From: Fimbriosthenelais zetlandica
Taxonomy: Eukaryota
Direction: 5' to 3'
Length of the DNA stretch: 64,000 bases
Assembly (NCBI GenBank): GCA_977030845.1
Contig: OZ365112.1
Span: 12,834,001 to 12,898,000, forward strand
Shown: positions 1-64,000 of the stretch, piece after piece
How the letters are laid out: each line of letters starts with the position of its first letter
How positions within the stretch are numbered: the first letter of the stretch is position 1
Made by a program: the position numbers and the translations under genes
The notes under the pieces: model-generated
What the model was told of the DNA's origin: nothing
What the model saw: only the letters and a program-made list of their open reading frames with translations
The model's database searches: none

Positions 1-355
1 TCAGAAAATGAGCAATGGACCATTTTTAATTTTAATTTTCCAATGAATAAGAATAAAAATTTATCTCCTTGAAGCAAAGACACAAAGGAAGAACAGAGTA
101 TTAAGAGTACATGTAGTAATGCTCATTTCCTAAAGGACAACTGATAGCGCCTCTATGATTAGTAACATGCCGGATGAATTAGCAGTATTTCAGACACTAA
201 AACACGCCCTAAATAAGTAACTTTCAAATATCCTTCAGTATCTTTCAGCCTTCCGCGGTATATGGTCTTTCATCTAACTGTTCAAAGTGATATACCTATC
301 TACCATTTATTTCACTATCAATTTCTGAGATCAAGTGGTGATAAAGTTCCCTTAC

Positions 356-487
356 CTTTGTATTTATTTTTGCCTTTGCGGCCGGTGAGACAGAGCAAGG
401 AGATGACAATAATGATGAAGATAACACCAGTTAAAGCTACGATGATGAGGAACCACCACTGCTGGTAGAACGGCTTCTGCTCTATTT
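356..487 (-). CDS. sdk: sdk exon 34: transmembrane segment ([43 protein letters not shown])
   Basis: Acceptor tttacag at 488, donor GTAAG at 355; 132 nt, phase 1-1; Sidekick PFYxxWWFL juxtamembrane motif, then a hydrophobic helix and basic stop-transfer residues. Missing from the ORF track. Confidence 0.95.
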
Positions 488-3400
488 CTGTAAAGAAACA
501 AGAATATTATAAGATAAATGAGATAAAAACTGACTTCACAAAAAAACTTTGCAAGGATCTCATTATTTATTTCATATTGACACTGGCTGGCCTTTGATAT
601 CCCAGTTAGCAGCACTGGGAGGACAATACAACAGGCATTTTACATTGTGTAATATTATATGTTGAGACTTACTGAGTGTCTTGAAGTGCCGGGAGGGAAG
701 GCTAGGAGCACTAATGCCCACATTATTGAGAGCTATCACTCTAAACTGATACTCTGAGTTAGGTTTAAGGTTGAGTAGACTAATAACGGCTTCAGGTTCA
801 GGCGAGGTCTTCCTCATACTCGTGTCCCACTTGGACTCTATAAAGAGACATTGTAGAACATTTTAAAGTCAAAAAGAAGAGCCAAAAAGAAGTAAAGAAA
901 GACATGTTAACTATTGTTTATAACAAAAGTTCAAAAGTTTTAGAAAATATAAGTGATAAATATAAAATATCATTTTTCAAGAGATACCCACCTCCCCTCT
1001 CCATGGCTTGAATAATGTAACCAATGATAGGCGAGTCTCCTTCCTCGCTATTCTCCCATTCTATAGTTACTGATGTTGGTCCTTCCATTACACTAGGTCT
1101 GCTCGGCCTCTCTGGGGATCCTGTAAAATAAAGATTGAGAGATTGATTTCAAAATATGGCTTCAAATACTGCTATGCTTCTACTAAGTTTTGATGGTAGT
1201 CAACAAGATTGATGTCCCACGAAGTGTATTCAAATTTGGTAGATTTTAAAATTTAAAATTGATGAAATTTCGGGTACATCACATCAATATCGCAATAAGA
1301 TTTGGCAAGTAACAAGTAAGATCTTACAGAATACAGATTAAGTAAATAAGTTAATAATTTGAGTTAATAATTGCATCATTGACTTGCTTCAGTTAGAATA
1401 GTAATAGAACAAAACCTGTACCTTTCTGAGGGCCGGTAGTTATGTTACCAAAGCGAGATGGGCCCCATCCCACACTGGTCTGAGCTCTCACACTGAAGAT
1501 GTACTTGACGTTCTCATTAAGTTCTTTAGCCTCATAATAATGACGATCACCGGAAAGTTTAACTTGTACGCTCCTACTCTCACCTATACATGGAATGAAC
1601 GAATGTTAGATCACTCTCAATATCAGTGAGACATTTAGAATTCCTTAACTAAATAACAAAAAAGATTGCCTCAAACCAAAACCAAAATCCAAACCAAAAC
1701 AAGCATCTTATCATGCACCCAATATTTACTAATCCTAATAGAAATAAACATAATAAACCACAATGAAGACAACAATCACTATTTACTGTTCAATCACAAA
1801 AAAGAATTCTGGAAAACATTATCTTACTCCTATGAGTTTCATGATTTTAAAAATATTTTCCAAGGAAAATCTGGAGATGATCATGCAGGAAATTATCACT
1901 GCAGTTATTGATAAAGACAAGGCATCTAAAATGCACGTCAATATTCGGCAAGAAAAGTTGTTCATCACAAATTTGAAAAAGATTTACCAAAATATCAAAC
2001 AATTGAGAACAACCTATGGATAAAAGCCACACCAAATTAAAGATTGTTAAACACACAAAGTTATCTATGTTCTACGCCCAAACCTGCTGTTAATAGTACA
2101 CAACACTTTATGCTAGATATACACTGCATTGAGAGAATGTACATCTTTCCACATATTATTTACAACTTGTGCTTTATCTATACATTATTAAAGCCTGAGA
2201 TCTGCAGTCCTGCCCGGATCTCAACCAAGTATAGATGAAGTAAAGATTGTTGTATATGAAGAATGAAAAAGTGCAAGTGATAGTTAGGATGGAAAGGAAA
2301 GAGAAGGGAATGGCACTGCATGCATTCTGACTGCACCAGAACAAGGCATTAATGTCCATACAACTTTTTGATTCCTTGTAGCACAGATGCACTATTTTGC
2401 TGTTCAGTTGCAGCAACTGACAAGCAACCAAATCAATTTGCTTTTCAGGGCAGCAAAGGATCAGCAATTAAATGCATTTGGGCTACAAAGGTAAGCCATG
2501 TTCTGATGAGTCGCCTGAGAGAAAGGACCTTCAGGGGAACAAGTCCTCCTGAAAGCCACAGCGGTGTAAGAACTGGAATTCTTGCCTGTGGATCTTTTCT
2601 CGCGAGAGAGTTTTTGACCTGTAAGATATATGTAATATGATATGGCTAGCGTCTAACAATGGTACATGGTGTTACATGGTCATCATCAGTGATTCCCCAT
2701 GAGCATGGTTTTATGTCTTTAAGAGAAAATACCCTTACTGAGTGTGTACCAGGCAAAGCCTGCGACAACAGATATAACATATAGATGAACGGTAAGCACA
2801 GAGATACTGGTATAGATCAGACTGGGGTGAATTACAGGTAGAGAGTATGACTAACTTACCATTGATGTCTGTATCCTGGTAGTAAGACACCTCGAAGAAG
2901 CTGATGATACCATTAGACTTGGACGGTTTCTCCCAGCTTACATTAAGTGAGGTGAGGGAGGTGACCATGAAGCGAAGACTACCAGGTTTACCAGGCACTG
3001 AAACAAAAATAAAAACTCTCAAACTCGTGAAAATCTGACCACATTCTGATCATCGTTACATGAAAGAACCCAGGAAAAAATCAATAGATCTTAACATTTC
3101 CCGACCCTGCATGAAGAAACGTGCTACGTTATGAAACTTTTGCTCACCTCCCTCCAGGGTTTTGGCGATGACAGGAACAGTGATGTTAGGACCGTCTCCA
3201 GCAGCATTGAAGGCCAGTATAAACATGGCATACTCATTGAACATCCTCAGCTGACTGAGTACAGTCTCTGTCTCCGCAGCTGCTACTGTCTTTACACTAG
3301 AAGTGTTACCAGGCATGGATTCTATCCAGTAGAAAATCTGCAAACAAAGATCATTTTGTGTCACAATCAAAGGTTGATAGGTGAATGTATCCTTATATTG

Positions 3401-6400
3401 AATATCCTTAGAGTATGGGGGAGCTTGCAGAAATATTTCTACTAACCTTGTACCCAAGTAAGTCTCCGTTCCAGCTCTCTTGGCTGGGTGGATCCCAGCG
3501 CAGCTTGATTTCTGTAGAACTGATGACCTGAGCAGCAGCATTAGATGGAGCTTCCGTGGGAACTAAAGACAAGGATACTCATTAATCTACGTAAATATCA
3601 TGTAGGTGGTTAGAAAAATGGTATTTATCAAGTTTTATTTTATTTTCCTTAAAGAAATTTTCAGGACTACCGATATTCTTTTGAAAACTTTCGAATTAAA
3701 GTAGTAATAAAATCTCATCGAAATCGATTTAATTAAAATTATTAAGACTATTGATTAAAGGATTATGATTTTATATTAGATATAGTCCATAATGTCTGAA
3801 TCCAAGCCCCAATATTAGCATAGCATATAATTATTAAACTAGTCAGGCATCGTGTGCCTACCACCTTGAGCTGAGAGTAGGAGATAAGAGAGAGAAGTGA
3901 GTGGGTATATATATGTGCTTACCGGCCTCCCCCACATACACATCTACAGGCCTGCTGAAAGGTCCATGGCCCCGCCCATTAAAAGCATTGACCTTAATCT
4001 CATAGGAGACATCAGCATTAAGGTTAATCAGTGTGACGCTTGTAGTGGGATAGGTGACAGTCACTGGGGGATAGGTGCCACTCGACTTGGCTGAGGTGTG
4101 ACGGTCGAGCCGGCGGTACCACACTTGGTACCCCAATGGATCCCCATTCCACGACTCGGTCGGTGGAGGCTAAAACCAAAAGAGCGACGGACAGGGTTAG
4201 AGGTTAGATGCAAGCAGAAAAACAAGAAGGATTTCGAGGTAAGTTTCATCAATGGCATGGCGTTTGAGTTTTGTTTGCGTTTTTGGCAGAGGAAAAGGGT
4301 CAGGGATGTGGATTTTTTAAGATGAATGGCTTGTGTGATATGGAAGGAAGAGGTTTAGGAGTTATATATTAAAGTCATAGGGTGATGAGGGTCTATCACC
4401 CACTCGTATCATTGTTAGAAAAGATGTACAATTGCTGCAATAGATCCTGTAGAGAACGCTAGATATGCCAGCAATCTACACCGTTTTAGCTGCCAGCTTA
4501 TAGGCATATTAAACTATTAAATTAAGGAAGTGGATTTGCATTTCTGTCATTCAACGATCAATTATCTGCCTTGTAAAGAATTTTGAGGTCTTTACAAGTT
4601 CCCAGAGCAAATGTATATCCACTTCCCATTATAGTTAGTGGTTTTGTGGTGAGTTGATTTTGTTTGTGGAGGATGGAAATCCTACCCATTTCAATATAAA
4701 CAACGACGACTTGGCTCCAGGGAGAGTTACCCAGAGCACTGAAGGCTCTGATCCTCAGCTCGTATGTGTGTAAGAATTTAAGTTGCTTCACGAGATGCTC
4801 AGTGGCATAAGGTACATTGAGGACTGAGGACTGCCACTCAGCCGGCACCCCAACCTCTCTATACTCAACCACATAACCTATGAGATCACCATTCCAGGAC
4901 TCCACAGGTGGAGGCTGAGAGAAACACAACATAATACTCATCACTAATAAGTTATTAGCTCATCACTAATATGATCAAAATCTGTCTAAAAAAAAGTCTA
5001 GCAAAGGTTTTTAGAAAGTATATTCCTACTTATAGCTTAACTAAAAGCATTCATCTGCAATATAATTGTTGTTTAAATTTACTCTATATATATGGGACAA
5101 ATGATAAGTTCATAATATAAAGGTGTTCATTTCAGGCAAGGTGAAGATATCTAGCAGTATCATGAAATCTACAGATATAAATGCAAATATATTGCCACAA
5201 AATAATGAGATGGAAATATTTCAAAAACATGGTAAGAGAGCTGAACATTTTTCAAGCGAACCAAATAAATTTGTATCCACTGAAGGACAATTCATACAAC
5301 ACGTAAATTGGCGTATAAATGTGAAGAATTGTTACCTTCTTCAGGGTGTACATTGAGGTAAGAAGATGAATATAAGAACATGAAGGGAGAGGAAAGGTGT
5401 ACCTAATTAAATGTGCAACAAGTGCATTTCTAATTCAGAAGGAACTCAGCATTTACAAGATTCTTTTTCAGGATGACAGTTTAACAATATGATATAATCT
5501 GAAGTATTTTTGGAGAGACGTGTAAATAGTTTCAATTGTATAAAAGGAAAAGTCTCTGAAGAATAAAGCTGTATATTTAAAAGGTAATGATCAATTCCTA
5601 CCTTCCATGAGATGAGGACAGATGTGGTGGTTTTGGGCGCCACAATCACTTCAAGTGGAGGGCTCTCCGGGGCTGAAAACAGCAACATATTTTGATTAGA
5701 GAAAAGAACCGGTACCGATCGTGCATGTTCTATTCACTTCTGCCAAGAGCAGAACTAAAAGGAGACGAAAAGAAAAAGGAATTTAACTCATAGCTATGAA
5801 AGTGGACAATGTGGACAGGAATCTCTTACCAGCCTGCTTGGTGGTCACTTGGTCTGATTCCCCGCTGAACTGACTTGATCCAATGTCATTCACTGCGGCA
5901 ATTCTGAACTTATACTTAGTGTTAGGTCGCAATCTGAAAAAGAACATTTTAAACTTAAATTTCTTGCATTAAAGCACTGAGAAATGAAGGCGATCTTAAA
6001 TGCTAATCACAGACCAACCAAGTAGATTATTAATGGCCTTTAAACAATTTTTTGTTTAATACAAAGAAATTATTTTATAAATGTATGACGTACTCGGTAA
6101 TGGTATAAGCCACAGCATCTGGAGGTACGAGTTTGTCCAGGGTTCTCCAGTCCTCGCCGTCTGGCTGTATCTGTATGGTGTAGTTTCTGATGGGACTGTA
6201 ACCGTTACTGCTGGGCTGCCAGTTAACAGTCACGTAACGGTTACCTACAGCTGACGTACCGATCTGAGGCTCACTGGGCGGGTCTGGTACAGCTACAACA
6301 GTCACACATTAACTCTATTAATATACTACATTCATAGTCAAAATTAACTCTATTAATACACTACATCTATGGCAAGAATTTCGCATGTAGATAACCTACA

Positions 6401-9400
6401 TATTTGTATTTCGTCTATATCTATATCAGATTCTAAGATACAAGTCGATGACAAACTTATACAAACTGGTAGTTCAGTAATAAAAGGTAATCAAGAATAT
6501 AATAGCACAGTAACATGTGTTAAAATTGTCAGGTAATGAAAATTTATAAGGACATACTTCTGTCAACAATAGTGAAGACTTCGAGTACAGCAGGCGCGCC
6601 TATACCCAGCTTGGTACGAGCTGAGACCCTGAACACATAGTATTTATGTCTCTGTAGATGACTGATGCTGAGGTCCCGGGCATTAGGACCTAACCCATCC
6701 TCCTCTATAGCGAAGTCAGGGCCTTCAGTCTTCTCATAGTAAGCCACGCTGTAACCTGTGATGATTCCATTAGGTTCCTTAGGTGGACTCCACACCACTA
6801 GTACTGTACTGTAGGTGACATCAGGGAAATACACACTGCTTGGAGGTCCGGGTACTGGAAAAGAAAATTATGATGAACCGTCAATGATTGAATATCAAAA
6901 TTCCCTTCAGTATTACTCAGGGCCACCCTAGACTAGGGGGTCAATATCAAATGAAATTTTTTTTTGTCCTCAATGATTAGAGAAATCCAAAGGTTACAGA
7001 ACAAAACATTTCGTAGTTTGTATCATAATACAAAAAAGGACACTCACCATCCTCAAATGTTTTCACTATAGGAGCCGGGCTGCTGAGAGCTCCATCTCCT
7101 ATGCGGGTATAGCCCAGCACCTGGATCCTGTATTGAGTGTATTTCTTCAGGCTCGTCAGTATAGTCTCCCTGGCCAGGCTGGTGTTCACATCATTCACAG
7201 ACGGCTCTAACCAAGGCATGTTAGCTATACTGTAGATGACCTGGTGGAAAATAGAAAATAAAACTTAATATTTTCAGGAATTTTTCAGATAGGTGAAAGG
7301 AAGGAAGAAATCTTTGAAAATTATGAATGAAAATCTATGAAGATATTAGCAATGTACCTTGAAGCCGAGTAGTTTGCCGTTTTTATGCATCTCGGGTATA
7401 TCGGACCATTGTACACGTATGGAGGTAGAACTGAGAGCTGTAGCGTTGATTTTAGCTGGACCCTGACTGGGCACTGACTCACGGGTCCTGTCTGTGGCTA
7501 TAGTACTGTACTCACTAAAGCCCACCTTGTTATAGGAGGCTACACGCACATCATACTCAGTCCACTCCTCTAGTTTAGTGAAGGTATAACTATTAGCGTT
7601 CTCATTTCTGATCTCTATAGTTGTGATGAAGTGGCTGGCACTGTGCTCTTTATGCTGGATGAGGTAACCTCGACCCTCACCATTCCACAAGTCAGAGGCC
7701 AGAGGCTGCAACAAGGAAAACATTATTATTCAAAATATCTCAATGGACAATAGTTCAATGGTGCTTTATTTTATATCAATTTTTTATATCAGGACTGTAA
7801 ATAAAAACCCCAAAATATACACAATTGATAATCCTGTTAAATAGCTTAATTTGATTTTTTAAATATGAATGTAACTGCCTAATAAATTATGCTAATTTCC
7901 AGGATCATAACAATATAATCTCATTGATTTAATTGTTAATTTGTACTGATCATTTCATTGATTTAATCGTTAATTTGTACTGATCATTTCATTGATTTAA
8001 TCGTTAATTTGTACTGATCATTTCAGCCACCCACCTTCCATCGTACACGGATGGCCGTCTCATTGTCCGCCCTGACTGTCACCTCAGATGGCGGGCTAGA
8101 TGGCTCAGCTTGGATGGTTTGGAAGCTCCGTGTGGAATCACTGGGCATACTGCGGCCTGCCACATTCTCTGCTAACATCCTCAATATGTAGTTAGTATAG
8201 GGCCTCAGACCAGTCACCTCTAATGAGGTAGCCTCAGGTGCTGTCTTCTCAAAGATCACCATCCATTCATCGTCAGTGTTAATCTGGGCCTCAATAACCC
8301 ACTTGGTAATGGAGGTGTGGCCAGAGAATCCTGGTATAAACTGTACGAGTACAGAACTCGCCTGGATGTTGGTGATGGCCAGATTACGAGGCGGAGCTGG
8401 GCGCTCTGAGAAAAATAGACAAGATCACTGTAAACATAGTCCGACAGTAAATATCATTAGACTTAATATAGGTAAATTTCCACTTATTTTTCTCTTATGA
8501 TCTTCAATTATGAAACTTTAGGCATGACGATTTGTGTAGAAGAGTATTGTGCAGTGTACTGATAAAGCATTTTGGTATTCATTTTTATAAATGTTGGTAT
8601 ACGAATAATTTGTAACCCATACATAACACCAAATATATATTACTAGGGGTTTTGCTATAACAGGGGGAATTGAGCACAAAAACATTTCTAGGACAATTTA
8701 CAGAACAAGGGACAATTCATGTAACAATGTGAATGACAATGAACTTGAGCATTTTACTAAACAATTGAACATTTGAACATGAAACTTTCTATGTGTGAAC
8801 CTTACCAACTATAGTGAAGTGTGGCAGAGAGAAAATTCATGGACAGTATAATTAGTACAGAGAGATATCAAATATATAAGACAGATGAAGACAAGTCAAT
8901 TTACAAGAGAAGTGCAGAACATTGTGATATAGATTTTACGGAACTATTTTTGTACACTTTTAGAGCAAGAATAGTTGGAGAAAACAGGACGACAAACGGT
9001 ACCTAATACAGAATGATCATTCAAAAGACATCCACTAAGACATACCTTCATAAATAGACAAATATTAATATTTCTTGGCATATCAATTTGAGAATATTTA
9101 CCTGGGGGTACACCTGATCCTATGTCGGCAGATCTGAGGGGACCAGCGCCCACCCGTGTCTTAGCGAAGACCTCTATGGTGTAGGTGGTGGTAGCCGTGA
9201 GACCGGTAATGGTGTAGTTCAGGGTGGTGGGTGATAGGTCCACACTCACTTTTGAGATGGTTTCATTCTTCCTCATGTAACTCAATGTGTAACCTACAAA
9301 TACATATCACAATATCCATTATATTTTAGTTCAACAATCAACAAATTTAACCCCTTTTTGGTTATCAGAATTACAATATAGATGTATAATTACTTACCAA

Positions 9401-12400
9401 TAAGGATTCCGTTTATATGTGGTGGAGAGGTCCACATGACTTGAAGAGAGGTATCCAGAACATTATCAAACCAGAGCATTCCAACCGCATCAGGAACTGT
9501 GAGAAAAGGGAGTATGGTTTATTGAAAATTGAGTAAAAGATCGAAGAAACTACATCTTTAACCGCTGTCCCATTCAATATTGAACTTTGAAGATTTATTC
9601 TAAGAACCATTAATAAAGGAATTATATATTTTACTTACCATCCTCCATGGTTTTGACTGAGACAGGAGGACTCGAGGGACCATCGCCTTTACTGGTGAAG
9701 CAGAGTATACGGATCTGGTAGTTGGTAAACTTGTGGAGGTGGTAGAGGTTGGCCGTCTGTTCACCTAACATGTTAGCCGTGTCTGATGGTATGGTCACCC
9801 AGATCTCTGACCCACTCTCACCGTCTACCTTAGCTTCAATCTGTTCAAAAATGTACAAAATCATTTTAAAATTTTTGATCAAGAAATATAACCCATAGCA
9901 TAGCCCAGAGCAAATTATATTCTTTCCTGTGCATATTCCACAGCATTTTCTTTTACGGATTTAGATATTTTAAAGTTATTTGTTTAATCTTAGGTAAAGA
10001 CGGTCAATGCGACTAGATGCGCTTTACATAATTATTTGACCCACCTTGTAGCCTTGGTTAATACCGTTGATGTACTGAGGACTGGGAGGGATCCACCTGA
10101 TCCGGATGCTGGTTGAGTTGAGAGCGGTAGCTGACACTTTTTTCGGAGCTTGGGTTGGCTTTCCTTCCATAGTTCGAACGTAAATAGTTGAGCTATAAAC
10201 CTGTAATGAAAACAAGTAAGATTTCTAACACTGTAGATAATTCAATTGGAGGGCGATACCTACATAAACGTCCTAGCCCAATATCACTCAATTGGAGGGC
10301 GATACCCACTTAAATGTCCTTGCCCAATATCATTCAACCGGAGGGCGATACCCACATAAAGGTCCTAGCCCAATACCATTCAAATGGAGGGCGATACCCA
10401 CATAAAGGTCCTAGCCCAATATCTTTCAATTGGAGGGCGATACCCATATAAACGTCCTAGCCCAATATCATTCAAATGGAGGGCGATACCCACATAAATG
10501 TCCTAGTCCAAGTCTAGTTTAGATCAAAAATAGACCTGCCCCTGCTCACTGACTATATACGAGATGCCTTACCCCTACACCTTTCCTGTTATAGGCAGCT
10601 GTAGCTATCTCATACTCCTGGAAGACGATCAGACCCTTGAGTTCATACATCTCCCGTAGCCGGCTGGTAATGTTCTCATAGGTGAGAGTTTCATCAGGAT
10701 AGCCTGACGGCTTGAAGCGGATAATGAAGCCTTGTAGAGGACCGTTCCACTTGTCTTCATCTGGAACTTTCCATCGTAGAATGATGGAGGTCTCAGATCG
10801 CGGACTGCCGACTACATCACGAGGTGGTCCACTGGGTGCTGTATGGAAATCAAATTACATTTATATTCAATTTTGCCTCTGATAGGAGTCAATATTGCAT
10901 TTGACCTTGAAAACTGTTCTCATTTCAGAAACTCAGTATTCAACATTCAAACACTTGCTGAAAAGCTTTCATTAAATAGATTACTTCATGCATAACTCAT
11001 GAAGACACTAAGTGAACTCTGGATAGCAAACATCATGTTACTACTGAGGTATTTGAGTAATTTAGTATAGAGAACTTACGTTGTTGAGGTAGGGTAACAG
11101 TCTGGCTTGGTTTGCTGCCCATACCTTCACCTACATCATTGACAGCGCTAACACGGAACTGGTAGGAGCGGGCAGGCAGTAGGCGAGGTACAGTATAGGT
11201 CATCATAGAGGCTGGTACCTGATCATTAGATACCACCCAACCTTCACTGTCTAATAACTCAGTACCTGCAAGAGACAGACAAGTCACTTAAATACCCAGA
11301 TCAAAATTTACAAATAGTAGTTACAACAAGGCAAATAAATGGGTTAAAAAGGTGAGATATTGCCATTTGAGGTCAGGCCAAAAGCAGTGATGCTCAATTG
11401 ACTGCGTAGAAAAATGCATAAAATATGCATACAAATGCATTAATTTCATTTTACAGACCAATGCCAAAAGCTTTTGTATATCCGATAGAATGCTCTTTTT
11501 CAATTGAAGGATTTGAAAGATGGATGCTTGACTGAGGCAAAATGGACAGAGATGCACAAGATCCAAGCCAAAATTTTAACAGATTATGAACCGTGCAAGT
11601 AGTGGTTGAAACGAAGCTACAAAATGATGTGCAAACTACTGGAGCCAAGCCAGACAACATCAAAATTAATACACATAGAAAAAGAAATGTAGATGAGAAT
11701 ATCATGCATTATTTAGAGAAGCATTTGAACAGCACCCAACAGAGAGACAGGAGTGGCAATTGCTTCTGAAAAGAATCGTCGGTTATTTCTGCCAGAATTT
11801 TTGACAAGTTTGCAACAAAAGGTCTTGAGAGATTCCTTGTGGTGTCTTCCAGGGTGACTATCTACTTTTTTAGGTACATCGACCAGACAGGTGGAGCCAA
11901 ATAATAGTTATAAATGAAGTAAAGAAAGAAAAATAGAGAAAGCAAAATGATGACAACATAATATACGGGGCCAACACAATATAAAATAATTTATAAATCA
12001 ACCAAACTGGGTTGCAGGGAGTGGCCAAAATCCACTAATAAACCTACCCATGAGGATCTGAGGCACTGCAAGAATCAACTAAAATGTTACTCTCTCACCC
12101 GGCATTTAATCTAAATTATATGCTTAATTCTGGATCCAGAGCAAAATTAGATATACAGTGCATTATATAATAATCAACTACGGTAGGTGAAGTTAGAGTT
12201 GATATCATTCCACGTGATACATTAGGTTTGTATGAGTACAGTGCAACTAGGCATAACCAACTGTGTCTTGCAACGTATTCAGATACGGATATTATACGTA
12301 AGGGTTATTAAATTATATTAAGAAGCATTAAATGAAAGTGATTTGCCCTTTTTGAGGAAATAAATCAAGTGAAAAATGTCAAAATGTATGTACAGAGGGT

Positions 12401-15400
12401 ATAAAGTAATGAAGTAGATACCTGGAGGGACGAGCCTGAACTGGACGATGTAACGTTTGATGGGAGAGTTACCATCAAAGCCAGGACTCCACCTCACATC
12501 TACAGCCCGAGTATTGTCAGCGTTAAGATGGACTTCATTCACAGACGGGGGATAAGGCAGCTCTGAAATATAGTAAAGTAGCATAAATATGGCGGAAAAT
12601 ACTCCAACAAACTCTACTATCTGACAGGCACAAGAGTATGCTGTTCCTGCCGAGTTTATCAAAATAATTGTATATAATATTAATATTTTAAATCATTCGT
12701 CCTTATAATCATTTCAAACTGGCAGGATTTGAAATTATTCTTAATAATTCAGTTATCCAACATCGATTACTTACTTTCATAATACAATACTGCATTAGAA
12801 ACGTTGTTATATATACCATATAATTGTTTTACAAATTAATAGTTTTAAAAATTAATCAGTTGCTATGACGTACCTATAACTTTGAGGTGGGCCGTGCCAG
12901 TGTCGTTTCCAGCTCGTGAGATAACGTCGCATCGATAGGTTCCGATATCAGAGTTGCGAACAGCACGTATCTTGAGGTTGCCTTTCTTGTCACCTTGTAG
13001 CAGTAGGAAGCGGTCATTATAAATGATAGGTTCATCATTATGGAACCAGCTCCAGCTCACACTGATAGCTTCATCATGACGGACCTTACAGTGAATGGTA
13101 TGAGTAGATCCCTTAATGACTGAGGCATCCTGAGGTGGTTCATACACGGCAGTCCTCACTGAAAAGATAAAGCGAACATGACATTACAAACTTCTATATA
13201 TATACATTTCAAATCATGCACAATACTAGACAAAAAATTCGCCTCTGGTCCCATCTATGTGATATGGGATAGCTAAATAGGCTAGAAAAATAGGAGCAAG
13301 TTTGCTAAAGTATAAATGTATTATTCCACTTACAGTAGACTCGGAGGAAGGCTGAGGCCACAGCTACGCCCTTGGTGTTGGTAGCGTTACAGACATATTT
13401 GCCCGAGTCGTCAACGTTAGCTCGCGTGATGAGCAGCTCTGAATCGTGGACCTGGATGCGACCTGAAGAACCTGTAAGGTCCTCACTGCGCCCTGACTCC
13501 AGCACTGAAACAATTAATACATATTAACTACGACTTACAAGACATCCTATATAATTTATAGCTGGAAGAACTGACTCTTGATTTTCATTTGACATGTTCA
13601 GGACCTACCTCTGTACCAAGTAACAATGGGTTTCGGAGCCCCTGTGACTTCACATGGTAGTTGGATGGTATCATCAGCGATCATTGTACTATTCTCCAAT
13701 TTGCGGACAATCTCAGGTGGTGAACCTATAGTAAATGAAACGGGGGTCAATGTTATGAATACCTTTATGAGTTGACGCTTAGAGCGCAGCAGAGTTATAG
13801 CAGGGGTGGATCATTTAGGTTACTCTTCTCCTAACTTGAGGTAAAGCTTTATAGGGTTGATTGTTACATGTAACAAAGAGTTTCTCATTGACTCACTCAA
13901 AACTTTCAGCCATGTTGCGGCGTTTATTTCTCCAGCTTCATTAGTGACAAAACACTGGAACATGCCGGAATCAGTCGGGTTCACCTCGCTGATAAATAGC
14001 TTTCCCTTCTCCTTTAATGAATATCTGAAATGGACAAAGACCCAGTAAGTTCTAGGAGCATACAGATAAAACCTATAGAAGTAATTTATTAAAATAGTTC
14101 CAATTATTTTAGTTATAATGCAGGAATTTCAGGTATCTTACCTCCCTTGGTAGCCATCTTCTAATGGTTTAGCGTTACGGTACCATTTTATTTCGGGGGT
14201 GGGTGCCCCCTCAGCTTGACAGAGAATTTCTAAATCAGAGCCGAAGTCTCGGTTTATCTCCGTCTGTGGTCCAGTTATAAAGGAAGGTTTAGCTGAAACA
14301 AAGAGCGAACAAATTATAAAATTGACACAGGTAGAGGTACAGGTTATTGAAGGCATTTTTAACTTAAATCTGTCTCAAATCATACCACAATGATTCAATA
14401 ATTACCAAGAACAGTTAAGTTGGCTCTGGCCACGGCAGCAGGGAAGGTGGGGCCTCCAGTCCTGTTGAAGACCGCCTCACACTCGTACATGCCGGAGTCA
14501 CTGAGTACTGGGTTCTTAATGGTCAGCTGTCTACGATACCGCGAGAAGATATACCGCAGATTATCCTGTCTAATCTCTACCCGACCCGACTCAGTCTTAC
14601 GAAACCAATTCATGAAGAGATAATTCAAGGACCTGGTGGAAAAAATGGTTGAAATGTTAATATTTTGAATATTTGTAATAGAATGAATGGTAGGCATGAT
14701 GGAAGGGCGTCTTCTGGATATGTAGGTGTAGTAGAGGTGTGTGGAGAGTGGCTGTAGGGCATGGATTAACATGTAATCTGTCTGTAATGGATTTAGATTA
14801 GTAAATGAGATTATCTCAGCTATAATGTGATCTCCCCATCTCTTCATTTGCCAGCTTTAGTCATTGGTCACCAATTAATATTATGGATGCATGTTTATAC
14901 TATAGGCCACCTTTGTAGAGGGGCTGCCCCTATTGTATTTTTTTCTATTTGCATTTAAGTTCTATCAATGTGTTTAATTATCATGACTCAAGTTCATGAC
15001 TGAATGTAGAAACACTACAATGGGAGTTCTTACATACTAAATCATATATAATCTAATCTAGGATTCATTAAACAAAAGTGCAAAGCAAAATTACAACATG
15101 AGGTTTGATTTAAGGGAAAAGCTGTAGACTTTCTCTTTCGGACATCAATGTTTTTTTTATCATATTCTTTGAATTACTAAGCAAAGATCTATCAGCTTTT
15201 AGATTAATTTAAGCAAAAAGTAGCAAAGATTGTAGCAACACTGAATTGTAATCCTCATGTAGAAGGATACAATGATCTAACTGATGGTCTTAATGTGTTC
15301 AATTGAAGCCTGTAAGATAAAGCATCAACACATCAACACCACGTGGTTGACAATTGAAAGACACATTTTAATAAAAACCGAAAAAAGCAGAGCAAAAACC

Positions 15401-18400
15401 AATCAAAATCAAAATTATTGCTGTCCTATCCACCAATTGTACAGAGGGAAGGAGAAACATCGATAATCACTGAGATGGGAATAAAAAAATATCTAACAAT
15501 GGGAAGGGCAATATACTACCACTCTCTCAATGGGATTGTGTCCAATTCTTTTCGTGAAAAAAAAAGATCGTCAAATTATGTCTCCAAAAATTTAAAACAA
15601 ATTGTTTTTCATTTTATATTTGACTGTAACGGAATAGTTATCTGGAAAGGAACCATTGTAGATAAATGTACTTGAATTGTTAAATTTGACATTTGTTTGT
15701 GATATAAAGCTCCTCAGTTTGGTAGAGACATATTTGGTTATCAGAATAAGCGTCCTTCCCAGCACCCAGGTCAGTATGTACCCATGTGACATTGGAGTGA
15801 GTGATAACCAAATTATTTTGAGCACGTATTAAATGAATGTGTCTGCTTAGTAGTGACATAAATAAGAAGCCAGGGAACAATTCCAAGAATAAGTGAATAA
15901 CCCTTCGGTATAGAAATGTATTCGTCCTTTATCAATAGCCCTCGTTTATATAAAAATATATTATATATAAGAAATGATTTATGAAATAATTTTCATTAAT
16001 AGTTCCGACCTTTTATATATACATTATTTACTGTAAGGTTATTACTTTTACTTCAATATTAAATGAATATTATTTATTTAAATTTATATTTTAATAAGAC
16101 CTAATTATTCAAAATTATCTGAAGCAGCTTTGTATACAACCTATATTAATTATATAATTGAAATAAAAATACATCAAAGTAAATCTTCTGTTCATGAATA
16201 TTTTCATGCTCATTCCTGGGACGGAGTCGAATCAATGAATTCAGATTTTAAATTCCTATTCATACCACAGAGCGAGACAGAAACATGATCTAGCCATGTG
16301 TGAAATTGGCACAGAGAGTTACAAAAAGTCGTCAAATTTGCATTCCTATTTCCTTTCATTCCTCATCAAATCTGATCGACTAAACGTCAGATTCCATGCA
16401 TTGCCTCCAAGCCATAGAGTTTGCATCCTACAAGATACTAATGTTAAGCACCCTCGTACATAAATATGCACCTTTTTCATGTTCATCATGACAAAACCTA
16501 TTGCAGACAAAATCGTGAAACCAGACACCCCCTGTCCTCATTCCAGAGCATGCAGGTTCCCTATAACTTGGTCTAAATTTATTAAAGCTCAAAGCCTTGA
16601 TCATTTTATAGAGCACTAATGGCAATATCTACTTAATCATTAGTTATTTTTATGTTGGCGCATGACACTTTATTCATATTCAGATCTAATAATAGCGATC
16701 ATTTCAACTCCAGAATATACCTTTACCTTTGACTATGTCCTATAACTACATTTATCTCTACATAGTTCAATAACAATTATTTTTAGAAAGTTTATCAACT
16801 TAAATATGGCCTGTTTTGTGTAAAATAAAATCTGGGAGTAGTGGGACATGAACACTGGGAACCAATTAACCTGATAAAAGACAGAATGGTGACTCCACCA
16901 AGAACAGGTAGGACGTGTGTGAGGTGACAGAGAAAGAAAGGAGAGAAGATGAGAGAGAAGAGAGGAGAGACACAGTATAATGGTAACACCTTGATTGGTC
17001 ATTAAATGGGTTCCCGGGAGGAGAAGGAGAAGAAGAAGAAGTTAGGGAGACCACTTCATGCACGCTTTTGGTACACAGGTGCCTGGTTAGCGGGCAAGTC
17101 ACAATTAACTTAATAGAAAAAGGCGTTCTCAGGCCAGAGACCGGAGAAAACTCATTGTTTTATTTTAATATTGTTCTCTAGCCCATTCTTGGAGAAAGAG
17201 TTCAACTTACACTCCGTTGCGGATAACTCTGTGCAAGCAGAATGGTACAAAGGATGGTAAAACGGTCAAACTTAGGATCAAATATTCAGAAATCTCAGAA
17301 GAAATGACGGTGCTATGTTCTTCTTTCCCCCTTAATATTCTAGGGAAAGATTTAAAATATTAACCAGGAGAGTATAATTCAAAGATATTTAGAAAATATA
17401 ATTCAACCGTGATTGGAAATAATGGAAAATATATTGAATATTTGCTTATAAATTAAATTACTTCACAATAATTACGATCTAAGTAATTTACCTTGCGTTG
17501 GCCACACACTCCAGCTTGGCTGCTCCTGTGTTTTGGACCACCTTGGTGTCCGTGGGAGGGATAACAATACTCGGGGGTATATCACCGGTGGCACTACCAA
17601 AGTCTGAAAAACCAATCAGCAAAATCATTGTTTCTATCTTAATAAATTTAAATAGAAAGTTTCTGAATATTCAGGTATATATTTGAGCTGCAATCACTAC
17701 TTCTAATGGGACATCATTCTATCTATCAATGAAGTAAATTAAAACGTATAAGAAATCATTACTCCATTAGAACAAAAAAAACCTTGCGTTACACAAAAAA
17801 AACTATCAAGATATGGATCTATAGGGAACCCATTATTGTAGAATCAATGAAAAATTGACTCCCAGAACTATATATATGCCTCATGCTTTAAAAAAAGGTT
17901 GCATATGGGAAACTGTGCAATGAAATGTAAAAATGTGCACTCAAAATTACTCTCGTACTGAAAATAGATTCCTAACATTGAATTCTTCGATTAAGGAACA
18001 TCAACAATCGTTTTGAAAATCTGATTGTTGAACATACTTTAACAGAAATTTAAATAAAATCAATCAAAAATCAAATCCACCTGACGATGCTCGATTGATT
18101 ATGAGGGGGTAGGAATCGTGCTTTATTTTACCTTCAGATTCCTCGCCTGGTTAACAGACACCATCATGTCAATTATTATTTGAAAAATAGTTATAATGGG
18201 AGCAAACTTCTATTAATTTATCAGACAAAATAATGAGTTGATATAGAGAACTACATTTGTATGCGTTCAATTCTTTCAGGGTTACTATAAATTTATAATG
18301 ACAGTTATATTCAGTAAAAGAAATTTAAGTCCTTTGCCCTCCCTTCTTAATTTTGTTTATCGTGATATTCAACCTGTAGGCCTAATATTTTATTTGTTGG

Positions 18401-21400
18401 TACATTAGTTTTCATTTCCCTTGTACTCACTTTGAACCCGGAGAGTGAACTCCTGGCTGTCTGAGGACTGACTGGTGTAGAGGTTGGTAGCTGTAGCGTG
18501 GAATTTTTCATTATTATCATTGATGCGCGTCTCCAGTAGAACTAGTTGGTTCTTCAGGGTGATATGAGTACGGTGACTCTTGAGCACCTGACGATTACCT
18601 TTCAACCACTGGATGTTAGGGGGAGGATAGCTGTCTATGGGAGGAAGGTCGATGATACAAGCCTGGCCTTGATCCACAGTCTTCTCCCGGGTTAACGTGT
18701 GGGGAAAAGGTGTTAAATCTAAAAGAAAATGTAAAAGATACATTAGACGATATGCTTCCCGAAAAGACCTGACAATTTTGGACATACTTCGAAGCAAAAC
18801 ACAGTTCAAGAGAGGATAGACGTCCGATTCTTTAATTTGACATACCACAAAGCTTTATGATCTAGTGATGTATTATTAGTTCCTTATTCTATGCAGAAAG
18901 AAGTTACTATTCCTACATTTTGCTCTGGGTCATTGATAGGATCAAAAGTAGCATATTAAGCATTAATATTCGCGCTTGGGGAGCAAAGATGAAAGGCTAC
19001 AGTATACATTAGAAACATTTTTTCTAAACATACAGAATATGTGAATACACCATTAGTTAGTAGAGATACAAGGCCCTCGGGCAATCAAGACAAACAAGTG
19101 GTTTAAGGGGAGACATGCCAAGGATGACTTCAAGTTGACTGATCACAAAATGCTACCTCTACCTCCATGTAATGGTACTGACTAACATAGGGCACTCCAC
19201 CTTCACCCTTATACTGACAAAGGTCAACAAGATAGGCTGGCTACATCCTGGCAAATACCAAAGGTCTGGAGTCTGCTGCTTGGCAGGTAAAAACAATCAA
19301 ATAACACCTGTACTGTACAGGTTAGGGCAGGAGCATTTGGCAAAGCCTGGAGTCTGAGGCATAAATCTTTCATAGTCACTGATGATTCACTATGTTCCTC
19401 CAGAGCAGATTCATCTCAGATGTTCCAACCATTTCTTCAACCAAAAATATTCACTTTCTTTCTTCGTTCACTGAGTTTATTAATAGTATCTGTAAAAAAA
19501 TGCTATGGATGATAAAAAAAGTCAAGTGCAAAGCAAGAGTACTGCTGCAGGATGTGGGGGTTTCAGCCCCACCCCACTACTCCAATATTGACCTCATTGA
19601 CCCAGGGAGGGTGCAGTGCCACCTGCTGTGGAAAAGAGTCAATTTTTGATGAAGCAGGGAGGATTTTTTTGAGGGGTGGGCCATTCTCTGAGGGCTTCCA
19701 AGAGGCTGGAATGATGAATAAAATAATTGTACCAGTCCTTGAGCAATGGACCATAAAGAAACGCCTATAGCAGGCATAAACAGTGAACAGAAGACAAGGC
19801 ATGAAATAATCAAGACACGTGCTACCACAGAAGGAAATGAAAGAGACCTTTGTACGTATAAAGTAATTACTGCATTGCGAAGATATCACTAAACGTGCAG
19901 AGCAAGAGTAAGTCTTGCTATACTCTTGAATTACGCATCACCTTAGAGGAAAACATCTTGGGGAACTTTTTACCAGTCTCAATCAGCAGCTAACATTTTC
20001 CCCAACTTATTAATTTGGTCACAGAAGTAATTGTTATAGACAGATAGTACGGATGAATGAATGATTATTGTATGTACTGGTATTTGTGGTATTAAAGTGC
20101 TCGCGCCCTGCATTGGTCTGCTGCACTGCAGGTAGGAACAGCTCCAAAAGCCAACCATTCAACTACATGTTTTCAAAGCCGTAAATGGTATTGGCAGCCA
20201 TTATTAAGCCTCATTAATATTTAACTAACCAAATAATAGATATTGATATGTGAGTTAAAGCAGGCACATTGGCACTGCCTCCAGTACAGGTGGACCAAGT
20301 GGTGGTCTCTTTCAACAGAGCATAAAGACAGAACACCCACAATGAAGACTCCGGTAAATACATTTTGCAAGTAGCAGCAATAAATTAATTGATTCATCAA
20401 ATCAATCATTACCTCAAGAATTTCATTGAGATTCTTAGAACTTTGATTCTAAGAACTTAGAATTCAATGGAACTTTGTTCTCCAAATCTCAATGAATTTT
20501 AAGGGTTACTGTCGCAAATTTATCAGACTTTTTAATGCCATAAAATGGGCTCCAGTAGAAAAGATTATAATATGGTTAAAAACAAGCATTTTTTTGTACA
20601 GAAATGTTTGCCATTTGCCTTTATCAACACTGGTAAAAGGAATGAGGTATCTGTACACTTCACTGCCTGAACAAGACAGTAAAATAGCAGCATATTTAAC
20701 TCGTTCTTGTTGAGAAAACGTACAACATGACAGCTCACTGGGCTCGGTCTTGTACCTGGCCGATGCCTAATAACAACGATCTGGCTATCACTGGATCCCA
20801 ATGGTCCAATAGAGAAGTTGCACATTGAAAGTAGCGTGTTTAAGTAACTAAACCCTTCATCTATCCACCTCAATTTACTCCAACAAGATCGAGCAGAATT
20901 GTGAGCCCAGGGGAGGTTAAAGTCCTACCAGTCTGATTAGTAACACATGGAGTAAACTATCAGTTACCAGACGAACTAAAAAGTAAATAAATCTCGTTAA
21001 AAATCAGTATATTTCATAACTTAAATAATAGAGGGACACGGGAGATGATTTATGTGGAGGAGATGTGGAAGTAAGAGCCAAGTTGAATGGAGTACAAGAT
21101 CATGATGAATGGGACCGGTGTCCACTAATAAAATACAACATGTGCTTTGCTGGACAGATTTTATATTTATTTATTTTTACATTGCTGCAAGCTGACCCCC
21201 TACAGTGCAATGGAAAATGATGAGATGTTTTAAACCATTGCTAGGATGTTTCACATTTAATTGTATGTCTGCATAGGGACACGGTTGCAGACAAGTGAAT
21301 AGATATTTTTTTCCAAACATCCATAACTTGTGTTATATTTGTTCCATTTATGCCACCATAATTCAGAACAAATTACTGATAATATAATGTAGTAAGTGTT

Positions 21401-24400
21401 GATGGTGTGATACCAACAACTGTACAGTTTGTAGTAAGCTGCATGAAACATGAACGGATGTGAGCCTACCACCCATCACCTGCACACACCAGATACATTC
21501 TTTATGTGAAGGTATGAATGTTATTAGCACACCTGGGAACCTATATCCCTCACCACTCTATAGCCCAGATAACTGGCGGCTAACCGACCCTCCTACACAC
21601 TCCATCTATACCTCCATATTACACTAGTGGAGGAACTGCTCGCTACATTCCTATCTTTTTGGTTCAGACATAGGAGCAGGTAGGAAAAACAGATGGTAAG
21701 CACTGCTACACATGTGTCCGAGCTATCACAAAACAAAATCACTCAAATATAAACGATTGGAGTCATGATACATCCTGTCTTTCCTATCTTTGTTGCTCAT
21801 TATTGAGGTCCTAGGTATTTCTCCCATCATGGTTTTCATTAGCAGGTCTGGCTTAGCAGTAAAATATTTCTGTGAATGTATAGAATGGCTATACCTGCTA
21901 TGTCGGCAGATTTTTGTCAATGAAAAAAGTTTGAATGATATAAAAGAATGGGGGCAAATGTTTTTGTTATGCTGCTGGGGATGGTGTCTATATATGACCA
22001 GATATAGACCTACACCTCCAACCTTTCCACTGCTCTGCAGAATGTATTAGTAAGACATTAGCACTTGTAACCATCGTCAGACAGGCAGGGATTATGATAG
22101 AGGGCACTTCACAGCAGAGCTGATAAGGTCATCAATGCTATGGTTATCTTAATCATTTCCCTGACGTACTAGAGACTAAAAATCACAAGTTTACTTTTTG
22201 ATTCAGTTTTTGACAGTGATTTAGATACCACTGTGACCATCTGTCAATGACCAACAAATGAGAAACCGGACATGGTACATTAACATGTCAACCAGCGGTC
22301 AGATCTGATCAATGTCCACTTAGCTGGTCACATGTTGCTCACTATTGTATTCACTCCAGTTCTGAGGTTCTGTCCCAAAACACAACCAACACTGAAAAAC
22401 GATGAATGGACAGTGTAAAGAGTAGGGCCAGCACGTACAATATGATTGTTGGTCAATGTGGGGGTTGATTCAATGACATCGGATGTTACTATTCGGATAC
22501 ACGGTTTTAAGTAGTACTGTGGTATTGATGTGAGAAATCAATGTCACAAATAACTTCCGTAGACACCATTAATCCAGCATTATTCCTAAATAGCCCCCAT
22601 CAGATTCTATTACTATCTGACAGGGAGATAGAGAGTGATTCAGAACCATATCATTTACTTGCCTATCAGGGTGGGCCAGGGGAAGAGAAAAGTTTACCCT
22701 CCTAAAAAAAGCCCAAAGCTATGTGACAGACCACAAGTGTCCACATTTCTACAAGGAATGATAAGGACACATGGTTTTTTCCCAGTTTAACCCATTTAGG
22801 AGGAGGAGAACTAATTTCTAAATGCCCCCTGCGTATGAAAACACCTGGTGTTTTCCATCAGTAATGTAGCGCCTTGTGACCCGGTGTGAGATGAGTTATA
22901 ATGTAGACGCCTCCAGTCACACTTTATCTGTATGAACACACTGTGAACGGTCCCAATCACAGTGATGAAGACCTGAGGCGGTGACAGACATGGCCTCCTA
23001 CCCCGCCCCCAGATCACACTGATTGATACCAATCAGCACCTAATTTAAATATTAAACATGTATTAATATTCGCTGTATAAATATCCTTTAGGATATTTAT
23101 ACAGCGAAATAAAAAAATAACTATTAAATATTGGTTTATCTCAGTAAATTGGGTTATCTTTTCGAACTCAAAGAGAAGGTAATTGGAAAGTGGGAGAACT
23201 GGAGAAGAGATGGAAGAAGGTTCCTGCAGGTGAGGTGGGGGGATAGGTTGGTAGGTAGGAGTATGTGCTTGCATACATGTATGTGTTACTGATAAAGAAG
23301 GCACGTGCATGGAGCATGCATTTGGCAGGTCGAACTTCCTTTCCCCTAGGGAGAAAGTGAAACACATGGAAAGGGAGAGACCCCCTCCCTCCGCTTCCCC
23401 TGCCTCAGGTGAAATCTGTCAACTTGAGCAGTAAAAGACCTGTCCTCAGCAGGCTGAGACGACCTGTCTCTCATTCTATACCTCAACTATCCTCCTGTCT
23501 CCATCAGCACACTTCAGGTGACAATTCAAGTCCAGATTCATTGTCACGGAAATGTGTCAAACTTGATGAAGTTTTGTGCGGAAGAGACTAGGGTGTGTGG
23601 GTTGGAGGTAGGGGTCACAGTCTAAATGTAGATCTAGCGCAAGTAATGTCAGAGCCGAGAAACTGTCGTTACACCAAATGTCATGCAAGAAGAGACACCT
23701 AAGATCTTTGACATAGAAGGTACTGCAACGCTATGATCTAACGCCAATAGTCACAAAGTTGACCTGTTCTGTATTCTGTATGCCAGTACAAGTCAAAGTC
23801 AAAGCCAAGCTTCTAAGATCTGAAAAGGATTTCCTTGACTAAAACCAGACTTCCAGGACAAAGTCAAAGTTGAAGGGGTTGAATGAGGAGCAGGTATGTG
23901 GGGTTTTGTGTGATGAATAGAGTGATATTTCTAGGAATGACCAGTGGAGGTTTAGTCTGCTCACCTGTGGCCAGGTGTTACCACCTGTCAGCCTACAGTA
24001 CCAGGTATGGTGTGTGTGAGCCCCTCACAGCTGGTCACCCACTCATTAACCACCTCAATTAATACACCAAAAAAACACACTCAAATCCCATTAATAATTC
24101 TTTTGGAATATTCAGTGAACTTTTGTTGGCCCAATATTCAGTGAACTTTTGTTGGCCCAATATTCAGTGAACTTTTGTTGGACCATGAGGGCCTTAGTGT
24201 TGTTTAATAGCTCTCCATAATATTAATGCCTGGCCAGATTCTCAATCCAAAATGTCCTGGATAACATTGGATCTCCCATATGGAAAGTCTCGGGGTTTTT
24301 CTCTAATAAAATTAACTTTTGTATTTGATTTGAAAGGTGCACTAAGACAACCTTTCGAGACAATGTATGTTAAAAGATAAATTCTGGTTCCTTCGAGATG

Positions 24401-27400
24401 CAAACATCAATAAAAAGTCCAAAGTTCTGACTTTAAGTCGACAGATGCATAAACATGTCAGTAAGATAACAAACCCAAGTAAATTAATCCCTAACATCTG
24501 TGGGCACTATGTCTCTCACGCGAGGCAAATTTTGACAAGGTAGACATCTTGGTATGACACATTCATGGAAGAACTCTAGCTGTGGTAAAACAAAGTGGAC
24601 AAAGAGAGTATTATATCATTCATACTCATATCAACACAAAAACAGGGACTTTATACCCCGCATGGATATATTCCATGTTGTTACTGGGTCGCTTTCTGCA
24701 GCGTTGAGAGGAAAGCATGATTTTTATTTTATATGGTGACAGTTCCCTGAGACAGGACTAAAACACTGTCCTGAGAGAAATAGAGAAAGCCCTTCACTTG
24801 GCAGACTGGTCAGCATAAACATTAGCAGTAACGAGTCAGACAAGGCGAACTTTGGATCTTTGTGTCCCTGAATCCAAGCAAAAATGGGTCGGAGAGGAGT
24901 TACCCTTCACTCCCTATCTTGAATTATAGAATTCTACCCTCAGACATCTTCTGAAAGTTCATGATGCCACTTAGAAGGGATTGTTTTAAACTATATCAAA
25001 ACAAGAAGGTTATTCAGGTTCAACAAGGAACTTTTGGCATGAAAAGTGGCATTAAAAGTGTCAGAAATTGCCCCTCTTACTTATACCCCTATATAGATTC
25101 CCACTGAGTTCTCAGGGCATCTCTGTGTGTGAATGTAGGTCTACATGGCGCCTTTGTCCGTCCATGACACGGATTCTAAGTGAATGCCTCCTGACAAGCA
25201 TTAGGTAGGTGAGGAGTGACATGCACCTCGTTACATGGCGCTGCCAACCGTGCAACTTTTGTTTACACTCTATTCACAACCTGCTAATGTGGCTCAGATA
25301 ACTTTGAAAATTATCTTCAGCTTCTCAAATAGTTTTTTTAAAAATTTATTTTAATTCCTTAGTGGAACCTAATCTTCACTTTCTGACATTGAAATCTCAA
25401 CTGAGTAATACATGTGTTGGTTTGGTTGATCAAGATTAGATTTCTAACAAAATTTGGAGAATACTTGGTCACAGATCAACCTAGACGACTTCAAATTTCT
25501 TCCAATAGTTCAGTCCTGAGGAAAAATGAATCTGAACCCTGAACGCTGCCAATAGATTCTAGAAAAGGATTTACAGGGTATTTATTTCTAGGGCAATCGA
25601 TGGAGCAGGCCCGGTACAACGCCTCCATGTTCACTCCAGCGTCAAACCTCCTTCTCTCACCTGGAAAAATGCTCCTCCAACCTGGGTCAAATCAAGGTCA
25701 GAGGTCAAGCAGGTCAAAGGGTCATTATGACGAGCAATTGGTGCCAGTGTGGGACCAGAGATCGAAGGAAGGACTCCTGGGGGAGTGGATAATGGGAGGA
25801 ATGGGAAGATGCAGGGGAACAAAGGTTGCTTCCTTCACTGGAATTCTGTAACGGTTCCCCTGGAGGGGGTGGGTGGGGGCGGGGGGCGGGGTACATATAT
25901 ATACCAAGCACCTTCAGGTGTTAGCCACATGGACAGTCAGGCTTATCACTTTACCACCCACTCCACCTTCATGCTATACATATTGGAGCAGCAGAGCTAC
26001 TCGCCTGGAAACTTCTATTACTTCTCATACTCTCTTCACAAAAAGTTGGCAGGAAGAATCAAGAAATTGCAATAATGCTGATCAAGATAGCGTCTCTCAT
26101 AATTCTTTCTTGCAAAAGATTTCATTTGAAAATATGAAATATCAGAAAAGAATTCATTTATTGCCCTGATTCCTTCGTAATTAAGAAAATTATTTATGAT
26201 TAATGGCATATTGCAACTGAAATCTGTTAGAAAAGTCCAGTACACAAGTTGTTCCACATCCAGGGATTAGTACATCTGGCGGAGTTCATTTCAAATTGCT
26301 TTGATACCTTCATATTTCATGATCAAAATCTCTGAGCTACAAGACATGTGCAAGGATTCAAGCATGGTTAAACAAACCATGTCATGGAATAAAACAAACG
26401 TTCTGGCAGTTAACATTCATATGTCACGCTGACCATGGCAGGGTAACAAGGGTCCTGACATATAACATCAGGGTCATTTATATCCTGGCTAGGAAATGGT
26501 GGATGATTTAGCCATGCCCTTGGCTTACTGTAGATTGCTATGAACTGAAAAATTTAGGGCTGATTTACAATCCCCTTTCCATCCATTTTGCCTCTAAAGG
26601 TCCATAACACATGAATTATTTCTTTGGGAAATTAACATGCCTCTGCTATATTTCTATCCTCATTTCCCCATTGATTTTTTAATGAGAGAATTCTTGTTTT
26701 GAAATGTAGGCCTACAAACTTTCCTAGGGGTTTTCCATAATGTTTCACACTAAATCAAGGCCCTGGTTCCCATGTCTAAACAAACCCCATTATTCACAGA
26801 GATTGCATGTGCCATAAAGCCCACGCTAGTCTAGTGGCCATATGTCTCCAAGATCATATCAGAGGACGTGGTTGACAACAAATGATGTTGCTATGGACCA
26901 TGAAGCCGTTGGCGAGCGGCATCATGTCCTTCCATCCAGCCTCCAGGGGGCCCATCCTGAGTTTTCTGCCCCCAAGCATTTTCCTGGTGCATGGTAGGAT
27001 GGAGCCTGGCAACAAGGCCCCCAGCAATAGTTGTGTGTAGTAAATATTGCCCCCTGGCCTAATCTAACTTACAGAAATAGACGCAGTCAGGCGTGAAATA
27101 TAGCGAGGTAAGGCCTGGTATTTTTGGAGGCAATTATGAGGACCCGTTAATCGGGACCAGTGACTTCACCTTATCGCCGCTATACACGCTATTCACTCAA
27201 TGAAGCTGCATTGTCCGTGAGATGGGGCAGAAATCATGCAATCAAGGTGTCCAAGTTTAGGGCCTAAAGGGCACGCGTTAACTTCACTTGGAGGAGTTTT
27301 GGGGGTGTTTTTCGCAGGGATGAAGATGATGGGCCAGCCGGAAAAAATCCATGGATTATCGTTTGTAAACATCTGGCTAATTTGCCATTTGAACTTCAAA

Positions 27401-30400
27401 TATTTAGAGAACACAGGACTTGGTGTTTGGTCGTGTGCACAGGCGTGAATAAATCGATTTTCAACCAAGAGATTATCAATGATCTGCGAAGCAGGGTCTT
27501 GTGAAATTGAACTCATGTGTGAGTGTTTTAGTGGGTGGCATTTATCAGCGTTGTGCAACTTTTACTTTCTTCAGTTTAGAAAAAAGTATGGACTGTTTAC
27601 TATTTTGGCTACAGCACAGTGAGAGATCTCTCCCACCTATAAAATAGTACATGTACAGATCCTGGGTAACGTTCAATGACTGTAAGTCTAAGCTTAGAGT
27701 GTGGATCAATGGTCAAGCTATAGCAGGTCCACATCACTCCATGTGTTTACACTGACCTGGAGGGTTGAGACTGGCCTGGATTACCCATCAACCCTGGAGA
27801 AGGGGGGGAGGGATTGAGAGGGGGGAAGGGTCAGGGATCTAGGTAATGGACCCTGACACTGGAGTATTTCTAACCCATGATAACCAAAGGTCTACACTGG
27901 TAGAAACACATTCACTATCTCCATCTGTCAGTGTCTGGTCAAGGGACCCAGATGATCAATATATTGTGTCATTTCCTGCCCATCTTTTCTTCCCTTTCTC
28001 AGGGCCGTAGGCTAGGAATCTTTTCTTAGAAATCTTTAGAACTGGAAGGTATCTGATGTATATGGAAGTTGAAACATCACAGGGACTAAGCCCGTATGCT
28101 CATATTTCTAACATAGTCCACCCACTCCTTGCAAACCCGCATACTGGGCATCTACAACCCCCAACACCCTCCTTCACCCTTCACCTGAGGGAAAAGGCTT
28201 GCAACATAAACCATAGCAGGTCATACACATCGAGGTCTAATGCTACCAGAATAGCCTACAGTTCGATATATTCACCCCAATATTTATTGATTTACCCCTA
28301 TTTCAAACCCTACACAAGCTATTGATAAAAATTTCCAATGTCCTTGATTCTAGAAATACCATTTTGAGGAAGCAAATGGAATTTTAACATGTTCCTATGT
28401 TTGTTTGTAACCCAGGGAATACTTTTGGATTGATTATAAATGATAACATGAATATATCAATGCATCTGTATTGAAGCTGCCCCAGGTCAGGTACAATTAT
28501 GAATCAATTATGATGGGAAAAGGATGATGGATTGGCTTGAATTTAGTGGGGAATAGATTGGGGTTGAGATAGGGGTGAGTTAGAACTGGAAATAGCCAGG
28601 GGAGATGAGATGATAATAAACCCTAACACATTCTACATGAACATGATATGGCAGGATATCATACACATACCCACATACAACCCCTGACCTATCTCTGACC
28701 TAGATGGAGCAAGGTCACACTCAAGGTCAACTCAGGGCGCCCTCTCATTGAGCAAGTGACGGTTATTCCATAATCTGTCCATAGGTGGAGAGGGAATGAT
28801 AAATCAAATACCCATTCAATTATTCCTCTAATGGAATTCAGTTGTGCCAATTTTACTCCGGGCACTTGTGAGTTTAGCTCGGAAATTAATAGCAGCACGT
28901 ACACATTTTATAGGCAGAATCGTCCAGATGGCACAACATCATTTTGCGATTTGCTTGTGACAATTTAGAAATGTTGTTGCAACACAAGCATCACCTTAAA
29001 GGCTTTTTTGTAAGCAAAATCGCAGCAGTGCAGCACCGCCTTAACTTTACAATAGTTGAAATGGTGGTGCTGGAGCCCACCTACCTCTCATAATCTCTGT
29101 GGAGATTACCTCCTAAGGAACAAATCTAAAGGGGAATGGTTGAAATATTGAGTATATGAATGTTATAATAGTTAGTGTAGTACTTACAGGCTACAGTGAC
29201 GTCCACACGGTCGCTGAGTATAGCACCAGCAGTGTTACTAGCTATACATTGGTACTCCCCAGCATCCACCTTCTTAATGTCCTGAAGTTTGAGAGACTGC
29301 TCGGTGATGTTATAATCTGTAAGGAACTCCTCATCCTTTAACCATCGATATACAGGTGCTGGGGTGCCTGGAATCAAAACACAAAGTCAATGAATGCGGG
29401 GCAAAACTTTCAGACATGAATTCCCTTGACCATATTTGCAATGCGAGTACCGATTTGTGATTCAATTTGCGAATATTCGCAAAGGCAAATCAGTATTCGA
29501 AAATATGCTGCACGGATTAAACTTTGAAGTACATGTGTTGTTTAGATTTATTGGTTGCCAGTGCCTGGAGTTGGGATGTCATGTATAGGAACAATAGGGG
29601 ATTGACAAGCAGGACCATTATATCAGATAGTCCAGTTATATATACTGTCCCCATGCCAGTACACCTCGCCAAACCTATAATGTTTCTGCTATAATTAGGA
29701 ATGGATTACCAAAATAGTTGCGATGTTGGCAACTCAGAGTACTAGGGGACATTCTGATATTAATAGGTTATCCAATAGAACTACGGGACACTTTCTAAAG
29801 GTTGACATCCAACGGACATTGGAAGTAAAATGTTCTATCTTACCAGTGGCTCTGCATAGAAGAACTTTAGTGTTGCCTTTGATTTCAGGGATGCCGGCCT
29901 GCGGCTGTTGTATGAAGTTTGTGGGCGGAACATCTGCAAGACAAAGAAAGATTGATTTGTTATTAAAATATTATTTTTTGAAATATTCAGTAAAATACTA
30001 GAAATATTAGATGCTCCTAAAAGGTTTTTTGCGGCGAGGTACTGAAACATAAGAAATCATTAGAGCATGAAAAATGTTTGAAGATGATTTTGGATAATAA
30101 TGACCAAATATGAGTACTTTCTTTGTTAAAGTACAAGGGGCAGGTGTTGAGTAGAGGGCCAGATTGGCGAGGAATCACGTGTTTTGTGATGAGCTAATGG
30201 ATTAAAAAGCGGAGCTTGTTATCTGTCTATCAGATTACCACCACCTCCCTGGGTGGGATGTGGCGCCCGTCACTAACCCCCACCTCCCTCACTACTGAGA
30301 TGCCATCTCTCAACACTAACATTACCATGGTGAATTAATGACAAATGAACCCACAAACATCTACCCACATAAACACACCCATCTCTAAATGCTTAGATAC

Positions 30401-33400
30401 AGGATCATCTTTATCCACTCCATTTCTCACACTTTGCTAACATGTCTAAAGTAAGAGTCATTCATCTGAGGTAAGTCATTTGGATGATTAATCAAACCCA
30501 CTTGGTCCAATGCTTTTTTGGTCCAATGCCTTTCAACTAAGAGGATTTTCTCACTGATATTCTAACTTTCACACGAGGTGTTAAATTAGAAACTAAATCC
30601 TGACTTTGATAACAGACTCCATGTTATCCAGGCAACCAAAAGCCAGTCTGACGTTATGACGCGAGCTATTGTCATACCGACCAACGCCACACTTTTTTTT
30701 GAATTTCCATTCAATTAAATTCCAATTTTTTTTTCATACTCACAGACACAAAAGCTTTCTTTGCTTGACCTACTTTGAATGGAATAGTCTCACTACACAT
30801 GTGTTATTGGGCGAAGGGACTCTATTCAATGGGAAACCAGACGGGTGAAAATTCAATTCATTTTAAAAACTGAATGTTGAGTTTTTACAAAGTGATTTAT
30901 CTAGCAGGAGTACATAGTTTACAGAGGTTATTCAACACTGTTGAGCGATGATCCAACTCTTCAGTTGATATACACCACTGAACCAAAAGTTGGCTTTTCA
31001 AAATGTTACTAGTTTTTTTTTCGTGTCAAAAGTGAATGATAAAACCTTCCATCACAGGTGGAAACACTTTCGTATTTCAAATCTAGCTTTAGGATATATT
31101 CAAATTCAATTCACAAGATGAAACGAAATGGGACAAAGGTTTTTCGTAGGTCACCAGGTTTGATATTGAAAGAAGTCTGGCTTGATGGAGAGAAAAAAGC
31201 AAACAGTATTATCATAACATGAAGTGACAGGTCAAAAAGTAGACTAAAGTCTGACCACCATAGCCTGTGAAGTGTCCAGGGACAGCTCGAGGGCCGATGA
31301 CCAATGAACTCAACATAGGTAACAGATAGACCCGAGTGTCATCCTCATATGAAGTCATACTGTCACAGCTTTGGCCAAAGAATCGGTACATGTATTTCCT
31401 TCATGACTTCCTGGAAAGAACATCATTTACATTGGCCCAGTTGCCAAAAACAACATTCACTCTTCACAGCTGCATACAAATGCTCATTCAAGAATACACC
31501 GTATCCATCCACACAATGCTTCACCTCTTCTACTTGTTACTGAACATTGACTCACATTAGCTTTTCATGTCTTCGATGATTACTTAAAAATTGAAGTTCT
31601 TTCCCACATTGAAAGAACAAGTTTGGTATAGTGAAGAAACGGAATTTCCAAGCCATTTCAAATCATTCACACATACCATACACCTCTGTGCCCAGGCCAC
31701 ACACAATCTTTGATCTTTGCTCAAGTTATTATAGAGCTCTGGTAAATATAAAGAGCGCACCTACAGACAAAGGTGGCTGCTGGGGTTGAGGTTCAACTCT
31801 GGTTGTGGGTATATAGAAGTGAAGGAAACACTAGACTGGGATAAATGCCAGACGTGTATAAGAGACAGGTAGAGGGTGAGGTAGTTTAGTAAATTGACCT
31901 TAGCATTGTGTGTGTTTCCTGTCATTGTTTCCTCATCCGTGGACAGGCCACTTAAACTACCCAGACCTGAGACTCCGATCCGACTCATTTATACCACAAT
32001 AATTTCGTTTTTGGCACATGATTGGTAACCTAAAGTACCTTTCATGAGAAGAGGAACCTGTATTTTGGTCACAAAAAGACAGATGAGGGTCAGATGATAA
32101 TAGGCCTGTCATGGGGTCATTTACCTAGTTATGTCCATGGTTATGTCGATAGTTTCTGGGAAGCTTCACCAGTAAGTGACCAATGGTCAAGGGTCATGTG
32201 AAAGCTCCATCTATAACCCAGCAATGACAACGCTAGGGAGTTGACCATACCATTTCTTACTCTTTCAACAAAATGGTGCATAACTTTTTAGCATTTCCTT
32301 ATAATTTTTTGTACTAGAGAGAGTTTGAGTCTAATCCATTAAAAGGATAAAATGCAGAAATTCCACATAAAACCTAGCACTGGTTTCACCTTGATGTATG
32401 GACCATATCTAGGCCACTTAATAAAGTGAGTGTTGTGTGGGCTTTTTGTGTGACAGCCATATGCCCTATTGTAGGAGAACCAGTAAAGACAGGCTCCATA
32501 AAGCAGTGCTTTACCTGGGGGCATTCATACATCACCTTCACACCCCTCACGTCCATAGTCACCCCCTACCTGTGACCCTCAACTGACCTTTACCTGGGAA
32601 TTATTCACTTGACCAATACTGCCCTTTCAGGCTTTGAACAAACGCCATGCCATATGCGTGTAAAAGGCACATTCAGGGCGGTTTTCTAATGCCATAACTT
32701 AACCCATAAATCTAATCCTTGTATGTGGATGGGGTTGGACAGATTAATGCTAAAACACCTTGGATTTAGTTCACATTTTCTTGAGTGTTATGGGACAATA
32801 TCTTGATAACATACGTGCCAAACTCTACTGTATAGTTCCAGATGATATAAATTGCCATGGCTTTGAAAAGGTTTTAGAACTAATGATTGTAATCTATAGA
32901 TGTAACACCTTTTTGGATTAAGTTACTTAATATCCTGCTACCAAGGGCGATTGAATGTGTCGAGGGTTTATGCAGGTACTATATTGAACATATGAAAAGC
33001 GATCCTCTACACAATGTGCCAGGATAGCAACGTAAATCTGTAATACAAACAGCAAGCTGGTGGTTCAATAGTTTTTACTCAATCCCACTATAGGTTATGG
33101 CGAATGGAACTTTGTTTACTGTGTACGTGGAAGTAAATATTTAGCCAATATTTGACGTATTTTGATAGTCGAAAAGATGCAAATAAAACAATATTATGAA
33201 AATATAGAAAAACCGGTTTTGTAAACTAAAAATTATCTAAACTTTAAAGGCTATATTTAAAGCCTTTATTGGGAGAAACTGAACATTTTTTATCATTTAT
33301 ATTCTCAAGCCAAATCCATAAGAATGGAGGTCTAAAACTAAATAAAGAGCCTTTCGATCCATGTCCTAGAGGCAAACACCTGGAATAAAGCAGCTTTTAA

Positions 33401-36400
33401 GAGTAGCTTTTATGTGAGGTGTCATTGCTGGCCAAGCTGGCATCATTAATTAACTATAGCAGAGGCGTGCTACCTACCCTCCCCCACAGGTGAGAGAGGG
33501 GGTTACCATGACAATTACATTAATGTCAGACCATGCTTCATGTCATTTATTGACGCCATCACGAAAAGATACCATAAATCTTTACATCATTTTTCTCAAA
33601 AGATCCTGGTATTATGGCTACAATTCAGTTACCAATAAATTATTGCATTTTCCAACATACATGGATATAACTTGGTCTCAAGATGGCTGTAGAATGTTAA
33701 TTGTAAACCTGGGATATGGGAGCAGACACTCTAGGGAAGCTATGCTTTTATCTCTATTCCTGGCTAGTCCATCCCATGTTCAAAGCAATGCTGGGCCTCT
33801 CTCATGCTCTATTACCTCTATGCTTTCTCCCTGTAAACAGCTCCTCCCTCCTGTAACACCTTTTGGCCTCACCTAATGGTCTGACAGCATGTTATAAACT
33901 GTGACACTAAAGCGAAACCCGAGACTGACAATAGAACAGATTGGGGTGAGCTAAAGTGTCACAAACCCTTGTACCCATTAACTCAAAAATGCCAACTGTT
34001 AGGCTCACATGAAGTGAGAGGTCTCGTCGCATGACATCCCCAGTCTGTGACCCATACCCCTCCTGAAAAGATCTATTCTGGGTCATTTCAGTGAAAATGA
34101 TCACAGGGGCATAAGATCTTGGTGCTTGGCCAAATAGACATACAGGATATGAATCAGTCGCCTTGCAGTACACCTATATCTCATTCTCATAATAATTTAA
34201 TTTCTCATCCTTCTAAGATTTCACAGTCCTTAGTTAAAATAATTAGTATCGTGTCTTAATAGAATGTTTTGTATATTTTCTAGGAAGTGTTTGAAAATAT
34301 CTGGGCTAGATATCCTGCCTCTATCTTGGACTCATTTCAATGGCCAGGCACTACACATTATCTCGGTCATAAGAATGTAACAGTGGAAGGAGTGTAGTGT
34401 ACTCTTTGACATGGTTTCTGTACAGGTAGAACGTGAAGGATGGAGGGAGAACCATTGTATGTGATATGCGGGCTGTGCATTGGTTCAAAGATACTGGAAT
34501 CATATCACTAAAACTTCATATATATATGACATCAGGAAATTCCATAGCATTTAATACATACCTGTATTAAGTTAAGATCAATCGAGATTATTTAAATACG
34601 ATATCTTTGTGCGGATATAGATTTGTTGTAGGTAAGCAGTACATATAATGGACAGTCACGACTAATCATAAAATATTTTCAGTGTAATATCAATGTATTG
34701 TCAGGGGAATTCCTGTAGTGGACTTTGAATGAAACAATACCCCTTCATCTACTACAAAAGCTTGTCCACAGCCCCAGCACCCACCAGACCCTGGGTTGCT
34801 GGCCTTTGTCCAAGAAGGGACCACCTACTACTGGCCTTCATCCCTGTCCCACAGCCAAAAGGTAGGGGCGGATGATTTAGCGTTGGAGTTGGCTTTATTT
34901 TTCCCCTCGCTTAATCTGGCGTAATGCTATTTGACGGTTAATATTTTTCCTTGAGTGTGTTTGGCAAGCTAATACCGTAGAACACATAAATGTCTGTCAA
35001 CTGTCTGTCACATGTGACACATGTCAATCTATTCCTTGTTTTCCTCTCAATAAATGGGAACACTGAATGGTACAAAAATATATCAGAAGATGGGATTAGG
35101 AACCATTGTACAAGCCCAGAGAAAGGCGATAGAAAAATATAACGGAAAGAATGGATAAACAATGGGTAGGATAAGGGTATTGTTGGAAAAACATACTTTC
35201 TGAGATATCAAATTACCAACAATCCAAGGACAGGTTTCTATTCTATAATGGGACAAAGCAACTGTATAAATCCTTTTTCGGAGAATTCTGTGAAGAAAGG
35301 GGAAGAGTGTCCTTGATCTGTGTATCGATTAGAACTTCCTTGGATCCAAGGAGGGAAGGAAAGGGGAAAGGGGAGGAGGAGATAATCCAGAACATCCCTG
35401 TACCCGGATGACACCTGAATCATACCTGACCTGCTTCATCCACCTCAACTGATTACCTGGAATGCCCTCAACAAGAGAGAGTATGTGAGAGGTAGGCAGA
35501 ATACGATGAGAGAGGAGTGAGAGAGAGGAGTAAGAGTGAGAGGATGAGGGATCATCGAGAGGAACGAGTGAGGGAGAGTGACGAGATGGAATTGAGTGAG
35601 GGGATGAGGAAGGGAAGAGGGTATGAAGGGAGAAATTGCACCCCCCCCCCCGACCACCCACCCCTAGTAGGCTACTCTCCAAACAGGGTTTCACACCCCT
35701 AAAATGTGTTCTTTTCACTTTGAACTGGGCTGCCTACAAAAGAGCATTTACCACCAGACCATTTACTTCAATTATTTAACCCTTTTATGATGGAATCTAT
35801 ATCATACTAATGCACCCTCAGTGCACCTTGGGTGTCCCTATGGGGTTAAATATTGGGATGTGTGGAGAAGAAAAGATCTAAAGGACGGGTGATAATTTGA
35901 GAGCATTTTGAAAGCAAACTGCAGCAACAAAGAAAGTGTTAGGAGAAAGGAATCCTGAGTTCCAATTCAATTCTATTCCTCCCCAGATATAAGCAGAAAA
36001 TATTACATGGAAATCATTTCTGTTTCATTGTACTTGCATTCAATTTCAAAACTATTCTATATATCTGATTATCAGGAGAAACAAATGAATACATTTCCAG
36101 TCAGTTGCATTTAAGGGCCTCTTTAGCTGGCCCTATTACGCACTACATTCACAAATGGAGCATGCAAGCACGCTTTGTTCATTCAAGCATCCATTGAAAG
36201 TTATGACTGATTTGGCAAGTGACCAATATTTGACCAATTTGTCCAACTCGGGGTCAGCTGAGTGTGATTAGCATTGATGGGGAAATACATGCTGAAAAAT
36301 ACATGATCCAATTAATGCATGTTTGTGTGTGGATGGGGCTGTGGTTTGGGGGGCGGGGGCTGGAACACGGTCAGAGTGGAGCATGGGGGATAAACCCTAG

Positions 36401-39400
36401 GGATTTGAAGGTGTAAAGAGACTAGCACGTGCTTCCCCAGCCCACTGACCGCAGGTCAAAACAATATGACACAGAGGGGAAATGAAAGGCATGAATTAAT
36501 CACCCATCAAGTCCCTCCCAATCAACAATTGATTAACCAATCATCTGGCAGATTGTGCTCTCAAAATAAGGCTTGATTTATTACCCTAAATCAGTTCCAC
36601 TTTGGCAGCATTTTTCCCTCAGGGGAATATTATTTTATTAGAAGTGAATTGTTTTCCACCTGTGCCATTGAGTTCAAAACACAAGTCACAGAAACATACA
36701 TTCCACACATGTCAGGGATGGGCTTTTTACGGCAAAAAACCACAAACATTTTCAGTTTTGACAAGTTCCCTGACTGCAACAGATAGATAGATCTCCGTGC
36801 ACTTTCTTCCCTGTAGTTTAGTCTTCACGTTCAACAGCCCAGAAAACCAGAATGTAAGCTACCTTTGCTGAGTGTTTACATGTAGAGATGGAAAGGCACT
36901 AAAAGATACACATCCAAGCAAAACATTCCACGATAAACACTCTTAACTTGGGTTATATGTAACATGTAACATGCTTTGGACTGATAGACATTCGAGCATG
37001 GAGACCAACATATCTAGGGAAGACGACATTAACTTGTATTTTAGATTAGAGGGAGTTGGGGTGTATGGGTTATAGGTGTAATATAGCACAGGTGTGTGTC
37101 CTGGGGAGAGAGAGTCTATAAAGATACTATAGCCGTCTCCTGAGCCAGACAGAAATAGCGAGACCCTGGTTCTGTTAGTGTTTCCTCCTCTCTTTAGACT
37201 AGTGTACATGTATATCATGTACATGTCTCTTTCTTCCCTCAGACTATCAGTTGGTCTTTAGGCTATGTACCCAATTTTCTGTATTCAACTTTTTCAACAA
37301 TTTCTATGTATTCAACTTTGGAATGTCCTGCAGCAGTTCTCACCAAAGCATTAAAAGCTAATGATAAATCTACCTCGAAATCAAATATTTAAACATGGCA
37401 TAATCTGTTAAAACTGTCTCAAGCCATTTGCTATACCTAGAGGCAAAAACAGCCATATGCCCACAACCTAGCACTTAACTTTTCTAACAATATAAGCTCG
37501 ACAGGGGGCCACTATAGGCAATTTAATAACACCCCAAATACATGCATAACACACACTGAAAGGCCTAGAGGAACCATCTGCCTCCAACACAGGTGCAGAT
37601 TTTTTTCTGATTTAATTGGCCTAAGGTAAGGGCTTAAGTAGCCATTAAGGTCGGCGTTGCATAAGGCTATTATGTACCAATGTCATGTGTCTGGATTGCC
37701 CTGTATACAATGCCTATTAATACCAAATCCTTGCTTACACCTGAATAGACAAACACCAGATTGAATAGAACCCAGACACCGAAGAGGAAATTGTCAATTC
37801 TCTGCATGTATTTCTCTTCTTAAACATTAAAAGAAACTCAATCAAGCAACAAAACTACAACAATGGCTACAAGGCTGAGTTTATAATTCAACAATCTTTG
37901 TAAATCATTTGTTGAGATATCACAGGATATATATTTAATCATTCGACTGGGAAGTTTCCGCAGACATAGATTAACCTTAGTCCAGAGGTCAGACATTCCC
38001 AGTGAGAATGAGCTGGTTTCTCTCCTCAGCTGCCATTATCCTGAACCACACATCTCAGATCTATCTCCTACAGGATCAGTCCGTGACCACACACAAAGGC
38101 AATTTAAAAGATCCCTTAATAAATCATTAGTATACGGATGTAACACACTTAAACACCAACAAAGGAGCAGTGAGTAGAACTACAGGCCGTGGACAGGTGT
38201 TTCCCTCAGACAGAGTTGGTTTCATTAGTGCAAATTAACTTTTTCTATAGTTTTTTGTTCCCTGGGTAAGACCCCTACTCTGTGCTATATAAATGATGGT
38301 GTTCCTTTACGTAAAATTTCTACATCGTAATTTAAGAAATTATGCTCAAATTATATTCATATTAGTCTCATATTCCATATAATTATTTCCCAAAAAGATT
38401 CTTACAGTACTAAATTTTTGAAGTGTTTTAGGCGAAAAATAAAGGAAATGTTTCAACACATTCGGGTTAATTACCAACTGTTGTAGATCACTTTTTTCCC
38501 ATTTTGTTCACTTTCCCTTAATTAGCACCACAGTACATCCACCAAACCCTCTCCATCTGCCTTCCTTCCTTCTGACTTTTTACAAGGATGTTTTCACAAG
38601 TCGGCAAGTCTTTAGGGCAGCAAGAGGAAGAAGTATAAGCTGAGAACTGGCTCACTTCTCTTGGAGTCATTGAATCTCTCTACACTTCTCTATCTACCTT
38701 TCACTCTCCTTCTCCCTCTGGTATCTTGCCAACTGTCAACTGGAAAGCCTTGGGTGGTAAAACATACAGATTTTACAAGCTAATTCATCGACCCCGTTCC
38801 TTGGCTAAACTGGGGGATCTTTGCCCACCTCTTCCATCTCCCCTTCACCGGTCCATCCATCCCACCAATGTCTTAGATCTCTATGCTGGAATCTTTCTAT
38901 CTACCTTGTTACTCTAGTAACAGTTTACACCGCTCCAACTCCAGGGTTTCTAGCTCCCCTTCCACTGGTAAACTGCCCCGGGGAAAAGTTTCCAACCTTT
39001 TCAGGTGCAATCTACCTCAGGCCATGTCAGACAGCAAACGAATTCTCGGATAAAAAAAGTTGGGACAAATATTTTTCCTGACACTTTCAGCTGGCATCGT
39101 TTGCCTCTGATCATTCCCTGGAGTGATGTCTTGGAAATTGCATTCTGATATATTCTCAACGTATTGAGCCCATGTGAACAATTTTCTAAGACTTTTGGCA
39201 TGAAATTACCGTTTAAAATTTGTGACCAGACCTAGAAAACATGACCATAAGGAGATCTCTTTATTTTAACGAGCCTTGGGGGTGGATAGACTTTGCTCCA
39301 CAGCATTTGCCACTGGCAAACTTAAGAAACAAAGACATCACTCTATTTCTACTTTTCCAGCTTAGTCATCTAAGCCTTGGGCTAAAATCTTTCACTCAGC

Positions 39401-41266
39401 CCATACAAAGCCAAGGCTGTAAGCTTGAAAAGTTTTTTCCTTAGAAATTTCCTCTGCTTCCTTGATATAATTTTCCACATATTAGGCTGCAAACTCAACA
39501 ATCTCATTTCCTAATACATTTACCAACCCAGGTAGCTCATGCCCAAACTTGGCATGGAAAATTATCTTGAATTTCATTAGTGTGTTTATAGGAAGCATAG
39601 GTGACTAATTCATTACAATAGTTTGGGAACGACCGGTCAAAGTTCACAATAAATGGACACTCACCAAATAAAGGGAGGAAGCAAAGCACTCTCCTTGATG
39701 CATCAAATGGATGCTATTTTTTCACACACAAAGGAGTCTACTACTTTAAACAGAGCGTGAAGCTATAAATGGGGTACCTCAATAATTGAATCAATGAATA
39801 CCCATGAAATCTAAGTAATTGCTTCTTAATACCTGTAATTTTCGAGTTAAGAAAAACAACAATGGTTTTCCTTGATCATAAAGGTGCGAGGCCTTTCTTC
39901 CCTCTCATACCCTCATCATACATGGTCTATTTTTGTATCTGGGAGATTCCTCCCTTTGAAAGTAGCGTAAAGAGTGCTAGCCTCAATGTTTTCAAGGTAA
40001 GCAATGGGTTCTTACAGAGTTTGTTGCTTTGTGGTACTATCTGTGTTAACCATCTCTCCTTTCTGGGATATGAGGATCTTCTTGTACTCACAAACCAATG
40101 GGTCACCACAGGTGAGGGGGTTAAAGGTTCTACTTCTTGCTGCTTCCCATTTAAGTAGGTGTGATTATGATTATAAGTAGGTGCTAAATTTCTCCATTTT
40201 TAGACGCAATCAAGCACCAACCCCCTTTTCTGAGGGTATATATAATCCAAAAATCCAACGACCAAAAACCTATACATTCCTCAAGTGCCAAATCCACAAA
40301 TAACTCGGTTTAAAAAAATAAATTTATATTGTGGTTTAACCTTTTACATTTGGGTGCCATTGTTCTTTTGTTTTAATCCGACCCCTGGAGGTAAGCTTTT
40401 GTTTATGGACATGGAGGATGAGGTAAGGGGGAGTAAATGGCTTGTCCACCTTGCCCTGGGCCATACAGGTCTAGTTTTTGAGGTGGTCTATGAGGGGTAG
40501 ATGACATATGGTCGTCCTGGTGGTAGGTAATGGGTGGAAACCAGTGTATGTACAGCCTAGACACAGGTGAAGTATACAGACCTACCTGATAGTAGTATTA
40601 TAAATGACTGGTAGAGATAGGAGAGTATAAAACATGTGGTCTACAAAAGGCCAGAGTCCCATGAGCCCTGCAGCAGATTCCAAACAGATTATCATAGCAG
40701 GGCTGGGCCCCGACCTATGAATCTAGCAATTTGTCATCATATTATCAGATCTCTGAGAGTTCAGAAGATTTTCCACCATATTCTTTAGCTTTTCGGAATC
40801 TTTAATACAGTAAACGTTTAAACACAATATGTTTAATAGCGAACCCGTACCTTCAATAGATTTAGTATAAGGGCAATTCTGCATGGTTTGTTTGACCTCT
40901 GTCCAGTGAAGAGGTAAGTTTAGGCAGGCTAAGCTCGTCAGCGTTCAGTGAGCGCCTCATCAAGCAGTCTGTTTCACTAGCAGACACCTCCAACTGTTCT
41001 GTACTTTAGTGAGGGCCTACAGCTTGCATTAATTTATAGAGGGTATGAAGATAGGTGAGGTGTAGAGAGGTCCAGGTTAGAATCGACCTCTACATGTCCA
41101 TGTCTTCTCTATATAGCTACAAGACTTCACCACCTCTAAGTCTTATCACTAAAGAATGGCGGAAACAAGACAGGATTTCCCTCCTTCAATTTTGTGTCAA
41201 ATATCAAGATCTTACAAGTTGCATATAAGAGAGAGAATGAGGAATGAGAGTGGGGGGAGATAGAGG

Positions 41267-41306
<40 letters not shown>

Positions 41307-44300
41307 GAGAGAGAAGCATGAGAGAGGCTCAGTACGTCCTCGTGGCCCACTTGACTCTGTGACTCTGGTATGAGCTGTGAGGAGCTCAGTGAGCGAGCAT
41401 CTGGTGTGAATCATGCCTCCATCTTCACACACTATCTGTCGCCCGTGCCGGGGCTGTGTACCGTGTGAGACACGCGGCACAGCGGGTTACAAACATACCC
41501 TCTCCACGCTCCAATCACACCCACTCTCTCTCTCTCTCACAGTTTTGTAGTTTTTTTTCAACTAAATTAATCAGAAATATTCCAATCATTTATGAGAGGG
41601 GCATGCTGTACATGGAATTATAATGGGGAAATTTCCACACTTGATTTTCAAAAGGGATGCATTTCATTTTGCACAAAACAGAGATAATTAAGACTCAGTT
41701 ATTGGAGTGACTCCAGATTGTAATCTCTAGTTCTCATAAGGTTCTAAAATTTCAAAGACTCTAGAGGGCAACTATGTTTTGTGGCTCTGCATTTGTGTCC
41801 AACGGTATTCTATACTCGAGGAAGCAGAGAGGCTGTTGAAGGCTCATCGTTTTCCACATTCCACCTTGCTTGTAAGAGGGCACTTTATCAGATGAAGGTC
41901 ATAGAAATGTGACAAGTTGACTACCCAGGAGGAAGTCTTCCACAACCAGCCAGAAGTTACTCAAGTTGGGTGCGACCTTTTCCTCTTTTTAACCATGGAG
42001 TAAAAATGGGTCTTTCCCCCAACAATAAGTTTCCATTTTTATGAAAATACGAAAGCAATAGATACAAATGCTCAAAATGGATGTGGTATGCAATCTGTAC
42101 TGCAGAGAATCTTTTTTGTTAACTGCACCAAACATTTACAAGACTGGACATTTTTCTGTTATTTTTCTGTCAGAACCAACCCAAAACTTTTTAACGGTAC
42201 ATGTACACATAGAAGATGAACAGGGGGTGGCTTTAGATGGGGAATGACAGTCTTGCAGCCTGTGGGACATTTTTATTCTGTGCACCAGGCCTGAGTTTGT
42301 CCTCAAGTATAAACCAGGGGCTGGGGCGTGTGTTTGTTGAAAGTATCCTCGTCCCCAGTCTAACCCGGGGAGCTGAGACTGCTCATAACATGAGAGGAGG
42401 TCACGTTCACTTTATAACTAATGTTTGTCATGAAAAATGCCACCACAAACGGTTATCCAATATCAAATATCACCCAGGTATCAGGCTCAAAACGATGCTT
42501 CAAATATAACCGTTATTTCCAAGATGGCTGGCTAAAGGAAGTGAGGGTCCTCTTTCCTATGACACAATATACCCCCTACTGCTCCTACTACCTTGCAGGG
42601 TCATTTGATTCATCAATCAGTTTGGGAAGAGACTCGGTAGATTTTATCATTGGTTAGACTTATGGAATCAAAGACCTGTCTAGGGAGGAGAGTTCGCTTA
42701 CAAATCAACCATAGGGGATTGGCTTAGAGAAAGGATAGTATACAAGAAAGGAATCATTTCCCTATTACTTTCCTCCCAGGAACCAAATCAATTTGCTCAT
42801 TGCACAATTTGGTTCCCTCTTCAACACCAGGAGAACACAATCCTAAACATGACAGTTATGTAGGGAGATGATGGATCTATAGCCTAGTTGTATACTAAGT
42901 TCCCTGACTAGCCAAACTCCATGGTAACATATCCAAAAGGATCGGTATGCTAACTCTGCTAACACGAACGCTCAACAGTCCGAGTCACTCAAGTGCCCCC
43001 CTGGTAGAGAGCAAAAACACACAGCAGCTTCCTGCAGCCATCAGATTCAAATATGTACACAAACACTTGGAGCAAGTGTAGACTAAGTTCAAATGGTGGC
43101 CTAAAATAACACCAGAAAATCCAGATCTCAGTCAAATGCTTCAATTTATAATGGGTCAATTGACAAGGTGGCTCTTTCTTTTATTGTTATCTTTAAAAAC
43201 ATGCTTGGTCGTACCAGATGAAAGCAACTCACATGGGAGGGCAATGGGTATGAAAACAGGAACGGACCAAAGACATGATCTGTTTCAAATCAATATTTCA
43301 CGGGCATCGAGCCCTAAATCAGAGGAGGAACCTGTGACCTTCCTATTGGAGGGGGCTTGTATGGGGGCAGAGAGTAGGATATGGTATTTGTGCCCCACCA
43401 ATCGCAGTCTGGTGCCATCAGTTACGACTGAATGGCCCTGCTGGATGCCAGATGCCCCCAGTGTGTCTAGTTTTACCATGGAAACCAACCGACGCCCACA
43501 ACAGCCAAGCCCCAATGTGTATTGTTAGACAGAATTTTTCCCAGTAAGATACAGATCAATGGGAACAATCATTCTAAACAATTTTGATAAGGGGCAAATA
43601 TTTAGACAGACTTTTGATATTAATCTGTCAAAAATAACGAACATCTCATGCTCCGAAGTAGAGTCTTTTAATTTTGAATCCATTCGGTCCCATTTGAACT
43701 AGATAAGCAGAAAAGGATGCACTTTTAAGAAGTGTTCAAGAACGAGAAATAAGATGGCTAGATACTGTAGAGTATCCTTGAGGCTTTTTCATCCGTCAAG
43801 AGAGAGCCAAGACTGAGGTATAGAGACGAGTGTGTTAGCTTCCATCCACTCACCACCTACATGTTTGTGTAAGACTTATAACAGCCCAAAAAGCAGAGAG
43901 AGGCATACACAAAACAGACCTGCATGATTTTTGGTCTCCATACATCAGGGCCATAAGTGGCTCAGTGATAAAGTTTGGAGAGTGCTCGAGTAGCTCGAGA
44001 AGTTAGGAGCAGCTCGAGAAGGAAACAAGATGAGAGCTGAAGTGTCGGCTGGGTGGTGGTGGTAAGTTGGTCATGTCAGCAGGGGAGAAAGTGCTGAACT
44101 TTACCATCACCAAGAGCAAGTCCTACAACTGAAGCTTAAAGTTCAAGAATATGTATTCCATTTTCAGGATATCAATATAATTCAGTGAGATCCGTGAAAG
44201 AATTAATCTAATTTCTGAGAATTTCATGTTTATGACTCCCCTTGAATGATCCAAATAAAGCACTAGAACTCAAGACAAAGGGAAAGAGTTCTTCAAGAAT

Positions 44301-47300
44301 GAAAGTGTCTGAGAAATTAGAATGATAAGAATCATAAGATCACAGACATTAAAGCCATTTTTCATGCATCTTCCCGTGGAGACACAGCTGTGTGGGTATA
44401 TTACAGGGACCTCGTGTCACGACCATTTAATTCCTCAATCATTTTCCGAGGCCGCAATGTAAGAGAAGCCTGGATGTCAGAATGATGAATATAATACCCT
44501 CCTCTCTCATCACCTTCACATGGCTACAATCTTCACAGTCTCTCCCTTCACAATACACTCCCGGCAACCTCCTGACACCGTTTGGTTCCCATTATAAGGT
44601 CCAACTTTGTGTCGAGTGTCCTGAGAAAATATCTTGTACACTTGTTCTAAGAGGCTGACACCATTACTGGCTGGAGTCCCATGATGTGGACTGACGAGGG
44701 AGGAATGTTGTATCAAAAAATTCTCAGAGGACCTGACCAGATAGTCACTGATAGTGTCAGAGTTCTGGGTGAAAAAGATGGCATTTACACCGAGATGGTT
44801 CGCAGCAAGAATTCGCTTCTAACAATTAATCTTCTGTCAGTTTTTTTTCCTGATACACCAGTGAAGATAACAAAGAGATATAGCCTATATTGATCAATTA
44901 ATTATTGTAAAATTCTATTAGTTCGTCTTTGAGAAGTAAGATTGAGTGAAATAAGTTCGTTATTTGGGGAAATATCCTTTACAAGTTCGGTAATAGTGAC
45001 TAGTGTCCTAAATTTTGGAAATATTCTTGATGCTAACCTTTGGAAGACCAGACAATATAAAATATTCCCACTGGTCTAAGGTGATTATTACACGGGTCAC
45101 CAAGCATATGAAATGTTGACATGGTAACGAATGTAGCACGTGCGGTGGAGGTGATGATGGGCAGTGGTATGAATATCATTCATACTACAGTCCAGCGAGT
45201 TTAAATATTCATACATAAAGCGCCATGTCAGCTCGACCCGTTTGTTTAGCACACGTGCCTCAGGGTTTGGTATTCATTCCATTGATCAGTGATCTGTTTC
45301 AGAATCGACCCATCCTTCCATGGTTCCCTTATAAATGTCATTGATCACAAAAACTCAAGATCTCTGAACTCAGGTCGATTTAGTTCTTCTTGGATTGTGA
45401 ACAAAGTTGGAAAAATTTCTCGAACTAATTGCCCAGTAAACTCATTTTCCTTGACAGGAAAATCTTATCGGTGAACTGGGTGAAACCCTATCTTAGAAGT
45501 ACAATGATAAAGAGAGGTTAACTCTTAGTTGTAAAGATCGGGGCAGTACCATTTTAGTGATCCTTGAGTGAGCAGGATCTAACTAAGTCTTTGTCTGGTA
45601 AATCTCACGTTAAGCCGTGTAGGCAGGTGAGTCAGGCCACTACCCCAGATATAGGTGTATACACTATATGGAGGTCTCCTACCTGAGTCACTACTATACA
45701 CCTACAGATATATCTGACCATCTGCTACCTGACAATAATAAAATAGACCAGGCACTGATAGTAATTTATATACTAACATATGTGTGGGTGGATGATAGGT
45801 TAGAGAATGGAAAGATGTGGGCAGGGGTATAAATTAATATATCACAATAAAATACTTGATAGGAAATGAAATGGACAAAGGTATCGGACATTATAGTGAA
45901 GGGAAGATTAATGGGTTGGGATGGAAGGGGTGAAAAACTGGGTCATGTGTGACAGATGAAGTTAATACTCTCCTGTAAAATCAGGTGAAAACACCAGTAA
46001 ACATAATGGACATATTTGGTTTTCGGACAATTGTTGTCCAGGTATTATTGTGACAATAGTACGACAATCCCATGGCCTAACTAAAGCCAACTTTAGACAT
46101 GACAGTAGTTGGACAAAGATACTTAGAAATAGACACATGGACAATGCATCTGTAGACCAAAGCTTTTCTTGATTAAGCTGTATTTCATACGACAGTCACA
46201 ATAGTGCAGTATTAACATAGGAACCTTAGAGGTTAGGGGTATAGATTAGAGGGTAATGTCTTAATATCCTTCCCACCTGCCAATATATCTCCCTCTGATT
46301 TGTAGATAAAAAACCCAAGAAGGTAGGTATACTAAATACACAGGTGTATTGATGGCAGGTCCCAGCAGGTACTTCACACTATACGATGCTACAATAGACA
46401 ACAATAGGTCTGCTACGTAACACATCTAAATAGGTAGAGGTCATGAATGACAGACTGACACATTATAGAATGAGTGATGGCAATGTCTCCAGCTCACTCA
46501 ACTACGGTTAGATAAACCGTTAAATCGATAATTTATCACGGATTTAGTAGTCCACCACAACTCTACTTAAGCGCATATGATTAGCACACAAAAATAGCAA
46601 TTATAGTAAAAAATATTTTGCTTTAAAACGATTTACACCTATTTTGATAGTACACCGATGGAAATAGCTTCCCAACATTCTGATAAAATCAATGGTGTAT
46701 GATTCGGTGTGCATTCCTAGTTGGGGTTTATTTGGGTTGAGGGTATTATCAGTATTCTTCTCCAGTCAGTGCCAATAAAGCAGGTCAGGGACTGTGATTT
46801 TATTATGGTTTAGTGGGTGTTGTATGGAGGGATCAGTAGGATCCTCACACCTGTCTGGTAGGAGACAGATCAATACCGGCAAGTCTCCTGTCTCTCTCCA
46901 AGGCACGCCCAGGAGGACCACCACCATCCACAGGCGGAGGCCAGCAATGCTCACCTGTAACTAGCAACAATCAACCATTCCAAGCTGGACGCTACTCCCA
47001 TACTCAACGTCAACTTATATTCATGGCAGATGCGGACAGCCCATAGGCATGTATGGCCTATACTGACATTATTTGGCAAAGAGAATACATCCAGTTTTCC
47101 TGCAAATACAGACTGAAGTACTTGGCTTTTTTGTTTAGAACCAATAGCGAGTATGGCACACATTGGAATATGATATGTAAACATGGCTTTCTGCCTTGCT
47201 TTACTTGGATGAAGGCTGGGGGATGAATATTGGAATAAACAGATAAGGAAGCTGTTAGCTTATTCCTATGGGTAACAGAGCCTATGAAGGCTCAACCCGC

Positions 47301-50300
47301 ATTGTTAATATTCTGCATCATATGCCTTTTGTTTAATCTCTTGTGAAATCGATTCATAGGGAAACACAGGTGTAAAAAGCCCACTAAATCAAAATAATGA
47401 CATACAAGCCTGCTTTGCAGAATAATGGATATCTGTCATGATACTAGCAACATGTACCTGCAACACTTTGAAGCTATTAATATTAATGGTCATGTTTGCT
47501 TTTGTTTTAATGTTAATGTCCCACAGATGATGGACTTCATATAGTAGGGTCAGTGGGTTTAAATTGGTTAATATGTGAGTGACATTCCTTCAACTTTGTA
47601 TATTTATACCTCAGGTCATGTACTGAGCAATCATCACATTTTAATCACTGGATAATGCATGAAACATATTCAATTTGCAACATGAAGACCAAACAATTAA
47701 TCTTTCAACATCAGTCTAGTCATGTGTAGAAATCTCTGAAATAGTTGCTAAAATTAATGAGAGATGAGGCAATACTAGGAAGTTTCTGAAGCGTGAGAAA
47801 AATACCATTAACCAATTAAACAATAAAGACCAGAGATAATGTCAAATTACGTCAAACTATGGGGAAATGAGGGTCATCTAGAGGGGGAGAGGCCAAACGT
47901 TACATGGGGATTAATTGGCCTGGGAAGAGAGCACTGGTGGATGATAATAGAGGCAGTAATTAGAGTAATTCCCCGGGCAGACATTATCTGTTAATACAAT
48001 GTGGAGCCAAACAAATACTCGCCTGATTAATTCCTCCATAACTCTGTGTAAGAGCTTATCAACTAAAGCCAATTGTTTTCTGCACCAAAGATTGGTAACC
48101 TATAAGCTTGATATAATGTATACGATAGTCTTTCCTGCTATAATGAAACAACATTTTTCCAAATTATATTCCTTCAAAGTTTTTGCGACATGGTCAACAA
48201 AAAAGCTACAAATACTTGGGTTTATTTTGGGAAATGTCAAAAGAATTTCGCCCTTCTTAAATTGCCACCATGAGTCACCAAATACTTCCTTCCGGTCTGA
48301 ATATTGAGTAACATATTTAGAAGAAACACGGCCTATAAACAACGAGCCCCAACAGTTTACAACAAAGACTTCTTAAGACCCACACACGCACCTTCGTTTC
48401 ACTAAATATATGGCCTTTTTATACATTCAAATGATAAAGATTTGTGACTAGGGGTCGGGTGTACAAGTCACAATGCTGTAGTACCCAGGTGTAGGAAATT
48501 CTAAACCACAAATATGTGGACTTCGTATTGTACTCCATGGCTCAGCTGAATACTTCAGCTGTTCTTTTTCTCAGTAAGGGCATTCCTGAGACGTGCAATA
48601 ACTGCTTTTCCTGAAGAGCCCTTGTTCAGGCATTCCGTGTGGCATGGAAAGCGTTAGTAGGGTGACATCAGCGAAATGTCTTGAATATTTGGGCCCACCA
48701 ATGGTACAGTATGTGTGTCAAGGAATGTGAAAGAAGGCCCACCGCTTGTGTCCTTACCTCAACTTTTTATCTCCTTTTGAGGTTTTTTTGTTACAATACC
48801 AAGGTAGGACTCACTAGAATCACATGCGAGAGGTTCATTGTGTTTCTCTAATGATGCCCCCAGGTAACTGTCTTTGTATACGAAAGGAAATCTATATTTC
48901 ATCAGTATTATGTACCATCTAGATATGATAGGAGACGGGACATGAAAATATTGCTGGCAGTTTGGGTGAAGGATGGGTGTGGGGTTGTTAGTTGACTTTC
49001 AGGTCAAAGCAAACTTAGAAGGAAGAGATGGGTGTCACATGGATAACATGGGAAGAAGAGACAGGCCAACATGTCCCTGAGTAAAAACCTATTTATTTAT
49101 CCTAGCCACAAATCTGGCTAGGTTCTGTGAACAAAGAAAACTCAGCACTCAGAGAACCCCAGGGAGAAGTCAAAGTAAGTCCAATATAACACCACATAAT
49201 CCGAGCCAAGGACGTCAAAATATATTAAACCTTTTGTAGAAAACGACCTCTTCTTACCGGTCAATCTTCACAACTATTTTGACCATGTGGTGAAGTTTTA
49301 ATCTAAACAAAAGTTGTAAAGCTTACTAAGCTATGCTTGAGTTGGTTCCACACTGTAAATATTACAAGGTTTACTGAGCTGAAGAGCCAGGGATGGTAAA
49401 AGCTTGGTGTATTTGCATATCACAATAAGCAGGTAGGGGGTCCAATATAGCATGTGAACGATTAGCAGCTAGGTAGACTAAAGTGTTGACCAACATCAAA
49501 AGAATACACTTTTAAAATCATAAATCGAAGCAGACTGGCAAAAGCCTGAATGTTTGCCTTTATTGTGAGTCGGTGTTGAGGTGGGGGTCGGGGGGACTGA
49601 GTGCTCTTGTTAACAGATTCAATGCCAGATTGGTCTTAGAGGAGGTAGAAACATTTCTATCCTTCATAATGAATCTTTTGTAGGATGGAAAATTAATGCC
49701 TCATGAACAAATACCTTCAGTAGGTACTACCTGACTCTTGCCACACGATACACAAAAGGATCGTTTTTATTGGGGGAAAGTCTCAAAAATCTATCAACCT
49801 AAAACTGTGGAAAATACCTCAAAACGATGGGCAATTAATTAGAAACATCTGTATAAGCCGCGTTTCTTATAAAATATGTTTCTTAATATCCCTTTGCGGG
49901 ATAATAAGTCAGTTAATAAAGAGGTTTGATAGGTAAAAAGCATGACCTGGGATATACTCATCAATGGGTAAGGTTGACCGAGATACCAAGACAGTCTGTG
50001 ATTATCACGTATCAGACAGGGTTACTCAATACACTCATTACACAACAGGTATCTCAGGAATGTGGCATGTGGGCGCTGCATTTATTTGTATCCCACATTA
50101 AGATTTATATAGCAAGGTTCTCTTAATACATAGTTAACCAGGATCTCAGTGTGAACCCATATCACTACCTGTATACAACCAGCAAAAAGGTTGATTGGTC
50201 ATTGCTGCGATGACCGTTTTCAGTGATGAGTAACCTGCTTCAAAATTAAATAAAATTTGAAATGGCACAAACTCAAATGTGAAACTTCTAAGTCTCATAA

Positions 50301-53300
50301 TGCAGGCGCAAACGTTATACAATTGATGTGCAACATCTAAATAGCAGCCTCTGAATAAATACAATGTATAGGATTGATTTAAAAACTTTTAAAAGATAAT
50401 GACCGCCAATTAGTGTATATGATGCACTGGATGGCATGAGGTAATTAGTTCAACTATGGCCTTTTATTGTCCTAAAATTTGATTATTATTGTTTGAATGG
50501 CCGACCAGGGACAGCTACAGCCACCTGGTCCTAATGGCCTCAGGGATAACGCTATAGTAACTATACACTGACTTTAATAATGGCGTTTTTCATTACCTCA
50601 AGGCCCTGACAGAGAATAGGGACTGAAGCGTGGCAAAGATGACTTAAGTATATTACAATACGTAATACTGGCCCTATACAATGTGTATTTGTACACTACA
50701 GCAACACTTTGACCAAAATGTGTGGGTGGAGATTTCAACAGCTAATATCTGGGATTAATGGGAATTAGTTAAACAATAAATTAATCCAGCTAAAGTTTAA
50801 TACTGATCGTTACAAACTTGGTCAGCGTGGATAAGAGCTTATGTATTGTAGAGAAGGGGATTCCCCTATGCACCAAACAATGGTAGCACATCATGTTACA
50901 CCATTCAGGTGTTTAATGTTCATAGTGGACTCTGTGCTTTGTAAATGTTTGATTCAAGCAACGTTTCATTCTATACTCGTTGATTCAAGAACAGAACATT
51001 GGTAACTATGTCACTGGTGGAATGTAGCATTATTACAAGGTCATTGTGTCATTTATGATGTTTACCTGAGATGTGTCTGTATTCCCACTGTCCATGCAAC
51101 AGATGCTGCAACATTATTATATATCCAAGTGACAAGTTATAAAGATTGAAATCTCAAAAACATTTATCAAATTGGAACATTGGAACATTGTAACATAACT
51201 GTAACATTGGAACATAACTGTAACAATAAATGGTATGAAAGTGGTTCACTAAGTCCACATTTTACCATAGCCGTTTTCATATCCGTGATATTTGTGGTCA
51301 ACTAGTTCTGAAAAAACAATGTTTCCATATGATTATTTGCTTTTCAACATATCACAGTGATAATGGAAGGAAGAAAGATAGTGAACACTCAATGTGTACA
51401 CGTCATACTGTATTACATTTTATTGTATGCAATATAATATCGGTGGGCAGGTACAAGGGCTCTTGTACCTGTCATTCACATCTTGAGCCCCATTATATCA
51501 TGGTATCACTGGAAATATACGACCTTTCACCAACAGAGTATGGGAAGATACAAACTAAACATTTTTTAATTCAATAAAAACTTGCTAAGTTGTACAACCA
51601 GCACATTTGTGAGACATTTGTAGGTCATGAACAACGACCGTTTGGACTCAATCCAGTGAGAGTGTCAGGTGAAAAAGTGACATCTACACTCACACTGCAG
51701 GTAAAACATGGACAGGAGGAGGTCCAGTTCTCAGCTTAGAGAAGCTTACAAATGAGACTCCAGGGCTTCTGGTCCTCAGCCAAAAGTTAGAAGTCAATCC
51801 TCCAGTCCCTTAGCAGAAATATCACACCAAGTCTCTGGAGTATTACACTGAATGCATTGCCATACATGAATGGCATAGTCAATATTTCTATAAATATGCA
51901 CAATTTAGCATGAGTGGAGGGAACGTTTAGATAAACTTGACCGCTCAGTCCACGGAGACAGACAGTTGCTGAACAGAGCCACAGTTTATTTTGACACATG
52001 TACAAATCTATCCAAGATGTTTAGGGTTGTCATGGTAACCAGATAACAAAACTGGACAAGAGATGGATATACACCCTAACACCCATGAGATTTACCCCTC
52101 AGTAACATCTTCAAACGATCAAAGCTTTTAACTAAGTCAAAATAGATACTAATTCACACAGGCCTAACTTAATAATTGAAGGACATTCAATTGGACATAT
52201 TATTAAAGATAACACACTGTTGCAGAGGGCTTCAATATGTTAGAGGTTAGCTCCCAATCAAAGAAAGATAAGGATGGCAAAATAGCCACATGGGGAATGG
52301 ACCACCCCGGCTGGGGGGTGACCATTCAGATAGCCAGGGGTCAGTTTTCCAATTATGATTCCCTCTGAGTACAGACATTTCAGTGATGAACTACCATCAC
52401 CTGGATATATCTATCAGCTTGGATTTTTCCAAGCAACAAATTGTTTCCTTCGGTCTGACGGATCTTAAAGAAAATTTACTCCAAGGACAGATTATCATCA
52501 TAATATTATTATAATATTTATATGGTCTGTGCAAATCAATCCACGAACCAAGCAACAGAATATTTCCCTCTATCTGATGGGGGATGAACCTAGCAACAAT
52601 AGATGCCACACGTATGAACAGCATGTCCCTCTACCAAACGCACACGCCCCCATCACACACACACACCGTACATAGGTAGACAGCCGTGGGCAGGTAACAA
52701 TAGGATACGCTCCATGGACCATGACCACTTCACACGACACCAATTCTCAGTTCAAATCAAAATATGTAATCTGAGCGGAGGCATTTTGCTGTACTGCATG
52801 TCATATTGTTATTGGCAAAATGGAATTCAATAATTTGTGCAAAACATAAGGGATCTATGCACAGGTGATACCCGATTATCTCCAAACTGTCTCAGAATAT
52901 GCCCTGATACCCTCAACCTATAAGGTTCATGCATTTGCCCCACTGTTCTATGTTTATAAAATAGGTCACAAACTGCACAATAAAAGTAGAAATAACGATT
53001 TTTCCTTTCATTCCTGGGCAGCCTCAAATCAAACTCATCAATATTTCAAAAGCTCTTCGCAGGCACAATGCCTATACTCAGGAATAACGTGTATCTGGGT
53101 AATAGATAAGGCGGCTGGAGTTCAATGCATTTGATGTGATTTAAGGCTTGAATTCCAGACATATTTGTTATTTATTATCACCATTAATTTCACAATTTGC
53201 ATGTTGGTAGAACTAAGATACAGTTCTGTTCTGTTCTGTTGTTCTTATAAAATGCAGCTAAACATAAGCATGCATTATTCAGCGATGACATTCTGGGCCA

Positions 53301-56300
53301 AATCTTCTATAGGAACAGTAGCCTGTGGCTGTGAGTTTCTTTGTAATTTTGAAACCTAAGACCCTATACCAAACAGGGAAGAATGAGGGAAGATGCTTAT
53401 CTTGAGTGACCCTTGTGTCCACTTTGATTTGAGGGTAGATTTGACCTTTGTGTCGTGCCTCTGACACTTATCATAGTGAAGGTCAACAGGGACGACATAT
53501 AGGGTACTCATAGCAACACTCCCTCTCTTTAATTCGCTCTCTTTGAATCTTGGATGAAGAAGCATCTTCACCCTGCCCTGCTTCCATGCCTGGGGTATCC
53601 ATGGTGACCTTCCTAACACAACAGTGGAGTATAGGGTGCGGCTCACCTCTACAACGCCCATGTATGTGGGATGTACCAGCAATGCCATCCCAACTAAATA
53701 TGCTAGAAATTCTCTTTCTAAAATTATTTGAAAACATTTATTTCCAGTATGATTAATATTCAAAAATAAGTATTTTTGTTATGTATAATTTATATCTCTG
53801 ACCAGCAATTCCATATCAACTAAAATGCATCACTTTCTACTCTTACAATAATTATTTGCACTGACAAAACCTGTATCCACTATATTATGATGTAGGGATT
53901 GATGTAGGGACTGATGCTATAGTTTTATGACCATGCTTTATCTGTTCACTGAGTGATGGTTTGATGCGTCTACAGGCTATGTTTGAGTCTGTACTTTAGG
54001 TGAGTCAGGGACAGGTCAGTAGAGCCATATTTTTAACCTGACACCATGTGCTTTGGTTGGATAGAAATGTTGGTCAATATGGGAGGAACGTGCTGAGGAG
54101 GTAAAGCAATGATTTAGTGACATGCAGGAGATGCACCGCATTTAGTAAGTGTAAGACTAGCCTGAGTACTATAGGATACCAGTGAGGGCCCTCAACCAAA
54201 TCTTCTCCCTATTTTTCAAATACAGTGGTTTCTTTGGAGTGCCATATTCCCAGACCTTCCTTTGCACAAAAAGCCAATAAACAAATCCCCAATTTGAAGT
54301 GAACAGGGCAATGCATGTTTGATATGGAGATGAAGGGGTAAGGATGGGAGGACAGTGGTCATCCAGCGGTCACTCTGACAGAGAATACACACACGCCACA
54401 AACCGTGTGACAATAAAAAGACCTGGTGTTGTCACAGCAACAAGAGGGTCATCAAGGACAGGGACGCTACCTGCGATTCACAGGGCACGCGATGAAGATT
54501 CTAAATAGGCCTTCAATGGTGGGATGAGTCTACACACCTATAACAATAGGACGGACACAATGATACTTACAAGCTACAATGTAGCTTTCTATTGGGGACT
54601 ATACATGTTTATCAGGCTGAAGCATGATCTGTTTTTTAAAATTATATTCCTCGGAAGATCTTAGTAGTTTTTAAAAATTCTGCCAAGGGGGACTGAGAGC
54701 ATTGATACGCTTTGTCTAAAAGATCATAGATTTAGTTTGTTCGGTTTGATTTCGCACCAATATAAGGATCTCCCACGTGGAGATGACAGAAATGAATTGA
54801 AAATCTTCACCTCCAATGCCTGGGGATAAGAAACCATAATGATCTTGGCAAATGACTAACTCATAAGGCATTTTCTGATATCAGAACCCACTAGGAAATA
54901 TAGAAAGTGGTTGGAATATCTCAGCTGATGGTCAGGTTTCGTCTCCCGGGTCTATGTATCGCATTAATGGATTAAACAGGAGGGTTTTTACCCCAGGCCT
55001 CGGTCCATTCTCTATACCCGCCTCAGGGCTAAGTGCTCTCTAGGGTGTAGCTTTCCTTGGGATATCCTCATGATATAAATATATCCATCTTATACTTTTT
55101 TAGCTACAAGATTCATAGCATCATCTATAACCTGAGGGTTACATTACACCTTTTTATCAAACTCGGAATTTGATGAAAGCTTTAAATCTTTTTTCCGAGA
55201 AAATGATATCCCTTTAAAGTGGGATATGGTATTTTCCAGTTATGCACAAACCTCCTGAACTGGTCTAGTTAGGAATCTTGTAATAAGAATTGACTTCCAA
55301 GCGTGTGCATATCAAAGAGTTCAAAGTTATAAATGCTTCAAGCAAATACTTCAGTTCATCTCTCATCCTTTGGCAATGTATTAAACATCATAATCAATTT
55401 AATGCTTACGGTAGAGTGGAATCAGTTAATGGTAACTCAGTGAACCTTGGGGACACCCACACACAGAGGAGGAGACGCCTGGGGTGAGGGTCCATACCTG
55501 ACATTGTGCAACCCCAGCAGGACATGAGGCATTTCAAAAGACATCAAAACCAGGCCCACATTTTATAGGCCCTTTGAACACTGCCCCATCCAACCCACAC
55601 ATGCACCCCATTCGGACCCAAGAGACCCACCATGGCCATTTCTCACACGGATTATGTTCTGTTATTATCCGTTCCTATCTGGATATTCCAGAAAATCCAA
55701 AATCAGATGGAAATCCATTTTTATATTCCTCCAAAGGATCCAATTATTTCACAATATTAGTTAGTGAACTTTCTCACAATCGCTGGGAAATCGCATAAAA
55801 GTCTGACCTTTCAACCTGTCACTTGTTCATTGTTCATCTTTTCAATCAGATGAATTCCAGATCATTATAATATATGTATTGTAAATCATTAAAATCCTGT
55901 CCCTACAAGACCTGATGTCAAAAGCCCTGCCCTTTGGTCGAGAAAAGCAAATAAGATTCAATTAACAATTGCCAAGGTCCTGTGAGTTTACCTGATACAA
56001 TGAGGATGATAATTCATAATGCAGATCAGGTAATTTATAACTTACTAGGAGTATTCACAGAAACATATCAACTCACACATTGCCTTGAAGAGCTGCCAAA
56101 ATCATTTTCAGTTTCCAATGGCAAATCTCATTTTTTACCAAATGGTAATTAATAAAATAAAAGAGAAACTTGAGTGTTTCTATTAGATTAAACTTATAAA
56201 AAGTTCGGGGGCGCCTAAGGGCTTAAAAATTGACTGCTTAAGTGATGTTATTGAAACATCGGTGTGCATCTGGAGCAGGCCATCACTAATGATGAAGGAG

Positions 56301-59300
56301 GGCGGGTGTGGGGGATGTGCACCTCGTGTGGCCCCATCCTGAGCGTCACCTGGCCACGAGAGGTGTGACAATTTGTCAGTCACACTCACACATGCTCCTA
56401 GCTGACACTCTGCCCCACACATTATAGTTATACCCCCAACCCCAAAACCCCTAAAGGGTTCAAGTGTCATTTTACAAGCACCATTATATGGCTTGATTAT
56501 TATAAATGTTTGGCTTGCTCACAAAATTTGATGTGACGGCAATGAGATGGGTTACCTGATAGTGTAGAAATATGAGATGGAGAAGACCAATTTTACCTTG
56601 TAATAAGGTCGACACTATTCATAGTAATCTATGAAATGAAGAGTCACAAGTTATGCTATGCACTCAAGCATGTCATTAATAAGAAGTAAATAATATTAAA
56701 TGCCATATTATTATATCAATATTTGAGGTATTATGGAAGGAACTGGCACGCTCTGGACAAGTGAGGGTCATTTCTGAGGCCCATGGTGATATATGGGCGA
56801 ACATGTCTCAGCATAACATGTATAAGTATAGGTTCAACATGCCCCCAGGGAAATGTATCAATAATTAAGTCAAATTATCTACAACTTAATGATTAAATTG
56901 ATAATAAAACATCTTAATGGGTTGAATTCAACTCACAATGAATCTCAACATTACTTGATATGAATATAAAAGTTTTGAATTACAAATATGACAATGCGGA
57001 TATATGGTTCTGGTGGATTCAGAGTTAATTCATTGGTTATTCTAATCAGGGGTGTATTGTATACGCTATGGGCCAGATAGAAATATCTACACACGAGAAT
57101 TGATACAACTCCCAACAGTCAGGTCCATGTAATTAGCCTATGCTCAACACGGGCGGGTTATGACCAGGGCATAAGATCGTAATAACAATAGGCCAGCTGC
57201 GTACTAATGTAATAATATATACACTATCTATCAGAGAGTGCAGTGGAATAAACTATCATTAAGTACCAAACAAGGCACCATCATAAACTAGTACTGAATG
57301 ATACGTTATCTATTTCATTATCTATAGATCGATCAATTCAGGCAAAATTATCAAGAAACAAGCTCAGCAGATCCAAAGTTTTGTGTGCAAATCAGAGCTA
57401 AGACCTAGTATCGGATGAACTTCCCGTTTGTAGGATCAAAGTTCACAAGTAGAAGAACCAAACACTCTCATAGACTTACAAACACTGAGTCACAATAAAG
57501 CTTTTCTCCACCCTGGCTCCAAGAAAAGGGGCAAGAGGACCATTAAGCCGCCTATAAATTTAATATACACACACAGGCAGATTACTCATGTTGAGTATAG
57601 GAGCTTTGCTCGGATTACAAAGCAGTGTTCGAAATAAGAGGTTGCCCGGGGGATTTGGCAACCAAAAATCGCCACGGGCAACCTATAGTCGCTCAGAGGT
57701 TGCCCGGCCGGGCAACCTAGATTTATAGCTTGTTTTTGTAGCTATAAATGAGCTAGGCAGATAGGCTAGCATGGCGCCATCATAGGTGAACTGAAATAAA
57801 AGTCCTGGGAAGAGTTCTAGGCCTATAGGCCTGGGCTTATCGGGGATCATGTGGGGATCGAGGTAGCAAGGATAGTAGACAATCACAATAATTATTAGTC
57901 ATAGAAGTATATGCATGACGATCCTTGAAGATCGTTAGAATACTGGTACGGGGGGTGGGAGCCTCGCGTTTTTGCTTGGAAAATATTATTTATAAAATTT
58001 CAGAACAGAAATAGAATAGCGCTAGGCCTACCAGTAGGCCCCTACCGGTAGGCTATTTTATTTATTTCATGTCAAGACAGGCGAAAAATATTTATTTCAT
58101 GTTTTCCTATCTGCATACTTCAGCCTAAAATGAGGATAAATTAAATTTCTCCTCATATATTGGATGATGCAATCTTGAGCTGGTACTTGTTTTTTTTCTT
58201 TTCTTGCATTTTTTTTGGTTTCTTTCTTGATTTTTGTAGGCCTTTGGCACGTTCTTTCCGTCATTTTTTCTTTCTATATTTCTTTTCCTTATTTATTTAT
58301 TTTCACGTGAAACCCTCGTTATAAAAGATGGCTGAACATGAACATATTATTGCTGATTATTTTGTCCATGTATGAAAAATGTGGAAATTCCCAGGGCAAC
58401 TAGAAATTCTGCCGGGCAACCTGATTTCTTCAGTAGGTTGCCCGAATGGGCAACCTACTTTTTTCCCTTATTTCGGACACTGCAAAGGGTCATTTAACTG
58501 CAGGGGAAACGAGCAACACTCGGTGGGAAATGATCGTAAACTTTTGAAATTCAAATTCACACATCATTAAGGGTAGAGGGATGGCCCTTAAAACTCATCA
58601 AGGGCAGGGGTATATTTTAAGAGGGTAATTTAGGTCTAGACTGAAGACAATACCCCGGTCTTTCCTAATATGAATTGGTCGTGGGAATCAGAATACGCAC
58701 GTCAGATTTGAGTCACTTGCAATGTGCATAAAACATTGGAGTTTGTTTACTTAACGCCATATGATGTTACATTAGCTGTGTGGTGAACAGGGGGCTAATC
58801 TTCTCAGTTGCTCATTATACAGAGGGGAATGAGTGCCAGGAATACAAGGTGAGGATTACATCTTTGTGCCCCGCTAGGACAATGAGCTGACTTAATCCAC
58901 TGAGTGTTATTAAGGCATCATGAATCATGGAACCATCCTGATCTGACTGTCAATTGTGACGGGGTTGTAAGAAAGGATGCAGAACTCAGGATGGATGGAT
59001 GTCTCATCACCATAATCAGGTTCTTCCACAAATCTATGACGCGAAATAGTATTGCAATAGGAAGTAATATGGATTCTTTGGTACGCACTCAGGGCCTGTT
59101 CCATAATAAATTCCTTCAGAGTCTCAAAATGATGGCAAGAATTAAACTTGCACAAATTACTAATTACATGTAATGTTAGTTGATATTTAGCGATCAGTAT
59201 TTTAAAAAAGTAGGCTTTTAGGAGTCTGAGATACATGCATCAACCTTAGAGTAAAATGAGCATCAACTAAATTAAATAGAGAAAATAGTGCTAGAATTGA

Positions 59301-62300
59301 CCTTAATAATATTATGATATGATGCCACTTTCACCAAATGCGGTTCAAAGACCACAGATGAATGCAGAGCAAAAGCAGAGGGTAAGAGTTTGTGGGTAGA
59401 AAGCACAGGAGGAGGGGGGGGGGGGAGGTGAGAGGGTGGGGGGATGTACCTGCCCTCTCTACTCCCCCTGGTAAGCCAGTGACTTACAAACAAACATAAT
59501 GGACCCTCAGCAAGGACAAGCTTGTCATTGGATCCAGGTCAAATAAACCCCTCTCTCCCAGTCTGGTGTAAGCTTCCACAGGGTTAGAAGAAGCCAGCGG
59601 CCGTCAGCCCCACCAAGCCTAGATGAAGGATGTATCTCAGAGCTGGATTACATTATACTTCCCCAGAAACTGATTCTGTATCTCTCTCACAGGAACGCTG
59701 GCTTAGAGTTCCAAGAATCTCGCCCATGCATAGGGGAAAGAAAAAGATAGATAGTATTGATATTCCCAAATATCTCTTTTTACATGCTGCGAAACATGAA
59801 AGATATTATCCTATAAAAATAAGTGAAAGTATATGGACTCTATATATCTCAGTTGCTCATTGTTTTGTCATTTCCATTGTTTATTATATGATAAAACGCC
59901 CTGTAATCATGTTCCCTGTGAACATAATGGCACCAATAGTTTTTCTAGACAATGTCTCAGTAGTTGAAACAATGCGTAAAGTCCCTTTGTCTGAATTAAG
60001 TACAGAGATAATTGGTTAGATATAAAGTATCTTTTGCCTGACTATGATGGTTTTTTTTAGCCCAGGGTATTATCCTAGCTGAGCTAGCTATAAATGACAC
60101 AGGGTCATGTCATGTCTCGACTGTAACCTTATCATTTATTACGCCCGCCATGATTCTCTAATATCGTTGTGTCTAATCTTTCAATTATTTGAACCAGACA
60201 CAGTCATGCAAATTCATCAGCCCGGGGCAAATACCCCCATTGGAGGTGACAGGGGGATTCTGCAAAAAAGGAGGAAATGAAAAAAAAAAAACCAGGGTCC
60301 TAAATAAACAGGGCGGTAAGCCATCATAACAGCTTCATTATCAACCATCACCCTGAGGTCACCCTGGCAAAAAAAAAATTATTTCTTTGTGGTTATTGCT
60401 GGCAGCGCTCAGCGGCATAAAAAAAAATCACTGGAATACCAGCGCGGAAACTTAGTTTTGTAGTCAGCTCCTCGGAGCAGCGAGAATCATAGGAATGTAA
60501 AATTTATTATTCAACAAAGGCCAGTAAAATGAATTATAAATCACTGCGGAAATTCAGACAGAATGTATCCGTTTTGTGGCTTATTTTCTCTCTCCTTTAA
60601 TTAAATTTGAACATGGAAGAGATGAATGCATATCTAATGCGTCTACCACTGTGGTATTGTTCCTCTCAAGGGAGGAGGCTGAGGGACGACAGTTGACATT
60701 GACATGGCAGATGGGACAGAAACAATAGGGAATAACTTGATAAATTGGGTGTATCAACCGTCCAGCCTGCGGCTAAAGACCCCTTCTCCTCATGCCAACC
60801 TGCTGGATGCTAGAAACCCCACTACTTCAGTGTGCCCCCCGCAAAGATCAAAGGTAACTGTGATTAAGATGCATTAACAAGGAATAACACTGTCCATAGT
60901 GCCATCATGTAAGGCTCTTCAGAACAGGGCCAATTATGGCTATGATTAATGCAATAAAGATTTTTTGGTAGGGTCCATCCGTACTGTAATCTAATGAAAG
61001 AACAATCAATTAAGGAAGCAAGGGAGGGGGGGGGGGCACCAATGGTTCCCAATAGTGTGAATCAATGAAGATGTCAATAGCAAAGTATGCATTAAAGGGA
61101 AGGTGTTATCTCATTCAATACTAAAGTTGCACTGAATCAAAATGGCTTTTTGCATTTACTCAACAAAGCAACCTATGCTTAGCTCGCAACATTTAAGTTC
61201 TCTTTTGATGTCATCAAAAGAAAAAAGAACTCATTGATATTAATGTCTAGCTTTGTGAAGAAACAATCAGCTTTACAACAATCAACACCTGTTTAACTAG
61301 CCAGTGATTCTAAATACACACTACTCTAAAGCTAAGATTCACATGTATAGTCTGGGCATCCCATGGAAGCATTTTGGCCCTAATTCCTCTGGCAACCTTT
61401 ACATCCACTTCAAGATGTAACTTGGCAAAGCTTGGCTCTTTCAAATCTTATTATAATTAGTGGGATTTCCTCAACCTTGAGGTGACAATATGGGTCACCA
61501 TAGGAGCTTGGATTCGTGACTGAGTCAGTTTAGGTTCATTCAGGCAGGGGTAATGATAGTCATTTCTATGGGGGCAAAAATAGAGCAACCTTTCTATTTG
61601 TAAAATTATTACATGGTACTCTTACTCTATAGAGGGTTACAATGCTAGCTTTAAAATGGAGCTAGCAATCAATACACAAGCAAATAGAGAGGCAACCGTA
61701 ATATTGATGGATCTATGTTCAAATCAATACCACAGACCTTAATATTCGATTTCACACTGCTAGACCCACCCCACCAATTAAATACCTGGTACCTATTTTG
61801 AGTGTTACCCTATTGATTTGTTTGTCTAGGCTACTAATGTAAAACGACAATTAAAAAAGAAAATCTTAAGGTAGACATGTATTATTCTTCAATATTACTG
61901 TTATGATCAGTTCTCATAGTTTTAGTTTACATTTGATTTCTCCAAGGAAATACATGTCTGGCATCTTTTTATATAGCCATTCCCAACACAGACCAGTACC
62001 CAATACACATCTTGATTCTTGTAACTTGTTTAAATACACGTCACATGATCCAATACACAAAAAGCTAAATTGTGATCAATATTATTCTACCATTTAATGA
62101 GGGAGAGTTGGTGGAACATTTGCACAATACATACAGAAAACTGCTTCAACAGGATAAAGAATATTTAAGATAGAATCTCAGCATAATATAAAGAGGCTTA
62201 AAAGTTTAAATGGCAACCAAAACCAAACATAACACAATGATTAACCTACCTTGTAATTGGGCGGCTGATAAGGTTAGTAATCCACAGAGGAAGAGTAGAG

Positions 62301-62502
62301 TGAATACGGTAGAAGGCACATGTGATAAATATGAAGATAAATGACCAGGTATCCAGGTCTTTTGACGTCTTGCTTTATGACTAAGTCTACTTTTCACTGT
62401 AGATCCTACCCCATGTTGTTGATAGACAGCGGGGCAGGTAGCATCACATGTCCCACACCCCATCTCACTGATTGTTGATATCTTGAGATTAAAATCTTCC
62501 AT
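356..62502 (-). CDS. sdk: Sidekick cell-adhesion protein gene (signal peptide + 6 Ig + 13 FN3 + TM); 3' cytoplasmic exons lie outside the window
   Basis: 33 GT-AG exons per isoform join in frame (6106 nt with 27B, 6088 nt with 27A). The 6 Ig/13 FN3 architecture and motifs match Sidekick as recalled: [44 protein letters not shown]. Confidence 0.95.
673..837 (-). CDS. sdk: sdk exon 33: FN3-13 C-terminal part
   Basis: SKWDTSMRK...[23 protein letters not shown]; tatag/GTAAG; 165 nt, phase 1-1. Confidence 0.95.
992..1120 (-). CDS. sdk: sdk exon 32: FN3-13 N-terminal part
   Basis: [42 protein letters not shown]; tttacag/GTGGG; 129 nt. Confidence 0.93.
1422..1583 (-). CDS. sdk: sdk exon 31: FN3-12 C-terminal part
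   Basis: [53 protein letters not shown]; gtatag/GTACAG; 162 nt. Confidence 0.94.
2739..2759 (-). other. sdk: Candidate 21-nt in-frame microexon in the FN3-12 intron
   Basis: tctgttgtcgcag|GCTTTGCCTGGTACACACTCA|gtaagg; no stop codon; YCAY cluster downstream. Confidence 0.3.
2860..2997 (-). CDS. sdk: sdk exon 30: FN3-12 N-terminal part
   Basis: [45 protein letters not shown]; tttcag/GTAAG; 138 nt. Confidence 0.95.
3148..3337 (-). CDS. sdk: sdk exon 29: FN3-11 C-terminal part
   Basis: IFYWIES...[25 protein letters not shown]; tttgcag/GTGAG; 190 nt, phase 0-1. Confidence 0.95.
3447..3562 (-). CDS. sdk: sdk exon 28: FN3-11 N-terminal part
   Basis: [38 protein letters not shown]; ctttag/GTTAGT; 116 nt, phase 1-0. 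Confidence 0.95.
3862..3870 (-). other. sdk: Candidate 9-nt (or 6-nt) in-frame microexon in the FN3-10/FN3-11 linker
   Basis: cttctctctcttatctcctactctcag|CTCAAG|GTG|gtaggc; strong pyrimidine tract; tandem donors, both in frame. Confidence 0.5.
3923..4169 (-). CDS. sdk: sdk exon 27B: FN3-10 C-terminal part, canonical variant ending VYVGEA
   Basis: [20 protein letters not shown]...[27 protein letters not shown]; ttttag/GTAAG; 247 nt, phase 0-1; two CTAAC branch-like motifs upstream. Confidence 0.93.
4686..4914 (-). CDS. sdk: sdk exon 27A: alternative (mutually exclusive) FN3-10 C-terminal part
   Basis: [20 protein letters not shown]...[26 protein letters not shown]; ctctcag/GTAGG; 229 nt, phase 0-1 like 27B; no stops; FN3 core residues intact. 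Confidence 0.82.
5602..5672 (-). CDS. sdk: sdk exon 26: FN3-10 N-terminal part (shared by 27A and 27B)
   Basis: [23 protein letters not shown]; ttttcag/GTAGG; 71 nt, phase 1-0. Confidence 0.94.
5830..5933 (-). CDS. sdk: sdk exon 25: FN3-9 C-terminal part
   Basis: [34 protein letters not shown]; ttttcag/GTAAG; 104 nt, phase 2-1. Confidence 0.95.
6094..6292 (-). CDS. sdk: sdk exon 24: FN3-9 N-terminal part
   Basis: [11 protein letters not shown]...[14 protein letters not shown]...AYTITE; ttgtag/GTACG; 199 nt, phase 1-2. Confidence 0.95.
6558..6854 (-). CDS. sdk: sdk exon 23: FN3-8
   Basis: [34 protein letters not shown]...[12 protein letters not shown]...VDR; ttccag/GTATG; 297 nt. Confidence 0.95.
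7048..7240 (-). CDS. sdk: sdk exon 22: FN3-7 C-terminal part
   Basis: [10 protein letters not shown]...[23 protein letters not shown]...KTFED; caccag/GTGAG; 193 nt. Confidence 0.95.
7358..7705 (-). CDS. sdk: sdk exon 21: FN3-6 C-terminal part + FN3-7 N-terminal part
   Basis: PLASDLWNG...[11 protein letters not shown]...[11 protein letters not shown]...KNGKLLGFK; ttgcag/GTACA; 348 nt, phase 0-0. Confidence 0.96.
7921..8024. repeat. 34-bp tandem repeat, 3 copies, intronic
   Basis: Unit tcattgatttaatcgttaatttgtactgatcatt; cattgattt recurs at 7922, 7956 and 7990. Confidence 0.92.
8035..8405 (-). CDS. sdk: sdk exon 20: FN3-5 + FN3-6 N-terminal part
   Basis: [35 protein letters not shown]...LRPYTNY...RVRWK; ttctcag/GTGGG; 371 nt, phase 1-0. 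Confidence 0.96.
8806..8808 (-). other. sdk: Candidate 3-nt microexon (TTG) in the FN3-4/FN3-5 linker
   Basis: tactaat branch motif about 43 nt upstream; ttttctctctgccacacttcactatag|TTG|gtaagg. Confidence 0.55.
9102..9293 (-). CDS. sdk: sdk exon 19: FN3-4 C-terminal part
   Basis: [11 protein letters not shown]...[15 protein letters not shown]...SGVPP; ttgtag/GTAAAT; 192 nt. Confidence 0.95.
9398..9496 (-). CDS. sdk: sdk exon 18: FN3-4 N-terminal part
   Basis: [32 protein letters not shown]; tcacag/GTAAG; 99 nt. Confidence 0.94.
9639..9840 (-). CDS. sdk: sdk exon 17: FN3-3 C-terminal part
   Basis: IEAKVDG...[21 protein letters not shown]...KTMED; gaacag/GTAAG; 202 nt. Confidence 0.95.
10045..10200 (-). 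CDS. sdk: sdk exon 16: end of FN3-2 + FN3-3 N-terminal part
   Basis: [19 protein letters not shown]...[10 protein letters not shown]; ttacag/GTGGG; 156 nt, phase 0-0. Confidence 0.96.
10241..10510. repeat. 46-bp minisatellite, about 5.9 copies, intronic
   Basis: Unit ttcaattggagggcgatacccacataaacgtcctagcccaatatca; gggcgatac recurs at 10251, 10297, 10343, 10389, 10435 and 10481. Confidence 0.95.
10573..10838 (-). CDS. sdk: sdk exon 15: FN3-2
   Basis: [22 protein letters not shown]...[12 protein letters not shown]...[20 protein letters not shown]; atacag/GTAAG; 266 nt; missing from the ORF track. Confidence 0.96.
11080..11265 (-). CDS. sdk: sdk exon 14: FN3-1 C-terminal part
   Basis: TELLDSEGW...[20 protein letters not shown]...LPQQ; cttgcag/GTAAG; 186 nt. 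Confidence 0.95.
12422..12562 (-). CDS. sdk: sdk exon 13: FN3-1 N-terminal part
   Basis: [10 protein letters not shown]...[23 protein letters not shown]; tttcag/GTATC; 141 nt. Confidence 0.95.
12874..13158 (-). CDS. sdk: sdk exon 12: Ig6
   Basis: [10 protein letters not shown]...IHC...WSW...[16 protein letters not shown]...HLKVI; ttttcag/GTACG; 285 nt. Confidence 0.96.
13334..13504 (-). CDS. sdk: sdk exon 11: Ig5 C-terminal part
   Basis: LESGRS...[15 protein letters not shown]...LRVY; tttcag/GTAAG; 171 nt. Confidence 0.95.
13609..13725 (-). CDS. sdk: sdk exon 10: Ig5 N-terminal part
   Basis: [38 protein letters not shown]; ctatag/GTAGG; 117 nt. Confidence 0.94.
13897..14024 (-). CDS. sdk: sdk exon 9: Ig4 C-terminal part
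   Basis: [42 protein letters not shown]; tttcag/GTGAG; 128 nt, phase 2-1. Confidence 0.95.
14142..14292 (-). CDS. sdk: sdk exon 8: Ig4 N-terminal part
   Basis: KPSFITGPQ...[28 protein letters not shown]; tttcag/GTAAG; 151 nt, phase 1-2. Confidence 0.95.
14406..14632 (-). CDS. sdk: sdk exon 7: Ig3 C-terminal part
   Basis: [12 protein letters not shown]...[21 protein letters not shown]...ANLTVL; caccag/GTAAT; 227 nt, phase 2-1. Confidence 0.95.
17492..17603 (-). CDS. sdk: sdk exon 6: Ig3 N-terminal part
   Basis: [37 protein letters not shown]; ttttcag/GTAAAT; 112 nt, phase 1-2. Confidence 0.94.
18431..18718 (-). CDS. sdk: sdk exon 5: Ig2 (lacks the canonical F-strand Cys, as recalled for other Sidekicks)
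   Basis: LTPF...[15 protein letters not shown]...[11 protein letters not shown]...TLRVQ; cttttag/GTGAG; 288 nt. Confidence 0.95.
24107..24184. repeat. 26-bp tandem repeat, 3 copies
   Basis: Unit aatattcagtgaacttttgttggccc; ttcagtg recurs at 24111, 24137 and 24163. Confidence 0.92.
29188..29367 (-). CDS. sdk: sdk exon 4: Ig1 C-terminal part
   Basis: [11 protein letters not shown]...[27 protein letters not shown]; ttccag/GTAAG; 180 nt; joins exon 5 as VAYLTPF. Confidence 0.95.
29431..29507. repeat. Imperfect 77-bp foldback with a central 18-bp perfect palindrome
   Basis: tttgcgaatattcgcaaa at 29466-29483; arms catattt...gagtaccgatttg and caaatcagtattcg...aaatatg. Confidence 0.7.
29844..29933 (-). 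CDS. sdk: sdk exon 3: Ig1 N-terminal part
   Basis: (D)[29 protein letters not shown]; cttgcag/GTAAG; 90 nt, phase 1-1; this frame is not shown in the ORF track. Confidence 0.92.
41273..41302. repeat. (GA)15 microsatellite within a purine-rich tract
   Basis: Perfect GA dinucleotide run. Confidence 0.95.
57623..58482. mobile_element. Non-autonomous DNA transposon (MITE-like, 860 bp), 16-bp TIR, 5-bp TSD; hAT-like
   Basis: Left TIR CAGTGTTCGAAATAAG; right TIR reverse complement CAGTGTCCGAAATAAG (15/16 match); CAAAG duplicated at 57618-57622 and 58483-58487; subterminal GGCAAC/GTTGCC motifs at both ends; no transposase ORF. Confidence 0.88.
62250..62502 (-). CDS. sdk: sdk first coding exon: long N-terminal extension plus signal peptide
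   Basis: First in-frame ATG at 62502 (in-frame TAA at 62554-62556); second ATG at 62463; h-region [13 protein letters not shown] then SAA-QLQ; phase-1 donor CAAG|GTAGGT joins exon 3 as QLQ-D-VPP, like the Sidekick mature N-terminus. Confidence 0.82.
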
Positions 62503-62735
62503 ATAACAATTTAAAACAGCACACAAAGTATGAATGAGTCCCTTGTGTATTCCTTAGATATAGAGTCAGTGCTCCGGCACAGACTAAAGTGACGATTCAC
62601 TGCACTCTCAGCATATAAACAAACTAAACTCAGAAAGCGTGGCTTGGCTTCGCCTGCCAGCTGTAGTCGCCATTTTGGTCTCTATCAACAACTCTCCACT
62701 CACTCAACTCCACCGTCACCTGGCCATGGCTTGGC
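62503..62735 (-). other. sdk: Probable 5' UTR part of sdk exon 2, containing two uORFs
   Basis: Strong acceptor ttttcttctgctttttctcag at 62736; no convincing donor between it and the CDS. Confidence 0.55.
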
Positions 62736-62845
62736 CTGAGAAAAAGCAGAAGAAAAGTCTGAGAAAATGAAAATACACACATAAATCCAGTGGTGGTTGT
62801 TGTCAGCAGGTTATATAATAGGGATCCATGTTGTAGACTCTCTAC

Positions 62846-62955
62846 CTGAACTTGTCTACCGCTTATGAACCACGGCACGCACTGACTCGGGCACTTGTCC
62901 CTCTTTTGAAAACTTCCCAAGTCACGTGACGACCAGCTAATGACTGATTGGTTAC
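62846..62955 (-). promoter_or_regulatory. Probable sdk promoter and non-coding exon 1
   Basis: CCAATC box (62946-62951), palindromic E-box GTCACGTGAC (62921-62930), CpG-rich, then CAG|GTAGAG donor at 62845 and a 110-nt intron to the 62736 acceptor; TSS not determined. Confidence 0.5.
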
Positions 62956-64000
62956 AAGGTAGAAACTAGGTCATCCCGTCTAGGTAAAATAGGTCACCAT
63001 CCGTCCTCAAACGTCCACGCATCAGCCATCGGTTTAAGCACCATTCTGTCTATCAAATTCATATCTTGACGTAGATAATCCTTCTGAATGGAGTTCAAAC
63101 AAGTGCGCTGATTATTTTCATCTTAGAAGACGATCTAAAGCTGAATATGCCCCAGGTGAGAGGGGGACGGAGCCAGTCTCAGTCTCGGCCACGGCACGGG
63201 CATGGCCGGTTCGAGTCCGGGAAGGGGAGAAGCAGGATTTTCATTTCCATTAAATTAGATTATACTCCGAAAATCATATGGATCTCGGTCCATGTCATTC
63301 TTAATTTCACATTAAGCTTGTCAGGTTATAAAAACACTCGCACGAGCCATGGGCATTCCTGTATCTATGTTTTAAATCACCATGTTTCCGACCGGTACAC
63401 TACTGCCACCCGACGGGAATTTCCTGAAGTACAACCCGATATTGTAGTGTGACCAACTTATGAATGGTGGCGCGTCGGTGCTTCCCGCCATACCGAGTAG
63501 TACAGGCAAACATACACTGGTTCCCCGAGCTACCACTACGCTTATGTGGCGCTGGCTCCGTGGAATAAATCAGGACGTGGGGACCAGTCTAAGGCAAACA
63601 GTCCTTGGTATCCGTACGGTTATTCCAGTCTCTTCCACATACCGTACTGATTATTCATGTTATATTATGAATTGAATATATTACATACATTCTAAGCACA
63701 ATCTATATCATTTAATTCCAGATAGGAGAGTACATCTCATGTAAATAATAGATGGCAAAATATGAGGACACATTTGACTGCTTCGTTCTCAACATTGCTT
63801 CTCAGCAGAAGACTTAGGACAACTCGGAATTTGTGTTCAGCTTCTAAAGAGAATGCCTGCGATAAACATGATGTACCCCCAATTAATCCAATTAGCCAAG
63901 AGGAACAAAATAACATTCCAGAGTTGGCCACTGAGAGCTCGCTCTACGTCCATGTAGGTTTGATTAATTCTCTGTTGCATTAAATAGAATCTGCCAAAGA

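What the first reader, a model, noticed from the sequence alone, without database searches (positions are those of the whole stretch)
2739..12789. Synthesis: candidate combinatorial splice code in the Sidekick FN3 stalk
Seen: the compact 3' half of sdk holds one frame-locked mutually exclusive exon pair (FN3-10). It also holds several in-frame microexon candidates that fall in inter-domain linkers (Ig6/FN1, FN4/FN5, FN10/FN11) or loops (FN1, FN12). Established: Sidekick adhesion specificity lies in the Ig1-4 horseshoe, while FN3 domains are thought to set ectodomain conformation and cis interactions. Dscam1 is the classic Ig-CAM diversified by mutually exclusive exons. Inference: this lineage may tune stalk geometry by splicing rather than recognition specificity. 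I know of no description of this for Sidekick but could not search the literature.
Basis: partly seen in the sequence, partly recalled or inferred. Interest (0 to 1): 0.7.

Follow-up and report, generated by a model that had tools for sequence, protein, structure and literature searches.

The report
Ancient alternative exons in Sidekick stalk
The cell-adhesion gene Sidekick here carries two interchangeable versions of the exon for most of its tenth fibronectin domain, a pair shared by worms, brachiopods, molluscs and ribbon worms, plus two smaller conserved optional exons; the tiniest proposed microexons have no support.

Summary
The gene is Sidekick on the minus strand, with 13 FN3 domains between about 12560 and 670.

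**Exon pair, confirmed.**
- Exons 27A (4914-4686) and 27B (4169-3923) both encode FN3-10 from the B-C loop to strand G.
- Both have AG/GT sites, start in phase 0 and have length mod 3 = 1.
- The frame stays open only if exactly one is used.
- The same A-then-B arrangement occurs in a related species (A 63%, B 70% identical), Lingula, Lottia and Tubulanus.
- RefSeq isoform pairs of Lingula and Haliotis differ only at this exon.
- Intronless transcript contigs carry an A-type exon.
- All eight A exons form one clade (96/98).
- A crinoid and a scorpion lack an A exon.
- B keeps the bilaterian ending VGEA; A replaces it with a shorter ending without the glycine.

**Microexons, mixed.**
- An 18-nt exon in the FN1 C-C' loop (12065-12048) is conserved (0 of 300 shuffles). 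It sits where beetle, stick-insect and tick isoforms carry optional microexons.
- A 33-nt cassette with a GC donor in the FN12 loop (2618-2586) is conserved and encodes RxKR.
- The 3-nt, 6/9-nt and Ig6/FN1 candidates are not conserved.

No RNA data were available for this species. "Stalk geometry tuning" remains inference. I found no published description.

The parts
5602..5672 (-). Exon 26: N-terminal part of FN3-10 (strands A and B, ends ...ISWK). It is the constitutive exon upstream of the alternative pair and ends in phase 0.
   Evidence: Splice sites and frame. The orthologous exon was found in sp2, Lingula, Lottia, Tubulanus and Antedon.
4686..4914 (-). Exon 27A: the A-type version of FN3-10 from the B-C loop to strand G. 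It is 229 nt, enters in phase 0 and leaves in phase 1, and ends ...VYIEM.
   Evidence: Orthologues: 63% in L001/L002 and 64% in P0040. A-type clade 96/98. dN 0.295 with dS saturated.
3923..4169 (-). Exon 27B: the B-type (canonical) version of the same part of FN3-10. It is 247 nt, enters in phase 0 and leaves in phase 1, and ends ...VYVGEA as in all bilaterian Sidekicks examined.
   Evidence: It is 69.5% identical to the sp2 B exon. dN/dS is 0.125. Alignment A3.
3447..3562 (-). Exon 28: start of FN3-11. It enters in phase 1 and is joined to either 27A or 27B through a shared split Val codon.
12048..12065 (-). Candidate 18-nt microexon in the C-C' loop of FN3-1. It inserts VPQILM. Acceptor ...ttcttgcag, donor gtaggt, phase 1 to phase 1.
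   Evidence: The sp2 counterpart (L002:706-723, VPAALI) has the same length and the same flanking sites. Identity is 70% over 40 nt, reached by 0 of 300 shuffles. RefSeq optional microexons of Tribolium, Bacillus and Dermacentor insert at the same point.
12422..12562 (-). Exon FN1a (first half of FN3-1), which flanks the FN1 microexon intron (12421-11266).
11080..11265 (-). Exon FN1b (second half of FN3-1).
2586..2618 (-). Candidate 33-nt cassette exon in the C-C' loop of FN3-12. It inserts [11 protein letters not shown], which contains RxKR. It has an AG acceptor and a GC donor (ACAG|GCAAGA).
   Evidence: This is the only intronic island clearly above the shuffle null: 47 bits against a maximum of 23.7. 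In alignment A1, sp2 reads GEKLSRSKRST (L001:13350-13382) with synonymous codon changes, including AGA to CGT. The peptide is conserved only in the frame that fits the flanking exons. The model stays open with the cassette included.
2860..2997 (-). Exon FN12a, upstream of the cassette intron (2859-1584).
1422..1583 (-). Exon FN12b, downstream of the cassette intron.
3862..3870 (-). It lies 52 nt downstream of the 27B donor. Not supported.
   Evidence: The motif is present. Its acceptor AG and donor GT are absent in sp2 (A2), and no conserved candidate was found. In relatives, A-type exons join exon 28 directly.
8806..8808 (-). Not supported.
   Evidence: The motif tatag|TTG|gtaagg is present. 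The sp2 sequence at the matching place has no such architecture, and the intron shows no conservation above the null.
356..13158 (-). Sidekick gene from the Ig6 exon to the transmembrane exon. It has 23 constitutive exons plus the alternative pair. Constitutive exons: 13158-12874, 12562-12422, 11265-11080, 10838-10573, 10200-10045, 9840-9639, 9496-9398, 9293-9102, 8405-8035, 7705-7358, 7240-7048, 6854-6558, 6292-6094, 5933-5830, 5672-5602, 3562-3447, 3337-3148, 2997-2860, 1583-1422, 1120-992, 837-673, 487-356.
   Evidence: All exons have AG/GT sites and the frame is open. The gene is colinear with the sp2 contig. It is 50% identical to Owenia Sidekick.

Best explanation
This is the 3' half of a Sidekick (sdk) gene. 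FN3-10 is built from a constant exon (strands A and B) plus one of two tandem, homologous exons, 27A or 27B. Each supplies the B-C loop and strands C to G.

Both exons enter in phase 0 and have length mod 3 = 1. Only transcripts with exactly one of them keep the reading frame. Transcripts with both or with neither hit early stops and would presumably be removed by nonsense-mediated decay.

The pair arose once by exon duplication, before nemerteans, annelids, brachiopods and molluscs diverged. Both copies have stayed under purifying selection. B is the canonical form and ends in the bilaterian-wide VGEA. A is a faster-evolving form whose strand G and FN10-FN11 junction are one residue shorter and lack the glycine.

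Two further optional exons insert peptides into C-C' loops. One is an 18-nt microexon in FN1, at a site that is also alternatively spliced in arthropods. The other is a 33-nt cassette with a GC donor in FN12, which adds an RxKR motif (a possible proprotein-convertase site).

Shown here:
- the gene anatomy and the frame logic;
- conservation of the elements;
- isoform and transcript evidence in relatives.

Inferred:
- use of both forms in this species;
- removal of double-inclusion and double-skip transcripts by nonsense-mediated decay;
- any effect on stalk conformation, cis interactions or cleavage.
For: **Anatomy and frame:**

**Homology of the two exons:** BLASTP E = 9e-16. Both match the same fn3 profile positions.

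**Orthologous A and B exons, in the same order and with the same boundaries:**
- sp2: L001 9992-10219 and 10883-11128.
- Lingula L009: 21511-21738 and 22215-22445.
- Lottia L010: unannotated A at 14694-14916, B at 15429-15653.
- Tubulanus L013: unannotated A at 15011-15241, B at 16647-16871.

**Isoform and transcript evidence in relatives:**
- Lingula XP_013386811.1 and XP_013386795.1 differ only at aa 1573-1647.
- Haliotis asinina XP_067672270.1 and XP_067672271.1 differ only at aa 1569-1645.
- An intronless 7.35-kb Logan contig carries a 2164-aa ORF with an A-type FN10.

**Single origin:** the eight A exons form one clade with support 96/98.

**Constraint:**
- Between two sp2 haplotigs there are 0 substitutions in 229 nt (A) and 0 in 247 nt (B), against 2.3-3.3% in the flanking introns.
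- dN is 0.20-0.30 with dS saturated.

**Fold:** an A-type FN10 (Lingula) folds as a confident FN3, pLDDT 93.7.

**FN1 microexon:**

**FN12 cassette:**
Against: - There is no RNA evidence from this species. No sequencing run was listed, so use of 27A, of the FN1 microexon and of the FN12 cassette here is inferred.
- RefSeq isoforms are model predictions. I could not inspect the reads behind them.
- The FN12 cassette is seen only in this species and one relative. It needs a non-canonical GC donor. Nothing similar lies in the short orthologous introns of Lingula, Lottia or Tubulanus.
- The plain alignment score for the FN1 microexon is within the shuffle range (26.9 bits against a maximum of 28.4). 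Only the architecture-aware test is significant.
- No conserved RNA pairing that could enforce exclusivity was found.
Confidence: 0.78

Rival explanations
1. 27A is a decaying or silent duplicate (a pseudo-exon). Only 27B is ever spliced into functional mRNA in this species.
For: There is no RNA evidence from this species. Most public gene models, such as those of Lottia, Tubulanus and the scallops, contain only B. A evolves faster than B.
Against: The A exon keeps an open frame, its AG/GT sites and the same boundaries in eight species of four phyla, and these exons form one clade. Synonymous sites are saturated while dN is 0.3. There are no substitutions between haplotigs. A-type isoforms or transcripts exist in Lingula, Haliotis and an annelid-like transcriptome.
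Confidence: 0.05
2. 27A acts mainly as a regulatory 'poison' exon. Included together with 27B, it shifts the frame and lowers Sidekick output through nonsense-mediated decay, rather than making a second protein.
For: Inclusion of both exons gives a frameshift and early stops.
Against: The A exon is conserved at the protein level with FN3 hallmarks. It is modelled as a confident FN3 domain. It occurs alone, in frame, in full-length transcripts and RefSeq isoforms.
Confidence: 0.07
3. The full first-reader model holds. Five or more microexon sites, including the 3-nt and 6/9-nt linker exons and an Ig6/FN1 exon, combine with the exon pair into a combinatorial code, and the 6/9-nt exon is coupled sterically to 27A.
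For: The motifs exist with plausible splice signals. The 52-nt gap after 27B is shorter than any intron of this gene, whose minimum is 104 nt. Sidekick isoform sets in other animals show many small optional segments in the stalk.
Against: None of these three sites is conserved in the related species. A-type exons in Lingula, Haliotis and the Logan transcripts join exon 28 with no inserted residues. Motifs of 3-9 nt between AG and GT are common by chance.
Confidence: 0.08
4. The conserved intronic islands at 12065-12048 and 2618-2586 are splicing-regulatory or other non-coding elements, not exons.
For: No transcript evidence exists for either in this species or in sp2. The FN12 element needs a GC donor and is absent from other phyla.
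Against: Both have acceptor and donor signals conserved in register, a length that is a multiple of three, and the phase that fits the flanking exons. The FN12 element shows synonymous-type codon changes and has a stop in another frame. The FN1 element sits exactly where arthropod isoforms carry optional microexons, one of which begins with the same Val-Pro.
Confidence: 0.15

Closest known systems
RefSeq predicted Sidekick isoform pairs: Lingula anatina XP_013386811.1 / XP_013386795.1 and Haliotis asinina XP_067672271.1 / XP_067672270.1
   Same: They carry the same alternative exon pair at the same place (FN3-10, B-C loop to strand G), in the same A-then-B genomic order, with the same A-type and B-type signatures.
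   Different: They are automatic models in other phyla. I found no paper describing them. The Owenia model CAH1794891.1 and an older Lingula model fuse A with part of B. Lottia and Tubulanus leave A unannotated.
Drosophila Dscam1 mutually exclusive exon clusters (exons 4, 6, 9, 17)
   Same: Tandemly duplicated exons in an Ig-superfamily adhesion receptor each encode part of one Ig-fold domain, and one is chosen per transcript.
   Different: Here there are two variants, not dozens. The pair is in an FN3 stalk domain, not in the Ig domains that set homophilic specificity. Exclusivity can be explained by reading frame alone. No docking/selector-type RNA pairing was detected in five species.
Two-member exon pairs in adhesion and receptor genes: arthropod N-cadherin pairs (PMC2655722), and FGFR IIIb/IIIc (from my own knowledge)
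   Same: These are ancient two-way substitutions of homologous exons conserved over hundreds of millions of years. In FGFR the C-terminal half of one Ig-like domain is swapped, as in FN10 here.
   Different: They are different genes and domains. The FGFR swap changes ligand choice. Here the known binding module (Ig1-4, PMC5045292) is untouched and the function of the swap is unknown.
Optional FN1-loop microexons in arthropod Sidekick RefSeq isoforms (Tribolium VPPIS, Bacillus rossius GVVTAAACRAA, Dermacentor EDMFW)
   Same: The insertion point in the C-C' loop of FN3-1 is the same. The inserts are small (5-11 aa) and in frame. Tribolium's begins with Val-Pro, like the window's VPQILM.
   Different: The sequences are otherwise unrelated and of different lengths. 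Homology as opposed to repeated origin is not settled.
Proprotein-convertase cleavage within FN3 domains of L1-family adhesion molecules (from my own knowledge)
   Same: A dibasic RxKR-type motif lies in an exposed FN3 loop of a neural Ig/FN3 adhesion molecule.
   Different: Here the motif would be supplied by an optional 33-nt exon, and cleavage is purely hypothetical.

Membership tests
Mutually exclusive exon pair derived from tandem exon duplication | Adjacent exons are homologous and encode the same part of the protein. | tested here: met
   BLASTP gives 34% identity, E = 9e-16. Both exons match Pfam fn3 positions 22/23 to 82/83. Only 516 nt separate them.
Mutually exclusive exon pair derived from tandem exon duplication | Same splice phases and similar length, with the reading frame kept only when exactly one is included. 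| tested here: met
   Lengths are 229 and 247 nt. Both enter in phase 0 and leave in phase 1. The model is open with A alone or B alone, and hits stops with both or with neither.
Mutually exclusive exon pair derived from tandem exon duplication | Both copies are conserved as coding sequence across species. | tested here: met
   Orthologous A and B exons occur in sp2, Lingula, Lottia, Tubulanus and Haliotis; for Owenia a full A-type exon is seen, plus only part of B fused to it in the gene model. The A exons form a clade at 96/98.
Mutually exclusive exon pair derived from tandem exon duplication | Transcripts contain one or the other exon, never both or neither. | not testable with these tools
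   No runs were listed for this species. In relatives, RefSeq isoform pairs and an intronless A-type transcript contig fit the rule.
Dscam-type exclusivity by competing RNA pairing (docking and selector sites) | Conserved intronic elements are complementary to sequences next to each alternative exon. | tested here: inconclusive
   The inverted repeats found are short and not conserved. Duplex energies between the acceptor regions and the introns are not consistently beyond shuffles in five species. There is no intronic sequence conservation around the pair.
Sidekick (Sdk) family | An ectodomain of 6 Ig plus 13 FN3 domains, then a transmembrane helix. | tested here: met
   Ig exons lie at about 14850-12874. 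There are 13 FN3 domains when the pair is counted once, followed by a transmembrane exon at 487-356. The best full-length matches are annotated Sidekicks, with 50% identity to Owenia Sidekick. Ig1-5 were not modelled in detail.
Sidekick (Sdk) family | A cytoplasmic tail ending in the PDZ-binding motif GFSSFV. | not tested
   The cytoplasmic exons lie beyond the low end of the window.
Neuronal-type microexon | A very short in-frame exon (27 nt or less) with conserved flanks, included in a tissue-regulated way. | tested here: inconclusive
   The FN1 18-nt candidate has conserved length, sites and flanks, and arthropods have counterparts at the same position. Inclusion and tissue regulation cannot be tested. 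The 3-nt and 6/9-nt candidates are not conserved.

The most novel reading that the evidence does not exclude
For more than half a billion years, lophotrochozoan Sidekicks have kept two alternative builds of FN3-10. They differ at the hinge to FN3-11: the invariant VGEA is replaced by a shorter junction without the glycine. In this worm-like lineage the pair is combined with optional C-C' loop inserts, one of which installs a furin-type site in FN3-12. Splicing would then set both the conformation and the proteolytic shedding of the membrane-proximal stalk, independently of the Ig1-4 recognition module.
Probability: 0.25. Interest if true: 0.65.

Novelty: new member of a known kind. Interest (0 to 1): 0.5.

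Why it matters
- The role of Sidekick's long FN3 stalk is poorly understood. Reviews note only that splice variants exist and that their significance is unknown (PMC7479261).
- A pair of alternative FN10 builds kept under selection in at least four phyla is a ready-made natural experiment. It points to FN10 and the FN10-FN11 junction as functionally important.
- It gives two isoforms to compare in adhesion, cis-clustering, membrane-apposition or junction-localisation assays.
- It exposes systematic annotation errors. The two exons are fused in the Owenia model and an older Lingula model. The A exon is missing from the Lottia and Tubulanus models.
- FN10 (a 19-aa cassette in salmon Sdk2) and the FN1 loop appear to be recurrent alternative-splicing sites in Sidekick across animals.

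Tried and rejected
- **RNA evidence.** The look-up of sequencing runs listed no run with kind rna or kind any. Two further attempts found the server busy. Read laying therefore could not be used.
- **Protein search with 27A alone.** The search for homologous proteins found no candidates in the allowed length range.
- **Missing DNA.** DNA of the P0040 contig was unavailable. Lingula isoform X2 is not on record, so X1 was used for the locus.
- **RNA pairing.** A 13-nt inverted repeat overlaps the 27B acceptor (4164-4176 with 4483-4495). I considered it as an acceptor mask. I dropped it because duplex energies are within shuffle expectation here and in four other species.
- **A exon outside Lophotrochozoa.** None was found in the crinoid Antedon. 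Its 722-nt intron between exon 26 and B has no FN3-like frame. None was found near FN10 of the scorpion Centruroides. Tick, horseshoe-crab, stick-insect and beetle isoform sets show no difference at FN10.
- **Lingula X3 cassette.** The optional 10-aa segment of Lingula X3 turned out to sit in the FN12/FN13 linker, not at the window's FN12 cassette site.
- **FN12 cassette in other phyla.** Nothing similar lies in the short FN12 introns of Lingula, Lottia or Tubulanus.
- **Small microexon candidates.** The 3-nt, 6/9-nt and Ig6/FN1 candidates show no conservation.
- **Rooting.** The tree cannot say whether the duplication predates Lophotrochozoa, because B-type and outgroup sequences are unresolved.

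Full report
**What is there.** The stretch lies in a Sidekick gene on the minus strand. Stop-free segments and splice sites give a clean model. It runs from the Ig6 exon (13158-12874), through 13 FN3 domains, to the transmembrane exon (487-356). Every exon has AG/GT sites. The closest full-length protein is Sidekick of the annelid Owenia fusiformis (50% identity), followed by Lingula, Tubulanus and mollusc Sidekicks. The genome is 447 Mb in 79 contigs and has a single Sidekick orthologue. It is not Owenia itself. I call it a lophotrochozoan, probably an annelid.

**The exon pair.**
- FN3-10 starts in exon 26 (5672-5602), which ends ...ISWK in phase 0.
- Two candidate continuations follow: 27A (4914-4686, 229 nt) and 27B (4169-3923, 247 nt).
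- Each has a polypyrimidine-AG acceptor and a GT donor. Each begins PPPxESWNGD and leaves one base (G). That base forms a Val codon with exon 28 (3562-3447).
- The two exons are 34% identical (E = 9e-16) and cover the same fn3 profile positions, 22/23 to 82/83 of 84. That span is the B-C loop and strands C to G.
- Counting the pair once gives the canonical 13 FN3 domains.
- The spliced model is open with A alone (1456 aa) or B alone (1462 aa). It runs into stops with both or with neither.

**Is the pair real biology?** A profile-free search with 27A found two short genomic ORFs from other species. They are 64% and 62% identical and have the same exon boundaries. One of them led to two 20-kb haplotigs of a related species, which I call sp2 (L001 and L002).
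- *sp2.* The whole 3' half of the gene is colinear with the window. An A exon (63% identical to 27A) lies upstream of a B exon (69.5% identical to 27B). Cross-comparisons of A with B stay near 30%.
- *Lingula.* The locus has the same layout: exon 26, A, B, exon 28 (L009). RefSeq isoforms X2 and X1 differ only at residues 1573-1647, which is exactly this exon.
- *Haliotis asinina.* Isoforms X1 and X2 differ only at 1569-1645.
- *Lottia and Tubulanus.* Each has an intact, unannotated A-type exon with AG/GT sites between exon 26 and the annotated B exon.
- *Fused models.* The Owenia model and an older Lingula model fuse a full A exon to part of B. This is an annotation error, but it shows that both exons are present.
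- *Transcripts.* Three full-length proteins from Logan assemblies carry an A-type FN10. One sits as an uninterrupted 6.5-kb ORF on a 7.35-kb contig, so it comes from mRNA. It is closest to the window's protein and to Owenia.

**Age and selection.**
- In a maximum-likelihood tree of 25 FN10 C-terminal parts, the eight A exons (annelid-like, brachiopod, molluscs, nemertean) form one clade with support 96/98. B exons and outgroup sequences are unresolved. One duplication therefore predates the split of these phyla.
- No A exon was found in a crinoid or in a scorpion.
- Arthropod and vertebrate isoform sets show no substitution at this place.
- Whether the pair is older than Lophotrochozoa and was lost elsewhere cannot be decided from this tree.
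- Both copies are constrained. Between the two sp2 haplotigs there are no substitutions in A (229 nt) or in B (247 nt), against 2.3-3.3% in the three flanking introns.
- Between the window and sp2, synonymous sites are saturated. dN is 0.30 for A, 0.20 for B and 0.15 for a constitutive exon.

**What differs between A and B.** Alignment A3 shows that B-type exons, and all arthropod, echinoderm and vertebrate FN10 domains, end in (Y/F)VGEA before the linker. All A-type exons instead end in a hydrophobic residue, Glu, then Ile, Leu or Met. They are one residue shorter and lack the glycine. A-type FN10 of Lingula is predicted as a confident FN3 sandwich (pLDDT 93.7, pTM 0.84). The swap thus replaces most of the domain surface and the junction to FN11. 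The Ig1-4 module, which mediates homophilic binding (PMC5045292), is untouched. That this changes stalk geometry or cis interactions is a reasonable inference, but nothing here tests it.

**How exclusivity may work.** The frame rule is sufficient on paper: double-inclusion and double-skip transcripts would be targets of nonsense-mediated decay. I looked for Dscam-like competing RNA pairings.
- Inverted repeats in the region are short.
- Duplex energies between the acceptor regions and the neighbouring introns are not consistently beyond shuffles in five species.
- The introns around the pair show no sequence conservation between the window and sp2.

I therefore favour frame-based surveillance plus ordinary trans-acting regulation of exon choice. 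The regulators are unknown.

**The microexons.** I compared all 23 orthologous introns between the window and sp2 against shuffled controls.
- *FN12 cassette.* Only one island clearly exceeds the null (47 bits against a maximum of 23.7). It lies at 2648-2575, inside the FN12a-FN12b intron. It contains a conserved acceptor, 33 nt (2618-2586) and a conserved GC donor, ACAG|GCAAGA. In the phase required by the flanking exons it reads [11 protein letters not shown] here and GEKLSRSKRST in sp2. Four codon changes are synonymous, including AGA to CGT. The other frames are not conserved, and one has a stop in sp2. It would insert an RxKR motif into the C-C' loop of FN12. Lingula, Lottia and Tubulanus have short introns there and nothing similar.
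- *FN1 microexon.* An architecture-aware scan looked for a polypyrimidine-AG acceptor, 9-36 nt in phase, and a GTR donor. It found one conserved candidate in the FN1a-FN1b intron, at 12065-12048. It reads VPQILM here and VPAALI in sp2 (L002:706-723). The length and flanks are the same, identity is 70% over 40 nt, and 0 of 300 shuffles reach that value. It inserts into the C-C' loop of FN1. RefSeq isoforms of Tribolium (VPPIS), Bacillus rossius (11 aa) and Dermacentor (EDMFW) carry optional segments at exactly that point.
- *Unsupported candidates.* The same scan found nothing conserved in the Ig6/FN1, FN4/FN5 and 27B-exon 28 introns. The 6/9-nt candidate after 27B (3870-3865, or to 3862) lacks its acceptor and its donor in sp2. 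The 3-nt candidate (8808-8806) has no counterpart in sp2. In Lingula, Haliotis and the Logan transcripts the A exon is joined directly to the next exon. This argues against the idea that a linker microexon is coupled to A.

**Literature and novelty.**
- Full-text searches combining sidekick or Sdk with 'mutually exclusive exons', 'alternative splicing', 'microexon' and 'tandem exon duplication' found no description of these events.
- The Sidekick review says only that several splice variants exist and that their significance is unknown (PMC7479261).
- The exon pair is visible in RefSeq models of two species, so it is not unseen, but it appears to be undescribed.
- As a kind of thing it is a new member of a well-known class: a two-member mutually exclusive pair from tandem exon duplication in an adhesion receptor.

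**Limits.**
- No RNA run was listed for this species, so everything about its usage here is inferred from relatives and from conservation.
- The identity of sp2 and of the Logan sample is unknown to me.
I tested each of them here.

Noticed in passing
L010:14694-14916 (Lottia gigantea) and L013:15011-15241 (Tubulanus polymorphus): Each locus has an intact A-type FN10 exon with AG/GT sites that is missing from the public gene model (XP_009060061.1 and XP_074647497.1).
   Followed up: yes
P0023 residues 1575-1680 (Owenia CAH1794891.1) and P0163 residues about 2006-2111 (older Lingula model): These public gene models join the full A exon to a fragment of the B exon. The result is an aberrant FN10. 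It is a likely annotation artefact caused by the exon pair.
   Followed up: partly
P0240 against P0234, residue 1576 (Oncorhynchus kisutch Sdk2 isoforms): Vertebrate Sdk2 RefSeq isoforms differ by a 19-aa optional segment inside FN3-10. The same domain is therefore alternatively spliced in fish, but as a cassette rather than by exon substitution.
   Followed up: no
P0213 against P0188 and P0186, residue 757 (Tribolium): Tribolium has an optional 9-aa segment (GSSYEFLFK) at the FN1/FN2 linker. It also has a 32-aa optional segment at residue 424, in the Ig region.
   Followed up: no
window 8405-8035, against sp2 L001:4491-4615 and 4814-5064: The single FN5/FN6a exon of the window is split by an extra intron in the related species. 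This is an intron gain or loss between the two.
   Followed up: no
window 10502-10196 (FN2-FN3a intron): Three tandem copies of a unit of roughly 120-145 nt lie here. They give near-identical open frames ([16 protein letters not shown]...). This is an intronic tandem repeat with no FN3 similarity.
   Followed up: no
window 8024-7947 (FN6a-FN6b intron): The motif GAAATGATCA recurs every 34 nt, which indicates a short intronic minisatellite.
   Followed up: no
P0151 against P0152, residue 1842 (Lingula X1 and X3): Lingula has an optional 10-aa segment (GELDNQVQHF) in the FN12/FN13 linker. This is another stalk splice site in a relative. I did not search for a counterpart in the window.
   Followed up: partly

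What the first reader, a model, noticed from the sequence alone, without database searches (positions are those of the whole stretch)
3923..4914. Mutually exclusive exon pair encoding two versions of Sidekick FN3 domain 10
Seen: one N-terminal half-domain exon (5602-5672, ends phase 0) is followed by two exons that both start phase 0, end phase 1 and encode the same remaining part of an FN3 fold. They are 27A (229 nt, [14 protein letters not shown]...VYIEM) and 27B (247 nt, [14 protein letters not shown]...VYVGEA). They share 11 of the first 14 residues and then diverge strongly, but both keep the FN3 core and have no stops. No exon for a second N-terminal half lies between them. Including both or neither shifts the frame. 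Established (recalled): the VGEA ending of 27B matches fly and human Sidekick. Inference: 27A is an old, retained exon duplicate giving a Dscam-like domain swap in a gene where I am not aware of one being reported.
Basis: partly seen in the sequence, partly recalled or inferred. Interest (0 to 1): 0.85.

Follow-up and report, generated by a model that had tools for sequence, protein, structure and literature searches.

The report
Alternative exon pair in Sidekick FN3-10
This probably annelid Sidekick cell-adhesion gene carries two side-by-side, anciently diverged and still-selected versions of the exon that builds most of its tenth fibronectin domain. It almost certainly makes two protein forms, and I found no paper describing this switch.

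Summary
Exon 27A (4686-4914) and exon 27B (3923-4169) lie on the minus strand. Both have AG/GT splice sites, start in phase 0 and end in phase 1, and both match positions 22/23-83 of the Pfam fn3 profile. Only one-or-the-other inclusion keeps the reading frame.

No sequencing run was listed for this genome, so splicing here is not shown directly. The comparative evidence is strong:
- **Related genome:** it has the same 26-A-B-28 layout. A is as conserved as the constitutive neighbours (63% vs 68-71% amino-acid identity; pN 0.24 vs 0.20-0.26), while synonymous sites are saturated and introns are unalignable.
- **Lingula anatina:** RefSeq isoforms X1 and X2 differ only by this swap.
- **Transcripts:** intronless transcript contigs from three runs carry the A form; other transcripts carry B.
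- **Other genomes:** unannotated A-type exons sit upstream of B in a nemertean and, more divergent, a limpet. None was found in a scallop, a starfish or a thrips.
- **Tree:** A-type exons form one group (support 95-99%).

Verdict: a real, ancient lophotrochozoan mutually exclusive exon pair. It is present in automatic annotation, but I found no literature report. Other agents noted many such pairs elsewhere in this genome.

The parts
5602..5672 (-). Exon 26: the shared N-terminal part of FN3 domain 10 (A and B strands, ...SVLISWK). It enters in phase 1 and ends in phase 0.
   Evidence: Sequence read. 70% amino-acid identity to L001 9139-9207. Splice sites.
4686..4914 (-). Exon 27A: the alternative C-terminal three quarters of FN10 (BC loop to G strand, ends ...VYIEM). 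229 nt, phase 0 to 1, donor G|GTAGGA.
   Evidence: 63% amino-acid identity to L001 9992-10219. pN 0.24 with saturated pS. Groups with Lingula, Owenia and transcript A-types.
4170..4685 (-). Intron between A and B, 516 nt. It has no coding potential for an FN3 half-domain. It is too long for steric exclusion and its splice sites are not U12-type.
4526..4626 (-). Stable hairpin in the A-B intron, starting about 60 nt after the donor of A (18-nt arms, 89% complementary). A possible regulatory structure; a lead only.
   Evidence: (z -3.9). Hairpins in the equivalent position occur in L001 and Lingula.
3923..4169 (-). Exon 27B: the canonical C-terminal three quarters of FN10 (ends ...VYVGEA). 247 nt, phase 0 to 1, donor G|GTAAGC.
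   Evidence: 70% amino-acid identity to L001 10883-11128, dN/dS about 0.12. The VGEA type is found across Bilateria.
3447..3562 (-). Exon 28: the start of FN11. It enters in phase 1 and accepts either A or B.

Best explanation
The gene is a Sidekick orthologue (Ig domains, then 13 FN3 domains, then a transmembrane helix) on the minus strand.

Its tenth FN3 domain is built from one shared exon (26) plus one of two tandem homologous exons, A or B. Each supplies the BC loop through the G strand and the linker to FN11. The two exons are 229 and 247 nt, both 3n+1. Only transcripts with exactly one of them stay in frame. Including both, or neither, gives an early stop far upstream of the last exon junction, so such transcripts should be removed by nonsense-mediated decay (inferred from established knowledge).

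B is the ancestral, pan-bilaterian version. A is a duplicate that arose no later than the common ancestor of annelids, brachiopods and nemerteans, and probably molluscs. It diverged strongly and has been kept by selection.

The result is two Sidekick isoforms that differ in most of the surface of FN10. The A form is more acidic and carries two conserved tryptophans.

Shown: the exon anatomy, conservation, orthology and use of A in mRNA of relatives.

Inferred: use of both exons in this species, enforcement by nonsense-mediated decay, and any functional difference. A's weaker donor (GTAGG vs GTAAG, conserved in three species) suggests that A is the regulated choice.
For: - **Anatomy and frames:**
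- **Syntenic 26-A-B-28-29 layout in a related genome:** amino-acid identity 70, 63, 70, 68 and 71%. pN for A is 0.24, against 0.18-0.26 for its neighbours. pS is 0.66-0.91 (saturated), and only exons align by blastn.
- **Conserved exon size and splice sites:** A is exactly 229 nt with AG...G|GTAGG in the window, L001/L002 and Lingula.
- **Lingula isoforms:** X2 and X1 are identical except for A-type vs B-type sequence at residues 1573-1646. Both exons lie in tandem in the Lingula gene.
- **Transcripts:** contigs with uninterrupted 2160-2164-codon ORFs from SRR23076782 and ERR13265025/6 carry the A type. The P0190 transcript group carries the B type.
- **Tree:** A-types fall on one side of a branch with support 99/98, or 95/90 once the nemertean and limpet candidates are added.
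- **Structure:** AlphaFold model of the Lingula A-form domain has pLDDT 89.4 and a complete beta sandwich.
- **Gene identity:** Sidekick by tblastn mapping and tree.
Against: There is no RNA evidence from this species: no run was listed, and no short protein fragment carrying A was found.

The Lingula isoforms are automatic predictions, and I could not inspect their transcript support.

I could not name the species behind the transcript contigs. In each of those lineages only one form was assembled, so co-expression of A and B in a single species is shown only by the Lingula annotation.

The A exon is absent from scallop, starfish and thrips genes, so it is dispensable in some lineages.
Confidence: 0.85

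Rival explanations
1. 27A is a silent pseudo-exon in this species: a relic duplicate that is never spliced in, with B constitutive.
For: No transcript evidence exists from this species. A has the weaker donor. Gene models in several relatives contain only B.
Against: A has been kept open, with identical length, phase and splice sites, and with pN equal to constitutive exons, across a divergence that has saturated synonymous sites and erased intron similarity. A is used in mRNA in the closest available relatives.
Confidence: 0.05
2. The choice is fixed per lineage rather than alternative. This species uses only one of the two exons, and the other is on its way to being lost.
For: Transcript assemblies in each related lineage show a single form: the P0083/P0167 groups carry A and the P0190 group carries B. 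Scallop has lost A.
Against: Both A and B are under purifying selection between the window and L001. Lingula is annotated with both forms. Assemblers usually report only the dominant isoform.
Confidence: 0.06
3. Both exons are included together, with or without an overlooked exon, giving either a 14th FN3 domain or a truncated secreted Sidekick.
For: The Owenia model, and an old Lingula model, contain A followed by the tail of B.
Against: A+B shifts the frame and stops 48 codons into B. No FN3 N-terminal half lies in the A-B intron. The Owenia and old Lingula models use an internal in-frame piece of B and look like prediction artefacts. Transcripts and RefSeq isoforms join A directly to the exon 28 equivalent.
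Confidence: 0.03

Closest known systems
Lingula anatina sidekick-2 isoforms X1 (XP_013386795.1) and X2 (XP_013386811.1)
   Same: This is the orthologous exon pair at the same place in FN3-10. A is 229 nt and ends ...VYMEI; B ends ...FVGEA. The exons are tandem in the order A then B, and the proteins are otherwise identical.
   Different: It is an automatic annotation only, and I found no paper on it. Lingula A and window A share only 41% amino-acid identity. Lingula B is 232 nt rather than 247.
FGFR2 IIIb/IIIc mutually exclusive exons (recalled from the literature, not tested here)
   Same: A binary pair of tandem homologous exons swaps the C-terminal part of one beta-sandwich domain of a cell-surface receptor. 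Exon lengths are not multiples of three, so double inclusion or double skipping breaks the frame and should lead to nonsense-mediated decay.
   Different: FGFR2 swaps half of a ligand-binding Ig domain, with a known change in ligand specificity and known tissue-specific regulators. Here the domain is a stalk FN3 with no known partner, and no regulator is known.
Arthropod Dscam1 exon 4, 6 and 9 clusters
   Same: Tandem exon duplicates encode alternative versions of part or all of a beta-sandwich domain in a neuronal immunoglobulin-superfamily adhesion molecule.
   Different: Dscam1 has dozens of variants in the homophilic-binding Ig domains, chosen through docking-site and selector RNA pairing. 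Here there are two variants in FN3-10, far from the Ig1-4 homophilic interface (PMC5045292). No docking or selector pairing was found.

Membership tests
Sidekick (Sdk) adhesion molecules | Ectodomain of 6 Ig domains followed by 13 FN3 domains (PMC5045292, PMC10084454) | tested here: met
   Sidekick proteins from Owenia and Lingula map colinearly onto minus-strand exons from 29362 to 384. The Ig and FN3 ORFs lie in the expected order. The A/B position corresponds to residues about 1571-1647, which is the 10th FN3.
Sidekick (Sdk) adhesion molecules | Single transmembrane helix after FN13 | tested here: met
   An ORF at about 384-488 encodes ...[26 protein letters not shown]..., 75% identical to Lingula residues 1962-1989.
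Sidekick (Sdk) adhesion molecules | C-terminal PDZ-binding motif (GFSSFV) | not testable with these tools
   The cytoplasmic tail exons lie beyond the start of the window. The motif is present in all six aligned orthologues.
Sidekick (Sdk) adhesion molecules | Groups with Sidekick orthologues in a tree | tested here: met
   The window's pseudo-protein falls in a 99%-supported group with transcript-derived Sidekicks, next to Owenia, Lingula and Tubulanus.
Mutually exclusive exon pair from tandem exon duplication | Adjacent exons that are homologous and encode the same part of the protein | tested here: met
   34% amino-acid identity, E 9e-16. Same fn3 profile span.
Mutually exclusive exon pair from tandem exon duplication | Same entry and exit phase, canonical splice sites on both exons, frame kept only with exactly one | tested here: met
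Mutually exclusive exon pair from tandem exon duplication | Both copies maintained by purifying selection | tested here: met
   pN is 0.24 for A and 0.18 for B, against saturated pS. Introns are unalignable.
Mutually exclusive exon pair from tandem exon duplication | Mature transcripts contain one or the other exon, never both | tested here: inconclusive
   Met in relatives: Lingula X1/X2, A-only transcripts and B-only transcripts. Not testable in this species, because no run was listed.
Dscam-type competing RNA structure (docking site and selector) | Conserved intronic docking sequence complementary to a selector next to each variant exon | tested here: inconclusive
   No conserved intronic block exists between the window and L001. 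Whole-intron duplex energies are not consistently above shuffles. The only recurring feature is a hairpin inside the A-B intron.

The most novel reading that the evidence does not exclude
Lophotrochozoan Sidekick carries a binary FN3-10 switch that dates from the Cambrian or earlier. Under this reading the switch is regulated by cell type, partly through a positionally conserved hairpin in the intron between the two exons. The A form, acidic and with two conserved tryptophans, would give the Sidekick stalk a distinct interaction, such as cis clustering, membrane apposition or an unknown partner. That would be the first specific function tied to a single Sidekick FN3 domain.
Probability: 0.3. 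Interest if true: 0.65.

Novelty: new member of a known kind. Interest (0 to 1): 0.5.

Why it matters
Sidekicks are well-studied synaptic-specificity molecules. Their 13 FN3 domains are usually treated as a passive stalk. The main review says only that splice variants exist and that their significance is unknown (PMC7479261).

An exon pair kept for roughly half a billion years in several phyla, rewriting most of one particular FN3 domain, points to FN10 as a functional site. It also offers a natural two-allele experiment for asking what that domain does.

A practical point follows. The pair has misled gene predictors: the Owenia model and an old Lingula model fuse A with part of B, and the nemertean and limpet A exons are unannotated.

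The finding is not surprising in kind. Mutually exclusive exon pairs are common in adhesion receptors, and other agents noted many in this same genome.

Tried and rejected
- **Sequencing runs:** two searches (RNA, then any kind) listed none, so read laying could not be used.
- **Word-index search with the 27A peptide:** no candidates.
- **Region-restricted search with P0083:** found only itself and P0167.
- **Locus fetches that failed:** the Owenia locus was withheld and the P0040 contig had no DNA. I could not examine those genomes directly.
- **Whole-intron RNA duplex energies vs shuffles:** uninformative, with giant unrealistic duplexes (window i1-i3 z -2.7, L001 z -1.4). I dropped this as evidence for docking/selector pairing.
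- **Steric hindrance:** rejected, because the intron is 516 nt.
- **U2/U12 incompatibility:** rejected, because all four splice sites are GT-AG with U2-type donors.
- **A hidden exon making a 14th FN3:** rejected.
- **dN/dS:** could not be estimated for A because synonymous sites are saturated. I report pN and pS instead.
- **Literature:** searches for Sidekick with mutually exclusive or alternative exons found nothing relevant. The library lacks most subscription journals.

Full report
**The sequence.** The gene runs on the minus strand. I read it directly.
- Exon 26 (5602-5672, 71 nt) enters in phase 1 and ends in phase 0 with ...SVLISWK.
- Exon 27A (4686-4914, 229 nt) follows a pyrimidine tract and AG, starts in phase 0 with [10 protein letters not shown] and ends ...VYIEM plus one base at G|GTAGGA.
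- Exon 27B (3923-4169, 247 nt) has the same build: it starts [10 protein letters not shown] and ends ...VYVGEA plus one base at G|GTAAGC.
- Exon 28 (3447-3562) enters in phase 1.

The translations have no stops. The two peptides share 11 of the first 14 residues and 34% overall (E 9e-16). Both match Pfam fn3 over profile positions 22/23 to 82/83 of 84. Each therefore supplies the same three quarters of an FN3 domain, from the BC loop to the G strand. Exon 26 supplies the A and B strands.

Joined in silico, 26-A-28-29 and 26-B-28-29 stay open. The join 26-A-B-28 stops 48 codons into B, and 26-28 stops in exon 29. None of the three introns holds anything resembling an FN3 N-terminal half, so a hidden 14th domain is excluded.

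**Gene identity.** Stop-free minus-strand segments show Ig domains from about 18800 to 12900, FN3 domains from about 12500 to 600, and a transmembrane helix near 384-488. Sidekick proteins from Owenia and Lingula map colinearly along the whole stretch. In a tree of full-length Sidekicks, the window's protein sits in a 99%-supported group with transcript-derived proteins. That group lies next to the annelid Owenia, the brachiopod Lingula and the nemertean Tubulanus, and outside the mollusc clade. This fits other agents' notes that the genome is probably an annelid's. The A/B position corresponds to the tenth FN3 domain.

**RNA in this species.** Splicing in this species remains untested.

**Is 27A alive?** A phmmer search with the 27A peptide against 1.8 billion representative proteins found two short ORFs from large ENA contigs with 62-64% identity over the whole exon. 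For one of them I fetched the DNA, as two 95%-identical contigs, L001 and L002. The layout there is the same as in the window. Amino-acid identity to the window:

| Exon | Identity to window |
|---|---|
| 26 | 70% |
| A | 63% |
| B | 70% |
| 28 | 68% |
| 29 | 71% |

- A is exactly 229 nt, and B is 247 nt, in both species. The splice sites are conserved, including the weaker GTAGG donor on A and the GTAAG donor on B.
- Non-synonymous divergence of A (pN 0.24) equals that of exons 26, 28 and 29 (0.26, 0.24, 0.20). B has pN 0.18.
- Synonymous sites are saturated (pS 0.66-0.91), and blastn aligns only the exons, not the introns.

A neutral pseudo-exon could not have stayed open, kept its length and kept 63% amino-acid identity over that distance.

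**Is it used?** *Lingula anatina* RefSeq isoforms X2 and X1 are identical except at residues 1573-1646. There X2 has an A-type sequence ending ...VYMEI, and X1 has a B-type sequence ending ...FVGEA. Both exons lie in tandem in the Lingula gene. A is again 229 nt, and the intron between A and B is 475 nt.

Logan contigs of 7.1-7.6 kb, from runs SRR23076782, ERR13265025 and ERR13265026, carry uninterrupted ORFs of 2160-2164 codons, so they are spliced mRNAs. Their FN10 is A-type (...IYLEI) and is joined directly to the equivalents of exons 26 and 28. These are among the closest relatives of the window's gene. A sister group of transcripts (P0190) carries B. The Owenia model, and an old Lingula model, contain A followed by an in-frame tail of B. 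This is the typical prediction error caused by such a pair, and it also shows that Owenia has both exons.

**Age and spread.** I scanned fetched gene loci with small profiles built from the A and B types.
- **No A exon found:** the scallop *Mizuhopecten*, the starfish *Acanthaster*, and the thrips *Frankliniella*, where the intron positions also differ.
- **Nemertean *Tubulanus*:** an unannotated A-type exon of 232 nt, with AG/GT sites, ending ...VDMEL, about 1.4 kb upstream of B.
- **Limpet *Lottia*:** a divergent candidate of 223 nt, with AG/GT sites, carrying the GPWS motif, about 0.5 kb upstream of B.
- **Arthropods, echinoderms, vertebrates:** all protein representatives carry B-type sequence ending VGEA or a close variant.

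In a tree of the exon peptides, the A types fall on one side of a branch with 99/98% support. Support is 95/90% once the nemertean and limpet candidates are added. The limpet sequence is a long branch, so its place is unsure.

So B is the ancestral form. A arose once, no later than the common ancestor of annelids, brachiopods and nemerteans, and probably of molluscs too, and was later lost in some lineages. The tree is unrooted, so an even older origin followed by losses cannot be excluded.

**How it most likely works.** Frame arithmetic makes the two exons mutually exclusive at the protein level. Every A or B exon measured is 3n+1 nt long:

| Species | A (nt) | B (nt) |
|---|---|---|
| Window | 229 | 247 |
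| L001/L002 | 229 | 247 |
| Lingula | 229 | 232 |
| Tubulanus | 232 | 226 |
| Lottia | 223 | not measured |
| Mizuhopecten | none found | 226 |
| Acanthaster | none found | 229 |

Double inclusion or double skipping gives early stops, which should trigger nonsense-mediated decay. That step is inferred from established knowledge, not tested here. Steric exclusion is ruled out by the 516-nt intron, and U2/U12 incompatibility by the splice-site sequences. I found no docking or selector pairing. The conserved weaker donor of A suggests that A needs activation.

One lead is worth following. In the window, L001 and Lingula, one of the few strongest local hairpins in the whole Sidekick locus lies inside the A-B intron, and it starts 40-80 nt after A's donor. 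The sequences are unrelated, so only the position is shared. A rough joint chance, taken from the hairpin density in each locus, is on the order of 1e-4. I chose the thresholds after seeing the data, so this is a lead and not a finding.

**The protein.** An AlphaFold model of the Lingula A-form domain (shared N-terminal part plus A) is a confident, complete beta sandwich (pLDDT 89.4, pTM 0.81). A types are more acidic than the window's B (charge about -2 to -4, against about 0). They also keep two tryptophans that B lacks: one near residue 27 and one in a (S/G)PWS motif before the last strand. Sidekick homophilic binding uses Ig1-4 (PMC5045292), so the switch should not change that interface directly. 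A change in stalk interactions is a guess.

**Novelty.** Full-text searches for Sidekick with mutually exclusive or alternative exons gave no report. The Sidekick review says only that splice variants exist and that their significance is unknown (PMC7479261). The swap does exist in automatic annotation of Lingula. Mutually exclusive pairs are a well-known kind of gene structure, and other agents noted many in this genome. I class this as a new member of a known kind, of moderate interest.

Noticed in passing
window 4526-4543 / 4609-4626; L001 10300-10319 / 10480-10499; L004 21779-21797 / 21988-22006: In three species a stable hairpin lies inside the intron between A and B and starts 40-80 nt after A's donor (z -3.9, -3.9, -2.7). 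The sequences are unrelated; only the position is shared. Such strong local hairpins are rare in each locus, about 2-5 per 20-30 kb.
   Followed up: partly
window 3896-3922: The blastn match between the window and L001 runs about 27 nt past B's donor (gtaagcaca...cactca). This is the only intronic stretch that aligns.
   Followed up: no
L009 15511-15742 (Tubulanus); L010 14694-14916 (Lottia): Unannotated A-type exons with AG/GT sites and the correct phase lie upstream of the annotated B exon. The Lottia copy is very divergent.
   Followed up: partly
P0023 residues 1575-1679 (Owenia); P0166 residues 2006-2111 (old Lingula model): These gene models fuse the A exon with an in-frame tail of the B exon. 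They look like annotation artefacts caused by the exon pair.
   Followed up: partly
P0151 vs P0152 (Lingula isoforms X1 and X3), residue 1844: A further Lingula variant differs by a 10-residue insert (ELDNQVQHFG) near the junction of FN12 and FN13. This suggests a separate small alternative exon in the stalk.
   Followed up: no
L011 13896-14366 (Frankliniella): In the thrips gene the C-terminal part of FN10 and the start of FN11 lie in one exon. The intron that ends exon B in lophotrochozoans and echinoderms is missing there.
   Followed up: no

Follow-up and report, generated by a model that had tools for sequence, protein, structure and literature searches.

Neural microexons of the eMIC type (SRRM3/SRRM4; Srrm234 in invertebrates) are the described system closest to the 3-nt unit analysed here. 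Torres-Mendez et al. (2022, PMC8797185) describe the eMIC-dependent exons of flies and mammals as having a long AG exclusion zone, together with strong CUAAY branch sites, UCUC-rich tracts and a UGC motif near the 3' splice site. The candidate presented here, a TTG triplet within an intron of Fimbriosthenelais zetlandica, shares these four cis-features with them, as well as a frame-preserving length within the range of 3-27 nt, a neuronal adhesion host gene and a predicted insertion at the surface or in a linker (PMC8797185). On the other hand, members of the eMIC programme are usually conserved within a clade, whereas the TTG unit is absent from four relatives. Exons of 3 nt are known as well, namely the NCAM 'AAG' exon, that of Drosophila troponin-T and that adding an extra Gly to cytohesin-1 (PMC8042270, PMC6314551). 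Like these, TTG would be a one-codon cassette, its single extra residue altering the geometry of a hinge or of binding; unlike these, which come from cDNA and have been experimentally validated, it is a prediction from sequence only.

The third class to which the locus can be compared is that of intronic pseudo-exons and decoy pairs, with which it shares sites of average strength occurring at decoy density and a number of 3-nt-spaced pairs equal to that expected by chance. Compared with the other decoys found in 528 kb, however, the TTG unit is richer in auxiliary signals (UGC, UCUC, YCAY, branch site and AG-free zone). Between an unused look-alike and a real exon, we consider the look-alike somewhat more likely.

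The window, that is the whole stretch of 64,000 nt that was analysed, carries on its minus strand a large Ig/FN3 gene whose exons give I-set and fn3 Pfam matches. The 'Protein sidekick' of Owenia fusiformis (2198 aa) aligns to this gene in a collinear tblastn chain covering residues 64-2019, with 40-68% identity per exon, and the sidekick proteins of Lingula, Mizuhopecten and Potamilus are further close full-length relatives. Based on this chain and on these named relatives, we identify the predicted host gene as a spiralian, probably annelid, Sidekick orthologue. Since the chain reaches only residue 2019 of the 2198, close to position 366 of the window, the final coding part, where the C-terminal PDZ-binding GFSSFV motif of Sidekicks would be expected, would lie outside the window or at its edge. 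A review on Sidekick mentions, among the variants of these proteins, only those lacking Ig domains.

The same chain was used to model 30 introns of the host gene. The intron of interest has a single copy in the genome and is poor in G (14%); its length is 3.5 times that of the gene's median intron. The exon upstream of it ends with ...GTA CCC CCA G at 9102 (...SGVPP plus G, phase 1), followed by gtaaat, and the downstream exon starts at 8405 with ctcag/AG CGC CCA (E-R-P-A-P-P). The original prediction had assigned the unit to a phase-1 intron in the FN3-4/FN3-5 linker. Both assignments are correct: the intron runs from 9101 to 8406 between ...CCA G and AG CGC CCA, and the exon junction corresponds to Owenia sidekick residues 1047/1048, in a protein whose FN3 units begin near residues 640, 737, 841, 943 and 1048.

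The layout of the unit also agrees largely with what had been described. On the minus strand, TTG is flanked by an AG acceptor and a GTAAGG donor, and the UGC reported inside the pyrimidine tract is present at 8826-8824, i.e. at -18..-16 from the candidate acceptor. The TACTAAT motif exists, but its position had been given as 8850-8856 and is off by 1 nt (8857-8851). All five YCAY motifs announced for 8730-8798 were found (8798-8795, 8782-8779, 8742-8739, 8736-8733 and 8732-8729), although the last one straddles the 8730 limit. Inclusion of TTG would read G/TT G/AG, that is Val-Glu, with the frame kept and no stop, and our translation (GTT GAG) reproduces the proposed change of the linker from SGVPP-E-RPAPP to SGVPP-V-E-RPAPP. 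The coordinates are collected in Table 1.

Table 1. Host-gene segments and elements of the candidate 3-nt unit in the window, and the orthologous introns of relatives
Feature	Position	Strand	Basis or remark
Upstream coding exon, second half of Sidekick FN3-4	9102..9293	-	Pfam fn3; tblastn to Owenia sidekick residues 974-1047; splice model
Host intron, 696 nt, phase 1, GT..AG	8406..9101	-	Sequence reading, splice model
AG-free zone upstream of candidate acceptor	8811..8943	-	Previous AG at 8945-8944, 135 nt from candidate AG
TACTAAT, branch-point-like, contains CUAAY	8851..8857	-	Branch A at 8852, 43 nt upstream of acceptor G
Pyrimidine tract ttttctctctgccacacttcactat, 14/19 pyrimidines	8812..8836	-	Alternating UCUCUCU, directly followed by UGC
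Candidate acceptor AG, context TAG/T	8809..8810	-	PWM 6.28, 37th percentile of the gene's real acceptors
Candidate 3-nt exon TTG	8806..8808	-	Sequence; would insert one Val
Candidate donor GTAAGG, context TTG/GTAAGG	8800..8805	-	PWM 6.37, 33rd percentile of the gene's real donors
Five YCAY motifs downstream of candidate donor	8729..8798	-	Three packed into 14 nt (8742-8729)
Downstream coding exon, FN3-5 and start of FN3-6	8035..8405	-	Pfam fn3 4.7e-16; 58.5% identity to Owenia sidekick residues 1048-1170
Orthologous intron of L001, 286 nt			Linker SGIPP-V-Q-PEPP
Orthologous intron of L009, 411 nt			Linker SGIPP-V-Q-PEPP
Orthologous intron of L010 (= L006, L011), 91 nt			Linker SGIPP-E-K-PGPP
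Orthologous intron of L007, 107 nt			Linker SGIPP-E-K-PGPP

The strong splice sites invoked by the original prediction proved to be overstated. With PWMs derived from the gene's own 30 donors and 30 acceptors (leave-one-out for the real sites), the candidate acceptor and donor score 6.28 and 6.37, respectively, compared with averages of 7.28 +/- 3.05 for real acceptors and 7.47 +/- 2.15 for real donors. Both candidate sites fall under the median of the gene's real sites, and we conclude that they are usable, not strong. The donor and acceptor of the host intron itself are stronger (70th and 63rd percentile, respectively) and, consequently, the default outcome would be the skipping of TTG.

Site pairs of this quality are not rare. 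Our background comprised 528 kb of strand-sequence, made of the window and of 200 kb from other parts of the same chromosome, and in this background the density of decoys that equal or surpass the candidate is one per 614 nt for the acceptor and one per 473 nt for the donor. If the two were independent, 1.8 pairs spaced by 3 nt would be expected in the 528 kb, and two were observed, the candidate and one in L016; the rate of comparable pairs is about 0.19 per 55 kb gene strand. The window contains 12 copies of YAGNNNGTRAG, as against 6.75 +/- 2.6 in shuffles, and YAG-NNN-GTRAG accompanied by at least 13/19 pyrimidines arose in 9% of the trials in which the introns of the gene, 23.2 kb in all, were dinucleotide-shuffled. 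According to the MicroExonator formula (PMC7821500), a given 3-mer would be found between AG and GT in a 696-nt intron by chance with a probability of about 4%, so that a TTG inserted in a transcript could be traced to this site with fair, though incomplete, certainty. Judged by its splice sites alone, the TTG unit is an ordinary decoy pair.

Among the auxiliary signals, the UGC and the YCAY motifs are each unremarkable when taken singly. UGC is present in 23% of 25-nt background windows (TGC in 23-26% of AG contexts), and at least five YCAY per 70 nt in 2.4% of background windows. As to tight YCAY triples, 7% of random sites and two of the 30 real donors have one within 100 nt. A UCUC hexamer was found in 2% of background AG contexts. 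TACTAAY occurs in 0.4% of 43-nt background windows and in none of the 30 real introns of the host gene, six of which have CTAAY. An AG-free zone as long as 135 nt is seen at only 0.17% of background AGs; however, 11% of the shuffles of the G-poor host intron hold an AG-free run of at least 135 nt, and this run is therefore partly a composition effect.

The four-feature eMIC-like architecture, CTAAY included, is found at 7 of 32,347 background AGs, and at 22 of 32,330 when CTAAY is dropped and the UCUCUC hexamer is required. None or at most one of the six other strict four-feature cases begins an evident coding exon, which makes the architecture alone a poor predictor of a real acceptor. The frequency of NNNGTRAG after an AG is 0.0023. 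The full combination, defined as YAG-NNN-GTRAG with pyrimidine tract, CTAAY, UCUC, UGC and an AG-free stretch of at least 40 nt, was absent from all 1500 dinucleotide shuffles of these introns (23.2 kb), and from real background DNA we estimate that it is expected 0.0003-0.005 times per gene. Extended to the genome, this chance estimate amounts to about 7-86 full-combination sites per 894 Mb of strand-sequence, perhaps 1-13 of them in sense introns. The feature thresholds of the combination were set after the candidate site had been seen, and 48 sequence-only microexon proposals were made for this genome, the TTG unit having been chosen as 'the best' of its gene. Given this selection, a chance origin of the unit is entirely plausible.

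The absence of the combination from the shuffles, and the presence of all four published cis-features (PMC8797185), would also fit a genuine neural 3-nt microexon that is specific to this lineage, alternatively spliced and dependent on eMIC (Srrm234). We regard this reading as somewhat less likely than an unused pseudo-exon. In neurons, the UGC/UCUC region directly preceding the acceptor would be bound by an eMIC factor, which would help to recruit U2 to the distal TACTAAT. TTG would then be spliced in, perhaps aided by a Nova-type factor at the YCAY motifs downstream. The FN3-4/FN3-5 hinge would thereby gain one Val, while elsewhere the stronger outer sites would win and TTG would be skipped; candidate sites weaker than the flanking constitutive ones are indeed expected of a regulated exon. 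The resemblance of the upstream region to an SRRM4/eMIC target, already part of the original prediction, turned out to be more pronounced than stated (135 nt AG-free, UCUC, UGC and CUAAY). Moreover, the exon would preserve the frame without a stop in a domain linker of a neuronal/synaptic adhesion gene, and it would divide the long host intron into two predicted sub-introns of 293 and 400 nt, which are normal sizes for this gene. The existence of the 3-nt exons of NCAM, Drosophila troponin-T and cytohesin-1 further argues for such a microexon, whereas the post hoc thresholds and the number of sites predicted by chance in sense introns argue against it.

An eMIC-type programme with such a cis-layout plausibly operates in this animal, as suggested by two observations made in the same genome. 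A 24-nt beta-spectrin microexon judged to be real has upstream of it UCUCUCUC, with 53 nt free of AG and a UGC at -7. It thus resembles the Sidekick candidate in having a UCUCUC tract followed by a UGC and at least 50 nt free of AG upstream of the acceptor, and differs from it in the CTAAY branch motif, which only the Sidekick candidate has. In addition, an SRRM_C (PF15230, eMIC region) match scores 31.8 bits against a cut-off of 27 bits (G000:C11:15909256-15909330) and points to a candidate eMIC factor. Together, the two observations raise the odds for the TTG exon, the beta-spectrin control being a single example.

Comparison with relatives points in the other direction. The nearest sequences found were metagenome or genome contigs with 52-72% amino acid identity in the FN3-5 exon, and protein searches with this exon found no relative above 72% identity. 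Conservation of AG-TTG-GT was one of the two points on which the original prediction was to be judged, and neither this unit nor a comparable one is present in the four complete orthologous introns (91-411 nt), which come from distant relatives (58-72% amino acid identity in the flanking exon). The sole AG-NNN-GT sites in these relatives are weak, with TAT in L009 (acceptor -3.9, donor 1.2) and AAT in L007, the latter creating a stop, and the short introns of L010 and L007 leave no room for an internal exon. While these findings weigh against a real microexon, no significant similarity was detected between the window intron and those of the relatives, and the L001 and L009 introns do not align with each other either, though their exons are 80% identical. 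Since introns are unalignable at such a distance, the absence shows only that the TTG unit is not ancestral. Intron blocks apparently shared between the window and L001/L009 (CATTGTCATTCAC..; TAATATTTGTCTATTTATGAA) were discarded as not significant, with 25-48 of 300 shuffles scoring equally.

The linker SG[VI]PP-[E/V/L]-x-P is gap-free in all the fragments of the relatives as well as in representatives of about 40 Sidekick clusters spanning the animals, and the full-length or nearly full-length Lingula RefSeq isoforms X1-X4 show no difference at the FN3-4/FN3-5 linker. A one-residue difference between X1 and X2 of Lingula sidekick-2 was considered as a linker insertion and rejected, being actually an exon swap in FN3-10. 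None of the Sidekick proteins compared has an extra residue at the linker, and the literature searched contained no paper linking Sidekick with a microexon; both points speak against the alternatively spliced microexon. The same proteins, about 40 of them full-length, as well as the transcript-like fragments P0114 and P0150, have the shorter linker, which, together with the stronger outer sites, argues against a constitutive 3-nt exon, with a protein that would always read SGVPPVERPAPP. Beyond the presence of the signals nothing favours constitutive use, and we give it practically no credence.

In light of the average sites, the decoy density equal to expectation, the non-conservation, the invariant linker, the post hoc choice of features and the many parallel proposals, we lean towards TAG/TTG/GTAAGG being an unused intronic pseudo-exon. 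Ordinary unselected intron sequence would have acquired a likeness to an acceptor and a donor with 3 nt between them. The spliceosome would normally ignore the unit and remove the host intron 9101..8406 in one step, yielding the canonical SGVPP-E-RPAPP linker, as in every known Sidekick. We infer that TTG is not spliced in.

It is conceivable, but improbable, that the unit binds splicing factors without giving rise to a stable +3 mRNA, thus acting as a decoy or pause site that modulates the removal of the host intron, e.g. in the stepwise removal of a longer-than-usual intron or in regulated intron retention. Consistent with such a role, the host intron, 3.5 times as long as the gene's median, has a good branch site, tract and donor in its middle part. 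However, the unit is not a zero-length recursive site, as AG and GT lie 3 nt apart and the 5' splice site is not regenerated, and it is not conserved. At 696 nt, the intron is also far shorter than those known to undergo recursive splicing, and a recursive splice site was rejected on account of this length and of the spacing of AG and GT. Nor is there a special RNA structure to support the role: the fold of 8720-8880 is no better than that of shuffles (z = 0.15), and an Rfam scan of 7600-9700 at E <= 1 gave no match. On the same grounds a hidden RNA gene or structure was dismissed, as was a repeat or transposon origin, the host intron being single-copy. We also examined, and rejected, longer cassettes sharing one of the candidate sites. 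With the candidate donor, the upstream frame meets a TGA at 8839-8837 and there is no other AG in between; with the candidate acceptor, the downstream frame meets a TAG no more than 7 codons on, and an exon ending at the one other GT close by would be 8 nt long.

Pseudo-exon or not, the TTG unit appears, from its sequence, to be a well-formed candidate. If it were used, it would represent a one-residue switch in a hinge of fixed length in Sidekicks across animals, by which a recently evolved 3-nt exon would re-orient the FN3 stalk in a subset of neurons. As an alternative microexon it would have no reported precedent in any Sidekick; it would also exemplify microexon birth inside an enlarged intron and be a lineage-specific spiralian microexon with the full eMIC signal set, bearing on the growth of neural microexon programmes. 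Even so, 3-nt and eMIC-type microexons and their mechanism are already known, and what would be new is the Sidekick host and the length-invariant hinge. If the unit is unused, a site with every textbook microexon signal can be one of the few that chance would yield in a genome of 447 Mb, and microexon calls made from sequence only, such as the 48 proposed here, should therefore be believed only with backing from RNA or conservation. The two outcomes differ in their predicted junction strings, CCCCCAGTTGAGCGCC with TTG versus CCCCCAGAGCGCC for the canonical junction.

The Sidekick gene of this window carries two alternative FN3-10 exons, which have a counterpart in the brachiopod Lingula anatina. 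The RefSeq isoforms X1 (P0156, 2184 aa) and X2 (P0026, 2183 aa) of Lingula sidekick-2 differ solely in FN3-10, where a block of about 100 aa is exchanged at the same position as the two exons of the window. Since the swap coincides with these exons, the mutually exclusive pair already has isoform annotation in a brachiopod, and it is probably ancient in Spiralia. Lingula isoform X3 (P0157) differs from X1 by the lack of 10 residues, GELDNQVQHF, at alignment column 1842. The missing stretch corresponds to a 30-nt cassette that lies in the membrane-proximal region of Sidekick.

Features located in the window and in related loci
Feature	Position	Strand	Location or comparison
Two alternative FN3-10 exons of Sidekick	window 4911-4678 and 4166-3924	minus	
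AG with eMIC-like upstream layout	window 30043-30041	minus	upstream of first modelled Sidekick exon
Second AG-NNN-GT, NNN = AAA	window 8788-8786	minus	same intron as TTG candidate, 20 nt downstream of it
24-nt beta-spectrin microexon	L036 1440-1535 (G000:C11:6176292-6176314)		
34-nt unit, 3.1 tandem copies, 98% matches	window 7921-8025		next intron after exon 8405-8035
Extra FN3-5 intron	L006 462-481; L007 833-1040; L010 ~3984-3988		compared with window 8405-8035

Elsewhere in the genome of F. zetlandica (G000), a 24-nt microexon of beta-spectrin is preceded by a UCUCUCUC tract and by a UGC at -7, and an ACC/CAC-rich run (ccaccaccaccaccaccac) begins 10 nt past its donor. In the same genome, Pfam SRRM_C (PF15230), which models the eMIC region of SRRM3/4, matches the locus L035 at G000:C11:15909256-15909330 (31.8 bits against a 27-bit cut-off). 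The match covers model positions 31-55 and lies within a 53-aa open frame; it represents a candidate Srrm234 eMIC exon of this species.

An eMIC-like layout was also found at another site of the window, where an AG with an acceptor score of 6.8 is preceded by CTAAT, UCUC, UGC and a 75-nt AG-free zone. Downstream of this AG come an open frame of 68 codons, for which no homology was evident, and a good donor at +198. The second AG-NNN-GT of the host intron, the AAA unit, scores very poorly both as acceptor (-2.9) and as donor (-4.5), and illustrates that the bare motif is common.

Finally, the FN3-5 exon is interrupted by an extra intron, after ...[KQ]GQ|gtaag, in the more distant relatives (loci L006/L010/L011, L007 and L032), whereas the FN3-5 exon of the window and of the relatives' loci L001 and L009 lacks it, so that intron gain or loss took place within the clade. 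Downstream of this exon in the window, the 34-nt repeat array begins about 10 nt past the donor.
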